Source of the DNA: Diplonema japonicum
Taxonomy: Eukaryota > Protista > Euglenozoa: Diplonemea
Assembly (NCBI GenBank): GCA_964019335.1
Contig: OZ025673.1
Span: 186,001-250,000 of the forward strand
Reading direction: 5' to 3'
Length of the DNA stretch: 64,000 nt
Below, piece after piece: positions 1 to 64,000 of the stretch (the stretch's first letter is position 1; each line of letters starts with the position of its first letter). Below the pieces are notes generated by a model. That model was given only the letters and a program-made list of their open reading frames with translations, did no database searches and was not told where the DNA came from. The position numbers and the translations under genes are program-made.

Positions 1-251
1 ATCGCCTCCATGCGGTACGGTTTCAACTTCGCTGTCTTCGGCCCTTTGTTCAACTCCATCGTCTGAGCCGCGGCTACTAACCGGCGCATGTCCATGTACG
101 TCAGCCCCCGCGACTCAAAAACCTTAATTTCACTCAACAAGTCCAGCTCAAGCAGGTCCGACGCCTTTGTCACACCTAGCGACACCAGCCTGTCGGGCTC
201 CCGCACCCCGACAGACATGCATAGCTCTGTCACCTCATTTTTTTCCATCAT
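1..251 (-). CDS. 5' part of a protein truncated by the window edge; SAM-like helical N-terminus
   Basis: ATG at 251 reads open to base 1: MMEKNEVTELCMSVGVREPDRLVSLGVTKASDLLELDLLSEIKVFESRGLTYMDMRRLV...; purine-rich leader as in the other genes. The SAM call rests on pattern resemblance only. Confidence 0.7.
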   Translation of the reverse strand, partial: MMEKNEVTELCMSVGVREPDRLVSLGVTKASDLLELDLLSEIKVFESRGLTYMDMRRLVAAAQTMELNKGPKTAKLKPYRMEA

Positions 252-375
252 TCCGTTCTTAATTCTCCCTCTTCTCTTCCTTTCTCTCGCCCCCCTTTTA
301 TCGTGTTTCAGAGGACTATGGATGATTTTTTGGTTTGAGAAGATTTCGGGGAAAAAAAATTGAATAAAAAAGTCT

Positions 376-1228
376 TCAGTCCTCCACCTCGCGTTTCCGT
401 TTCAGCATTTCCTCCTTGACCTGAGGGGGGGAGGGTGAATTTTTGAAGGAGAGAACATACCGCTTCCTCCCTTGCATCATATGTCTTAGGTAAGATGTAT
501 TTCATCCCCATCATCACCTTCAACAACGAGGAATAAACAAACCCGGGCGAGGCTTTCTGCAGCCCGATCTTCTTCATTTGAGAGTTGCTGGTTTTAAGAG
601 GCAGGAGCTGGACAAGACCCTTAGAGATGGACAGCATTCGCGAGAAGAAGTGAAGAAGAGCCTCGTTGATGGCAAGGGCGTTGTCCTCGAAGGAGGACCG
701 GAACTGCAGCACGGCCCCCTGGGAGGTCACGTCTGTGACTTGTATTTTGGTATGGGCACCGAATGTGACAAAAACCATGATAGTTGTCATTTCCATGCCC
801 TCAACCTTCTCTTGGTCTATGGAGACAGGGACAACGAGCTCCTTGGCATCAAGGCTTTCGAGAGTGATGGTAGGGTTTGTAGTTACAATGCCAGGTAAGA
901 TGTAGCTGTGCTTATTCCGAACGTCGTCCAGGTCCCTCGTTTTGTACCCGAACCACACCCCGCAGCTTCTGCATGTCATCCTGTACTGCCTCTCTGCGCC
1001 CCTTCCTGGGCGAAGGAGGTCTTTCACTTCCCCTTTGTTCACGTCCATTTTTTTTACCTTCTCCTCTCCTACGATATACGCCCCGTCTGTTACCCTGCGG
1101 GGGCAGTTCCCCAGCAGCCCTGTCATCAACATTACAGAGCTGCCACAGCGCAGACAGCAATACGTCTGGATCGCTACATCCGACTCATGGGACTCATACA
1201 CAGTGACCTGACGCCTGGTGCTCGTCAT
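376..1228 (-). CDS. STEEP1: STEEP1/CXorf56-family protein fused to a DUF167 (YggU-like) domain; 2 exons
   Basis: YCCLRCG...CPRR.TDGAYIV...ERQYRMTCRSCG matches the CXorf56 pattern, and the C-half (INEALLHFFSRML) is DUF167-like, as in plant homologues. Probable intron 460-421 (GTATG...CAG, 40 nt) gives the C-terminus VKEEMLKRKREVED*. Confidence 0.8.
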
Positions 1229-1325
1229 CTTTCTTTTCTTATTTTCCCCTCCTCGCCTTTTTTGTCCTCGGTTTTTTCTTTTTCTTTTTTTTTTTCTTTG
1301 CCGTACGTGTTAAAAAAGAATAAAG

Positions 1326-1368
1326 AGGCGATGTTTAAGGGCAAATCCCCATTTGAGGATCACCCTAA
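1326..1368 (-). repeat. Intergenic hairpin motif A, copy 1
   Basis: + strand AGGCGATGTTTAAGGGCAAATCCCCATTTGAGGATCACCCTAA, near-identical to 2316-2358 and 22689-22730. Confidence 0.9.
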
Positions 1369-1516
1369 GGGGGGGGGGGGGGGGTCTATCTTTTGTATAT
1401 ATAAAAAAAGATGTTTATGTATAAATACAAAAAAAGGAGAAAAAAAAAAAGAGAAAAAAAAAAAGGGGGATACAGAAGTACAATATAAAGAAACAAAAAG
1501 AACATGTGGGAGGGGC

Positions 1517-2086
1517 TCACATCCTCCACGGGGACCTCACGGACTGTATCTCCCTCCTCGGGGTGGTGGGTATGATTTTCGACTCCGGGCATTGCGCCTC
1601 ATTCGATTCGAAATAAAACTGCGTGTGCTGTAAATGAGGCGGCATTTCGCTTCGCGCAACCAAAGCAGGTGTTCGCGGGGTAGGAGGAGTAATGGGTGTA
1701 GAGACACACGAAGGCTGAGGAGGAATTCCCTTGGAGCCTCTATTCACATTAGGATAAGTAGGTACATGGTAGGAGTGAGTAGAAGTATGCAAGCGATGCT
1801 CCTTCCTTTCCTCGGCAATGTTGAGAGGAGTTGTGCATCCTGCTGCGGGCACGTTTCCAGACCCTTCATACCATGTGGTTTTCGCCTCCCTTGGAGGTCT
1901 GTAGTGAACTAACCCACCGCCAACTAAGAACCTCCCACCTGCCACCTTCCTTGCCCTCGGAGACATGACTCCTTCGCCTCTTCCTTTCAACACGTGCCTT
2001 TCGCTTGTTCTCAACCCAGCGCCTTGTTTTATGTTTACCTCTTTAACATACTCTTGGAGGCTCTTGCGTAGGTCATCTTCATCCAT
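1517..2086 (-). CDS. Hypothetical protein, 189 aa
   Basis: ATG after an A-rich leader, coding-like composition, no recognisable domain. Confidence 0.7.
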   Translation of the reverse strand: MDEDDLRKSLQEYVKEVNIKQGAGLRTSERHVLKGRGEGVMSPRARKVAGGRFLVGGGLVHYRPPREAKTTWYEGSGNVPAAGCTTPLNIAEERKEHRLHTSTHSYHVPTYPNVNRGSKGIPPQPSCVSTPITPPTPRTPALVARSEMPPHLQHTQFYFESNEAQCPESKIIPTTPRREIQSVRSPWRM

Positions 2087-2315
2087 TTTTCTTTTTTTTT
2101 TCCTTTCTTTTCTCGTAGTATATCTGTCCCCCGAGTATTGTCATAGTTGTACAAGATAAAAAAGAAAAAAATAATAATAAGAAATATAGAGGTATATAAC
2201 TTTCGCATTTTTCATTGGAAGCCATCGACACCCCGTGCACCGTGCATTACTTTTCTTTAGCAGAGGATCCCGTTTTCATGGATCTCCCGGCCAGAGAAGG
2301 GAGGGAGGGAAAAAA

Positions 2316-2358
2316 AGACGATGTTTAAGGGCAAATCCCACTCGAGGACCACCCTTAA
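2316..2358 (-). repeat. Intergenic hairpin motif A, copy 2
   Basis: Minus strand TTAAGGG-TG-GTCCT-CGAGT-GGGAT-TTG-CCCTTAA-ACAT, with a perfect 7-bp basal stem. Confidence 0.9.
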
Positions 2359-2566
2359 AAAAAAAAAAAAAAGAGAGGGAACTTAACTTTTGTAAAGCAA
2401 TCTTTTTTAAGAGAAAAAAAAAAGAAGAAAAACTTGGACATTCCAGAGGAATGATAAAATAATAGAAAAGTGGGAAGAAAGAAGAAATTTATTTTTCTCC
2501 ATCGCCTTTCTGCTGGAGAAGACTTCATGGAAAAACAAGGCACCTTGAAAAAGCCTTAACAGTTCT

Positions 2567-3577
2567 TCAAAGGCACACACAAGGTTTGTTGGGCCCCACA
2601 GTACCGGCAGCGACCCTGCTGGGACACCACTCCCCGACGTCACCAGTGGTGGTGAAAACAGCAACATGAGGAGCGGCTGTGGAGAGAGGGATCGTGAAGT
2701 CCTCACCTGCCTGGAGGGTTTTATGGAAGACCGTCATAGTCTGAGCATTCGAGGACCCAGCGGGCGTGAAAATAGGAGCACAGGAGGCGCCGCTCCACCC
2801 TTGCGAGGCAAGGAAGCTGGGAACCCCACCGTTATAAGCGGCAGAGCAAGGGGGGCAGTGGTACACAGCAACGAAGAAGTTACACGGAGTGTTCTTCTTA
2901 GCACAGCACTCCAGCTTGATCTCATCGTTGGAAGAGAGTGATGGGAGGCTGTGCGCCACGGACCCCGCAAGCACACTCGGGGGGTTCGCAAGCGTCCTAT
3001 CAGATGTCACAAGCTTTCCGCCAACAAAGGACATGGGAGGCTGGGGGGTAGGGACACCGTCCAACACCACTGTCACGGCCGCACAGGTTGTGCAGCAGTC
3101 CGCCCTGTGGTGGATCAGCACGGGATCGGTCCTTGCGTGCATCGCCCTGCAGTTGTTGTACCCGCACATGAGACCTGCTCCGCACTGGTCATCGTCGTCG
3201 CAGTCCCCGACCCCGAACCCACACCCAGGGTTCTCCTGGCAGTAGTCGAGGTGGAAGGGCTGGATGACCTCGCAGCAGTCCGCGTATGTCATGTACAGGG
3301 CAGCATCTGCAGGGTGCATTGTCTTGCAGTTGTTGTGACCGCACGTCAGTCCCGTCTTGCACTCAGCATCGGTGTCGCAGTCCCCTTCACCCTCTTTGCA
3401 CGGCTCCGCCACGCAGCGGTCCCAATCCCACAAGGTGCCGCCAAGCATGTTAGCGCTGACGTCACCCTTCGACACATCCTCCGCAGCCTTCTCCCCTACA
3501 CGATCCTCCTGCGCATTCTGGTCCGTTGCTGACACTGCGATTCCCGCTGCGAAGAGTGCGATGACGTACACCTGCAT
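2567..3577 (-). CDS. Secreted cysteine-rich protein with two GxGDCDxDxxCxxGLxCGxNNC repeats
   Basis: Signal peptide MQVYVIALFAAGIAVSA; two Cys repeats ending DCC; C-terminal Cys-rich domain containing YHCPPC. Confidence 0.9.
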   Translation of the reverse strand: MQVYVIALFAAGIAVSATDQNAQEDRVGEKAAEDVSKGDVSANMLGGTLWDWDRCVAEPCKEGEGDCDTDAECKTGLTCGHNNCKTMHPADAALYMTYADCCEVIQPFHLDYCQENPGCGFGVGDCDDDDQCGAGLMCGYNNCRAMHARTDPVLIHHRADCCTTCAAVTVVLDGVPTPQPPMSFVGGKLVTSDRTLANPPSVLAGSVAHSLPSLSSNDEIKLECCAKKNTPCNFFVAVYHCPPCSAAYNGGVPSFLASQGWSGASCAPIFTPAGSSNAQTMTVFHKTLQAGEDFTIPLSTAAPHVAVFTTTGDVGEWCPSRVAAGTVGPNKPCVCL

Positions 3578-3902
3578 TTTTATTTTTTTTCTTTTTTCTT
3601 GTTGTTCGCGTAATTGGTTTTCTTTTTTTTTTTTTTTTTTTTTTTTTGTTGTGTTGTGAATATTTTACACGGGGTAACAAAAAAAAAGAGAAAAAAAAAA
3701 CTGGAACAGCACACAACAAAGAAGAAGAAGGGAGAACGAAAGAAAAGGCGGGAAAGGAGAAGACGAAAGGCCACTTTGCTTGTAATTCTTTTTTTTTTAT
3801 TCCCTTTTCTCTTTTCTTTCCCCATTTTTCTTTACTACGATGCGACTATGGTAAAGGTAAAAAGAGAGAAAATGAAATGAACGCGCATGAATGTCGAGCA
3901 TC

Positions 3903-3941
<39 letters not shown>

Positions 3942-4714
3942 CTTTTTTTTTTTCTTCCCCCTTCTTCTTCTCTATTCAGTTACAAGCCGTTACACGCACG
4001 AAAAAGAGGTACATTCCTCTTCTGTTTCCTCTTCGAGATTCTGCGTTGTTCTATTCCCTTCCTTCACCCTTCTCTCTATCTGATTGACTCTTATCTTACA
4101 CAACAGAGACAAAAAGAAACTGGACATTAAAGGTTCACGTTCACCGAAAAAGAAAAGGGGGGGGCAAAGGGAGGCAGGAAGGAACAAAAACGCATAACGA
4201 AGAAACACAAGAAAAAATGGGCAGAGACGATGAAGAGTTGTTAATACAAAAAAATTGAGAAAAAAATACACACGGGCACGCTGATATTTTATTTCTTTGG
4301 CATTCACTCTAAGAAAAGAAGAAAAGAGAGAGAAAAAAAGGTATTGTGAGAAGCAAAATGAAAAGAAGAAAAAAAGAAAAAGAAGAAAAAAAAAAGGCCA
4401 AGGGTAGGAGGGGAAGAAATACAACTCTCATGACGCCAACAGTTTCATTTTTGTTCCCCCCTCGAGGTGGGGGCACAAGAAACGGCCAACACTGATACGA
4501 GACATGTTTTTCATGTTTTCTTTTTTTTTTTTTGTTTTCCTTCCCTTTTTCTTTCTCTTTTTTTTTTTTTTTTTTTTTTGTGCCCTTTTTTTTTTCTCGA
4601 TTTTCCGGTTTCCTTCCCTCTCTTTCCTCTTTCCCATGGTTCAGTATTTTCTTTTTTTTTTTTTTATTCCATTCCAAAAAGAATAGAAAGAAAAAACGTT
4701 CCCCCCCCCTATGT

Positions 4715-6991
4715 TCACTGCTTCTGCTCAGTCATGGCGAAGGACAGAGTACCACCCGCCATGAGTGCAGTGTAGTCGATATCTGTACCATTCACAGGCT
4801 TCCCGTTGAAAGAGATAGAGGAAGAGTAGACGGCTGTCTTGGAGTTCAGCGGTGCGTTGATGGAAAGGTTCTTCCCGTTACCGAGCTTGAGGGTGACGGC
4901 CTTGAAGAGAGGGGAACCGAAGACCCACTTGCCCGAGGCAGGTACAAGGTTGTAGAGGCCAAGGGAGGAGAGGACGTACCACGCACCCATCTCACCGTTG
5001 TCCTCGTCGCCGCTGAAGGTGTCAATGGAGTACAGCTGCGACATCACTTGCCTGACGTACCCCTGTGTGGTGGACAGGTCTCCACTCACGCCTGCGATGT
5101 ACAGGACGTGGTGGACAGGCTGGTTGTTGTGGGCGTACTGTCCAAAGTCAAGCACTGCCATTTCCCTCTGCTCATGGCTGGGCGATGTAGCATGATAGAT
5201 GGGGGGTGTCTCTACCACAGCTTTCACTTGTTTCACCAACTCTGCAGGCCCGCCGAAAAGCTGCTGCATGCCTTCCACGTCGAAGACGCTCTGGAGCTTG
5301 AACTGCCACGGGCCCCCCTCCACGTATGCGTCGTTCCATGCGTACTCGTCGAACTCTGTGTTCCATGACCCGTCCATGTTCTTGGGCGAAGGGAACCCCG
5401 TCTTGTTGTTGAAGATGTTCTTGTAGTACTTGGACCTCGCCAGCAGGTCCGCCGCGTCGCTTGTCTTCCCTAGCTTCTCTGCCGCCCTCGAGATCGTGTA
5501 GTCGCAGAATGCGTACTCCTGCGTCCTCGCCACATTGTTGCAACAGCATGCGCATGACCACGTGATCCCGCCCGCAGGGACAAACTTGTACTTCAAAAAT
5601 TCCTTCAGCCCGTTCCTCCCCCTCTGCACGGGGTCGTTCAGCTGCACCTCTTCGTAAGCGTCCTTCCTGATGGCCTCGTAAGCGGTGGCGTAGTCCACCC
5701 CAGGGATCTCGTTCACAATGGCGTCCGCTACCACGATGTCCCCCATGGTGCCCACCATGGTGCCCCTGTACCCCGGCGACGCCCATTTCGGCAGCCACCC
5801 GCCCTCCTTGTAAGACTCCACGTAGCCCTGGATGAGAACGCCGAGCTTGTCGGCGTACAGCAGGGTCAGCAGCGGGTACACGGTGCGGTAGGCGTCCCAG
5901 AACCCGTGGTCCGTGGAGAGCACACCATCGAAGACCTGCCCCTTCTCTGGGGTAGGGGTGTACGGGGAGTAGTGCACCTCCTTCCCGGTGGTGTCGATCT
6001 CGTACATCTTCCTCGGGAACATGGAGGCCCTGTACAGGCAGCTGTACAGCACGCCCACAGAGTCCACCTCATCGCCCGCATCGTCGATCTGGTACCTGCC
6101 GAGGTGCTCGTTCCAGAGGTCGGTGGACTCAGCGAGGAGCTGGTCGAAGTTCTTGGCACCGACTTCGCGTTTAAGCGCCTCCTGCGCCATCGGGATGGAG
6201 ATGTAGCTGGTGGCGACGGAGAAGTCAAGCGACGTGCATGTTGTGTCGAAAGCAACTTGGATCTTGTTCTTCGAGACCTGCGTGACCTTCGTGGGGGCAC
6301 ACGAGAAGTTCCCGTAAACGTACATCTTAAAGGTGGGGCATTGATCCCCGAAGAAGGACGTTCCGCAGCTGGTGGACTTTGTGGTGTAGCCAGTGAGAAC
6401 GTTGCCGGCGACGGTGACGCTGTCTGAGGGCAGGGGCATCGTGAGGTAGAAGTACCTAGTCTGGTCCATGAGGACGCGTGTGTCCTGCGGGCCGAAGGCA
6501 GTGTTGATGATGGCAGCACGCTCTGTGGAGGTGACGGAGATGCGTGGCGCGTAGACGTTCTTAGCCGCGGGCTGCCCACCCTGCCCGACCATCTGCCACT
6601 GCTTAGTCGAGATGAGATCAGGCCTCCATGTCGAATCCTTGTTCGGGTTGAATATGGAATACTCCATGTTGTTCGTGTCCTTCAAAGCAGGCCCCACAGA
6701 CGTCATCACGTGGAAGTGCCCGTAATCGTTCATCCAAGGCGAGGGCTGATGGGTGCACTTCACTCCATACAGCTTTGTATGCCCAGAGTCGAACCAGAAT
6801 CCGTTCGGCTCATTCTGTACATCCGTCATGACCGACCATGTGTTCATCCCCCAAGGCCTCCCCACCAAAGGGAGGGTGTTCCCATTGGAGAAATCCATCA
6901 CACTCCTCGTGCCCTGTAGCACGTTCACATACTTGACCGGGTCTGTAATGGGTGCAGCTAGTGCATGAGCTGCTAGTAAACAGCTTAACAT
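4715..6991 (-). CDS. Glycoside hydrolase family 92 alpha-mannosidase, secreted
   Basis: Signal peptide; GNTLP..PWG, THQPSPW..DYG, GFWDAYRT, YVEG (catalytic acid), GQYAHNNQPVHH and GDEDNGEMGAWY motifs; 758 aa; CDS has no introns. Confidence 0.96.
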   Translation of the reverse strand: MLSCLLAAHALAAPITDPVKYVNVLQGTRSVMDFSNGNTLPLVGRPWGMNTWSVMTDVQNEPNGFWFDSGHTKLYGVKCTHQPSPWMNDYGHFHVMTSVGPALKDTNNMEYSIFNPNKDSTWRPDLISTKQWQMVGQGGQPAAKNVYAPRISVTSTERAAIINTAFGPQDTRVLMDQTRYFYLTMPLPSDSVTVAGNVLTGYTTKSTSCGTSFFGDQCPTFKMYVYGNFSCAPTKVTQVSKNKIQVAFDTTCTSLDFSVATSYISIPMAQEALKREVGAKNFDQLLAESTDLWNEHLGRYQIDDAGDEVDSVGVLYSCLYRASMFPRKMYEIDTTGKEVHYSPYTPTPEKGQVFDGVLSTDHGFWDAYRTVYPLLTLLYADKLGVLIQGYVESYKEGGWLPKWASPGYRGTMVGTMGDIVVADAIVNEIPGVDYATAYEAIRKDAYEEVQLNDPVQRGRNGLKEFLKYKFVPAGGITWSCACCCNNVARTQEYAFCDYTISRAAEKLGKTSDAADLLARSKYYKNIFNNKTGFPSPKNMDGSWNTEFDEYAWNDAYVEGGPWQFKLQSVFDVEGMQQLFGGPAELVKQVKAVVETPPIYHATSPSHEQREMAVLDFGQYAHNNQPVHHVLYIAGVSGDLSTTQGYVRQVMSQLYSIDTFSGDEDNGEMGAWYVLSSLGLYNLVPASGKWVFGSPLFKAVTLKLGNGKNLSINAPLNSKTAVYSSSISFNGKPVNGTDIDYTALMAGGTLSFAMTEQKQ

Positions 6992-7327
6992 TTTCTTTTT
7001 TTTTCGTTTTCCTCCTCCCTTCCTTCGTCCTTTAGATATGTGGGGGGGGGGGGGGGGGGGTTGGGTCAGAGGCTAAAAAAATATGAAATAAGCTAAAGGG
7101 GATGAAACAAGAAAGGGAAGAAAAAAAAAAAAAAGCAATTCTCTTTTTTTTTTTTCCCCCTTTTTCTTTGTTCCCCTTTTTTTTTGGATAATGAGATACT
7201 AATGAAAGCAATAAAAGAGTAGAAGTAAAAAAAAAAAAAAAAACCATACGGTTTCTTTTTTTTTTTTTCGTTTTTTTTTTTCTGGGTAAATATGAATGAA
7301 AATGGAAAAAGAAAAAGAAAAATATAA

Positions 7328-7360
7328 GAGATAAAGGAGGCCAGTGTTGGCGGCGCCCTA
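7328..7360 (-). repeat. Intergenic hairpin motif B, copy 1
   Basis: Minus strand C-GCCA-ACAC-TGGC-CTCCTTTATCTC; matches copy 4 at 27 of 29 nt (7324-7352 vs 22435-22463). Confidence 0.85.
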
Positions 7361-8006
7361 AAAAAAGCAAGCTTGTAAATGCAGGGGGAAAACTGTTTTT
7401 TTTGGGGGGGGTACTAAGAGCCCTTTAAAAAAAGGGATTGAAAAATACCTTCAGAAAAAAAAGAGGAGAGCTATTAATTACCAACAAAACTATGACGAGT
7501 AATGTAATAATGGCTCACAAGACGGTTAGAAGCTGTTTTATTTCACCTTGCTTTTTCTTTTTTTTTTTCTTCTTCTCAAAGCAGCATCAAGACCCTCGGA
7601 GTAACAAAACAAAAAAAATGAAGAGGGTACCACCACTCCACTCCTTTGGGTCCGCTTGCCGAGAATTACTAAAACAAAAAAAAAAGGGGGGACGGGAAAC
7701 CCGCAAACCCCGGGTGCCAATATCTGGGCGATTTATCTTTTTCAAGAAACAACGGGTGGGAGTGATAGTGGTTTGGTGGTTGATCTATCGTAAATCGTTG
7801 ACAATGTGTGGGGAGTGGCAATAAGCTGGGGGGGGGGGGGTATAAAACAACAATAATATATATGGTCAGTTCCTCGACAACTGTCCACAGGCCACTACAA
7901 ACAAAATAAGATCTATAACAAGTACTAGGGACACTAAACCCTCCCCATCATATTTGAGTTTGGAAAAAACGTACAGAACAACAAAACAAAACAACAAAAA
8001 ATATAT

Positions 8007-8041
8007 GAGTTAAAGGAAGTCTTTGTGAGACGCCCCCTTGT
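8007..8041 (-). repeat. Intergenic hairpin motif B, copy 2
   Basis: Minus strand ACAAGGGGG-C-GTCT-CACAA-AGAC-TTCCTTTAACTC. Confidence 0.8.
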
Positions 8042-8089
8042 TCTCATCTTCTACCTGCACCTAAAAAAAAACAAAACAACAAAAACATC

Positions 8090-9151
8090 TCACGAGTAAA
8101 TGATAACGGGGGCGGAGATCACATCCGTGTTGGCAGCAAGTGTGCTACCCGAAATATTAAGGGCCCAGACCCAAGCACCGACAGGGATGCAATGAAGCAA
8201 CGCGCCTTTAGAGGAAAAGACACCAATGGAACGGGACGACGACGAGGACCCGACACGCTCAATAATGGACGACCCACCCACCAAAACGTTCCCTGAAGTA
8301 TCAAAACACACATCTTGCGGAAACGACAGCATCCCTTGCCCGATGGTCCTCAGGAGCAAACCCGTTCGAGAAAACACAGAAACACAAGAATCGGTATTGT
8401 TCACAACAGCAATGAGCTTGTCATCATGCGACACCCCGATCCCCCTGTAGTCCTTATCTGTAACAGACATTTGATGAACAACGCGCATGGTATCCACAGC
8501 GTTCCACTCTGCTATGTAAATATCGTGTTCTTTACAATGCAAGGCGACCGATCGACACCCTGCACCCATGAAGCTCACCTCGTTCTCTGTTGGGATCGTT
8601 AATACAAGCCTTCCTGTTGGAGACCACACCCCATCAGTTCGTGGTGCAAGAACTATGAGGTTCAGATACGGGTTTGCTGGTGATTTGCACGCCAGGATGA
8701 CATCGCCATCAAGAGTTACTGCAGTGCACATTATTGTCGACATTGAAAAGTCTTCGACTGCGATGGTTTGTGCGGTGCGGCCGGTTTCGATATTCAGAAC
8801 GGAAAGGTATTGAAAGCTGTGGATGAGGACGTGGTCAGTGTATTTTGACAGGCATAGGGGTGCGCCTTCGTCGGCTTGGAGGCGTTTTGTCTTCAGTTCT
8901 GCGTAGTTCGGCGGTGCGGAGTTCACCGCTACGTCGACGACGCAGTCCGCGCCCAGCCCTTGCGCTCCTAGCGCCGTTTCCAGCTCAACCTCAGCGCCCT
9001 CATACGCCACGCAGTACCTCACCCCCTCCGCCACCCCTCCTACGGAGCGAACCGCGTCGTACAAATCACGTCCTGTCCCATCGATGTCCATCTCCACACT
9101 TCTCATCTCACCGTCTGGAAGACGAATGAAGACTTGCATGGCACCTTCCAT
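8090..9151 (-). CDS. Ubiquitin-like domain + NHL/beta-propeller protein
   Basis: ATG 9151 after an A-rich leader; MQVFIRLPDG...GLGADCVVDV is ubiquitin-fold-like; YRGIGVS and FPQDVCFDTSGNVLV are NHL-type blades. Confidence 0.8.
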   Translation of the reverse strand: MEGAMQVFIRLPDGEMRSVEMDIDGTGRDLYDAVRSVGGVAEGVRYCVAYEGAEVELETALGAQGLGADCVVDVAVNSAPPNYAELKTKRLQADEGAPLCLSKYTDHVLIHSFQYLSVLNIETGRTAQTIAVEDFSMSTIMCTAVTLDGDVILACKSPANPYLNLIVLAPRTDGVWSPTGRLVLTIPTENEVSFMGAGCRSVALHCKEHDIYIAEWNAVDTMRVVHQMSVTDKDYRGIGVSHDDKLIAVVNNTDSCVSVFSRTGLLLRTIGQGMLSFPQDVCFDTSGNVLVGGSSIIERVGSSSSSRSIGVFSSKGALLHCIPVGAWVWALNISGSTLAANTDVISAPVIIYS

Positions 9152-9382
9152 ATTTGCTTTTCTTTTTTTCCCTCTCTTTTCTTTTTGAAGTAAGAATAAA
9201 ACAAAAACAAAAAAAAACAGAAGAATATCAAATACATTGATGTTTTTTTTTGTTTTTTTTTCCAATAGAACCAATAACAACGGGGGGGGGGGGGGTGAAT
9301 GAGGACGGAGGAGAAAGGGAAAGGGGGGGGGGGTATCTATAACTATCTATCTTTTTTTTTTCTCCTTTTTTTTCTCTTTTTC

Positions 9383-10318
9383 CTATTTCCATATCTTGCC
9401 CTCTGAAGTACACTTATCCCGTTTTTTCTGCCGCACGGAAGCTGTCGAGTGCAGATAGTCGTCCTTGTCATAGCCGGTAGTGTACTCGTTAGGGGTTGGC
9501 CCTGGCCCTCCTACAAGCGTGGTGTGGTCAGCAAAGGTTTGCATTGCAGTAGATGTGTGCCTACCAGAGGGCTTCCAGGAATTCTGCCGCCAAGGACCGC
9601 CAGGGAGTGTTTCTCTTATTTCAGGAGCATCTGGGTTGGGGATGACCTTGCGTCCGTTGAAATTAATATTGCTGGCCATGTGCTTGTAGGTGGCTACATT
9701 GGACGCGTTGACTGGGTTTGCCTCGACCCACTCACGAAGGTGTCTTTCCGTCATTTTTGAGGTTGCAGAAGTCTTGTATAGAAGCTGCACTCTTTCGTCC
9801 ACCTCCGTCTTTTTGAGCTTTCTCTCACCGTTCCATTTTGAGGGTTTTATGGCTGCGTTAGCGGCTTGCTGTTGCAGCAGCTCGACATGGGTTCTGTGCA
9901 GCTTGTGATCGTCGTGCAATTCCTGACACTTATCCTTGATCACTTTGTGCGGCTTTACAGTGGAAACAGGTACAGGCACCGGTACATCTTTCGGGACCAC
10001 GCGACGCGCCTTGTCCTTCGCGTTTTCTCGGCTTCCTTTTGTAAGGTACGCGGCTGATGTTGGGCTGGTTGCTTTGGGCTGGTAAAGCCGATTGACACTC
10101 GCCTTCACCATTTTCGCACTGTTGAAATACTCGATGTCATCCAACACATCGCCAGTGGTCTTCTTCCTATGTCCGTGAAGGTACACGTACGAGACGGGTT
10201 GTGACCTCTGAAGGCTCCTTTCTACAGCTTCGTTCCGCTTCAAAGCGGCTTCCATGCGGTCGAAGTACTCATCGTCGTCAAAAAACAGCTCGTCTTCCTC
10301 TTCTTGTAGGAAGGCCAT
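9383..10318 (-). CDS. Hypothetical protein, 311 aa
   Basis: Long ATG-initiated ORF on the coding strand with an acidic N-terminus. Confidence 0.8.
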   Translation of the reverse strand: MAFLQEEEDELFFDDDEYFDRMEAALKRNEAVERSLQRSQPVSYVYLHGHRKKTTGDVLDDIEYFNSAKMVKASVNRLYQPKATSPTSAAYLTKGSRENAKDKARRVVPKDVPVPVPVSTVKPHKVIKDKCQELHDDHKLHRTHVELLQQQAANAAIKPSKWNGERKLKKTEVDERVQLLYKTSATSKMTERHLREWVEANPVNASNVATYKHMASNINFNGRKVIPNPDAPEIRETLPGGPWRQNSWKPSGRHTSTAMQTFADHTTLVGGPGPTPNEYTTGYDKDDYLHSTASVRQKKRDKCTSEGKIWK

Positions 10319-10396
10319 TGCATTACCCTGGTGGGGTCGTTAGTTGAAGTAGAAAAAAAAAAAAAAAAAAAAAAAACAACTGGGGGGAAAAAAAAA

Positions 10397-11098
10397 TCAG
10401 ATTATCATATCAGAAAAATCACCGTTGTAATCCCTCCTGTTCCTCGCTTTGTATATTTTCTTTAGATATGTGCAGGAAGAGTCCAGCACGTACGCGGCCT
10501 TCTTGTCCAGGTGGTATGAAGTGGGGGAGAGCTGCCTGTACCATGTTGAGACCACCCAAAGGTGCGCTCCTTTTTTATGGTAGAATATCATGAGGTCACG
10601 TGCTAGCCTGGCGGAGATTGTTTCACCAGGATTGATGGCGCTCATCAGCATGCCCTGAAGGGACCACGCCAATGGGAGGTACTGAGGCGGAGTAAGCTGG
10701 GGAACATCAACCGGAAACCTAACGTCCATGTATGCTTCGTCCTTATACTTAGGACGGTCAACCAGAACGCTCAGCACAGCGGCCACGGGGCCCGGAGGCA
10801 ACGTGACGCCCATGGCGGTGTATTTTTGCAGGAAATAATGAGCGGCGTCGGGTTGGTTCAGATGACACATTAGCTGCACAGCATGTCCCTGAAGATCTGA
10901 GCAGTCGATGCGTGGTGGGGTATCGAGAGCACCTTGGCTAACTGCCCAGCCTACTGCCGACACCGCCTCTTGAACACCAGTTTGTTGGATCTCTTTTCGT
11001 TTAACTTGCGTCCTAACGTCTCCACAGATGCTTTCGACCAGCTCGACACCCAGGTTGTTGCCGAGCCATGCACGCCGGAGGAGCTCCTTGGGTACCAT
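10397..11098 (-). CDS. Hypothetical protein, 233 aa
   Basis: ATG lies 4 nt after a pyrimidine tract + AG (11104-11103); no recognisable domain. Confidence 0.75.
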   Translation of the reverse strand: MVPKELLRRAWLGNNLGVELVESICGDVRTQVKRKEIQQTGVQEAVSAVGWAVSQGALDTPPRIDCSDLQGHAVQLMCHLNQPDAAHYFLQKYTAMGVTLPPGPVAAVLSVLVDRPKYKDEAYMDVRFPVDVPQLTPPQYLPLAWSLQGMLMSAINPGETISARLARDLMIFYHKKGAHLWVVSTWYRQLSPTSYHLDKKAAYVLDSSCTYLKKIYKARNRRDYNGDFSDMII

Positions 11099-11161
11099 CG
11101 CCCTTGAGAATCATAAATAAGGAAGAAAAAGGAAAAAAAAAAAAAAAAAAAAAAGAGAGAT

Positions 11162-11200
11162 GAGATAAAGGAGGTTCCTGTCTTGGAACGCCCCCCTTGT
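11162..11200 (-). repeat. Intergenic hairpin motif B, copy 3
   Basis: Minus strand ACAAGGGGGG-C-GTTCC-AAGACA-GGAAC-CTCCTTTATCTC. Confidence 0.85.
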
Positions 11201-11261
11201 CTCTACTTATCAACCCCTTTCTCCCTTCTGGGGCCTCGGCCTTTATTTCTAAAAAAAAGTT

Positions 11262-11852
11262 TTACTCCGGGTTAGATACTAAAATACAGTCCTGCGATTC
11301 GGGTTGAGAGCTCAGCGAAGACGACCTGCTTCGTTTCGACGCTCTCGCTGTTTTCTTTGCGATTTTTACGAGGGGTTTCCGGGGCCTTCGTGGGGAGGGT
11401 GTGCGTGGGGTTAAATCGTCTTCTATTTCTTCTTGCTGTGCTCGGAGGATGGTAGTGAGGTCGACGGTGCTTTCCTCTTCTCCCCATGAAGACCCCCCCC
11501 AGGAGTCACTTTCTTTCGTGTCGATCGTTTTCTTCCATTCATTTACATGAACTTGTTTCTCGGCTTCCCAGCTGCTTTCGCTCATTACGTCTTCACCGTG
11601 TTCCTGTTCGTATGCCCGCCGTTCGTCCTTCCAGCCCATTGCTATACTTTCCTTCCCTACCGCCAGTTGTTTAACCGCTCGATGTTTAGTCAGGCCGCTT
11701 ACCTCGAAGTAGGCACACTCCTCCCATTGACCGTTCACTTTCTTCCTCATCTTCTTCTTTCCCGTGCTGCTCTCGCTGAATGACATTTCCCACTCGACAG
11801 GTACGTTGTCGCCGTTCACCGCTAATATCTCATAATCGGGTGGGCATGACAT
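11262..11852 (-). CDS. Hypothetical protein, 196 aa
   Basis: ATG after an A-rich leader; charged, Ser-rich C-terminus. Confidence 0.75.
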   Translation of the reverse strand: MSCPPDYEILAVNGDNVPVEWEMSFSESSTGKKKMRKKVNGQWEECAYFEVSGLTKHRAVKQLAVGKESIAMGWKDERRAYEQEHGEDVMSESSWEAEKQVHVNEWKKTIDTKESDSWGGSSWGEEESTVDLTTILRAQQEEIEDDLTPRTPSPRRPRKPLVKIAKKTARASKRSRSSSLSSQPESQDCILVSNPE

Positions 11853-12084
11853 TTTTTATTTCTCTTTTTTCCGGGCTGTTTCGTTTTCGACGGGCTTTAG
11901 AGACATGGGCGTAAAGTAGATGGAAAAAACAAATAGAGACCTTCTTCCCTCCAACAGTTATCCCCCCCCCCCCCCCCCCCCCCGTCGGTGCAATTACTTT
12001 TTTTTGATACCAGCATCAAACAAAAAAGGGAGACTTTTGTGTGTAACACTTCTTTTTTTTTTTTCTCCTGGACCAAAACCCTTA

Positions 12085-13930
12085 TCATTTACCCTGTTCT
12101 TGAATTTCGAGATTACATTTCTTTGTAGTGCAAATGATGTCACGGCCTCGTGATGCCCTATTTTTTTTTTTCTTTTTTTTTTTTTTGAAACTGGTCCATA
12201 CTTGCAGCCCTTGTCCTGACAGACAAGAAGCTCTTGAACGTTGTCTCTTGGGACTCTCCGCTGTTCGGCGGGAGGCAGGACACCATCCCAACATACAGGG
12301 GTGTAAGAACTTTTTTTTTTATTTTCTTCTTTTTTGTCTCATACTCAGGGCACGGCTCTTTCCCTTTGCGCTTTGCACCAAAAACCTGCTGGTGCTTCCC
12401 TTCAAATATTCTGCTTGCGTACAAGTACAGCTGCGCATCATACTGTGTGTGCAAGAATGACATTCTTTCTTCATATTAAACCCATACATTGTTGGCATCC
12501 TCCAAAGCCAGAATCACCTCCGATGGTATGTTCTTCTTCGCCGTATGCATGAAGTGTTTGCACATTATATAGGAACGGATATCAGTCTGTGTCTTCTGGA
12601 GCATTTCCATTGACTGTTCTATGCTCTCAAGGACGACTATGTTCTTCATAGAGCTGAGGACCTTGAGCGCTGTGTCGTAGTGCTCCTTGGTGAGGGGCTG
12701 GTCGAAAGGCTGCCCAGAGAGCACCTTAGTGAGTCTGTTGTGCAGCTCTTCACACGAAGCCCGCATCTCAGATGTTGCGGCCAAGTACGTTTCCAAGGGG
12801 TTCTTCCTTGGGGCGTTGCGCTCTGCTGTAGGGTACAAGCAGTCCGGGGGGTATCGTTTAAGATTATTCGCCATCCGCAGAATGGGCTCCTTCACAAGCA
12901 GCGTGAACTTCCCATCCCCCGCCTCCTTCGCTTCATTAATGTTTTCAAACCGAAGCACCTCTGCGGTCTCCCCCACCTCTGCCCCCAGTTCACTATATCC
13001 TGCATCGAAGGTGCACGTGAAACTGTCCGCCCCTTGCGTGGCCGCCTCTACGATCACGATTTTCCCGGTTTTTTTCGCCTCCATTGTGGGCTTCGGAGGG
13101 GAGGTGGCGGGCGACGGGGGCTTCAAACTCTTTAAACTCTTCGGCTTCTTCACTGTCAGCAGGTCCCCCACTAGATCGTCGAGCCCGCTATCCACCACCT
13201 CCTTCACCGTCGGGATGGGTGCAGACTTCGCTTCCACGGGGTGCTTCTCACTTGGCATTTTGATTTCGTCAGGTATTTTGATTTCACCAGGCATTTTGCG
13301 CGGAGGAGGCTTCGGTGTTGCTTCAACAGTTTCCATTTCAGGTTCAGGTTCGGGTTTGTTGTTGGCTGCTCCCGGTATAACGAGGGGCCGAGGGGTAGTG
13401 GCTTGATCAGCGGCGTTTGCCTCCTCTCTGTCAGGCGTGGGAGGGGGCTTTAGAATTCCGGCAGCGATCTGAGCACGAGTCGGGCCATTAGGTTGCATGA
13501 CGAAGCGCCGAGTGCCCGGCGGAGAGGCTGGGATGGGGATGGGTGTGGGGGAAGGCAATTTCCGCGAGACAGGGGACTTTTTCTCTGCAGGGAGCTGCAG
13601 TGCTTCGCGGGCGGCGCGTCTGATGTGCCGCCAATGAACTGCTTTCAGCCCTGCTAACTTTCCGTCTTCCTCCGTCGCCGCGTTGATGAGCTCAAGCCTG
13701 TCCAGACCATGCTTGAACATCAACTGTGCTTGGTCCTCCATATCGATCGACACCAGCATGCTGTATACCTTCCGCTTCGGCTCGGTGTCAACCGCCTCCT
13801 TTTGCTCTACTGGTCTGCCCCACACGGCTAGCGTCAACAACAAGAGCAGCACAAGTAGCGACGCCTGCTTGTGTTCCCGCCACCCCACCATCACTACCAG
13901 AAATGCTATAAACGCGTACAGAATTAACAT
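12085..13930 (-). CDS. Membrane-anchored sulfotransferase-like protein with degenerate motifs; 4 exons, 573 aa
   Basis: N-terminal hydrophobic segments, a Pro-rich stem, then LLVKEPILR, ALKVL...VVLESIEQSMEML and, after splicing, ANNYDAQLYLYASRIF (the N..D..LY..A...F sulfotransferase signature). Introns 12487-12443, 12344-12310 and 12201-12158, all GTATG..AG. Confidence 0.75.
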
Positions 13931-14088
13931 TTTGGAATTGCACCCAACATGTAGGTTGTTCGTTAAGAAAGAATAGAAGAAAAAGAAGAAAAAGAAAGCA
14001 CCGACTGCGGTACAAAAAAAAAGTCGATGTCACATGCAAACTCCGTCAGGCCACGGTCTCCGCATATAAAAAAGTAAATCTAACATTA

Positions 14089-15570
14089 TTAACCATTGGG
14101 AATCGACCCAAGCAACGTCTCCGCTTGCGGCAAAGGCAACATCGTGGCAAGGATACGGATCACGTTGGGAGGGTGGTCTTCTTTCATGATCCTGTCGCAC
14201 ACCTCCTCCGCGTAGGTGAGGTTTGACTCAATGGGTTCTGAGGTGTGTCCTGTGATCCCCTCTTTCTCAAGGAAATCATCGACGCCCTCTTCCTCCTGCG
14301 CCATCAGAGGAGACGGCTCTACGCGTGTTGGGTCGTATGCAGGAAGCTCGCCTTCAGAATCCGACGAAAAAGATATCTCGGGTGGAAACTCAATGTTTGC
14401 AGTGTATAAGCATTCTTTTCTGTCGCTGAAGGTATTTGGCTTTGGCTGGTCATTGTCGTTGGGATTCTCCTCGCAGCTGTTCCCGCTAAGAGAGTCCAGT
14501 TCGAAGTCGGGTTCCTCCAGTTTGCACGCGAACCCGAAGAGCTTGTTGTCCATCCCATCTTTCTTCACTGCTGCATTTTGGTTCTCTGTAATCTTCGGGG
14601 TTATCCTTGAGATCTTTGGGTTTTTCTCGGGGGTTACCTTTTTAGCTTTTTTCTTCTTCTCAACCGGTTTTGGAGTTTCCATGACGACACTTGAAGACGA
14701 AGAACTGGAAGTTTCAGAGCTGGAAATTTCAATCACCTGCTTCTTTTTCTTACCTCCGCGTTGCGGTTTTTTCTGCGGTGGGCTTGCCTCGCGCTTCCGC
14801 TTCTTCGTGCTGGAAGTTTCCAGTTCGGGAAGCATCCAAGAAAACGTGTTCTTTCTAAGGGAATGCTTTGAAACGGGAAACTGCTTCGCAATTACAGGTA
14901 AAATCCACCAAAGGAGGTCGGCAAGGAAGGTCTTGAGAGGGTGCTCTTCATTAGGAAACTTGAGGTTCACGTACCTGCAGTAGTTCCGTACCGCGTTGTT
15001 GACGTCTTCGATCGTTTTCAGGCTGTCGAGGGGTCGAAGCCCTCTGATCTTCTTAGCCAGAGCGCTTGGTATGTCAAGTAAACCATCCCGATCAGCTTTG
15101 CCCATGTGCCGTATGCACAATTTTGCTATTTCTGCGTTGGTTTCCTTCTTCTTTTTCACGTCGCCAACTTCGTTTTGCATCATCTTCACAATCATATCAA
15201 ATCTTATCCATCGTCTTAGAATCATTCGGATCGCATTCTCATGCTTTGTTCCGATGTACACCTTCTCGAGATCTTTGTAGTACTGAGCCGCGCCTGTATC
15301 TTCCGTGTACACACCGTCTGCGAGGTTTGCCTTTACCTTTTTTAGTTTCTTCGGTAGGACCTTCTCCGCCTTCTCCAGAACTGTCTCGAGTACTGTCAGC
15401 CACTCGTCGGGGAGCGATCGCTTTTCTCTCTTGTCCTTCTCGCAGCCTCCGCATGTCCACGTCTTCTTTCTTCCCACGACACACTTCTTGTGGATCATCG
15501 CTTTGCATGTTTTGAGGCCCTTGCACCCCAGGTCAGCCCCTTTCTTTTTACATTTTGCGCACGCTGTCAT
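14089..15570 (-). CDS. PHD-finger-like nuclear protein with a possible degenerate bromodomain
   Basis: N-terminal CxxC..C..C..HxxC..WxCxxC; LKKVKANLADGVY...YYKDLEKV resembles a bromodomain helix; basic NLS-like clusters. Confidence 0.8.
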   Translation of the reverse strand: MTACAKCKKKGADLGCKGLKTCKAMIHKKCVVGRKKTWTCGGCEKDKREKRSLPDEWLTVLETVLEKAEKVLPKKLKKVKANLADGVYTEDTGAAQYYKDLEKVYIGTKHENAIRMILRRWIRFDMIVKMMQNEVGDVKKKKETNAEIAKLCIRHMGKADRDGLLDIPSALAKKIRGLRPLDSLKTIEDVNNAVRNYCRYVNLKFPNEEHPLKTFLADLLWWILPVIAKQFPVSKHSLRKNTFSWMLPELETSSTKKRKREASPPQKKPQRGGKKKKQVIEISSSETSSSSSSSVVMETPKPVEKKKKAKKVTPEKNPKISRITPKITENQNAAVKKDGMDNKLFGFACKLEEPDFELDSLSGNSCEENPNDNDQPKPNTFSDRKECLYTANIEFPPEISFSSDSEGELPAYDPTRVEPSPLMAQEEEGVDDFLEKEGITGHTSEPIESNLTYAEEVCDRIMKEDHPPNVIRILATMLPLPQAETLLGSIPNG

Positions 15571-15633
15571 GTGCTTCCTGTTTGTACTGACTCAGGCTAT
15601 GCAATATCGTTTTTTAAAAAAAAAAGGTATAGT

Positions 15634-16131
15634 CTATTCATCAACAATAGCAGGGACGCTTATCTCTATGTTGCAGTTGGGGCAGGCCACAATGGAGCCA
15701 CTTGGGGCGACGAGAGCATGTGCACACATGCCGCATTCTACAGCGCGCATGACTGGGTGAGGGGTGTTGTAGAAGTCTGAAGGAGGTGTGGGGTCACGGT
15801 TCCTAGCGGGTGACCCACACCCTGGGTTTGTGCAGATCGGGAAGGCAGCGTGATTATACAGGCCGCACGTCTCGCACAGCCATTGCCCCTCCGGTACGTT
15901 CCCTGCTGCAATCAGTTCCGCGATCCTCTTCTCTTGTACCTTGATCACCCCCTCCCGCTCCTCTAACACCTTCGTCGCCCCCTTCAATAGCTTCTTCAGC
16001 CCATCACACGTCTTGCATTCCGTACACTGCCCTGCCTGCCCTGCGTAATTCGCCTCCCTCGTCGCTCTTAATGAATTCCTCAACGCTTGCACCTCCAGCT
16101 CAAGCTGCCGTATCTTGGCAGCGTCACCCAT
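15634..16131 (-). CDS. Coiled-coil protein with RanBP2-type and CxxC zinc fingers
   Basis: ATG 16131 after a long pyrimidine tract + AG; WLCETCGLYN....ICTNPGCG; C-terminal CGMC...CPNC. Confidence 0.8.
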   Translation of the reverse strand: MGDAAKIRQLELEVQALRNSLRATREANYAGQAGQCTECKTCDGLKKLLKGATKVLEEREGVIKVQEKRIAELIAAGNVPEGQWLCETCGLYNHAAFPICTNPGCGSPARNRDPTPPSDFYNTPHPVMRAVECGMCAHALVAPSGSIVACPNCNIEISVPAIVDE

Positions 16132-16364
16132 CACCTGAGGGGTCGGCTTTGAAAGAACAAAAAGATAGGAAAATAAAAAGAAGAAAAAGAAAGAAAAGAA
16201 AAGTCGGGTTAATTGCATGTTTGCGCACACGGACAATACAAACGAAACTGAAACGGTACTTGTTAAATACAATATAAAAAAAAAAAAAAAAAAAAAAAAC
16301 CCTCCCCAAGGAAAGGAACTGTGTAAATGAAGCTCCCCCTCATGGTTTCTTTCCCACCCCATTC

Positions 16365-17987
16365 TTAGTCAACGAAGGTGCGCCTTCTGGCCGGCATGCG
16401 AAAAGAAGAATCACGCGAAGAAGCTCTCGGTCTCGTGGTGAGCAATCCGTTCGGCGTCTGAGGAGGCGTGCTGGCTAAGGAGGAACAAAAAGAACCAAGG
16501 CTCTTGAACACGTCGCGGCTTAGATTGGGCGTATCAGGTGGCGGCATGGGGATGAAGTCTGGGGAAGGTGCTTTTGTGACAACCAAATTCACGGAGCGTT
16601 TCACCTGCCGCTTCACTGAGGGTGCATCGGGTGCAACTTCTTCACCGTGGAACGTCAAGCGGCGTAAGTAGCTAGCCATATAACCATCTCCCTTGGCTCG
16701 TGTTATCAGAGAGCCGACAGGTACCTCCATAGTGATGCCACGCAGTGCATCACTATTCGTGTTCCCTATTCGCAGCTCAACAATATCACCGTTTACACTA
16801 ACGACCGTCCCGATGGTCCCGGCAACTTCTGCGAGGTCTACAGGCGTTGCAACGCGAGCTACATCGAAGCAGTACTCCAGCAAGGTGACGTCTGGTGATA
16901 GCTTTGCGACATCCCCAACCTTCCACTCCTCTTCTTTCTTCGTCACGGTCTCCATGTTCGGCCGTGCATGCCGCATGTTGATAAGGTCTTGGTACACGTG
17001 CAGCTGCGATTTGAGATTCGTGTTCTCGTTTGTGCGTTTTGTGAGCTGCACTTTAAATGCGCTGCTTGAACGTGCGATCTGCTCTTGGTACATCTTGTTG
17101 AGATCAACGGCCGATGACCATGCCTGCTCCAGCCACTTGATGTGTATGTGTACGTCTGTAATGTTCAACGATGTGATGACAGTGCGCGCATTGTGCTTAT
17201 CAAAGAACACCTGCCGCCCGCCTTCCGACTTCACGTCACGTATGATCAGCTGTTTCCTATGCCGCACTGCGGAGTTGAAACTGTGCATCTTCAGCGTATC
17301 CGTGCATGGGGCTGGTGTGTACTTCAGGAGCTTGTGGAAGTCGTACTTGTAGCTTGTGATGTCGCATGTAGGGTACTGGCACAAGATGTGCGTAAGCACC
17401 TGTGCCGTTCGGTAAGCCTTGCATTCATCGTCTTCAGTGAAGTTGCTGTCCACCTTGTCGTGCAGCATGAGCACTCCGAGCGTGTCGCCCTTCTCCGTCG
17501 CCAACGGCATAGCTAGGCAAGAACGTCCTTTGTGGACCCTTATTGCAGCTATTTGCGTTGAGCAGCACATCCCTCCGATGCTATCGATCAGTCCATCGCA
17601 TTCGGTAGCTGTGTGTCCGTAGCGCACTGCTACTTCTAGTTTATCTTCTTTTAGCACTTTTACAACACCCCATGTCACCATGAGGTCCTTGCAGCACGCC
17701 TCCAGCACTAGGTAAAAGGCACTCCCCAGAGCTTGGTGCACTGACGTTGGTACGGGCTCCGCTTTGTTGTCTCGTATATGTTTCTTGACAGTGCTCTCGG
17801 TGCACCGCATGCACCCGGACAGGGACCGGACCTCTTGTGATATTGCTTCAAGCTCCTCTGCCCATGTTTTGGCCCTGCTGACTGGCACCTCTCCTTCTAA
17901 GTAATGCCTGCTGACAGTCTTGTGCAGCGTCTCCAACGTGCTGTGGATGTCCAGCAGTCTTGTCTTCAAGGTATTCAAATCCTCCAT
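16365..17987 (-). CDS. GAF-domain protein
   Basis: SCLAMPL...TLGVLMLHDK...FTEDDE is the GAF NKFDE-type motif; first ATG at 17987. Confidence 0.8.
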   Translation of the reverse strand: MEDLNTLKTRLLDIHSTLETLHKTVSRHYLEGEVPVSRAKTWAEELEAISQEVRSLSGCMRCTESTVKKHIRDNKAEPVPTSVHQALGSAFYLVLEACCKDLMVTWGVVKVLKEDKLEVAVRYGHTATECDGLIDSIGGMCCSTQIAAIRVHKGRSCLAMPLATEKGDTLGVLMLHDKVDSNFTEDDECKAYRTAQVLTHILCQYPTCDITSYKYDFHKLLKYTPAPCTDTLKMHSFNSAVRHRKQLIIRDVKSEGGRQVFFDKHNARTVITSLNITDVHIHIKWLEQAWSSAVDLNKMYQEQIARSSSAFKVQLTKRTNENTNLKSQLHVYQDLINMRHARPNMETVTKKEEEWKVGDVAKLSPDVTLLEYCFDVARVATPVDLAEVAGTIGTVVSVNGDIVELRIGNTNSDALRGITMEVPVGSLITRAKGDGYMASYLRRLTFHGEEVAPDAPSVKRQVKRSVNLVVTKAPSPDFIPMPPPDTPNLSRDVFKSLGSFCSSLASTPPQTPNGLLTTRPRASSRDSSFRMPARRRTFVD

Positions 17988-18044
17988 CTTTATGGCCCTT
18001 GTTGTGCATTGGGGACGTGTAGTCAACTTGTTTAAACTATTGCT

Positions 18045-19302
18045 CTAAGCTAGCAGCATGGTGTACAGGGTATCGAGCTTCTTCTGCCGCCTTTCCTTTT
18101 TGATGTGCGGGGCGACGTGGGCCTCGTAAACAGACCCGTCCTCACGGCAGGTGTACCCAGCTGTTGTGTTTGCCTCTCTCAAAACCTGCTTCATCCTTTG
18201 AGTGGGCCCCAGACCGAACTCCTTCAGCTCCTCGATGAGTCGCAAGCAGGACCGGAGCGAGGCTGCACGCGCATAGATCTCCATCATCTAAAAATTTTTT
18301 TTTGTTTTGTTTTCTTTCTTCGGCACAAACCTTTAGAAACAGCGCGCTGACATCACCCTTCCGTCGGGTCTGCCTAACGATGCACATCTGGACACCTTTG
18401 TTGAAATACGCTTCAGCTTGCTTATAATGCTTATCGCCAGCCGACTTAACGTAACCTCCACAATATCCGATAAGGAGCGTGAAGGTCTTAGGACTGGTGA
18501 CAGGCATGCTTGTATAGAAGGGCTCCACAAGGGAGTGCTTGGAGCGATGAGCAACGTAAAAGGCGAGAACGGCGTTGGATAGAGCAGCAGTAGGAGTTGG
18601 GGAACAAGACAGGGCAGAGGCGATATAAGGCGTGACATCGTGGTCAACGTGCAGGGCAGTGATCAGCGACGCGTAGCATCGATCAGTAGGGCTAAGCGAC
18701 CTACTGCGCATGTCATCGAGAATCTCGTCAGCCTCCTCAGGGGACTGAACACATGCAAGGACTGACCTGTAAGCCACCTCATCAAGCTCGTTCTTGTGCC
18801 GGTTGAGAAGGATCGCAGAACAACGTTGTGCATCTTCAACAGCGTCCCCTCGTAGGAAAACCTTCACAAGCTTGGAGAGACACCACATACCATGGTCAGT
18901 TCCCTGATGTACCATCTCGTCTTCTAGTTCCTTGATGAACTTTACATGCTCAGGGCCGCATGAAATTTCTGTTATCACTCTTTTTAAGTTAGCGCCTGAC
19001 ATTCTTTCCTCGCGCAGCTTCATGTCTGTATGAATGCTTTGAAGCTCTTGTATTCTTCCGGCCCTTGCGAGTGATACGGTGATGTCAAATGTTTGGGTGG
19101 CGCGGAGGACAAGCTTCTCTGTGTTGTACTGAGATACAGGGTCAGAGGCGCGCTTTGCTTGTTGCGCGAGCCACCGTTGCCGAGCGGGGCTGGATCTTTC
19201 TTTTCTTGGGGAATTTGAGATAGATGATGAGGCTGCTTCTACGAGCCGTCTGCACTCTGCAAGATCGGTGCTGTGCCATCTCTTTGCGGAAAATCTTTTC
19301 AT
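18045..19302 (-). CDS. Pentatricopeptide-repeat protein, probably mitochondrial; 2 exons
   Basis: MKRFSAKRWHS transit-like N-terminus; PPR pattern AYRSVL...ADEILDDMRSRSLSPTDRCYASLI. Intron 18330-18288 (GTTTG..TAG, 43 nt) joins MMEIYARA... Confidence 0.85.
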
Positions 19303-19349
<47 letters not shown>

Positions 19350-19940
19350 CCCGTCCCCACTTTTCTTGTGAAAATTCAATCGACGGCAGGGGTTTTAAAA
19401 AAAAAAAAAAAAAAGCAAGAAAAAAAAAAAGAAAGAAAAAGGAGCGGAGTGCGGGAAAAAAAAAATAAAATGAGTGAGAAAAAGACAATGAACCTCTGAA
19501 AGACGGGGTAATTTCTTTTTTTTTTTTTTTTTTTTTTTTTTTTGGTCATGTTAGGTACAGAGCAAAAAAAGAAAGGAGAAACCAGGAAAAAAAAAGCAAA
19601 ACATACTTCTCTGTTTTTTTGTTTCTCTCTTTTTTTTTTTCCCCCCTCCCTTTTCATGGACCAAGCGGCTTCCCTTCTATGGGTTCATTGCGTATTTCTT
19701 TCTTCTTTTCTTCCCCTTTCTCTCTTTTTTTTTTTCTTTCCCCCCTTTTTTTTCTTTTATTTTCTTTTTCTTTTTTTTTTTAAAGGACTTTTTGTGATAA
19801 GAATAACTGGAAACAGATGGAAGAAGAAGATGAAAGAAAACAAAAAATGATGATCAAAAAAAAAAAAAAAGGAAGATGATAACAAAGAAGGATAAAAAAG
19901 GGAAGAAAAATTGCATTTTTTTTTTTTTTTTTTTTAAATC

Positions 19941-22275
19941 TCACGCATCGTCACCCTCACTACTATCGCTCAATACAGGTGATTTACCCTCTTGAGCAGA
20001 AGCAGATTTCAAAATTTTCACAGCATCCTTACAGCATTTCTTTCCCTTATTTTCTATATAAGTCCCAATCTGCTGCTCGGTCATAACGTTCACCTCAATC
20101 AAATGGCTAACCAACGCCTGCAAGAGGTAAAGCTCATCGTCCGCCCAAAGCCACGTTTTGTCAAAGCAACACACGGCACACAGCATGTCCAGTGATGACG
20201 TGACCTGCGCCTGACTGAAGGCCTCCGATGCAGCAGGATGACACGGACACCAAAAGCTAGTAAAGATATCGTGGAAGAGCTCTGAAGAGCTTTCAACAAG
20301 AAGCTCTTCTTCAGGAGTAGAGGAGAAGAGGATTTGAGTGTATTTGATAGTCTGCTCAAACACAGTAAGAATGTCCCTCTTGAGACTGTTCATTGCATCT
20401 ACAGTTCTCTTGTAACAGTTGGGCACCTCCTCTACTAATCGCATATTTACAGACACGGCAACGAAGCAAGCCACTGCCTCCGTAACATCCTTCTCACCTA
20501 CCATTTTATTCTCTTCCAGGGATTGCACGTAAGTGATTAATGCATCTCGGTCTTGTTTATTGTTCCCCACGGCGATCGCTCTTAGCACCTCATGAACCAC
20601 CGTTACTTGTGTGTTTTTTGATATGTTTTTGTAATCTTTGAAGTCTGCTTCTAAGATGGCCTTCCTTTCTGCACCTTCCACAGTCGTTTCCATGCATTCC
20701 AAAGCACGGGCTTTGATTTTCAAAGATATGCTTGAGTCCAAGCCGAGAAGCGTTTGAAGGAGCTCCAGTTTTTCCTTCTCGGTGTCCATAGGTGCTTCCT
20801 GTTTAGGCTGCTTCTTCTTTTTGGGCGAGTTGTTGAGAGATGCGAAGATGCCCTTTTTTGTTTTATTTTTTTTCTAAGGAAGAAAAAAAAAAACATACCC
20901 CGGTAGGCGAAGTTTTCTCGCCGTTTGCAGGCGCGGAGGGTGTGCTGCCCTTGCTGTTTTTGCTGTCTCCTCTGGCCATCTGCCACTCGTCTCTCTTTTT
21001 CTCCTTTGGCTTCGGTTCTTTCTTGCCGTTCGATGCTCCGTTGACGAGACAGGAGTGCAGCTCTGCGGCAATACCCCATGCTGTCTTGTCGCCCGTGTGG
21101 TTGGAGTGACGGGTGCCTTCAAGCCTGTTTGGGAATTTTCTTTTTCTTTTTGCATACTTCCGTTTTTCCCTTTCCTCATTTTCTCGTTCCAAATCCTTCA
21201 ATTTCTTGGCGTTCACCTCTTTGACGGGCTGTGAAATTGTGGGGGGTATAAAAAAATTTAATATTATCATTGTCCATACCCATCCTTCCTGCCGGGCATC
21301 GCACAGGTTGAGTACGAGCATTCTGGTTCGCATGTCGTAGCCCTTTGCGGTGAGCTGCTCCAAACGCTCGAAGTATCTTTCTATCCATTGTGGGTAGTTT
21401 GGGGTTTTGGGCGCGTTGCCCTCCAGCTCTTTGCCTGTGGTTTTCAACAGCCTGCAAAGAACTTCAAGGTCGCCGGCCTCTGGCGTGAAGGAGGAGTCGG
21501 AAGGAGCCAGCTCTTTGGTGCCATAGAGAATCTCCGTGATGATAAGATGCATGACCTTGTCGGTCAACATTTGTTTTCTGTAAAGCTCGCCTACGAATTG
21601 TATGTTTCCAAGCTTTCGCTTTTTTTCCTCAGCGCCTTCTTCGCCGTCTTTGAGGCCTCGTTTCTTGTGGTAGTTGTACTCCCTTTGAACGGTCTCGACG
21701 AGGATGCGTCTGAACTGGCTAGCCTTCTGCCCGGTCTCCTGTTGGCGGCGAAGTTCCGCTTTTGAAATGAGTCTCGAGAGGTCCGCATACATCTCGCAGA
21801 AGGACGGCTGCACAACGGCACGGTCAAAGATCAACTTTATGGTAATGTTCATGTATTCCCCGTTGCTTGTGATCCCAATGTTTGGGTCAGTCAAGCGTCT
21901 TGACAATGTGTCATACTTCTCTGGGGTAAGTTTGTTCAGAATGCCATGGACAACTTTCATCAGCTTCTCGTTGCTGTCCAGATCTGCTTCGTTTTTAACC
22001 TTGAAACCCGTTTCGGAGACCTGCAGTGCTGCAGGTGCGCTTGTCCCGAACCCGCTCCTGGAGTACATTGGCTGGTTTGCCTCCATGCACCTATCCTCGA
22101 ACAGCTTTCCTATCGCCATGCTGTCTTTCCCCTTCGCGATGCCATGCTCCGCCAGCACGTCCTTCAAGGTTGCCAAATCGTCATGCCCGCTCACCCCTGC
22201 TGCTTTCTGTTTCAGATGCAAACTCTCTTCCAATGTGTAAGTGTACTTGATGCGGCCTTCTTCTTCTTCTGTCAT
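19941..22275 (-). CDS. EIF4G: Translation initiation factor eIF4G (MIF4G + C-terminal helical domain); 4 exons, 734 aa
   Basis: GILNKLTPEKY, IFDRAVVQPSFCEMYADL, GNIQFVGELY and EVLCRLLKTTGKEL are MIF4G motifs. Introns 21279-21229, 21157-21125 and 20898-20853 join the two ORFs in frame. Confidence 0.92.
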
Positions 22276-22438
22276 TTTATTTTTGTTTTCTTTATTTTTA
22301 CTTTCTCCCCCTTCTCCTTTTTGCGTATTGGTTTTTTTGTTCTTCTTTTTTTTTTTTTTTTTTCTTCCTTTTTCTTTGGGGTCAAACACAATTAAAAAAA
22401 AAAATCGACAACGGAGGCGTATAAACGCAAAACAATAA

Positions 22439-22467
22439 GAGTTAAAGGAGGCCGGTGTTGGCGTCCT
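22439..22467 (-). repeat. Intergenic hairpin motif B, copy 4
   Basis: Minus strand AGGA-C-GCC-AACACC-GGC-C-TCCT-TTAACTC. Confidence 0.85.
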
Positions 22468-22688
22468 GCACAAGAACTGTCTACTTGATTACAGGGGGCG
22501 CACCGCGGCCGAGTTGTAGCTTCTTCTGCGTTCCGCGTCGTGTCCTTAATGCGTGCGGTGTACAGCTCAACCCCATCCGGAGCGACCGGGTAACCAAGAT
22601 TCGACGCTCATGCAGTTTGCTGCCTGTTCGTCACCCTGAGCATTTGCGTTACGTTCTGGGTCCATGTTATCCCAACCACCTGAAACAA

Positions 22689-22730
22689 AGGCCATGTTTA
22701 AGGTCAAATCCCACTTGAGGACCACCCTCA
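22689..22730 (-). repeat. Intergenic hairpin motif A, copy 3
   Basis: + strand AGGCCATGTTTAAGGTCAAATCCCACTTGAGGACCACCCTCA. Confidence 0.9.
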
Positions 22731-22807
22731 GGGGGCGGCCTGTCTCTTGAAACTCCCGTCTGGAGCCTCCTGACGCGGGCTTCAAATCATTATTTTTTCT
22801 TCTCCTT

Positions 22808-23860
22808 CTATTCTACTTGCCGACGAAACGTTTCATTCCACACAGCCTCTCCTGTCGAGGAGAGGCATTTCTCTTCTCGTGCTTGGCGGAGAACATTACG
22901 CGCTTTTTCTCGGATCTCGTTTTGGTACCTTGTAGAGCGGGAAGAGTTGTGTGCAGACGCGTAGAGACGGAGCATAGAAGTGTAAAGGTGGCGGGAGTCC
23001 TTAAGACCGTCAGCAACGGCATGGGCAAAGGCTGCCTCTGCCAAGGGGAGATCGCCGTACGATCTGCGGATCATGAAATCGTATGTCATTGCGTTGGGGA
23101 GGACCTTCATCGCTTGCATCATCCTGAGAACATCTTTAACATGATCGCTCGACCGACAACAGAGAAGCAGTTCATTGAAGTGCCGTATGCTCCTTGACGG
23201 GATCTGCCTGTGGTAGGACACCGCTTTATCGAAGTCCACCGGATGGATATTTCGAATGGATGAGATAGCAGCTTCTAAAGCAACGACCGACCTACCGGAT
23301 CTTTCGACGAGGTACTCGATTTTTTCAAGTGAATGAGCGGTTTTGATACGGATCCCCCACGTGTGTTGGTCAGGCTTGATCTTCATGTCCTTCATCCTGG
23401 ACAGGACGGAGGTGAAGGCCATCATGTCTCGCCGTGAGGCGTGGTATGCTAGAAGGCCGTTGAAGAGGTCGACTGTGATGGGTTTCTTCACGTCCTTCAT
23501 GATGCTCGAGATGTCGAGTGCTGTCTCGGAGTGGGTGTATCCTGATAACCTTGTTCTTTGTACTCTGGAACAGGTCTCGCCCCGTGTTCTCATGTCGCTG
23601 TAGAACTCCTCCATCAGCGGTATTTGTTTCAGCCTCCCGGCGATCCGCAATGCGAGCAGACCGCTCATTTTTTGTAACGGAACACCATTACACTTTGCCT
23701 CTTCCCATATCTTCGAGGTGTTGCTCACCACAGCGCCGACCACAATTCTGTTGTCCTTGTATTTTTCCGCAGCTGCTGAAAGGGTTCTAAAAGCATGGGT
23801 ATAGTCGTCCGAAGACGCTCGCGCTTTAGATAGCGCCCGCAGGACGTCTTTGGGAAGCAT
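22808..23860 (-). CDS. Pentatricopeptide-repeat protein
   Basis: FNGLLAYHA...VLSRMKDMKIKPDQHTW and FNELL...VLRMMQAMKVLPNAMTYDFMI are PPR motifs; ATG 23860 after an A-rich leader. Confidence 0.88.
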   Translation of the reverse strand: MLPKDVLRALSKARASSDDYTHAFRTLSAAAEKYKDNRIVVGAVVSNTSKIWEEAKCNGVPLQKMSGLLALRIAGRLKQIPLMEEFYSDMRTRGETCSRVQRTRLSGYTHSETALDISSIMKDVKKPITVDLFNGLLAYHASRRDMMAFTSVLSRMKDMKIKPDQHTWGIRIKTAHSLEKIEYLVERSGRSVVALEAAISSIRNIHPVDFDKAVSYHRQIPSRSIRHFNELLLCCRSSDHVKDVLRMMQAMKVLPNAMTYDFMIRRSYGDLPLAEAAFAHAVADGLKDSRHLYTSMLRLYASAHNSSRSTRYQNEIREKARNVLRQAREEKCLSSTGEAVWNETFRRQVE

Positions 23861-24180
23861 TTTCTTTTTTCTCTTTTGTATCTCCCCCTTTTCCACCAAG
23901 TACTGTAAGCAGAATTTTAAACCTCTATTCACACCCACTTTTATCCGTTTTTCTCGTTGGATACGCAGAAAAATACACGATGATAGGAACGTAGTGGTTA
24001 GCAACGGCCCACCGAAAAATAAAATACAAGATATGTCGGGATTCGACCATGAGCAGTTCGAGAGAGACGTGATTACAAACGGAACAGGTATGGGATGGGA
24101 AGTCTTCTTCGGTCACAAAAGAGTGGTGGCGAAGGCATTAGGTTTAAAAAATAAAAAAAAAATAAAAATAAAAAGACTTG

Positions 24181-24759
24181 TCACGCTGTTCTGGAACGTT
24201 TTCTGCTTGTTTCTAGTATTGTCTCCAACGCTCGTTTCAAGCCGGCGGAGTCCGCCCTGCCGTCTTCGAGCATGTCTTTTTCTTCTGTTAATATGGACGA
24301 TATTTTTCTCTGAAATGCTTGATAAAGTGGTTCGGTGGAAGGGGTCAATGGGTAATGGTTCATCGCAACCCGTGCCGCACCCCAGGTCACGTTCACAATC
24401 GACGCCGAGGGGCCTTGAATGGCCTCCGGTATGCTGCACAGGAGTGTCAAAGCGTTGTCCGGTATCACCGTTCCATTGGCCACAGGGGCGGGAACACATA
24501 CAGTTCCCCCTTGAATGTTCCTCACTTTTTCTCTTGCTTCAAGGCCCTTGCGCACTATTTCCTCCTCTTCATCGCTATCATCATAGACCTCTATCCCTAT
24601 ACTTCTTAGAACCTCCCCTTGCGCAGTGCATTTTGCCTCGCACGCTGCAGTTTGCCGTTCACTTTCTTGCAGCGCTTTGGACAGTTTCTCATTCATGTCG
24701 ACTAGCATCGGTACGAGCACCTTGACCTTGTTGAAACATTGCGCTTTTTTCGTATCCAT
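24181..24759 (-). CDS. Hypothetical protein, 192 aa
   Basis: ATG after an A-rich leader; N-terminal coiled coil; basic C-terminus. Confidence 0.75.
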   Translation of the reverse strand: MDTKKAQCFNKVKVLVPMLVDMNEKLSKALQESERQTAACEAKCTAQGEVLRSIGIEVYDDSDEEEEIVRKGLEAREKVRNIQGGTVCVPAPVANGTVIPDNALTLLCSIPEAIQGPSASIVNVTWGAARVAMNHYPLTPSTEPLYQAFQRKISSILTEEKDMLEDGRADSAGLKRALETILETSRKRSRTA

Positions 24760-24869
24760 TTTCTTTTTTTTTTTCCCCCCTCTTTTTTTTTTTTCTCTAA
24801 AAAAACGAGTTTTCGACTTGGGCTAAACAAAACTAATGTAGTTTGGGGATAGCATGGTAATGCCAAGTC

Positions 24870-25307
24870 CTATCTAAAGTTCAAATGAGGGGTATAAACG
24901 AGATTTACGCTTAGCATCCTTCTCCTCAGTATTCTTCCGATCGTGTCATGGTTGCTGTCGTGGCCTCGGGGCGGCGGTGGTGTCGGGATGCAGCGAGGTT
25001 GGTATGAAAGGGATTTGATGCCCGCCTCCCGCAGCATGCATTCCTTCACCCGGCCCTTTTCCGACTTCTTAGGTTGCAGGAAATACAGCATTTTGTGGTA
25101 TCTCTCCGCGCTGCTATCCGGTTTCGTCTCTTTTTCCCAAGGGCTTACGGACGTGAGGCACATTAGGTCCTTCAGAGGCTTTATTTCGCAAACTTCTGTG
25201 CGATTCTTGGGCTTTCTAATTTTTTTCTTCGCTCTTCGAATTTCATCCAGCTTGGCCTTCCAAGTTTTCTCCATCTGATAGGCATATTCCGAGATCCCTC
25301 TATGCAT
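24870..25307 (-). CDS. Hypothetical basic protein, about 145 aa
   Basis: First ATG (25307) lies downstream of a long pyrimidine tract + AG. Confidence 0.65.
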   Translation of the reverse strand: MHRGISEYAYQMEKTWKAKLDEIRRAKKKIRKPKNRTEVCEIKPLKDLMCLTSVSPWEKETKPDSSAERYHKMLYFLQPKKSEKGRVKECMLREAGIKSLSYQPRCIPTPPPPRGHDSNHDTIGRILRRRMLSVNLVYTPHLNFR

Positions 25308-25476
25308 CACCCCTTCGCCCTTCCTTAGTAAGAAAGAGTAAACCTCAAACAAAGCCAAAAAAAAAAAAAAAAAAGAAAGAAAAAGAAAAAGAAAAAGAAA
25401 AAGAAAAAGAAGAAACTACTATTACTTCCCTGTCTTCTGAAACGTATCCAAAGCACATCAGACAGGAGAGAGCGAA

Positions 25477-25515
<39 letters not shown>

Positions 25516-25683
25516 AGGGGTAATCGTGTGCGCATGCCTCGTATATTTTTGCTTTTCGAATTTATCTTTCTAAGCCCCGTGGTTAGGGTAAAGAATATCT
25601 CCAACGCGCTCCCACCTCACTAAAGAGACGGCTTTTTTTTTTTTTTTTTCTTCGAAAGACTTTCTCTTTTCTTTAAAAAAAAG

Positions 25684-27648
25684 CTATTCTCCCGTGAGAG
25701 ATTGCTCGGGCTTCTTCTCGGGGACCTTTTCTCGTTCTTGCGGTTCAACAGCTTTCCGGGGAGATGCAACAGGTGACGCTGCCCCAGCAAGGGATTGCGA
25801 CCAGCGAACGAGGGAACTAAAAAGAAATTTAAAAAAAAAAAAAATCCTTTGTCCTCCTCCGACATACTCATGATACCGGTCAGGTAGATGATCACCAAAC
25901 ATATGCCTGGACACATATAACCGCGCGATTGCCCAATGAGTGGTTTCGGACGCTGTAGTTTTACATTCTTTTTTAGGGGGCAGAGATCGCTCAATGGTAC
26001 TACTCACATGACTAGTTGATACAGTTTGCGGCATCTCGTAAACCACAGGTTGGCCAGGCTTCCCGTGCCTGACTGGGTGGTGTATGAGCAGGAGCCGACC
26101 TGGGATGTGAAGCCGTGTGTGCGGGCACTCTTCATGCAGCTGGCTTTCATTCACCCCCGACACTTCACGCAACAACCGTTCAAGGTTTTTCAAAGACAAT
26201 CTGGGGACCGCGTCAAGCCCGCAGATTATAGAGGTGATGTACAACTCCTTTGAATTGAGCATCTCGATCACATCCCCGCTTACTGTCGGCGGGGAACCGA
26301 ACGAGTAACACGAGATGCCATCTGCCCAACCTCCTATACTGCTCTCACGCGCTTTGATGCTGAACAGCGTTGCAACCGCTGCGCCAAGAGAATGCCCCGT
26401 CGCAATGACAGCATAGTCAGGGTGGCTTCTGTGGGAGTTGTTCAAGTGTTCCATGAGCTTCGTGTGCGACCATATGAAGTCAGTGCACTTTACGATCCCA
26501 CTATGCGCCTCACCACATGAAAACTCGGTGCTCTCCGCAGTGAGGTCTGTCAACGTGTCCTGCTCAGACACGGTGCCTCGGATGGAAAGGACCAACAGTT
26601 TTCCCGTGTGGTCAACAAACAATGTGAACGCCGGCTGGTACACCTTGTTCGACCACACGGACATTAAGATCTCTCTGTTGCTGTTCAAGGAATCCAGTGC
26701 CTGCATGGCCCCCACGTCGTTGTCCCTAGACGTGACATCCGCCCCTACGTTCTTGAAGGGTTTCAGTACGGTGTGCATCCTGAATGCAGACCCAACGGTG
26801 CTCAGGTGCCCATTGGAGTACGCTACCCCATAGGACGCCTTTGCATACAGCATCGCTATGGAGCACATCTCGCTGTGCTCTGCATCTGTGAACCGTGGGA
26901 ACCTCTCCGGTAGGTGCTCGTACTGCTTTGAGTGCCGCGAGTAGACCTTCTTCAAGTTGATTAGCCCCAGTGGGCTTGCTAGTTTTACTTTATCCATCGT
27001 GCTCCACCTCTTCGAAAAGTCGCACAATAATGTTTTCAGGACGCCGCTTGCATCCGACTTGCCGAAGTCCTCGTACTCCTTCCTTTGCATGTCCGCTTCC
27101 TTCTTCAGTTTTACAGCACTGTTTGTCGCAATGCCCTCTCCACATTTGTGATGATAGTGCTTACCGCATGCCATGCATGTTAATCCCTGGTTGTGGAGAC
27201 CCCAAATAAAATCCTCGCACACACAACACCATGTTGGCTTCAAAAGGGTGACACGTTGTAGAACGTGGCTGGTGCAGGTTGAAGGCGTACGTGGAGAGGC
27301 AGGGGAGCGCGGGCTGAGGTCGCGTGCTTCTGAACGTAGAGACGAGTCTTCGCTGCTGTTGCATTCCGCCGACATTGTATCAGCGCTGCTGCTGAGACCC
27401 TTCAGGTTGGGGAGGCACTTGATGTGAGTGAGGAGACCACATTCCATGCATCGCATGCTCTGCTTATGCACCCCCCAGATGTGGGCAGAGCAGATCCCGC
27501 AGCTCTGTCCGGGCAGCGCTGTTTTCCTCACCATCCTGTGCTGGCACGCTGCGTACCGCATGTCAACTTGCTTGCGCAGCTCTCTCTTCGACTCTTTGCA
27601 TGACCGAGGAAGCGACGACGAAGACGACACTCTCTCCACATCGCCCAT
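25684..27648 (-). CDS. Class 3 (DAG-lipase-like) lipase with two N-terminal C1 domains; probably 2 exons
   Basis: Two Hx12CxxCx13CxxCx4HxxC C1 patterns; IRGT, AHSG, TGHSLG, DAVPRLS and DHLP catalytic motifs. In-frame intron 25867-25817 (51 nt) removes a low-complexity segment (VGGGQRIFFFFKFLF). Confidence 0.9.
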   Translation of the reverse strand: MGDVERVSSSSSLPRSCKESKRELRKQVDMRYAACQHRMVRKTALPGQSCGICSAHIWGVHKQSMRCMECGLLTHIKCLPNLKGLSSSADTMSAECNSSEDSSLRSEARDLSPRSPASPRTPSTCTSHVLQRVTLLKPTWCCVCEDFIWGLHNQGLTCMACGKHYHHKCGEGIATNSAVKLKKEADMQRKEYEDFGKSDASGVLKTLLCDFSKRWSTMDKVKLASPLGLINLKKVYSRHSKQYEHLPERFPRFTDAEHSEMCSIAMLYAKASYGVAYSNGHLSTVGSAFRMHTVLKPFKNVGADVTSRDNDVGAMQALDSLNSNREILMSVWSNKVYQPAFTLFVDHTGKLLVLSIRGTVSEQDTLTDLTAESTEFSCGEAHSGIVKCTDFIWSHTKLMEHLNNSHRSHPDYAVIATGHSLGAAVATLFSIKARESSIGGWADGISCYSFGSPPTVSGDVIEMLNSKELYITSIICGLDAVPRLSLKNLERLLREVSGVNESQLHEECPHTRLHIPGRLLLIHHPVRHGKPGQPVVYEMPQTVSTSHVSSTIERSLPPKKECKTTASETTHWAIARLYVSRHMFGDHLPDRYHEYVGGGQRIFFFFKFLFSSLVRWSQSLAGAASPVASPRKAVEPQEREKVPEKKPEQSLTGE

Positions 27649-27710
27649 GGTACCTTCCTTTGTGAAATGTTGCGGGATGGGAAGGGGAGGGGGGGGAACA
27701 CACATAGACA

Positions 27711-29183
27711 CTAAAGCGCACCATGGACCACCAAATGGTATGCAGTGATGAAAATATCATAAACAACAGCACCACCGAAGTAAAAGCTCGTCAGCACGAC
27801 ACCAATTCCAACAACTCCCACAGGGAGCTGGACGGCCACAGGAACAACGTCACTGGGGTCAGGCTTGATGCGCGTAGCGTATGCCATGTAAGCCATGAAG
27901 ACACCCGTCTCGATGTTGAGAAGTGCGGAGTTGAAGACGTCTAGAAGGATGTATAAAGAGTGCGAGAAGAAAAGGGCAACACAGAGTATGAAGCCAAATG
28001 AAAAAGCGTAAGAGGCGAGTTTGTACCCCCGCCAGCTTGACTCGAAGTCGGGGAATGTCGCAGTGACCGCACCATCAACGTAGTGCTTCATCCCAAGGCC
28101 AAGAGCGATGAAGCTGACAGTGACGGAGATAATGATGAAGATGTTGACAACAAGACCGATAAATTCATACTGTGGGTACTCGATGGAAAGGAACTGCAAA
28201 AGGGGGATCGTTGATATGTCGTGGTGCTTGGCGGCACGCTCTAGAGACGGGTGGTCCCCTTCCCCGAACTGTGGGACGATAACCATGATGCAGTACGTCC
28301 ACATCACGTTGAGCGCCCAGCACAACAACGTCCCGGCAAGACACCCGTTCCGAAACAAAACAATGTTGCTCGGCGTAGGAGCGAACGAGCTGTATAAAAC
28401 AGGGAGAACATTGATAGATCCTCCAAGCGACACCGTTCCAATAAGGAAGGCACTGCCTGTCTTGCTCCAGTCATCGACATAAGGGCGCTGCACGTTGTAG
28501 GCCACGTAGGACACAATGCAAATCATCAGAAGAAGCAAACCCGCTTTGAAAAACGTGAACGCAGCCACTGCTGAGGTAAGCGCTTTGTCGCAAATGATGA
28601 CCAGCGCCGCAAGGCTCGTTACAAATACCATGATGACGTGTTCCCTTGTAATGCCGATTAGTTTGTTGAAGGCGTTCGATGCGCTGATTGCGTAAGCTAT
28701 CATCACGATGAGGAAGTGGAAGTACACGCATCCATCGAACAGCAGGCGCAAGGCCGGCACGGGTACGAAGAACTTTGCCATGTTGTGTAGGTTTGCACGT
28801 TGTTCCGTGAATGAGCTCGGTGAAGCAATAGTGTCTTCTTCTTCGACTGACAGGCTGCGCTGCCTTCGCATCTTGACATCCCCATCATTCGACAAGCATT
28901 TTTCCAACGGTTCCATCTCCTCTGTGGTGAAAGCCTTGACATCGATTTCCATCTCTGTCCTCTGAAGCAGCTCAACCACAAAGCATATCACCGCAGCCTG
29001 GCACACCAGTGCTATGCTGAACGTGGACACAAAGGGCATCATCCCCGCAGGCCCCACTCGTACCGGCAACGCTAAGATCCCTATCCCCAATATCGTTGCC
29101 GTCGTAACCAACATACTCTTCACGAACAGCCATCGGCCTTCCGACGCTTCCATTGTCCTGCAGTGACTTCTTTCATCCTTCAT
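27711..29183 (-). CDS. Amino-acid permease (Trp/Tyr permease / Aa_trans-like), about 11 TM segments
   Basis: TATILGIGILALP N-terminal motif, TVSFIALGLG and many hydrophobic helices. Confidence 0.9.
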   Translation of the reverse strand: MKDERSHCRTMEASEGRWLFVKSMLVTTATILGIGILALPVRVGPAGMMPFVSTFSIALVCQAAVICFVVELLQRTEMEIDVKAFTTEEMEPLEKCLSNDGDVKMRRQRSLSVEEEDTIASPSSFTEQRANLHNMAKFFVPVPALRLLFDGCVYFHFLIVMIAYAISASNAFNKLIGITREHVIMVFVTSLAALVIICDKALTSAVAAFTFFKAGLLLLMICIVSYVAYNVQRPYVDDWSKTGSAFLIGTVSLGGSINVLPVLYSSFAPTPSNIVLFRNGCLAGTLLCWALNVMWTYCIMVIVPQFGEGDHPSLERAAKHHDISTIPLLQFLSIEYPQYEFIGLVVNIFIIISVTVSFIALGLGMKHYVDGAVTATFPDFESSWRGYKLASYAFSFGFILCVALFFSHSLYILLDVFNSALLNIETGVFMAYMAYATRIKPDPSDVVPVAVQLPVGVVGIGVVLTSFYFGGAVVYDIFITAYHLVVHGAL

Positions 29184-29349
29184 GAGTATGCACTACTACA
29201 CTACAAATGGCGGGCCCAGAAGCACTGCCAAAGATAATAAGTAAACCAATACTGAAAAGAAAAAAAGAAAGGCGTGGGGTAGGGTAGGCAAAGGAAAAAG
29301 GGTTAAGGAACAAAAAGGGGACAAAAGGGGGGTAAAAAAAAACGTTCGC

Positions 29350-31921
29350 CTATTTCTTGGGACTCGACTTGTTGGCCCATCTGGTGTTCGCCTTCCACGC
29401 CGCAAATTTCGTTTTCCCAATCGCGAACTTATCTTTTACAAAAGTTTGCATTTTGTTCTGCGACACGCGCGAGATGAGTGCCTGCATACGCACTTCGGTC
29501 TCAGGATCGGGGTCCTTGGCAGCCTCTTCGAACTTTGTTGAGAGAATACAATTCTTCCTTCTGAGCCCTGCACGGACTATTGCTCTGTCTTGTTCCTCTT
29601 GCAGCACACCGTACCACCCTACAACTTCGAACACACACGTGTTCAGCTCTTCGCCTTGCTCTGCTGCCGCTATTTTCTTAGCTATCTCCGTCATGCCCCC
29701 TAGCGTCTGCGGCGTAGTGGTGCGCCCCGTTGCTGTTTAAGTTTTTGGTTGAATCATTGCATACCAGAGTAGTACTGCGTCAGGAAGGAGACCACTTGGT
29801 CAACTTCTGAGAGGGGCATGTTGCGCATGACCCATTCGAGCACCTCCGAGACCTCTTCAACAGGCAGCACACAGCACCACATGGCATCTAGCGTACCTTC
29901 ACACAGTTTATACTGCTTAGGTGTCAGGGAGCTCACTACCACGACACCTTTACTCTTTGCTGCTTCGAGCAGATCCACTGTAGGAAGCGTTCCTAATGTG
30001 TGTGAAACGAAAGTAAGCAAAAGTTAAGTCATACCCCCGTCGAGGTGCAGCATGAGGTCCTCAAAATTGTACTCTTCGTACTTGCTGTCCTTTGCTTCGC
30101 CCTTCAGCCAGGCCTCCACGTTCCAGATCTCCCTCTGCGGGACCTGCAGCACTGTCTTGTTCGCGATCGTCGCGTAGCACTCCCCCAGCGCAGACTTGTG
30201 ACTCGAAGGCCCGACAAGGATAGCATACCCACAGCGCTGCAGGGAGCTGAACACAGCAAACAGGTGTCTTATAAACGTTGATGTGAAGCATTTATTCTGC
30301 GAAACAGGTTGGCGGCAATATTTTTTCCCCATTCAAATACCTTTACACTGGACGTGTCGCCTTCAAAATCACGGCACACCCAGCCAATGCGGAAGTCAAA
30401 CACCTTGGCTGCAGTTGTCTGTACCAGATTGGTTTTGTGGTTCAGGTCCATCCACGGGCCTAACTCATGGCAAGGGAAGCAAGCCTCCCATATCTTTAGA
30501 ACAGCCTCTGTCTCAGGGCACCGGGATAAAACACGGTATAAGCCGTCCACCATGATGTCGCCCTTGTTAGGAATGTGCCCCATGATTAACGGTCCAACAC
30601 CTAAGCCTTCCTCCTTCAGATACGGGGCGACCTCAGGCGACTCTAGCAGGCTCACCAAAGCGTTTGCCCACCTCTGTGCCAGGCTGTATTTGTTCTCGTT
30701 GTCCCTCAAGATGGACAGTTCTAGGACGGTTTTCAAGACATCTGGGTTTTTAATCTGGCATACAGGAGTCCTGTACTCCACCTCCTGTGCTCTTGAAGAG
30801 ATTTCTTGGAGGAGCTCCGGGGACGCTGCCTCGCTATCGGACACTCTGCATGGCTGGCTCCAGCCCATGAGCACAGATAAGATTTTGATGAGTTCCGTCC
30901 GCCAGCAAGGGTCTAAACAAGTTGAGATGTTCTCGTAGAGGGTGAGAAGGAGGTGGCTGAAGGTGCCCCGTTCGACAGGTAATATGGCTTCTAGGAACCA
31001 CCTACGTGACAGGTACTCAGGATGGTCGGTGACGAGGAAGGTGAGCACGGAATTCTTGTGGACAAAGCGTGCCTTTGTGAGGATAGGGGGGAGGAGAGTA
31101 GACGTGATGAGGTATGAGTGCGGGAGACCCGACACAGCGTTCAGAATGGAGATGGTGTGCTCCGAGGTGCTGTCGATTGATAACTGGCGGCCCCAGTCGT
31201 TTGCGAATTCCTCCGCCTCGTACTCGTTGAGTACCTCGAGGACGCTGCAGCAAGCATCGACTGCTGCCTCGCGCCAGCAGGACTGGATGTACTGGGCGGA
31301 GGAGATCTTCGCATCAGACCACATGATAACGCCATCGGAAACATTGTTCTCGTCTGTGATGGGGATCGACTCGCTCTCGGTGGTGACGGCAACAGGGCAC
31401 AGCGGTGCCGAGGCATGGATGATGAGCCCCTCGACACCTTCTGCAATGACATACGGCGCTCCTCCGTGATTAGCAAGGATCTTCGTCAGCAGCAGCGTCT
31501 CGTCGACGGACCCACGGCTGTCCGTGTTCTCCATAACGTCCTTCAGGGTTTTGAAGGAGTTCACCCCAGGTATTCTCTTCAACTTACAGCTTTTAATCTC
31601 CGCAGTGCAGCTGTCAGTTTGGAATTTCGAGCCATCGATGAACAGCTTGTCCACTATGTATTCCAGGTCATCCTTAGTGGCCTGCTCCGAAGCAGCAACG
31701 ACGCACCACATGGACAGCATCGTTACTTCGAACTCTTTTTCAAACAGCAGATCATGCACCCTTCCCAGTGCGACCACAGCTTGGCTCCAACTTTCCCGGT
31801 CGTCCTGCCATCCTAAGTCTACAAACAACGACCCATGCAGCATTTTCACGCCCTGCTCCGGTGAACCGCTCGCTATCAGGTCGATGGCGACCTCGGCTTC
31901 CTTGACGCCCTGCCAAGGCAT
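29350..31921 (-). CDS. Hypothetical protein; 4 exons, 817 aa
   Basis: Four adjacent ORFs are joined in frame by introns 30340-30297 (GTATT), 30034-29993 and 29764-29733 (GTATG). Confidence 0.78.
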
Positions 31922-32033
31922 GATGGGCGCACTCCTGCATGTGGGGGTGAAGATCGCCAACGAGAAAACAGGACGAAACACTAGAAGGGATGGGGGAAGG
32001 GTCGCAAATAAAAATGAAAGAAAAGAAGCACGT

Positions 32034-33487
32034 CTACTTAACACGGACGAGCTGCGGGCGTGTCGCAAGCCCTTCGCTGGCACCAGTACCGTCCTCGGCA
32101 TTGCCGATGTCCTGTATGCGAGGGACGGATTGCAGATCATACATCTTGTCGATCTGTTTGGTTGTGTTATTCTTATTATCATCACCCTCCTTTGCATACC
32201 ATCTGGGGATCAAGGGGCTTGATGACTCCCTTGTCGTTGAGGAAGATGTGGAACTGCACGATGAACTCGTTCGACTGCTCCCTGCCCCTCTTGTTGTAGC
32301 TGGTCTGCGACCATTCCTTGGTGTCTTCGTCCATCTGGGACATCGTCTTCTCACGGAGCTTCTTAAGCTTCTGGTTGAGCTGCTCGGGGAACAGCATTTC
32401 AGTATCGGGGGGTGCGTAAACAGGCCCATCAGGGCTCATCCCGATCATCGTTTTCGAAGTGTCGACCTTGAAGGTCTTTTTCAACTCTGGGACGTAGATG
32501 TCCTGTATCGTGTCCAGCTCCTCAGCGGGTGGGGTGAAGATGGACGTGAAGGACTCCCACACAGTCTTGTCTTTGTTCACATTGTGTTTGGCATCAACTG
32601 CTTCCATGACTTCCTTCGCAGCGGCTTCAGCCAGCTGCGCTTCTTCCCTCAGTCTGGACTGTCGGTAGGGCATCCAGTGGGTTGTGGAGAATTCATTGAA
32701 AAGCTTTTTGTACTGTTTAAAGTCCTGCCTTGCGAACCAGATAATCTCGAGCACCTTTACCCTGTTCTGCGGGAGAATGGGGTTTGCGATACCCTGGCTT
32801 CTTAACTTGGTTCGCAGTGCCATGTACGAAGTGAACTTTACCATGAAGCCGAACACGAAAAGGTACCCCCACACCCAGAACCTGAAGAAGAAGATTCCAA
32901 CTTTGTTCCGCAGCGCGTCCTCCTTCACCACCATCTCAGGAGAGGGAATCATCTGGCTGATGATCCTGATCGCCACTCCTGTTCGGGTGTCATGAAGAAC
33001 AGGCCCGATTGGAATTTCATGGTTTCTGGAATCCATCGGAGTATTCAGCATGTGCATCGGTGCACGGACAAATCTTGGCATCCCGCCCTCCCACAGCTGC
33101 ATTTCTTTTTCCGGTTTATCTCTATATATTCTCAAATGCTCTCTTTTTTTTTCATGCTCGAGGACCCTTTCTAAGGGTACCACTGTGACCGGTTCATAAA
33201 ACCTCTCTGCTAGATCCATGTGATGGTCTATTATGTCGGTGCCCTTGCCTGTTTATTTTTCTTTTTTCTTTTTGGAGGGGGGGGGGCATACCTGGTTTGA
33301 AATCCAAAGGGATGGGACCGTCACCCGCTTCCGCTATGCTCTTCGGCCTGTCCTTGTTCACCACAACCTTGTCTGATGACTGACCCGTCATGGGACTCTT
33401 CCCTGCTTCACCTTCGGTCATACACCGAGCGCCCGTGGCCACAATGGACCCTAGCCCTATGGTCGTTCGTGCTGACACTCGTCTCAT
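32034..33487 (-). CDS. Probable mitochondrial single-pass membrane protein; 3 exons, 454 aa
   Basis: MRRVSARTT...ARC transit-like peptide; TM segment IFFFRFWVWGYLFVFGFMV. Introns 33291-33249 and 32199-32154 join three ORFs in frame. Confidence 0.82.
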
Positions 33488-33716
33488 CTCGCTTTCCTAG
33501 TGGGGCTCTTTGTGATGATAACGGTGAAAAATGAAAGGAAGAAAAAAAAATACATGTATCAAAAAAAGAGGGTACAAAAAAAATCTGAAAGCTAAACTAA
33601 AAAAGAAGACAGAAAGTACAACAATGGGAGGGGGGGGGGGGGTACAATTTAAAAAGCTCGATCTATCCAAATCCGATTTTTTAAAAAAAAAAAAAGACTT
33701 AGAGTGGAAACATCCA

Positions 33717-35956
33717 TCACGTCGAGCGAATGAGCCGGCAAGTCCGGGTCAACGCAGACCAACCATCAGCATTCTGTTTTTTTTTTTTAAAAAAAAGATA
33801 AAAATACAATGTCATACATGTTGTTCCTTGTTCTGCAGGTCTCGTTCACGCTCTAAAAGCTTCTTCCTAGAAGCGTCGAGGAGCTGCTGCTCGTGCAAGA
33901 GGGACTTGTGCATGACCTGTGACTGTTCCTGTATGTCAGCTGCTTCCATAGACTGCTCGATGTACCTCTGCTCTTTTAGTTTCAAAGCTTCTTCAAGATC
34001 CTGAAGCTCGGCCTGCTTTGCATCAAGCAGCGCAGCTTTCTCTTGGTACTCAATGGATCGTTGTTGCAGGACCTCACCTGTTTCTTCCAGCATGTCCGCT
34101 GCTTTTTTGGCGAGCTGTGGAGCAGTCAGGTTGGGGTCCACCACCATGTTCCGTCCGGAAAGGATCTTCCTGGCAGCTTCCCGGAGAAGCGATTCCCCAG
34201 ATTCGAGCTCTTTACTGAAGGCTTCGAGGTCTTCTCCTTTTTTCTCTTGTTTTGCGATCATCGCATCGAGCATGTCGTGCTTGTCTGAGAGCTTCTGCAT
34301 TCTCCCGTCCAGCCGTGTCCTCATGTCACCTTCTTCATCGTCTAACATCTGTCGGTCTTTGTGCGCGCCTTCTTCTCTCCCTGCTAAGTATGACTCTCGA
34401 TGTGACAATCTGTCTTCTCGCTCTTCTACTGCCCTCTCTCTCCTTTTCATTTCGTCTGCTTGCAGCTCCAGTCGTCGTTCGACAGCGCCCATTTCCGCTG
34501 ACAACGCAGCGCCCTTCTCTGCAACCCCTCTCCACCCTCTTCCCTCGTTCTTCTCTCGTTCGTCGAGTCGCTGCCTCAACCGTGCCAACGCTTCTTCGTG
34601 CTCCTTTATCGTGTACTCCTTATCCACCAGTGCCGACTCCAACACTTTCAGTTCTGTTTTCTTTGTCAGGTCTACCTTCAGCCGCCGGTTCTGTCGCTTC
34701 AACTCGTCCTCCAGTCCATCCAGTTCCGCCTCCTTCCCATCCAGCGCTGCTTGCCGTTCTTGTAAAAGCCGGTTCGCTTCACGAAGCTTCTGTTGCTCTT
34801 CGGGGAGCTTTGTCTGCTCGTGTTGCAGCGCCAGCAGTCTGTTCTCCAACTCGGTCAAGGACGCCTCCCGTGCGTCCAGAGCAGCTTCTCGTATCCTCGT
34901 CTGCTGTGTGCTTGCTTCGTATTTCGAGTTCAGCATGTCCTCACGTTCGTGCAAACGGCGTTCAGCGCTGGATATGGTTGCTTCCCTTTTCTTCATGCCG
35001 ACGCTACTAGGCGAAGTAGTTCGGTGTGCTGCAGGGTGACGGTGCATCCCACATTTGCTCCCGCAGCAGTAGTGGGGTGGGACAAGCTCGTTTTCAACGC
35101 TCAGTGTTTCCTCAGGTAGCGACTTGAAGGAGGTCTGTCTACCTTCCCTCCTGCGCAGTACTTCTTCTTTCTCTGCTATGTTCTTCTCGTTCCCAGTGGC
35201 GGCTATTTCCCTTGATGCCAAGATGGCCTCCCGCTGCTTCACGCGCCCGTCTCTCACGATTAGCTGCTCCTCTTTTTTCTTCAAGGCTCTCTCCCGCTTT
35301 GCGATGTCGTCAGTCGTGCTCTCCAACACCTCTTGCATCCCGTCGTTGGTCACCGCCTTGCCTTCAGCAGCGGCCTGCAATTTGCTCAGCTTCTCTTCTT
35401 TCCGACTAAGTTTGTGCTCCTTCATTGCGAGGTTGTCGTTGGCGAGGCGTTGCTCTTCGTGCAGCTCATGGAGGCTGGCTTCTTTCTTGGTGAGGTATTC
35501 ATGCCGGGAGAGGTCGCGGAGGCGAGTGCCTATCTCATCAAGGTCACGGTGCTGCTGGAGGATCTCAGGCGACATCGGAGCTGCTGGGTATGCAGGGGAT
35601 GCCGTCTGGTGGACGGGCGAAAAAGGGTTGACAGCCGGCCTCGCGGTTGCCATTGGGGAGTGGGTGAAGGGCGACTGGGGTACCGAAGGCCTTGGCCGTG
35701 TAGGTGTAATGCACCTTCGGTGCTCTGTGTAGCTTATGTCAGGCGTTCCTGTGCGTGAGCGGTTCCCGATGACGTCGGACACCTTTGTCCTGCCCATCAC
35801 CCTGAGGAAGGTCTCTCTGTCAATGGTGTCGGTGATGCCCCGTGCACCCATCTCTGTCCACAGCTTGTTAGCTGCGATGCTGGCTGCAGGCACACCGGCA
35901 GCCGACAGCATCTTGCTGAACTTGTCATAGGTCAGCTGGGACCCGACATTTTCCAT
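33717..35956 (-). CDS. Long coiled-coil protein with a degenerate EF-hand-like N-terminus
   Basis: E/R/K/L heptads. Probable terminal intron 33817-33774 (GTATG..A12CAG) adds NADGWSALTRTCRLIRST*; the unspliced stop is at 33812. Confidence 0.8.
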
Positions 35957-36079
35957 CCCTGAGTAAAATGTTGTCGAAAAAGGGGGACGAGAAAAAAAGA
36001 GAGAAGAAAAAGGACTCAAAGCCTCTACTACCATCGAGCTACCTTATACAGCAACAGAGGGCAGGAGGCAGTGTCCGCA

Positions 36080-36430
36080 TTATGTGGAGAGGGAAATCCT
36101 CTCGATCTCGGTGTCTCCCCAGAGCTTCATTTGACATGCGAGGCGAACGTCTTTTCTGAAATCCTTGCCGAAATACTTCTTCTCCTTCTCGGATGCTTGT
36201 ACCAACCTGTCCCTTTTGACGGTCACCCTGCAGTGGCCGCACTCGGCGTTTTTGCAGTTGAACGGGACACCTAGCCACTCTGCGTCTTTGATGATCTTTT
36301 TCAAAGGCGCCACACGCAATTCTTCATCTTCACACAACAGCTTTACAGTCGGCTGTGAGACAGCGGCGTAGACAGCCCTGCTGAGGAAGGATGGAGAGGG
36401 TGTCCCCATCGACGCTGGTAGGGAGGCCAT
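36080..36430 (-). CDS. 2Fe-2S ferredoxin-like protein
   Basis: PFNCKNAECGHCRV...VRLACQ = Cx4Cx2C...C. Confidence 0.88.
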   Translation of the reverse strand: MASLPASMGTPSPSFLSRAVYAAVSQPTVKLLCEDEELRVAPLKKIIKDAEWLGVPFNCKNAECGHCRVTVKRDRLVQASEKEKKYFGKDFRKDVRLACQMKLWGDTEIERISLST

Positions 36431-36617
36431 TCGCGATTTTTCTCACCCACCTCCCCCCCTCCTCACCTTTTTTTTTTTTTCATTTATAAAAACAGAGCGC
36501 TGTGAAGAATAAAAACTACTTTTTTTTTTTTTTTTTTAAACCAACCGCCCAAAGGAATTTAGCAAGATTATTTTTAGGCAGAGGCAATGAATGAGAGATT
36601 GTGTGTAAATATGAAAT

Positions 36618-37139
36618 TCAATTTAGAGCCTTGTTTATCTCAGCGGCACGAGACTCGCACACCTGCACGTATTGAGCGTTAATACGCTTGCAATCACGCA
36701 GGCCGGTGTGCGTTGTGAGTAAGTTGTCGAATATTTTAATGTGGGACAACGCCATCAACGGGGCGTGGGCAGGGGCTGCGGAGTTCATGTCGTTGTGGTG
36801 GGGCAAATGACTGGCAAGTTGTTTGACTTTAAGAGAGACAGTGTCCAGCCGTGCACACTGGGCTTCTATCCGGGTGGCCACCTCGCTACAAAGTGCCTGG
36901 AGAGCCCTTGAAACGGAGTTGCACCACTCCTGAACTATTTCTGCTGCGGTAGCCTCTTTGGTCTCAGTACTTTGAGGTGGGTTCTGAATGAGACGGGTCT
37001 TCTTAATCTTGAGTTTCTTTCCCCCCGCTGCTGCCTCCTGAACCTCCATCTTCAGGTGGTCGTGCTTTCGCTTAGCCTTTTCAAACCTAACAGCACACTC
37101 TATTAGTTTTACGAAGTCACTCGTGATCGCTGCTTGCAT
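36618..37139 (-). CDS. Hypothetical helical protein, 173 aa
   Basis: ATG after an A-rich leader; coding-like ORF. Confidence 0.72.
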   Translation of the reverse strand: MQAAITSDFVKLIECAVRFEKAKRKHDHLKMEVQEAAAGGKKLKIKKTRLIQNPPQSTETKEATAAEIVQEWCNSVSRALQALCSEVATRIEAQCARLDTVSLKVKQLASHLPHHNDMNSAAPAHAPLMALSHIKIFDNLLTTHTGLRDCKRINAQYVQVCESRAAEINKALN

Positions 37140-37777
37140 TTTATTTTCGTTTTTTTTTTTTCTTTTTGTCACTTTGCATAAAAGCTGTGGTTTTTTTTAT
37201 TAAAAAAAAAAAAAAAAAGGTAAGAAAAAAAAAATAAAAGTTGGGTTAGCCAAGAAAAAAAAAGAAAATGCACTAAACGAGAGGGGTGGGGGAAGGGGTT
37301 GAACAAAAAAAAAAAAAAAAAAGAAATGTGGGCAAAAAAAAAAGAAGAAAGAGACGAGGGTAAAGGATAAGAGGGATAGCCGTGTCTAGAAATAAATATC
37401 TTTTTTTTTTCTTCTTCCTTGTTTCATTTATTCTTTAAACAAAATGAAGAAATATAGAGAGTACAAAAGAATACAAAAGAGTGGGGGCCGATAAAAGTCT
37501 GCTATTAGGTTAGCTTTTTTTATCCCATCCTGCCCCCCCCCCCCCCCCCCCGCCCCCTCCCTCTCTTTGTGTAAAAAAAAAAGAGAAAAAAAATCTTATG
37601 TTAAAACAAATAGTTTCACACTGTTTATATCCCTCTTCTCCTTTCCTCTGTTACACACTTTAAAAAAGAAAACCGTTAAAAAATTATTTATAAGGAAATA
37701 AAAGATAAAAAAAAGGAAATCTCTAATGTTTTTTTTTCATTTTCCACCCCCCCCCATTTTTTTCTTTTTTTGTAATT

Positions 37778-38239
37778 TTATTTCGCTTCTTCTTCAGCAC
37801 CTTCCTCCTTCTTCTTCTTCTCAGCTTCCTTGGCTTCCTTTTCCTTCTCTTTTTCCTTTGCTTCTTCTTCTTCCTTGAGCTTTTTCTCCTCCTCTTCGCT
37901 CTTCAGGCGTTTCATATCAAATTTGTTGAGGATCAAGTTGTGCAGGGCTACCACAGACCGAAGCAGCGACCCGAGGTATGTCACCATCGTTTGATCATTC
38001 ACCTCAGTTGCCACTGCAGAGCTGTGGCGTATCAAGTGCAGAGACGGGAGGGAGTTAAAGATGTCTTGGATATAATACCTATGTTTTTTTTTTTTTAAAT
38101 ATTTATTTTCCACCCTCTTCATACAAAATGTTATGGTTTAAGGGGAGCTTCCCAGACACGACCATTTCCATGTAGTCTTTTATCTCGGTCAGCTTCGCGG
38201 CGATGGCCTTCATTCCATTTATCTTCTCCTTCACCTGGG

Positions 38240-38272
<33 letters not shown>

Positions 38273-39004
38273 CCCCCCTCCAAAAACCTGCGTTGCCAGC
38301 GATGAAACAGTGTAGTCCTGTATGTCCCTCAGAAGATGCACCACCCCGATTTCCTCCATCGGCGAGCACCGCAGCGTTGTGTTAAGGTGGGTAAACGTCA
38401 TCTGCGGTCCGGAGGTTTCATTCTCAATTTGCTCGACCGCCTTGTACGCCTACGGATTTTTTTTTTTTTTTTTTTTTTTTTTTCCCCCTTCTCCCCCACA
38501 GACCGTGCAAGGCATGCTCTCGGCAACATTGTCCTCTTCGACTCGGATGATGATGTAGACGGGATGGGCTGTGTAGTTTCTGACAAGCTCGTGGATCTCC
38601 ATGTCGTTCTGCTTAAGCTTGGGCCCGGTGCTGTACCAGCCTACTATGGCCTCCTTGGAGTTCACCTTTTTGAACATTGCGAACATGTCCTCAAGGTAGT
38701 GCTGGTCGAAGTACCAGATGGACGGGTTCTTGACGTCTTCTTCAAAAGGAACGGCGAAGGAGTTTGTGCAGTGAACCTTGCCGTTGACGTTGTGTCCCAG
38801 TAGCACGCCGACTACCCTCTTCCCGGCGCTCTTCGCGGCGAGCCTTGTGTAGTGGTCTACCGTGGACAGCAATGGCAAGCTGTGCATGAACACGTCGCTG
38901 GGCTCCTTCACCACCTCCACCTCAACCTCCACCTCTGCCTCATCGTCTTTTGCATCCAACCTCTCATCGTCCTTCGCAGGCTTCTCATCCTTTGCCGCGC
39001 CCAT
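37778..39004 (-). CDS. RPN8: 26S proteasome lid subunit Rpn8/PSMD7; 4 exons, 357 aa
   Basis: LLSTVDHY, RVVGVLLG, NSFAVPFEED and VGWYSTGPKL motifs. Introns 38503-38450, 38287-38235 and 38124-38079 restore EEIGVVHLLRDI, GKLPLNHNIL-YYIQDIFN and NDQTMVTYLGSLLRSVVALHNLI. Confidence 0.96.
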
Positions 39005-39357
39005 TTTTTTCTCCTTTTTTTTTTCTCCCCCTTTTTTTGTTGTTGTATCCGGTCTTTGAATTGGAGAGGGGGAGGAGAAAGAAAAAACAGAATGAGAATG
39101 GGAAAAAAAAAAAGAGGTAACTAACACACACGGAAGGATGAGGAGAATAAAAAAAAAAAGAGTAGGTCCCCCTTTTTTAAGTACTTTTTTCTTTTTTTTG
39201 ATATTAAAAAAGAAAGAACATCACCATGCCATAGATGGGGGAAAAAAAAAGGCGGGGGGAACCCTATGTCGGTGTACGGATGGGAGGGAACAAGTGTGGC
39301 AGAAGGCCTTGAAGACACTTCTTCGCTTTCGTTGAACCCAAATATAATATCCCCCGC

Positions 39358-40575
39358 TCAGAGCTTTGAAGCTTTCAACGAGGTGCCAACGGAGTCCTGG
39401 GGGAGGGTTTCGTAGCCATTTGTGGTACCGCTGCTGTACTCGGCCCAAGTGGGGTAGTCTGTGTAGCCCTTGTCAGGCCCACCGTAGAATGTAGCGCGCA
39501 CGTACTTGCTGAGGGGTGTTCCTGAGCGGAGCCTCTCGGGGAGGTCGGGGTTCGAGATGAACCATCGCCCAAAGGCGATCATGTCGTAGGTGCCCTTGGC
39601 GCAGGCCTCCTCCGCAGAGTTGGGAGTGAAACCACCAGCGCCCATCAATGTCCCTGTGTACACCTGCCGGTAGATGTCTCCGTTGATGAGGGGGATCGTG
39701 AAACCAGGATCCTTCTCCGGGGTGTCATCGTACTTGCCCATGGCCCAGCGTGGCTCAGACAAAAGCAGGTAAGCAAGCTTGAACCGGTTCAGCCCCCTCA
39801 CGGCTGTGGTGTACGTTGCGACAGGGTCCGCATCTGTGGCCCCGTGGTAGGTGACGGAGTCGGCCTTCGTGGGGGACAGGCGGACAGCAACACGCGAGGA
39901 GCCTAGCTCCGTGCACAGAGCGTCGGTCACTTCCCATAGAAGACGCGCCCTGTTCTCCGCAGAGCCGCCGTACGCATCGGTTCTCTTGTTAGTACTGGAA
40001 CACAAGAACTGGTCAAGAAGGTAGCCATGCGCAGAGTGGATCTCCACACCGTCGAATCCCGCTGCGATGGCGTTCCTCCCCGCCTGCACGTATGTTGCAA
40101 CGAGTTCCTTCATCTCGCTTGTCTCCAGTGCTCTAGGGGCAACCGCAGGCTGCGGTCCTTTGAACGTTCTCACCTTTCCACTCCACGCTACAGCTGACGC
40201 TCCCACAGGCCCCGTCCTGTCCTTCATCAGGGGGTGCTCGTTGTACGTGGGGTGGCTGATCCTCCCCATGTGCCATAGCTGGCAGAAGATCTTGCCCCCC
40301 TTCGCGTGCACAGCGTCTGTTACCGCACTCCACGCAATGGTCTGGTCGTGCGTCCAGATCCCCGGCACCTGCGGGATCCCCACGGCATCGGGCGAGATGC
40401 AGGTTGCCTCTGTTATGAGCAGCCCACCCGCCGATGCTCTCTGCGCGTAATATTCAACAGCATTAGCGCCCGGTGCAAGCGTCTCCGCGACAGCACGCAT
40501 CCTGGTGAGGGGCGCCATGGCAACCCTGTGCTTGAGGGCCATGTGCCCAACTTGGATGCTGTTGAACAACGACAT
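39358..40575 (-). CDS. Old Yellow Enzyme (NADH:flavin oxidoreductase) with C-terminal PTS1
   Basis: MAPLTRMRA, YYAQRASAGGLLITE, GFDGVEIHSAHGYLLDQF, RTDAYGGS.ENRAR and FGRWFISNPDL motifs; ends -SKL. Confidence 0.95.
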   Translation of the reverse strand: MSLFNSIQVGHMALKHRVAMAPLTRMRAVAETLAPGANAVEYYAQRASAGGLLITEATCISPDAVGIPQVPGIWTHDQTIAWSAVTDAVHAKGGKIFCQLWHMGRISHPTYNEHPLMKDRTGPVGASAVAWSGKVRTFKGPQPAVAPRALETSEMKELVATYVQAGRNAIAAGFDGVEIHSAHGYLLDQFLCSSTNKRTDAYGGSAENRARLLWEVTDALCTELGSSRVAVRLSPTKADSVTYHGATDADPVATYTTAVRGLNRFKLAYLLLSEPRWAMGKYDDTPEKDPGFTIPLINGDIYRQVYTGTLMGAGGFTPNSAEEACAKGTYDMIAFGRWFISNPDLPERLRSGTPLSKYVRATFYGGPDKGYTDYPTWAEYSSGTTNGYETLPQDSVGTSLKASKL

Positions 40576-40733
40576 CTTCTTTGCCTGCACTGCATGAGGA
40601 CAACGCCCTGATCCGAAAACCAGCAACAAAAGAAAAATAAACTATGATGGGGGAGAAGCGTTTTTTTAGCAACGAACAAAAAACTAAAACGCGACCTCAT
40701 GTAAATGAAGCCCTTCCCCTAGACATTAAAAAA

Positions 40734-41525
40734 CTATACTGTGTACGGTTCCTTCACTATGTTATCGTAGAGGGGGTGGTAGGATGCGGGACCGGGGAGG
40801 CGGCGCTGCCTTCGGAGGTCCATGCCGCACACGACTTGAGTGAGGTTACGGTGTGAGACAGGGATACGAACTGGCAGGCGCGCAGTGCTAGGGGGGTGAA
40901 AGATGTAAGACCCAGGGCCAGGGTTAGGATCGGGCTTGTATTTATCTAAATCACGAATAACTCTACTAAAAGCACCCCCTCTTGCCCGTGGGGGTGAGGG
41001 GATGATATAAGTGCCAGGAGCAGGCTGTTTGGACAGTGTCGCAAAGGGCCTTCCATCAAGGTTCTCTTTCCACTGTCTGCCGCTGTTTTGGAGTCGGGCA
41101 CATGGGCTGAAGGAGGACTCGTTGGCGTCCCACAGGCGGGGGACCCGGTAGCTTGCAGGGCCTGGCAGTGTGCTGCCCTTGTCATACTCCCTGAGGCTGT
41201 GCTGATTGTTGACATTAATCATGTTTAGGTGTCTTGGTTTCTTCGCACCGAAGGCGACTCTCTTCTCGTCTTTTGAAGCCTCGTCTTGCTCTTTGTTGTT
41301 GGCGTACCACCCTGGGCCAGGGAAGTCATTTCGCAAATCGTCTTCGTTCAGCGCCCGTCGGTTGTCCTTCGAGATTGCGTGCCGCTTCGTCGATCGAACA
41401 GCAGGGGGCTGCGGGTGGTACGCCCCTGGTCCAGGAATGTCACCGACCTGTCCATTGTTCTGCGGGCAACAAAATCTCTTCAAATTCGCATCCTTGAGAA
41501 ATGTCCTTTCCGCCTTGCTGAACAT
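40734..41525 (-). CDS. SHIPPO/ODF3-type PGP-repeat flagellar protein
   Basis: Six PGPGxY/PGPAxY/PAPGxY repeats. Confidence 0.85.
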   Translation of the reverse strand: MFSKAERTFLKDANLKRFCCPQNNGQVGDIPGPGAYHPQPPAVRSTKRHAISKDNRRALNEDDLRNDFPGPGWYANNKEQDEASKDEKRVAFGAKKPRHLNMINVNNQHSLREYDKGSTLPGPASYRVPRLWDANESSFSPCARLQNSGRQWKENLDGRPFATLSKQPAPGTYIIPSPPRARGGAFSRVIRDLDKYKPDPNPGPGSYIFHPPSTARLPVRIPVSHRNLTQVVCGMDLRRQRRLPGPASYHPLYDNIVKEPYTV

Positions 41526-41658
41526 CCCCCCCCCCCCCCCCCCGCCCTTGTTTCCTGCACGTGTTTATTTTATGGAAAAAAGGGGGAGAGAGAAATAGTG
41601 GAAACCAAAGACTGAACATTCTTTTTTTTTCAAAAAAAACCAATACCCCCCCTTTTTT

Positions 41659-42936
41659 TTACATTACAGGTATCCCTGCAGAGGTCATCCTCGTGCTGTC
41701 CTCTTTTTTTTTCAGGGTGCGGAGCTGCTGCACGATTACCTTTTTCTGTCCTTCTGCGATCTCCATTTTCCTGGTCCAGTTGGCCGCGGCCTTTTCGAGT
41801 TCATAGAGCTGGGTTTTTTTTTTTTTTTTTTTTTTTTTTTCCCTCCAAAATACCTCAGCTTTCTGTTGTATGTAGTCTTCCACTTTAGGTACCTTGACAG
41901 CTTCGTGTTGGAGACGAAGCGCGACGTTTTTTCGCTCTGCGGCCTCGCGCTCCTGGACCACGTGTTGGATGTTCTTCTGAAGCGACTCGAGGTGGCCTTG
42001 CTTCAGAGCGATTTCTTTTTTGAGAATGGTTTGCTCCTGGGTGTACTTGTTGAGCTTCTCTGTGAGCGTGTTCATCGTCTGCACAGTGTTCCCGGTAGTC
42101 AGCTTCAGCTTCACGAGCTCTTTGTTCTTCTGCTCGATGCGTTCAAGGAACTGCTGGTTTTCAATCTTCAACTGGTCGAAGTCAATGGGCGCAAGCACCT
42201 CACCCATGTCCTCTCGCTGCTTCAGCTGATGCTCATGTTTGCTTATCTGAGATTTCAAGGCCGAGTGTTTCCCGCGTAGCTTTGCGGTATGCCGTTCCTT
42301 CTCCTTCAGTTTTTCCTCGAAATATTTCAACAGTTTCTCTGCCACAATGTTCCTGTCGCCTACTTCTCTGTTGAAGTCGAATGAGTCTTTCCTCGTCTCC
42401 GCAATTCGTACCTCGGCTTCCTCTATGCACGCTCTGATCAGTTCTAAAGACCTTTCCATGTCCTTATCCTCTCGTTCTTTTTCTTTCTTTAAGTTCTCCA
42501 TCTCCGAGTTTACGATGTGCTGCTTGTCGTCTAAGGATAGCAATATGTCTTTTTGTGTGCTGCTTTGTCTCCTTCCTTTGGTATGGCCCTTCTGACGGGT
42601 CTTGGCAGGCACGCCTTGTTGTTGGCCCGACTCCATGAAGCTTTCCAACCCGTAGCTTGCGACGTAGTCGTCTCCGTATTCCCCTACTTCCCGCCCGCCC
42701 GCCATTTGCTGGTCCTGCTGTCTTTTATAGTATTTTTTGAAACACTCCAGTTCCTCTTCCAGCAAATCGTTGTCGCCCACGAGCAAGTCGAACTCCTCTT
42801 GGACCCTCCCTGTGTCTGCGAGGTCCATGTCATCCACCGACATGTACTCATCCTTCCCATTCCTGTACAGCTTACAGGTCGACAACATCTGCGCGCCTGT
42901 CTTCGTCATCTTTGGAACGAACCTGTATGTACGCAT
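41659..42936 (-). CDS. CCDC113: CCDC113 (CFAP263, DUF4201) axonemal coiled-coil protein; 2 exons
   Basis: DFDQLKIENQQFLERIE..N.EL.KLKLTTGNT and WTRKMEIAE. In-frame intron 41853-41809 removes VFWREK8TQ. The exact start codon is uncertain. Confidence 0.9.
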   Translation of the reverse strand: MRTYRFVPKMTKTGAQMLSTCKLYRNGKDEYMSVDDMDLADTGRVQEEFDLLVGDNDLLEEELECFKKYYKRQQDQQMAGGREVGEYGDDYVASYGLESFMESGQQQGVPAKTRQKGHTKGRRQSSTQKDILLSLDDKQHIVNSEMENLKKEKEREDKDMERSLELIRACIEEAEVRIAETRKDSFDFNREVGDRNIVAEKLLKYFEEKLKEKERHTAKLRGKHSALKSQISKHEHQLKQREDMGEVLAPIDFDQLKIENQQFLERIEQKNKELVKLKLTTGNTVQTMNTLTEKLNKYTQEQTILKKEIALKQGHLESLQKNIQHVVQEREAAERKNVALRLQHEAVKVPKVEDYIQQKAEVFWREKKKKKKKKTQLYELEKAAANWTRKMEIAEGQKKVIVQQLRTLKKKEDSTRMTSAGIPVM

Positions 42937-43081
42937 TAAATCAGATAAATGGTTGCGGCGGTTAATACATATGATCGTGATGAGTTGGTAGCAGAAGGAA
43001 AAGAGGGGGTGGGGGGGGAGGGGAGGGGGGGTGATGCGGAATTATTTCTCTCTTTTTTTCTCTCTCCGTAGAAAAGAAACA

Positions 43082-46000
43082 CTACTTCATGAACCCTGCG
43101 ATGTCCTCGCCTGTGAGCTGCGAGCATGTCTTCACCAAGTCCACCGCCAGCTTGCTGACCGACGGGTCGTCATCGTCGAGTGCCTCGGACAGCGTCTGCA
43201 GCAACTCTGCGATGACGGCAGCAGCGAACTCCTGGCCCACACCGACGTACAGAGCCTTGAGGGTACCCAGAGCAGTGTGCCTCACGATAGGGTCGTTGGA
43301 GAATCTGTACACCCCAATGACCTGCTTCTGTATCTTATTCCACAGCTGCCTGTCCTCCACATCCAAGCACAGCCTCACCAACAGCGGTCTAATCAGGTCT
43401 TCGCACACCTGCGAGTACCCGGACACCTGCGTCACGTCCTCATCACTAAATGCTAGCTGTTGGGTGTCGTTGTTACGTGGCATAGCCATCTCCCATACCT
43501 CCCTGTCAAGCTCCGACTTGTTCCCCAACTGATGGATTGCGGTGGTGATCATTAACATCGCCAACTCGCTGTTTCTTGCGATCACCTGATCGTGTGGTTT
43601 TCTTTTTTCTAAAGCACTGCATACCGTGTCGCTGTCGTCCTCAACACAAGTCTTCATGAGCTGCACAGCAAGCACCGTAGCGGTGACAGCCATGATGGTG
43701 GGCTTCTTGTACCCCCTGATGGTGTCCACGTACTCACACAGTTGGGGGAGGAATGTTCTAAACATAGGGCAGAACAAGGTGCCAAGCGCAGCCTGCATTC
43801 TGGTGATAACGACGCAGAAGGCCACCAGTTGCCTCTGGTCGGAGAGGGCAGCGTTTTCGCGATCGTACGCGAAGACAGGCGACTCGATCTGCAGGCGTGT
43901 GTGTGGGGTTGATGGTGGCTGAACATACCGCTCCAAGACACAGCGTCAACCTCTTGGCGTCCAGCTTCATAGCCAGAGCAGTGATGGCGTCACCCATGGA
44001 CTTCAGAACAGGTATCTGAACAAGACCTTCTTCCGTGTACGCCTTCATGCTGGACACAACAACGCCCATCATAACCTCCATGCGCGACAGGACCTGAGTG
44101 GGTGGGCGTACTATGGTGTAACATACCTCGTTCATGGGTGTCTCTGTGATGATCTCGCCCACCGCAGCCCACAGCATGGGGTGCGAGGCAGCCTCCGTTG
44201 ACATCGAACTCAGCGTCTGTATTATTTAGTTCGGTTTAATAATTTGTGCATACCGCAGTCACGGACGGGAAGAGCAGCCTTGCCTCGGCGTGTTTGATCA
44301 GCGCCTTCAGCAGTTTCTCGGAGTGCTCGGGGGCGACCGTCACTGTGCCCGCAGCAGTCGCGATCTTGAGCAGCGGGGTGAAGTAGGGGGACATGTAGCG
44401 CGAGATGGAGGTGATGATCTTTGCAAAAGAAGAGCAGCAGCTCTGAATAAGCAGCCGGAGGGCCGGCTTGGGGGTGGCGAAACCGCACTTGGAGGCAACA
44501 GCGACAGACTCGTCACACACCTCAAGCAACAGTGGGATTACAACAGGGAGATGTTCCAACGTGAGGGCCTCGATCTCGTGGCAGATGTGACCGAAGGTGA
44601 GCAACGCAGATGAAGCCACAGCCATGCCTGGCGCCTCGGACCTCTGGATGCAAGGGATGTACTGCTTCACCAATCGGGAGAGGGGCGGCAGGAAGTGCGC
44701 AAAACTCCTGGGGTGGTAAGGGGCGAGGTACCTTGCAAGGATCTCCAGTGTCCACAGCGATGACTGGATACCAATGGCATCGACTGTTGCATCGTCTTGG
44801 CTGCCAGCAGGCTTTTCTGTGTTCATCGTGGTGGCTGCGTCGATGGCGTCCTTCAGCTCGGGGAGCATCGTGATGAAGCAGTGCATCTCCTTGTCGCTCA
44901 TGTTCGAGCCGTAGTTGTCAAGCTTGCTGTTGAACAGCTTCAGGCCAAGCGCGCGGAGCTCCATGCTGCCATCCTCCAGAAGCGTGCGAGTAGCAGCAAC
45001 GAAGACTGCAATGGGCATGACGTCGATGGCTGCCACGAGAAGCTGCTTCACACGCTGCACACACGAGATCCTCAAGTCGAACAGATCCTCTTCGATACCC
45101 ACATCGGCCTTCTCAGCATCGGACAGTGTGCTGCTGGCCTCGTCGTCTTCATCCTCCTCTTCTTCCTCCTGACTCTCAGGCATAGCCTGGTCCTCCTCAT
45201 CATCAGTGTCGTCTGTGCCTGTCGGGGCGTGCTCTTTGTACATCTGCAGCAAGCACATGAACAGGTCGCTGAAGCTGAGGTAGTACTCCGGCTCGTCGTC
45301 CTCCACCTCCTCTTCGTCAAGCACCTTGTCGATGAACTCATCGCTCACCATGTGGCGCAGTGAGAACAGTACGACCCTCAGTGTGATCTGCTCGGACGAC
45401 AAGCTCGACGGGTGGCAGTCGCTCAGAGCATTCAGAAGCTTTTCTTCCTCCGGGGCAGCCACGCTGTCGGAGACTGTCAGGTGGAGCAGCTTGTTCAGAG
45501 CAACAAGCTGGTAGTGAATATTGCAGCGCGACAGAAGCTTGTGGCAGGCAGAGAGAGCCGCCTCGTTGATGCCCCTGCGCGAAGCATAGCTGTACAGCAC
45601 GATGTGGATGAGCGTGACAAGAGTGTTGCCGTCCTTCGAATGGAGCATCCCAGGGATGAGGTTCGTGAGCATCTCGTCAAGCAGGTCGTCGACATCAGGC
45701 ACACCGACGGCGGTCACCACAAATCGAAGGCACGATGTGTACACCACCTTCGGGTCCACCCCCATCAGGGACTTGAACACCTTGAGCCCTTCTTTCCTTG
45801 TAGCGCTCGAAGTGCTTATCAACACCTCCACAAATTCTTCAAAGTCAACCATGAATACGCCATTAACAGATTTCAGTGCTTCGTGTTTCCTGTCTTTCGC
45901 AGTGATTTTGGGGATAAGGGTGTCCATGTGGGGATTCTCGACCCCCTTTGCACACACTGCCACCTCTGCTGCGCAGTTTGCAAGAATCGTGACGAACAGG

Positions 46001-49000
46001 TGCATGAGATACTCACTCCTGTCGGATTTTCTCTTAATGCTTTCAACACGCAGACACCTCCACATAAGTGACCCGACAGCAAGAGGGTCTTGGCCTGTCA
46101 GAGGTGCACCAATACCAGGGTGCAGCAGTACCAACGCCTCCGCAACGCTTGTGAGCCCTAAGTTGTTTGCCTCGTCGTCTTTGCTCCTCTTCCCTGTTGG
46201 GCCATCCCCACCAGACCTCTTCCTCTTGGACGTCGTTGCTTCTTCTTCGCTAGACTCGTCTTCCTTGTTGTCGGATGCCTCGGGCTGCGGAATGTTCAGG
46301 GGTGCTTTCGAAACCAGGGATTTGCTCCACTTGCTGGCTGTCTGTGTCGCAAAGCTTCTGATGTACTGACCGAGCACCGGACCGCAGGCAGCGAGAATTT
46401 CCCTGCCGGCAGCATGCCCCGAGCTTACCAGGGCCAGAAGCGATGTGATCCACTGCTGCTTTTCAGGTTCACTGAAGGCGGTGAAAAGGGTGTCGAAACC
46501 CCCCACCATTTTGCCCTGGTCCACAATGACAGACGCGACCAGGTCGGGAAGGGATATGAAGCTTCCCGCAGTCGCTGCCGATGAGGAGTGCGCCCATTTG
46601 CTCGACGCCCTGCCAGTCACCTGGATAGGGGTCACGGACTCCAGACACTTGCAAAGCACCTCGAAGACTATGGTCCTGTCTGGAAGCTTTTTCCACGTTG
46701 CTGCCTCCATGTCCCAAATGGCCCTGAAAGCGCCCACAGCAGCAGCGCAAAGCAACCCCAATTCGTGGTTAAGCGAAGTATCCTTTTCGACTACGCTCTT
46801 CAGGCACGGGATGAGGCCCCTCAGCTTCGTCATGTCCACCACCTCTTGCACTACGCTGCCGAAGGTTCCTAGGTTCATCAGCAGTGCACTGCTGCACAGC
46901 TCGTTGGTGATCGCCGAAGTGAGGATCTGCGGCATGATGCTCTCCAGAGTTTCTGCCTGCATGTCAGTCACACGCTGCTTGAGGTTCGTAAGGAATGTTG
47001 CCATTTCTCCCTTGGCGGCCTTGGCCAGGGCGATAATGAGCCCCGACAAACTGGACAGCACAGCAGAGTCCCGCTGCCTGTTGTACAGCAAGCAAAGCAG
47101 CGCAGCGATAAGCTGGGACATGTTGCCCTTCTTGTCGACAAGGCTGAGCGCCACATTAACGGAAGCCACAACCACGGGAGAAGGGATGTCGGGGATTGTC
47201 CAGATGCCAGACAGCAGCACAGCGGCATGCGGCGAGGACTTCAGGAAGGAAGTCGCTACGGCCTGGCTGTGCTCGTAGACGTTGGGGTCGGTGCCCGCCA
47301 TGAAGATGAGGTTGAAGCAGTCCGATAGCACCTTGGAGGACAGCTCGTCTGTCAGCTGCTCGACATGTTTCGGCGACGTGAGGAACTGCAGGAACATAAG
47401 GTAGCTGTACTTAATCCTTTCCTGCGCCAAAGTTGTGGGGGCCGACACCGCTTTCTCGAAGAAGCTGCCGTCCGGCTTGCTGCTCAACTTGTTGGAAAGC
47501 TTCACCTGCGTAAACACAGCCTCCATGTGATCCCTGCACTGGCAGAACAGCTCCAAGGGCTTGATGTCCTGAACACCCTCGGTGGCGACAAGCAAGCAGT
47601 GTGTGATCTCGTCTTCGTAGATCAGCACCTCATTCATGTTCGCGTTCTTTCTGTTTCGGAGTGCAAGGGCTTTCTTGGCGCATTCTTCATGGTGCTTGGC
47701 GTAAGTGGCACCTGCAGAGGTTGCCTTCACAAGTGCACGCACGTGGGCGGAAAAGCTCAACACACTGTTAGTGGTCACTTCCATCGATTTCCCGAGTTTT
47801 TTAAGGTGTGCAGGCTTTGCTGCTGTGAGGGCTTCCTTGGCTGCTGTGAGGGCCTTGACCTCTGTTTTGCTAGTGTGCAACATCGTGGACTGCAGCATGC
47901 AGGTCAGAAGGACAAGTGCGGTGTGGTCATCGGTGTTCTTCGCGACCGCTGCAACGAGGGTGGACACAACAGAGGGCGCCACCTTGGAAGGCTTGGGGTA
48001 TGTGTGGCGTCTGGCAAGGTTGCTCAGGACGGACACAAGTGCCTTGTAGTCGACGAGGTCGCACAGATCACGCTCAGAGAGAAGGGCAGTCAGGACACTG
48101 GCATCCTCTTCGATGTCGAGCATGTGCACGAGCAGCTTCTTCAGCTCAGTGTCCTTCGTCTTCCTAACCACGTTGACCAGCTCCTCAGCAGACATCTTCC
48201 TTACATTCGCTTCGTGGTGCAGGCAACCCACTGTAAGCGAGAACTGCCCTTCATCACTGCTCACAGGTTGGTGTCTTGTCCCCTTGAAGCCTTCCTTCAT
48301 CCATTTGAAAATCTTGTTCTTGTCATCCTGCTTGAACGTTTGCAGCGCTGTCTTCACGGCATCGTCGAACCCCTTGCAGCAGTGCTTCTCGAACATCACC
48401 AAAATCTCCGTCACGATGTGCTGCTGGCTGCCCTCGAGAATTTGGTTCAGGCAGTGAAGGGAGAGGACCCGCCCCACCTTCTCAGTGAAGTCAATAGTCT
48501 CCATAAGAGCCTTGAGGTTGCCCATACGCTTTCCGCCTGATGCGATGCCATCTCCGATCATGTACTTCAGGATGAGCACGACAAAAGAAGCGCCTTCCAC
48601 GCTGTGCTGCAGCTGAGTGAGCTCCTTGAATAGCGTAGACCATCTGAAGTGGAGAAGCTTCATGACACGGGCCTTCTTGACGACAGTAGTAGGGGTGAAC
48701 TGGGAGGCGACGATCGACATGACTTTGATGAGTTGTGCGGGGGGGGTGACGGGGCGGGACGAACTGTTTTCGTTCATAAGCTGCGACAGCTTGAGGAATG
48801 TGTTGACGCAGAGCTGCTCGGACAAGGGCGTCGTGGCGAACAGAGTTGCGATGACGGTGTGGCCAGACGCCTGGGCGTCGAGGGTGGTTCCGTTGGTGAT
48901 GAGATACTCCGCGACAGGGAGGACTGCGGTGACGAGACGGTCATCAATGTTCTTGCCCTTCGCATGCAGAGTGTGGATGACCTCAACAACTATACCGTTG

Positions 49001-49629
49001 AAGAGGTTAAGCAGCGAGGGGTGCGTGGTCTCCCTGTCGCACGCGCTCACAAGGTAGTCACCAATCGCAATAAGAATGCTCTGGTCATCGAATATATGCT
49101 GGACAAGCACGCTTCTCGTCAACGTGCAGCCCTCTCTCTGAAGCCTGGTGAGGAACTCCCAACGGGTACGCCTAAGGGGGAGAAGCTGCACAAGACGAGG
49201 GAAGTAGAGGTGATCGTGGTACGGCATGACCATCCTCAGAACCTGTTCTGTCAGCACAATGTGGATCTCGTAGTGCCGAAGTAGGTACTCGAACGCCTCA
49301 TGCGCGCAGGCCTGCATGAAGTACGGGGACAGCAACCACAGAAACATATCCATCTCCTTGTCAACTGCCTCCGCATCTTCAGGCACCATCGTTTGCCTGT
49401 CAGTCCCAACACTCTCCTCGTCGTACAGAGTACTGAAGAAATGGTTGAACCTGCTATCCAGCTGTGCCAGCCCCTTCAACCCCCGCAGCCCAATCTTGTA
49501 ACATTGCTCCGTTGTCACTTCCTGTGCCACCTCATCTGTAAACAGAAAACTCGCTACCTTCCTGAGCCGTGTCTCATGACGGTGCCCTGATGCTAATTTG
49601 TTCAGCTGCTGCTGAAGTGATGATACCAT
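43082..49629 (-). CDS. UTP10: U3 snoRNP protein Utp10/HEATR1; 4 exons, about 2145 aa
   Basis: N-terminus SLQQQL..ASFLF, LSPYFM..AFEYLLRHYEIH, MPYHD..F.RLVQLL; BP28CT-like C-terminus. Introns 44253-44217, 44126-44094 and 43928-43889, all GTATG..CAG. Confidence 0.93.
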
Positions 49630-49747
49630 GATGCTTTTTCTTTAAAAAACAGAAACCCCGTGTGGTGTGTGTCTGTGGAGGATTTTCTTTTTTTTTATAT
49701 ATGTCTAGAAAAGAAAGGGGGGGGGGGAATAAAAGAAAGAAACATGT

Positions 49748-51415
49748 TCATGTGAACCCCCGCTTCCTCCACACCCACTGCAGGAATGTTTGCTCGGTTT
49801 TCTCGAGGTCGTGCCGTGTTGCTGCCTTGCAGAGCGCGTCCTTGAGAGGCTGCGTTAAGGTCGAGAGCCTGTAATGAGAGTAGGCCAAGGGGAGCACGTC
49901 CTTCTTCGGAATGAGAGATGTCAGTAAAGGGGGCACGCATGACGTAGCGAAGATAGGCGGCGGCTTGCACCGTGCCTTGGAGAGAGACCACGCGAGGGAT
50001 GTCTGTGCCTGAAGGGAAAGCCCTGTAGAGCACGCATGTTCTGCAGCAAGTGAGTACCCGGACTGCGTGCTTAGAAGGAGACGTGATGCGCCCCACACTG
50101 CCCGTACTGCGTCTTCTCCATTGCACTCTGCCACCCATTTCATATTTTTCACAAAGCTGCGCAGGGGTTTTGGTATGCTGCTGCGTTGTCCCTCGAACTT
50201 TGCACCAAAGCACCACAGAAGCCCGCTTTTCTCGTCCCCTGTGAGGTTTTCCACATCGTCAGCCTCGCAACCCTCGAGCCAGGTTCTTAGCCCTGCGCAT
50301 TGATCCCACGCACCGCCTTTTGCGACGGCTATCAACGTCTTCGCCTTCTCAGAGGCGTTCCCCTTTGAGAGCACCACCGCCAAGGCTGCCTCCAAGTCGC
50401 TCGCAGAATGCCCCATGCGAACCCATGACGTGCACACCGTCACTGCCAGTGACGGCTCGTATGCATCCATACCACGCATGGCGTCTTTCGCGCCAGCAAG
50501 CAGCCCCTTAGGCATCCGGATGCCCACCTGCGAGTATGCCCACAATGCCCTTGCAAAGGCACCGTGCGAGGCAAACACGTCCCCCGGGCTGGGCGGGTCG
50601 GTGAAGGCCCACACAACAACGTCCAACAGGAAATCCTGCCATTTGGCAGCCGCCCACAGAAGCACAGCGTGGTGCGACGGGGGGACGTTCCTGAAGCCCT
50701 CCTGCACCAACACACTGCAGATCCTTGTGTCCTTGGCGTCCGCGAGGATCATGACGGAGATGAACCGCAGCCGTTCGATGGTACTGAGGCGCAGGACGGC
50801 TGGGTCGAGAGTAGCCAGCACACCATGCACAGCAGAAGGGCCAATGGTCTTGTGCAGGACCCACAGGCTGCTCCCAAGGGTGGCGCTGTCCTCGGAGCGG
50901 TTCCACATAAGGCACATCTGGGTATAAATGGCTTCAAAAAGGGCGGCAGAGGTCCCACGAAGAGTGTGGTAGGACACAGCAGACACAAGCAGGAGCTGTG
51001 GGGTGGCAGGGACGGGGTACATGGAAAGACCAGAGGTGATCTGAAGTGCCATGCTGTCAAGGAATCTATTGGAAACAGGTACTGTGGCTGTTGAAAAGTA
51101 CGAGAAGACAAGGCACGCATTGGAGAGTGATAGAACGTTGGCTTTTGTTACGTTTCGGCCTTCAGCTTCAAACCATTTCAACACGGAACTGGGGTCTACC
51201 ACTGTAGCTGCTTCGTTGTTGCATTCCTTGCGCTTGGGTGGGCTGGACAAGGCGGTCGACATCATGTTTACAAAGCCAGGGCTTTCACCCTTGGGGACGC
51301 GAAGCCACCCTTTGTATATCCCCTTCTTTAATTCTGCTGCACGAATCTTGTCCTTCCCAAATGACAACGGGAGCTTGCCGCTGATGGCTTTTGCAGTTTT
51401 TAGGTAGCGTGGCAT
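49748..51415 (-). CDS. Helical-repeat (OPR/HPR-like) protein, possibly mitochondrial RNA-binding
   Basis: Basic N-terminus; recurrent LWA-type helices (LLWAAAK, ALWAYSQVG, LAWSLSKA). The family call is tentative. Confidence 0.75.
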   Translation of the reverse strand: MPRYLKTAKAISGKLPLSFGKDKIRAAELKKGIYKGWLRVPKGESPGFVNMMSTALSSPPKRKECNNEAATVVDPSSVLKWFEAEGRNVTKANVLSLSNACLVFSYFSTATVPVSNRFLDSMALQITSGLSMYPVPATPQLLLVSAVSYHTLRGTSAALFEAIYTQMCLMWNRSEDSATLGSSLWVLHKTIGPSAVHGVLATLDPAVLRLSTIERLRFISVMILADAKDTRICSVLVQEGFRNVPPSHHAVLLWAAAKWQDFLLDVVVWAFTDPPSPGDVFASHGAFARALWAYSQVGIRMPKGLLAGAKDAMRGMDAYEPSLAVTVCTSWVRMGHSASDLEAALAVVLSKGNASEKAKTLIAVAKGGAWDQCAGLRTWLEGCEADDVENLTGDEKSGLLWCFGAKFEGQRSSIPKPLRSFVKNMKWVAECNGEDAVRAVWGASRLLLSTQSGYSLAAEHACSTGLSLQAQTSLAWSLSKARCKPPPIFATSCVPPLLTSLIPKKDVLPLAYSHYRLSTLTQPLKDALCKAATRHDLEKTEQTFLQWVWRKRGFT

Positions 51416-52665
51416 ATTTGGTATTTGTTCTTTTTTTTTGGTTTACATTTTTTTTTTTTTTGCCACTCTCTTCCTTTTTTGAGATTTCTTTTTTCTTTTG
51501 TGATCAAACTGATAACAAATAAAAAGATGAACGATAATAATAAAAAGGAGGGGGGGGAAGAAAAAAAGATTGAAAAATGGGGGGAAAAAAAACCTTTTCT
51601 TTTTTTTTTTAATTTATTTTCTTCGCCTTCGCCCCAAAATGGGGTTCCACAATTGCAAAATCTCTCTTTTTTCTTTTTTTTTTTTAAATCGAAAGGTGGG
51701 CGAGACAGTATACTATTCTTTTTTTTAAGAAAAAAAAATATAAAAATAAAAAACTAAGCTTCCAGTGAGGGAAAAAAAAAAACGCTTTTTTTTCCCCCCC
51801 CGTCTTTCTCATTTTTTGTCTTCAAAAAACCCCCCCTAAAAAAAAGAAAAACAAAAGAATACACTACCTTTCTTCTTTTCTTTCTTCCCCCCTTTTCTTT
51901 AACACCTCACCATTCAGGGGGAGAAGGGGAAAACCAAGGAGGGGGGGGGGGGGGGGGGCGAAGATATGATAAGTACTTAGCAGCAACTTCCCTGTTTTTT
52001 TTTCTTTTTTTCTTTTCACTGTTTGCAAGGAGTTGCTCTAAAGTACTGACAATTATTGTCAATTGTCAGAAACACTCTTTTTTACGGGTTTTCATTTCTT
52101 TTTTTTTTTAAAATTTTAAAAAAAAAAAATCTACTTTATTACCTTATTGAAGAATACTCGACGGGGGATGTAAAGAAAAAACTTAAAAAGGTGAGGGGGG
52201 AAAAGGATAAGAAATGGCAACACAGGCCACTCTGAAAGCATAAGAGAGAAAGAAGAAGGAAAAAAAAAAGAGGACGAGATTCCATTATCTATTTTTTTTT
52301 TTTTTAAATTTTTCTTTCTCGTTTCCCCATTCCTCCTCTCCAGTTTAAGAAAAACGATTTTTCTTTTTCTTTTTTTTTAAAAAAGAATATGGAAATAAGT
52401 AGACAAAAGAAAATGAAGAAAACTACTCTTTTTTTTCAAATTAATTCGTCAATTTCTTTTTTTTTTTTTTTGTCGCTTAGAAAAAAAAAAAAAAATACGT
52501 GTACAAGTGAAATATGTCGGACTGTCAGTGCGGCATTTTTTTTCAATTTACAGTATTTATTTCTCATCAAAAAAAAAATGTTCTTTGTTTTTTTTTTTTC
52601 CTTTTTTTTTTTTTCAGTTGTTCGATTTCTTTTTTTTTTTTTTTTGCCTTATTTTTCCATAATAC

Positions 52666-53682
52666 TCAAACGCTCTTCTGGTCAGGTAGCTCGGATTCTT
52701 CACCCCGTTTAACCGACTGTTTTTTTTTTTTTTTTTTTTTTTTTTTTTGGATCCGCCTTCCCCTACTCTACCTTGATTTCATGCTTCAAAGCACCTGCCT
52801 CCCCCTCCGGTCGTTGCGAAGCATGCTGCTTCATCTCCTCCTGAAGATCGGCATCATTTAAATCACCAGTCTAAGTTTTTTTTTTTTTTTATAAATATAT
52901 TCTCCCACCACCCCCTTCAATACCTCTAGATACAGATAAGGATTGTCTTCCATAGGCCTGAACTTCATCCCCGTGAAAAGGTAGAATAGAACAGCAGCGG
53001 CTTCCTTTTTTTTTTTTTTTTTTTAATCCCCCTCAAATACCTGTACAAACGGTGCTATCCACGTCGCCCTAAACGGAAGTGACGACTCCATAAGCACCAC
53101 AAAGATTCTGGTGAAGTAGATGAAGCCCACAACAAAGATGTAAAAGGTCCTGAATTGTTTCAGTCTTGCAAGGTTTCTGGCGACCTTCCCCTCGACCTGT
53201 CCCAAGGACCGGAGCTGCTTCATGGACCACACTATGGGCAGCAGAACCACACAGCAACAAACAATATCGAGCACACGCAGCATGTCGCGCCAGTAGGCCC
53301 AGGACCGGTTCCCCTCCGACGTTTCCTCGATAACAGCGATGGCTATGTTGATCATGATCTGCAGGGGAAGGATCGCAAGGGCGATGTGCTTGTCATTGGT
53401 GGAGAGGAACGGCTTGAGGAACGACCACCCCGTCCCGAGGAGGAGGATCACCAGGAACAACGTGATGCCCTTCAACGTAAGAAACACATAGTACATAACA
53501 TTCCAAGCAGTCGACTCACCTGTCTGCTGCTGCCCACGAAGCTTCATCCCCTTCAAAAAAAATTTTTTTTTTTTCATTTTTTTTTTTTTTTTTTCCCACA
53601 TACCTCGAAGAACATTGTGCATGTCTTCAACACCACCAACATTGCCATCAAATAATGGATTTTATGAACGTGGGTCTGGGTT

Positions 53683-53715
<33 letters not shown>

Positions 53716-54399
53716 CTTTTTTTCTTTTTTTTTCCCACACACCGGGTTCGCTTTCATCGTGCGGATCCAGGAAACCGTGAGCGCGCAGAATATGATGGAA
53801 AAGCCCGCGTACATAACAGGCAGGCGGGAGCTGCCTTCTGAAAGGTAGTCGATCCGTTTTCCAGGGCGGATGTTGTACTGAGACACCTTCACCTTGAACG
53901 AGACAGGACGGAACTGCAGCTTCGTCGTCTTATCCGAGTACCCTTTGCAGTTGTAGAAGAAGAGGGCGTAGAGACCGGGTTCTTCAACACGGTGCCTGTA
54001 AACGACTTTTTTGGCGTTCTTGTTGATGACTCTTTCTTCAAGGGCGAACTTTGTTCGCCAGGTTGGTGGGTGTGGTTCCCTTGGGGTGATGATGGGGTCC
54101 GCTATGAAGCATATCTTCCTCTGGGCCTCTTCGCCCTTCCCATAGTTTTTTTCTTGTCTTGCAAATTGCGCTGTGGTCACCCAGTCGAGGGTGAACCCGA
54201 TCGGCTCTGGTAGCTTCTCGTCCTCTTCTTTCAGCATGTTTAGATACTCAATCTCGAACTCCATGATCCCTCCCTTGGCGAACCCGAACACCCCCAGGTC
54301 CATCACCCTTCTCGTGTCATCAGAAACGGTTAGACTAAAGTTCCCCCCTTGCACCCCAACCAGTACCGATAGCAGCACCGTGAGATGCCTCATTTTCAT
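52666..54399 (-). CDS. GPR107: GPR107/GPR108 (lung seven-TM receptor, GOST) protein; 6 exons, 489 aa
   Basis: Signal peptide; GLYALFFYNC, HKIHYLM, GTGWSFLKP, DIVCCCVVLLPIVWS, YIYFTRI-like and GMKFRP..DNPYL motifs. Introns 53742-53676, 53603-53551, 53040-53005, 52923-52871 and 52771-52717. Confidence 0.93.
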
Positions 54400-55635
54400 T
54401 TGTGTAAAATTTTGACGGATAGGGGTGAGGGGGGGGGGATCCTTTTTTTTTTTTTTTCTTCTTCTTCTTGTTGGGTTACAAAAAACTCGATCTATTTTTG
54501 CGGTGCGCTGGTTAGTAGCAGTCCCTCCAAATGGGAGCTGTTTAGCCATGCATCGCTGGTGCGCCCAGGTCCTCAGGGAGTGTACTCTGGTCATCCTTTC
54601 TGCCGAAAACCTTTGCCGTATATGCTTGCACTCTATTGAGGTTGTACCGCAGACGTGCGGCTTTTCTCTCCAACAGGCTGCTCTCCCCATGTTCCCCGAA
54701 AAAGGATATCCCGGTTGAAAAAAAAAAAAAAAAAAAAAAAGAACAAAAAATTCACTTTCATAGGAGAAACGGTTAGGAAAAAAAAAAAAAAAAAAAACGA
54801 TTGTTCCGTTTTTTTTCTTTTTTTTTTTTTTTTTTGTAACAATCGCATCTGTCAGCATTCAGGGTTTTTATATATATAAAAAAAAAAAGCGAGATAAAAA
54901 AAAAAGAGAAAAAAAAAGAGGGAGAAAACAGTTTTTCTTTCCTTTCTTTCCTTTTTTTCTTTTTTCTCCAACCCAAAAAAATGGGCATGAGGGCCCTCAT
55001 TTTTTTTTGCTGTGAAGAAGGAACGGAGAAAAGAAATAAACAAAGGAGAAATTCTGTTTGTACGTGCCGGTAAAAACTTGGAGAAGTTTGTCAAACCCGA
55101 AACACGTTGCCAACGTTCCCCTTTTGTTTAGACAAGTCAAAGACTCGTTTCTTGCAATAAAAAAAAAAAAAAAAAAAAAAAAAGAAAAAAAAGGAAAACA
55201 GGAGAGATAGAAGAGAAAAAAAAAAAGAAAATATTTTTGTTGATATATTTTACCTACATTGGAAAAACTAAGAGAACAAAAAAAACTTTTTTCCAGGTAA
55301 CTAAAATACCCCTCGGGGGGGAGGGGGTGATAATATATTTTGATTGGAATAATGAGAGAAAAAAAAAAAAGATGAGGCAAAAAGAGAGACCTCTTTGGAA
55401 CGCAGAGAAGAGAGAAAAAGCAAACAAAAGCGAAAAAAAAAAAAAACATAAATCTTCGATGAAATTCTAAGCGCATCAATATGCACATGTTTTTTTGTTC
55501 TTTTATCTCCCCCCCCCCCCCTAAACTCATCTATTTATAAAAAAAAAAACTTTATCAGTTAAATCAGTTGGTTAAAAAAAAAAGAAAAAAAATACAAGGA
55601 AATGGGTGAAATGAAAAACTGAAAAAAAAAAAAGA

Positions 55636-56478
55636 TTATTTTTTATCAGCTTGTTGCAACGGCATGACATTGTGAACATGGCCCTCAGAGCAAAGCACGC
55701 AAAGAAGATTCGAGGCGAGCCCAGCAGCCTCCGACTCAGAGACCCTGATACCTCTTGCAGAAAGACCCTCAAGCGCACCGCCCACAATATCAACAGCACC
55801 ATTGACGATGAGGTGGCGAGCATCAATGGTGGCCTGTGCCTGCTGTCTGATGAGCATGGCTGACGCGATCTCAGGTGCATAGTACAAGTCAGACAAGTCA
55901 AACACAGTCACGTGTACACCTGCCACCCTCACACGGCTTCGGAGCTCCAGCACCAGCTCTGTTTTGATCTCATCAGAACACCCCTTCAGCGATGGGGCGG
56001 AAGGGTCCTTTGACTCATATGGGTACTTTGATACAACAGATTTCAAAACGACCTCTGAGTTTGTCCTTACGTACTGGTCGACATCCTCCACATTGAAGAA
56101 TGCCTTGATGGGGTCCTCGATGTGGTAGTTCACGATGGCCCCCACGATCACAGGGTTCCCGTTCAAGTCCGAGATGGTGCTGTTCCCTGTGTCCATTGTC
56201 ACGTACTTCGTGCTGATGGTGTGGAAGTCGCACCCCCACGGTACAATGATATGGCACCCGGGGGTGTCGATCACCTTCCACAGCTTTCCGAAGCACATCA
56301 CCAGCAGCGCCTCCTTCGGCTTCACCGTGTTCCACACCAAGAATATCGTGAACGGCAACAAGAGCAACCCGAGGAGGTGGCGCAGCAAATGCATGTAGCA
56401 AGGGACCTCTTCAATGGGCGTGTCGACGGGCCCGATGTTGACCTCCACGTCGTTCTTCCTCATGGGGTTCACCTGCAT
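55636..56478 (-). CDS. SPFH/Band-7 domain membrane protein
   Basis: TM helix then FGK..VIDTPG, DLNGNPV, and DLYYAPEIASAMLIRQQAQA..DAR..IV.GAV. Confidence 0.92.
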   Translation of the reverse strand: MQVNPMRKNDVEVNIGPVDTPIEEVPCYMHLLRHLLGLLLLPFTIFLVWNTVKPKEALLVMCFGKLWKVIDTPGCHIIVPWGCDFHTISTKYVTMDTGNSTISDLNGNPVIVGAIVNYHIEDPIKAFFNVEDVDQYVRTNSEVVLKSVVSKYPYESKDPSAPSLKGCSDEIKTELVLELRSRVRVAGVHVTVFDLSDLYYAPEIASAMLIRQQAQATIDARHLIVNGAVDIVGGALEGLSARGIRVSESEAAGLASNLLCVLCSEGHVHNVMPLQQADKK

Positions 56479-56527
56479 TACGCTGGTAGTAATCTTTTTT
56501 TTTTGAAATGAAATAACTGTGTGAGTT

Positions 56528-56563
<36 letters not shown>

Positions 56564-56968
56564 TTTTTCTTTTTTTGTTTTTGTTTTTTTTTATTGTGAT
56601 TTTCTTTTGTTTGCAAATTCTTTTTTTTTTTTTTTTCCAGTGGGAAGATAAGAGTAATAATAATAGGGGGAAAACACAAATAGAAAAAAAAGGGGGAGGG
56701 TGAGGGAGAAAAAAAAAACCGCGGTAGTATTTTTAAAAAAAAAAGAGGGTGGGGGGGAACTCTTACAACAACAACAACAACAACAAAAAATGTTTTTTTT
56801 TTTTGAAAGGAAACCTGCAGTAATAAATGTAACAGTAGTTGTGAAACCAAACTAGCGAAGTTGTTGATGCAAGAAAAAGAAAAAAAAAAAAAAGGAATAA
56901 CACTTTGAAAAAAAAAAAACAAAAAAAAACAAAAAAACAACACTTTTTTTTTTTTTTTTTTTTTTTTT

Positions 56969-57508
56969 TTACATGTTCATCTTAATTTCACAAATGAGGG
57001 CATCGGACTCCCTCAACTCGATCTCCCTCAAAGCCTCAGAATTCGTGTATCGATCATAACGCAATCTGGTACGCTGGGGGCTGAGGTAAGTACTACCACC
57101 CATGGCATGGGATGAGTCAGATGACGATGAGGGATTGTTACAGTTCAAGTCATCCCAGTTGTATCTGCCACCAGAGACACCTGAGCCTACAACACTGTGA
57201 TTACCGCCAAATGGAGGAGGAAGGGTTTGTGCGATGTCAGGCCGGGCTGTTCTAAGCAAAAACATAAAGTAGCAAACGAATATGGTGGTCATACACCAGA
57301 AAAGCCTGAAATCTCCGTCATATGTCTTAGCCTTGATTTGTGCCATTAGTGATAAGTGGTACTCCCCTGGCAAGTGCGCCTCTTGCATGGCTCTGTCATT
57401 CAAATCTGCGATTGTCTCTTCCACACTCCTTTCTTTTCGGTTTCTGAACGAGTACGCCTTCATAGGCCTCAGCCTGTGGGAAAACAGCAGCCTTTGTGTG
57501 GCTTTCAT
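56969..57508 (-). CDS. Probable mitochondrial single-TM protein, 179 aa
   Basis: Arg-rich, acid-free N-terminus MKATQRLLFSHRLR; one hydrophobic helix. Confidence 0.75.
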   Translation of the reverse strand: MKATQRLLFSHRLRPMKAYSFRNRKERSVEETIADLNDRAMQEAHLPGEYHLSLMAQIKAKTYDGDFRLFWCMTTIFVCYFMFLLRTARPDIAQTLPPPFGGNHSVVGSGVSGGRYNWDDLNCNNPSSSSDSSHAMGGSTYLSPQRTRLRYDRYTNSEALREIELRESDALICEIKMNM

Positions 57509-60500
57509 TTATTTTATTTTTGCCCCTTTTGTGTTGTGTTGTGTTTGTGTGCGGTGCTTCTTTTTTTTTTTTTTTTTTTTCCCCACAAGAAAAAAAAAAA
57601 AATAAGAAAAGGAAGATGAAACACACCAAGGGTTCTTTTTTTTTTTAAAGGGGAAGGGGAAGGAAAAAAAAAGGTTCAGTCAAGGGGGGGGGAGGTTGGC
57701 CAAGGGTGAAAGAAAAAAAAATGCGGGAAAAAAAATTATTTTTTTTTTAAATATCAGATACAGGAGGGGGGGGTATTTTTTTTTTTGTGGGGAAGAGGGT
57801 TGGGGGAAGAAAAAAAAAAGAAAGAAAAAAAAAAAAAAAGAACCTCCCGCTCCATTGAAAATCACCACTGCAGCAAATAGACTTGGGATGCTACGGATTC
57901 CTTTTTTTTTTCTTTTCTTCCCCCCCCTTTAGGCTCTTACCACAACCTAGAAAGGACAGCACGTAGAAGAGAGAGCAGGAGGTTTTTTTTTCTTTTTTCT
58001 TTTTTATTTTTTTTCTTCTGGCTCTCCTCATTGGATATTCCCCGCGCGATAAAAAAAAAAGGAAAAAAAAAAAGAATAGGCGGACCCGTTACAGTTACAC
58101 AAACTTCTTACCTACTTGTAATGTATGGTGCTCCAGAACATTCTTTTTGATAGCTACAACAGGTGTTTCTGTTCATTGAAAAAGAAAAAGAACAAACCAT
58201 TCTTTTTTTTTTAAATACTTACAATAACAAGTGTTTTTCTTTGCTCATACCCCCCCACTGCTTGATAAGGAATTGGAAGAGGAAAAAAAAAAAGGAAGAA
58301 AAAGAAATTGGCCGTTACCCCCTTTGAGTGAAAACAGGTTTGAAAGGAAAGAGGGAGAGGTAAAAATAGGAAGGAACAAGAGGAAGAGGGGAAGAAAAAA
58401 AAAGAAGAATAAATACAAAACGCTTTTATTCTCTTTTTTGGGGGTGGGGGATGAGGGGAGTAGCAGGGGAAAACAAAAAAAAGATTTAAAAAAAAAAAGA
58501 ATAAAAAAAAAGAAGGGTGAACGAAGGGGGAGAAGGCATAGTTTTGAAGTAGAAAAATCTTACTCTTTTTACTTCATCAACAACAGCCCGCCCCCCCTTT
58601 TCTTCTTTTTTTTGTTTTTTTTTCCCCCCACTTCCCTTCGCTCCCTTGGTTCTTTTTCTTTTTTTTTTCCCTTCTTTTTTTTTTTTTTTTTTTTCAATAG
58701 TTCCTCATTTATCAAAAGGAAGGGGAACCCGGGAAAAAAAAATCCAAACAAAAAAAAAAAAAAAAAAAAAAAAAACGAAAGAGAGGAGGAAGAGAAAGAA
58801 AGCGAGAAAAAAAAAGGGGGGGATGGGGAAAACAGAGGGGTAGTTGGTGCATGTACCCTAGAGAAAAGAAAGAAAGAAACGAGTGGAATTCTTGTTTTTC
58901 CATTTGTACAAATAAAAAACCCCTTCAGCTGAAGCTTCATTGTGATCTCCCCCAGCTTCATGTGGAGAGGCTTTTTTTTTTTTTTTTTTTTTTTAATTTC
59001 CCTAGTTCTCTCACTTTCTTCCCCGTCTCATTTTTTTTTTCCCCCTCCTATAGAGTGAGAGGCTTTATTATTATTTTTTTTCTTTTATTTTTATTTTTTA
59101 GTTCGCTCAATGAGAGGAATATCCTGCAAGGGGATGGGAAGGAGATGGGTTTTTCTTTTTCTTTTTCTTCTTTTTTTTTTAGAACAAGAAGAAACAAAAG
59201 CTCAATAAAAAAAAAAGTTTTTTTTAAATATACTACGATAAAAGAAAAAAAAAAAGAAACAAAAAAGCCACCATTTTTTTTTAAAAGAAAACTGCTTCCT
59301 ATTCTTCTTTTTTTAAAAAAAAAAAAAAAAAGCGCGAGATACTCGCAAGGATAGGTAAAACAGCAAACGAGTGGGTGGGAGGGTGGAAGAAGAGAAAAAA
59401 AAGATTTTAGAAAGATGGAAATAAATAATTAATAAAAAAAATAAAAATAAGGGGAAGAAGAAGAAAAAAAAGAAAAAGAAAAGGGAAAAAACCGTGCGCA
59501 AGAAGAAATGGGAACTCCCTGAAATTATGAACGCCCACATCTTTAAACCCATTTGGTCAAATCTCTGTTTTCGAATTTTGGGATTCTATGATTGGGCTAC
59601 TCCCGGAAAATGCCCACAAAAAAAATCAATTTAAAAAAAAAAGAGAAAAAAAAAAAAAAAAACAGACCTAGAGCAGAGATGTGAGGCGTTAATTTAATAA
59701 AAGGAAACAAAGGGTCCCTTTTCTGTTTCATTTTGTTTTTTTTTTAATTCTTCATTGCTGGCTTTTTTGTTTTCTTTCTTTTCCCCCTCTTTTTTTTTTT
59801 TTTTTTTTTTTTAATCTTTTTATCAAATATCCCCTCCCTTTTTTTTTTCCCCCTTTTTTTTTTTCCCTTTTTCTTTTTTTCCTTCAACACCATAATCATT
59901 AGCGTGTTATCCTTCACCTCGTGTCCCCCCCCCCCCCCCCCCCCACACCTCGGGGAAATAAAAAAAATAAGAAATGGAGCAAAAAGAAATATAAAAAAAA
60001 GAAGAAGAAGAAGAAAAAAGAATTTAATCAAGAGAGAAAACTTAAGAATGCCTAATGCAAGGTAGAAAGCACATTGGAAACCATCAATCCCCCCCCCCCC
60101 CCCCTTCAATTTGTTTTGCAAAAAAAAGGGGGGGGTGAGTGTATAGTGTTCCTGATCTAATCTGTTGGTTTTGCCTCAGAAAGAATAGAGAAAGAAGAAG
60201 AAAAAAAAGAAAGTTCTGTAAATCTCTTTTTTTTTTTTTTTTTTTTTTTTTTCCCGTCACCTTTTTTTTCGCTTTACCCCAGGTTAAGACATGGGTGCAC
60301 TTCCCGGATTCGACCAGGAGGCTAATGCTGAAAACCTAAAGGACAGTAGCCTTTTGAGGGGCACAGTATTTAAGCGATTTACAGAAACTAAAAATTAATG
60401 AATAAAAAAAAAATAAAAATAAAAAAAGAGGTAGCTTTTGGGTACCCGTTGGTACCATTTTCCCCTTCCAGTTACTCTATAGTCGTGTGGTATATATGTG

Positions 60501-63500
60501 TATTGGCATTTTGGCACTAGCAAGTAGGTGTTCTTGTCACCTCCCACCCCCCCCCCCCCCCCAACTTCTTAATATTCTTTTTTTGCTGTTGTTGAAAGTG
60601 CATCGAAAAAGGTGTGAAACAAAAATGGGGGGGGTATGATGAACAGGAAGAAAAATAAAAAGGGGAGGGGGGGGGTATAGTAAATCCACAAAAAAGGTCG
60701 GGTGCATATTTGTGGAAGGGACCAATGGGGAAGAATCAAATAAAAAAAAGGGGGGGTGTTTTTTTGATATGACGGAGATTAAGTAATGAAGAAGAAAAGT
60801 AACAAGATTGCTGTAGTCCAGGCACTGTGCTCAAGAAACGGAGAGGAGGGAGGGGGACTTAAAAAAAAGAATTAAAAAAAAAAAACAGAGGGGGGGAACT
60901 GGTTGCCGCAGAATGCTGGCTACGTTTACCCTTCCCCAATTTCGCCCTCTTTTTTTCCCCTTTTCTTTTTTTCTTTTTCCCCCATTCCCCTTCCCCTCCT
61001 TTTCCTTGCTACCTCGTATCCTTCACAAACATAATTCGTGTAAAGAAAAAAAAAAAGTAAAAAAAAATCTTTTTTTTTTGAAAAAAGAAATTTTCATCGA
61101 AGGGAAGGTTTTATTTTAAGGTTTTTTTTTTCGGGTTAAAAAAAAGCGCCTTCCTATCAAAAAAGAAAATCTTTTTTTTTCTCTTTTCTTTTTGAATCTC
61201 CGAAGAAAGAAAAAGGTGTTGGTGGGGGGGGGGCAAAAAATATTGGCTTTTTGTTCTTTCTCTTTTGTTTTCTGTTTCTTTTTTTCTTTTTTCCCCTTAT
61301 TAAAATCGTCTCAAGCTTCGCATTCTTGCTCCGTTGATCATCACCAGAAAGAAGAAAAACACCCCCCATCCCTCGAGAAAGAAAACAAAAAAGAACAAAA
61401 TCGTTTTGTCTCTTTCTTTTCTTAAAATTTTCTTTCTCCTCTCTTATTTTCTTACTGTGACATCAGACAACAACTGAAGAAGACGCTAATACCTAAAGAG
61501 ACTGGCCCGACGGTAAGCAGGCAGGGCCTTTTTTTTTTTTTTTTTTTTTTTTTCTTTTTTTTTGCTTTCCATTTCTTTTATTCTTCATTTTAAAAACTGA
61601 GGGAGAGGGAGAACAAGTAGTGAGGGGATAATCCTTAAAGAAAAAAAGGAAGAAAAAAAAAAAAAAGGAAGAAAAAAAAAGGGGGCGGGAAGGGGGATTG
61701 GGGAAGTAAGTAACAAAGGGGGTATATTTGTCAAAAATAAGAAGAGAGAGAGAAGGAGAGGGAGAAAACAAGAAAAAAAAATATAAATTCTTTTTTTGAG
61801 GGGGGGGTGCTATTTGAGCTCTCGTCGGGCCTGCAATGACGGTATCATAACAACAAAGAAACAAAAAAAAATCCTTGATTTTTAAGAAGGGTAAAGCAGA
61901 AGAAATAGAAAAAGAGAAGGAGGGGAAAGGTGATAAAGAAAAGGGGAGAGGGCAGGAAGAAGGGAGTGAGGGGGAGAGAAAATCTATCATAGTATTTTAT
62001 CTCCCTTACTTTCCCCCACGGTGCCACACCTAGTCGCTCTCTTCCTCTCTCTCTCTCACGATTTCTTTCCGCCTTTTTTTCATTTTCTAACCAAATTTAC
62101 TTTTTTTTTTCTTCTTCTTCTCCCCCCCTCTTTTGACCAAGCCGCCTTATTTTAGTAGTGGGCTGTTTATTCATGAATTTGACACGAAAAGCTGGTTCAC
62201 GAGCGGGGAAAAAAAAAAAAAGAAATTAATTGCATTATGAAAGTGAAGTCAAATACTACCGCCCGAGAGAGAAGGGGAAACAAACAAAAGTTTTTTTTTG
62301 GGGGGGAGGGAGGGGTGCTTTTTTTTGGGGGGGGACAACAAAATGAATAAAAAATAAAGAGGGAGAGGGGATGGGGGAGCGTGTGTGTTCGGGGTGTCGG
62401 GGACACAAAAAAAAACTTTTTTTTTTCCTTCGTTATTACTTTTTCTTCCTGGGAATGTGCAGCGGTTATTCGGGGTGGTATGTAGAGGCACCGTTTGACA
62501 AAAAAAAAAAAAAAAAAAAAAAACCTCCCACCAAAGTTACGAAATTAAGAAGTAAGAAGGAGTCCGGTCACAAGCCCCATGTCCTTATGCTGTTCATGAC
62601 GTGCGCAGGAAAAAAAAAAGAGAAATAATAGAACTAACACACAACTGTTAAAACGTGACCCCAAGAAGCAAGTAGGTAAGTATTTCCCCCCTTTTTTTTT
62701 AAAGATCGCAAAAGGGAGAACAGGAAAAATAGGAGAATAAAAAAAAAAAAAAAAAAGCGCAGAAAGTGGGCAAGAATGGTGGTGTTTTTTTTTTTTTTTT
62801 TCCCTACTACTTTTGCCATATTTCTTTTTTTTATTTTATTTCACTTCCCCTCACTCTTTGCCCACTTTCCTTTTTTTTTTTTTTGCAGCCATAACATTTG
62901 AAAAGAATTCCTCCCATTGCTTTATCATTATAAATCGATTCCTGTTTCCCCCCATTCTCACTTTACTTATTTTTCTTTTTTTTGGTTTTCCCTAATTCTC
63001 CGCATTGTGTTTTCTTGCTCTATTTCTTTTTTTTCCCCCGTACCCACTAAAGAATTGGGGGGGGTAAAATATGAAAAAAAAATAGAATATGGGAGGTGGC
63101 CAGGGGGAAAGAAATAGATTTAAAAAAAAAAAGAAAAAAAAAAAAAGTAGACACACCACAAACGCGATATACTGTAAAAAATGGTACAGAAACAAGCTCT
63201 TTTTTTTTTTTTTTCTTTTGGGGAGAGGAAGAAAAAAAAAATAAAAATAAAAAAATAAAAAAGAAACAAAATAAAAAAGATCAGCGCCTCCCTGTGAAGC
63301 TTCTTGTTATTCACCCTGACATAAGAGGAAGAAAAAAAAAAGAAAAAAAAAGTGAGGTGCCTGCGCTCGTTTACACAAAACGTAGGAATACCGCAAAAAA
63401 AAAAAAAGAAAAAAAAAGGTCTCAAAAGAAAACAACACGCTGATATCAAGATTTCTAGAAGAGTTTTATGTTTTTTTTTTTTTTTTTAATTTCTTTTCTC

Positions 63501-63982
63501 ATCTTAAAAGAAGAAGAGAAAATCAAAAGAAAGAATGACGTATGTCTACAAGGGAGGGCTGGAAAAAAAAACAAAAGGAAGGGGATGGGGGGATCTGATT
63601 TTTATCCCCTTCGCCTGAAGTTCTGAAGGTCCTATTCTGTGGACAAGAAAAAAAAAAAAAAAAGAAGAAGAAAAAAAAGCTAATCACAATCACACCCATA
63701 AAATTAACAAAAAAAAAAGAAAAAAAAAAGAAAAAAAAATAGGGTAAAAGAAGATAGGAGTGGGAAATACAGCTTTTTTTTTTTTTTTTCCCTTCTTTTT
63801 TTTTTCCTTCTTGAAAAAAATTAATTAAAAAAAAAAAGCCACCCCTCAATGTACTACTTACCTTTATCCTTTCTTTTTTTTTTTTTTCCTTTTTTTTCCT
63901 TTTTGTCTTTTTTTCTCGTCTTTTTTTTTTTTTTTTTCCATTGTCCAAGATGAAGAATCGGGGAATCTTTTTTAAAAATAAA

Positions 63983-64000
63983 TGTGTGTGTGTGTGTGTG
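63983..64000. repeat. (TG)n microsatellite running to the window edge
   Basis: (TG)9 at the end of the sequence. Confidence 0.95.

Follow-up and report, generated by a model that had tools for sequence, protein, structure and literature searches.

The short segments that interrupt protein-coding genes in the window, i.e. the whole 64,000-nucleotide stretch of Diplonema japonicum DNA that was analysed, are genuine U2-type GT-AG spliceosomal introns, mostly 36–67 nt long and of the type published for the species as a whole. This identification forms part of an explanation that we consider, taken in its entirety, highly probable: the introns are U2 introns of the published type, the donor would be read by U1 snRNA, a run of A would provide the branch adenosine, the first AG beyond this run would serve as acceptor, and the reading of uridines by U2AF65 would be dispensable or replaced. 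As the original prediction had it, the 3' region of these real GT-AG introns is an A-run or a C/A-rich stretch without a U tract. The prediction had also presented this architecture as undescribed; it was, however, already published for D. japonicum by Thakur et al. (RNA 2025;31:1826; PMC12621601).

The Rpn8 (PSMD7) gene, on the minus strand, contains three such introns (38079–38503), whose sequences are exactly those that had been quoted. Exon 1 (38504–39004, with the ATG at 39004) encodes an MPN/JAB domain (Pfam JAB, E 1.7e-28) and is identical to residues 1–167 of the transcriptome protein P0001. It is followed by intron 1 (38450–38503; 54 nt, phase 0; GTCTGTGGGGGAGAAGGGGG-A27-TCCGTAG), exon 2 (38288–38449; 54 codons) and intron 2 (38235–38287; 53 nt, phase 0; GTTTTTGGAGGGGGGAAATTT-A27-CCCAG). 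Exon 3 (38125–38234; 110 nt) covers positions 29–62 of the Pfam MitMem_reg profile, and exon 4 with the stop codon (37778–38078, from the list of open reading frames) covers positions 64–112. The profile thus runs from position 62 on to 64 over intron 3 (38079–38124; 46 nt, phase 2; GTATGAAGAGGGTGG...A13-CATAG, in fuller form GTATGAAGAGGGTGGAAAATAAATATTT-A13-CATAG). Each of the three introns carries a G-run behind its donor.

That these segments have to be spliced out to restore a conserved protein was confirmed: all three are gone from the transcript-like contigs of runs X1 and X2, and introns 1 and 2 are also gone from P0001, which is of the same strain. Contig 8 of run X2 aligns in pieces at 37759–38074, 38121–38229, 38287–38448 and 38503–38999, with unbroken numbering over gaps one and three; in the gap between them, four letters are unplaced in a masked repeat, which is consistent with the removal of exactly 53 nt. 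In contig 1 of run X1, 275 nt separate the two flanking Rpn8 pieces, corresponding to exons 2 and 3. P0001, which is 100% identical, reads ...PCT/AYK... over intron 1 and ...ATQ/VKEK... over intron 2. The Trinity isoform behind P0001 kept intron 3, and its protein ends within that intron (...NHNILYEEGGK, then a stop).

The verified set comprises 14 introns, ten of them inside the window, and is based on transcript-like contigs and on exact exon matches to the same-strain transcriptome proteins P0001, P0143 and P0121, where the translations of adjacent exons reproduce the database protein. Runs X1 and X2 were taken as RNA by guess, and their source is a relative of another strain that is 95–99% identical. 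All 14 introns start with GT and end with AG, and 13 of them measure 36–67 nt. Their splicing is precise and restores the frame, as seen from the X1/X2 contigs, the exon–protein matches and the continuity of the Pfam profiles. Orthologues from D. papillatum and R. humris are only 54–62% identical to the D. japonicum proteins, and P0122 and P0144 belong to a relative at 83–86% identity. Calling introns de novo by bridging open reading frames was abandoned, as 580 antisense versus 448 sense candidates were left after the donor, acceptor and frame filters; a codon-usage score also separated coding from antisense sequence poorly. Because the bridging was too noisy, the analysis rested on the transcript-verified introns.

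Five of these introns interrupt a GPR107/GOST-like gene on the minus strand, where the flanking exons match P0143 exactly (100% identity), and the A-runs that had been proposed there were borne out. Intron 1 (53676–53742; 67 nt) has the structure GTGTGTGGG-A9-G-A7-G-A31-CCAACCCAG, intron 2 (53551–53603; 53 nt) GTATGTGGG-A18-TG-A12-T8-GAAG, intron 3 (53005–53040; 36 nt) GTATTTGAGGGGGATT-A19-G, and intron 5 (52717–52771; 55 nt) GTAGAGTAGGGGAAGGCGGATCC-A29-CAG, while intron 4 (52871–52923; 53 nt) ends in A15-CTTAG. The acceptor AG of intron 3 is made of the final A of the A19 run and the following G. Its position is also present in a relative (P0147), in whose unbroken open reading frame introns 1 and 2 have no counterpart.

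Elsewhere on the minus strand of the window, a 42-nt intron (43457–43498; GTATGGGAGATGG...CGTAACAACGACACCCAACAG) has a C/A-rich 3' half without an A-run, and its joint (43456/43499) was found in runs X1 and X2. A 39-nt intron (43586–43624; GTATGCAGTGCTTTAGAAAAAAGAAAACCACACGATCAG) is A/C-rich, with its joint in run X1. The candidate intron of CCDC113 (41809–41853, minus strand; 45 nt; GTATTTTGGAGGG-A27-CCCAG) has the same build as the verified introns and lies downstream of an exon that covers positions 2–153 of the Pfam profile CCDC113_CCDC96_CC; it is in frame, holds no stop codon, and no piece of an X1 or X2 contig is listed across it. In the U2AF65 gene, an intron of 1,429 nt starts with GTATTGTGGGG, and ends in A22-CAG; the transcriptome shows it spliced.

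Base composition sets the 3' ends of these introns apart from their surroundings. Over the final 20 nt before the AG, the 14 verified introns contain 69% A, 14% C, 12.5% T and 4% G, versus 29% A and 32% T in the sense-strand non-coding background of the window; intron positions +6 to +20 contain 43% G and 35% A. Homopolymers of A, T, G and C abound in non-coding DNA (189 runs of at least 10 in the 64-kb window), and the sense-strand non-coding part holds 18 A-runs and 22 T-runs of at least 10. The A-tract is beyond chance, with a roughly tenfold excess across the 62.5-Mb nuclear genome: GTATG..A12..CAG is found 658 times, compared with 63 for its reversed-pattern control. The corresponding T12 pattern occurs 70 times against 40, which gives an A12 to T12 ratio of about 9:1 with reversed-pattern controls, and since T12 is mildly raised, U tracts are not forbidden. 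The G-run after the donor, which the original prediction had offered as a possible splicing cue, is likewise a real, genome-wide feature. Counted on the de-duplicated strand, G4 stands between GTATG and A12 in 195 cases versus 24 in the control (about eightfold), whereas C4 does so in 14 versus 15.

An A-run of at least 12 is present in 9 of the 14 verified introns, and in 8 of the 10 within the window. The other five include three that are C/A- or A/C-rich, one that is rich in A but has no long run, and one with G12 followed by T8. In 2 of the 14, T8 directly precedes the acceptor, and U tracts are thus not excluded; the A-run is common rather than obligatory. The pyrimidine-rich tract before the 3' splice site that typifies U2-type introns is absent (C plus T make up 26.5% of the final 20 nt), but such a tract is a typical rather than a strictly defining trait of this class. 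Exact run lengths, such as 27, are those of the present PacBio HiFi assembly (PMC13598402); short-read DNA-like contigs break at the runs. An assembly artefact at length 27 was dismissed, given that the run-length histogram has no ceiling, shows only a mild excess at that length (four runs of 27 in the window) and reaches 46.

The introns follow a common plan. The donor consensus is GTATG, or more generally GT(A/C/T)T(G/T), and the verified introns use GTATG, GTATT, GTGTG, GTCTG and GTTTT. Behind it comes a G/A-rich stretch, usually with 3 to 12 consecutive G, and then an A-run of about 12 to 45, often with TT(T) ahead. The run is followed by 0 to 9 residues, mostly C, and by the first AG. This AG is the acceptor in all nine verified introns with an A-run of at least 12, and in eight of the nine it lies 1–9 nt beyond the end of the run. 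The ninth, GPR107-like intron 2, has its acceptor 26 nt past the end of the A18 run, after a second run, A12, and T8. Internal AGs are skipped, for instance in A9-G-A7-G-A31, and the first-AG rule is thus limited to the sequence downstream of the main run. Short length, another proposed cue, is not a requirement: the 1,429-nt intron of the U2AF65 gene has the same ends and is spliced. This suggests that the A-run/G-run architecture is independent of intron length.

A plausible working of such an intron starts with a donor read by U1 snRNA, which is complementary to GUAUGU at its 5' end (ACAUACCUG). The G-run, which U1 would not read, may act as an intronic enhancer or as a spacer. The A-run could provide the branch adenosine at a permissive distance and, being free of G, would form an unstructured stretch unable to contain an AG. 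Because the A-run would supply both the adenosine and the AG-free stretch, the spliceosome would pick the first AG 3' of it. The reading of uridines by U2AF65 might then be dispensable for cis-introns, or replaced, while pyrimidine tracts would persist ahead of spliced-leader acceptors. That the 3' splice site would be defined otherwise than by a uridine-reading U2AF65-type step was a reasonable inference of the original prediction, whereas the A-binding factor that it also proposed is pure speculation.

A bolder reading is that cis-introns obey a purine code (GTATG, G-run, A-run, first AG) that is independent of U2AF65–polypyrimidine recognition, with U/C tracts serving mainly the spliced-leader trans-acceptors and with a branch A inside the homopolymer that is set by distance rather than by pairing with U2. 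We regard this as rather unlikely. If true, it would represent a natural definition of the 3' splice site without a pyrimidine tract or branch consensus, and a partitioning of cis- and trans-splicing by sequence within the same polycistronic transcripts. Pyrimidine tracts of 10–25 nt occur upstream of four genes in the window. The sole RNA-supported trans-splice acceptor of the window belongs to the neighbouring OYE gene (40585–40640, minus strand; AG at 40586–40585), where a T-rich pyrimidine tract lies ahead of the AG and run X2 shows the diplonemid spliced leader as a loose end attached at 40585 (GTTTCTGTACTTTATT).

The main snRNAs appear ordinary. U1 snRNA was found, and AUACAUACCUG at its 5' end is the complement of CAG/GUAUGU, which fits the observed donors. 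U2 snRNA has at least seven copies, scores 139 bits and has GUGUAGUA intact, with a canonical GUAGUA region. The suggestion to look for divergence in U2 hence led to a fully canonical branch-point-binding region, and a divergent U2 was rejected as an explanation. The GUAGUA region pairs poorly with poly(A), which speaks against a branch site within the A-run. A profile search for SF1 (PF16275) gave no match, and neither did its control. D. japonicum possesses U2AF1/2 and the complete set of snRNPs (PMC12621601).

The suspected divergence of the large U2AF subunit was found in part. Both gene and transcript of U2AF65 are present, with three RRMs, but RRM2 lacks both RNP aromatic residues (KLFIGGL has become KLVMSGF, and KGYAFCEY has become KACCVFEF), and about 18 extra residues are inserted in RRM1. 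The non-canonical RNP motifs of RRM2 are, however, common to all eight diplonemid U2AF65 sequences compared, including those of Rhynchopus and Hemistasia, and are therefore not species-specific. They also occur where introns are C-rich or non-canonical, as in these two genera, and hence do not track the A-tract. A species-specific change in U2AF65 was accordingly discarded as the cause of the A-tract.

Our introns do not differ in kind from those published for D. japonicum, where 10,131 introns were supported by RNA-seq, 98.3% of them GT-AG, with a median length of 41 nt (PMC12621601). The likeness extends to the GT-AG ends, the (G)/GTATG donor, the CAG acceptor and the median of 41 nt, and the length, GTATG donor, CAG acceptor and A-dominated final 20 nt place our introns in the A-tract class of this species. 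In the same study, A was the most abundant base of the polypyrimidine-tract region, eight introns were validated by RT-PCR, and the YTRAY motif was found in only 13.9% of the introns (PMC12621601). Our results extend its main text with the donor G-run, the use of the first AG (including acceptors formed by an A-run plus G), an intron of 1.4 kb that has the same termini, and the A12 to T12 ratio of about 9:1. The A-tract itself is treated there in a few sentences only.

Introns of Lacrimia, Rhynchopus, Sulcionema and Paradiplonema papillatum share the GT-AG ends, GTATG-type donors, shortness and U-poor 3' regions. Other Diplonemidae also share the positions of Rpn8 intron 1 and GPR107-like intron 3 and the unusual RRM2 of U2AF65, but their tract is C-rich, whereas that of D. 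japonicum is an A homopolymer. L. lanifica and R. humris show a weak enrichment of A in the 3' regions of their introns (PMC12621601).

Parallels exist outside the diplonemids. In small vertebrate introns, G-runs near the donor (G-triplet enhancers) help to define the borders. S. cerevisiae can do without the polypyrimidine tract, its donor is GUAUGU, and it uses the first AG past the branch point. Yet yeast relies on a strong branch-point consensus and vertebrates on the pyrimidine tract, whereas D. japonicum has neither, only the A-run. U12-type introns likewise lack a polypyrimidine tract and have a branch site expected near the 3' splice site, but their donor consensus is RTATCCTT, while D. 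japonicum donors read GTATG and then G/T. None of the 14 introns has an RTATCCTT donor or a TCCTTAAC branch box, and U1 and U2 fit the observed donors, so that a U12-type identity was rejected; a search for U12 snRNA, run without a positive control, gave no match. The non-conventional introns of Euglenozoa, with non-GT-AG termini and pairing of the ends, do not apply either, as the ends here are GT-AG and the interiors are mostly G- and A-runs that cannot pair with each other.

Apart from our preferred explanation, the A-run might be tolerated filler. GTATG, an AG and a certain minimum length would then suffice for an intron, and replication slippage would let the interior drift to homopolymers under selection against U-rich tracts, as potential cryptic spliced-leader acceptors, and against G, which creates premature AGs. 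The diplonemid theme would be avoidance of U rather than preference for A, and a soft two-code split would separate cis- from trans-splicing. This is a possibility to which we give some, though clearly less, credence. It agrees with the preference of other diplonemids for C, not U, in the same region (PMC12621601), the plentiful homopolymers in non-coding DNA, the drop of T from the background of 32% to 12.5% in the final 20 nt, and the pyrimidine tracts ahead of genes and of the one confirmed spliced-leader acceptor. It is harder to reconcile with the T8 right before the acceptor of two verified cis-introns and with the mild excess of the T12 pattern over its control. Moreover, drift alone leaves unexplained why the filler is A and not an A/C mix, why the A-run has a fixed site beside the 3' splice site, and why the donor-side G-run is eight times its control. 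Alternatively, a dedicated protein, either a respecified U2AF65 or a separate PABP-type A-binding RRM protein, might read the A-run and take over the recruitment of U2 snRNP from the usual U2AF65–polypyrimidine contact. The loss of the RNP aromatics in RRM2, the insertion in RRM1 and the maintenance of U2AF despite cis-introns without U tracts (PMC12621601) would suit such a reader. Still, we judge it improbable, as the same RRM2 substitutions in all eight diplonemid proteins do not follow the A-tract, no candidate for a splicing factor that binds A turned up, and introns without A-runs are spliced within the same genes as those with A-runs.

The shared design of G-run and A27 could in principle also stem from recent insertions of an introner-like element or of short retro-copied, poly(A)-tailed sequences. 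Rpn8 intron 2 and the CCDC113 candidate are alike (GT(T/A)TTTGGAGGG...A27-CCCAG), the four runs of exactly 27 point the same way, and GPR107-like introns 1 and 2 are missing from the relative's uninterrupted reading frame. However, only three loci in 62.5 Mb carry GTWTTTGGAGGG with A12 after it, and the interiors all differ among the 100 genome-wide matches listed. Furthermore, reading frames from three other diplonemid genomes stop at ...PCTV (P0002–P0004; only 67–69% identical), which implies an intron at the site of Rpn8 intron 1, and the position of GPR107-like intron 3 is found in one relative. As intron positions are common to distant diplonemids, the A-runs arose inside old introns, and an origin from a repeat family is largely ruled out and very improbable. 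Most remote of all is the reading of the segments as assembly artefacts or as translated, low-complexity coding inserts of lysine and glycine. Although contigs of DNA-like runs fail to bridge the A-runs, and the CCDC113 segment is in frame without a stop codon, transcripts or transcriptome proteins lack the three segments of Rpn8 and the five of the GPR107-like gene, most of which shift the frame or hold stop codons. In addition, an independent Illumina draft assembly had the same tracts (PMC12621601), and the assembly used here is a PacBio HiFi one. This reading is refuted for 13 of the 14 verified introns.

Nearly all eukaryotes mark the 3' end of their introns by a pyrimidine tract that is read by U2AF65. 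A free-living marine protist with a purine homopolymer instead offers a natural experiment on the minimal needs of the spliceosome, all the more so since D. japonicum retains canonical U1 and U2 snRNAs and U2AF, and trans-splices every mRNA. The donor G-run, the first-AG rule, the independence of length and the trans-factor changes that are not species-specific provide directly testable hypotheses. There is also a consequence for annotation: A-tract introns will escape gene finders trained on pyrimidine tracts. The published assembly has a BUSCO completeness of 30.8% against a generic set (PMC13598402).

Our results confirm that Diplonema japonicum has introns in which a run of adenines stands ahead of the AG acceptor. 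The minus-strand sequence at 38079-38503, re-read from the window DNA, is as quoted in the original prediction. Here, the Rpn8 (PSMD7) gene consists of four exons (39004-38504, 38449-38288, 38234-38125 and 38078-37781), separated by intron 1 (38503-38450; GTCTGTGGGGGAGAAGGGGG-A27-TCCGTAG, 54 nt, phase 0), intron 2 (38287-38235; GTTTTTGGAGGGGGGAAATTT-A27-CCCAG, 53 nt, phase 0) and intron 3 (38124-38079; GTATGAAGAGGGTGGAAAATAAATATTT-A13-CATAG, 46 nt, phase 2). According to Pfam, exon 1 contains the JAB/MPN domain, while exons 3 and 4 match positions 29-62 and 64-112 of the MitMem_reg profile, and hence this domain is continuous over intron 3.

Sequencing runs X1 and X2, aligned to the window, both include contigs that lack all three intron segments. 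Both runs come from a relative rather than the same strain (95-99% identity to the window; 42% and 29% of sampled words), and their RNA nature is only a guess. Contig 8 of X2 covers 37759-38074, 38121-38229, 38287-38448 and 38503-38999 with its positions 12-327, 328-436, 441-602 and 603-1099; slight shifts at the joints result from bases common to the intron start and the next exon, and from masking of 38230-38286. In contig 1 of X1, the pieces at 38503 and 38074 are 275 nt apart, which equals exons 2 and 3 plus ambiguous bases. Independent evidence comes from the same strain: the transcriptome protein P0001 (a Trinity ORF, 100% identical) reads ...ESMPCT/AYKAVEQ... over intron 1 and ...SLATQ/VKEKING... 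over intron 2. It then enters intron 3 (...NHNILYEEGGK), where it meets a stop codon inside this A13 intron. This Trinity isoform thus keeps intron 3, with introns 1 and 2 removed, and its 'complete' ORF measures 264 aa versus 357 aa predicted for Rpn8. Truncated models like P0001 are to be expected in D. japonicum transcriptome proteomes.

The verified set comprises 14 introns, 10 of them in the window. It includes five introns of the GPR107/GOST-like gene (53742-52717, minus strand), confirmed by the transcriptome protein P0143, two at 43498-43457 and 43624-43586 from the same run-contig alignment, and four from the U2AF65 gene (contig C19), confirmed by the protein P0121. For the three proteins, a script asked whether the translations of adjacent exons reproduce the database protein. 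P0001 and P0143 are 100% identical to the window exons, versus only 54-62% for the orthologues of Diplonema papillatum and Rhynchopus humris.

In the verified introns, the 20 nt ahead of the AG contain 69% A, 14% C, 12.5% T and 4% G, while positions +6 to +20 contain 43% G and 35% A. Away from long ORFs, the sense strand of this gene row has 29% A and 32% T, with 18 A-runs and 22 T-runs of at least 10. Hence, the A excess does not reflect neutral sense-strand composition. Across the genome (62.5 Mb, 132 contigs), the pattern GTATG-N4-30-A12-N0-8-CAG occurred 658 times versus 63 for a control with the same pattern read backwards; with T12 in place of A12, the counts were 70 versus 40. Since double-stranded DNA contains as many A-runs as T-runs, the A12:T12 ratio of about 9:1 is a clean one. 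On the de-duplicated strand, G4 between GTATG and A12 was found 195 times versus 24 in the control, and C4 14 times versus 15. The prediction was not overturned by retained segments, by adenine at background level or by artefactual runs; the run lengths themselves are assembly values.

The donor is GT(A/C/T)T(G/T), most commonly GTATG, followed by a stretch rich in G and A that includes a run of 3-12 G. The assembled A-run, often preceded by TT or TTT, measures 13-31 in the verified introns and reaches about 45 among the genome matches listed. It is separated by 0-9 nt, mostly C, from a C/T/A-AG acceptor. Each of the nine verified introns whose A-run measures at least 12 has the first AG past the run as its acceptor; in the extreme case, GPR107-like intron 3 (36 nt), this AG is formed by the last A of A19 and the next G. 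AGs upstream of the main A-run are passed over, for example in A9-G-A7-G-A31. No long A-run is present in the other five introns, three of them rich in C/A or A/C, one rich in A, and one with G12 and then T8. T8 lies immediately before the acceptor in two of the 14. The DNA-like runs X5 (about 700x) and X8 match the window without differences, yet their contigs stop at the T27 runs. Four A/T runs are exactly 27 long (38240-38266, 38457-38483, 41814-41840 and 56944-56970), while each adjacent length is seen one to three times and the longest runs reach 46. This is probably chance, with HiFi homopolymer calling at that length as a caveat.

The finding is in substance already known. The original prediction regarded this architecture as undescribed, but Thakur et al. 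(RNA 2025;31:1826; PMC12621601), who analysed six diplonemids, had already described it. They reported 10,131 D. japonicum introns with at least 15 split reads each, 98.33% of them GT-AG, a median length of 41 nt, (G)/GTATG donors, CAG acceptors and a YTRAY branch motif in only 13.9%, and validated eight by RT-PCR. Their minigenes came from other species, and the study neither mapped branch points nor assayed the tract. The genome note on strain YPF1604 (PacBio HiFi, 62.30 Mb; PMC13598402) is silent on introns. The predicted anatomy stands, while short length is no requirement: a 1,429-nt intron of the U2AF65 gene (L008 2181-3609; G000:C19:431680-433108) has the same design, starting with GTATTGTGGGG and ending in A22-CAG, and is removed in P0121. 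Several antisense ORFs (100-294 aa) lie inside it, and it may be a small intron grown by an inserted element.

The details gathered here sharpen the question of how A-run introns are spliced. Most likely, GUAUGU pairs with U1, and the G-run would serve as an intronic enhancer close by or as a spacer. The A-run would supply branch adenosines at any suitable distance, and would form an unstructured, G-free stretch. Since no AG is possible inside it, the first downstream AG would serve as acceptor. Cis-introns of this kind would then be spliced without uridine reading by U2AF65. Alternatively, the A-run might be tolerated filler whose make-up reflects slippage as well as avoidance of U and G; the two explanations are compatible.

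As to the splicing machinery, at least seven full U2 snRNA copies are present, with a canonical branch-point-binding region (GUGUAGUA and flanks match the consensus). U1 snRNA starts with AUACAUACCUG, one base off the usual AUACUUACCUG and the exact complement of CAG/GUAUGU; this 5' end fits the GTATG donor and offers no pairing partner for the G-run. The loci L009 1501-1660, L002 1501-1693 and 2468-2772, and G000:C12:799002-801162 cover this U1 5' end (ACAUACCUG, one base from the universal ACUUACCUG) and a cluster in which about 3 kb or less separates the U1, U2 and SRP RNA genes. The cluster is repeated on several contigs (C12, C14, C36, C81 and C75). U2AF65 is encoded too, and carries three RRMs as well as an RS/ULM-like N-terminus. 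Compared to human U2AF65, its RRM2 lacks both RNP aromatic residues. The same substitutions occur in all eight diplonemid sequences aligned (with two plants), including Rhynchopus humris and Hemistasia, and therefore fail to account for a peculiarity of D. japonicum alone. All eight also share an insertion of ~18 residues in RRM1 and a long one in the C-terminal UHM. Searches for SF1 and U12 snRNA, run without a positive control, gave no match.

Diplonemids differ in intron presence. The position of Rpn8 intron 1 is old: the ORFs P0002-P0004, called on contigs of three other diplonemid genomes (67-69% identical), share the end ...PCTV, which is GT after the same codon. GPR107-like intron 3 is likewise common to the relative P0147, whereas introns 1 and 2 (53551-53742) are absent from its uninterrupted 449-residue ORF. 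A-runs therefore evolved within introns that already existed, and lineage-specific gain or loss may account for some A-run introns. We rejected the idea that the introns are copies of one element, as only three loci carry the motif common to Rpn8 intron 2 and the CCDC113 candidate.

Pyrimidine tracts occur upstream of genes and of the sole RNA-supported spliced-leader acceptor, and the diplonemid spliced leader (...GTTTCTGTACTTTATT) is joined at 40585, where the OYE gene has its 5' end. Such a pattern is in line with a soft partition between the signals for cis- and those for trans-splicing; cis-introns with T8 show that it is not strict. In X1 and X2, the same leader is also joined on the plus strand between Rpn8 and OYE (39139-39143), just past the AG at 39141-39142, antisense to the entire gene row. 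The plus-strand pyrimidine tract ~100 nt upstream is the complement of the purine-rich 5' UTR of Rpn8, and the product may be an antisense trans-spliced RNA. Almost all long ORFs at 0.3-57.5 kb lie on the minus strand, and the gene row ends near 57.5 kb. At 52000-64000, GC is only 33-41%, down from about 50%, and the sequence is very densely packed with A/T homopolymers, which may mark a strand-switch or gene-poor region.
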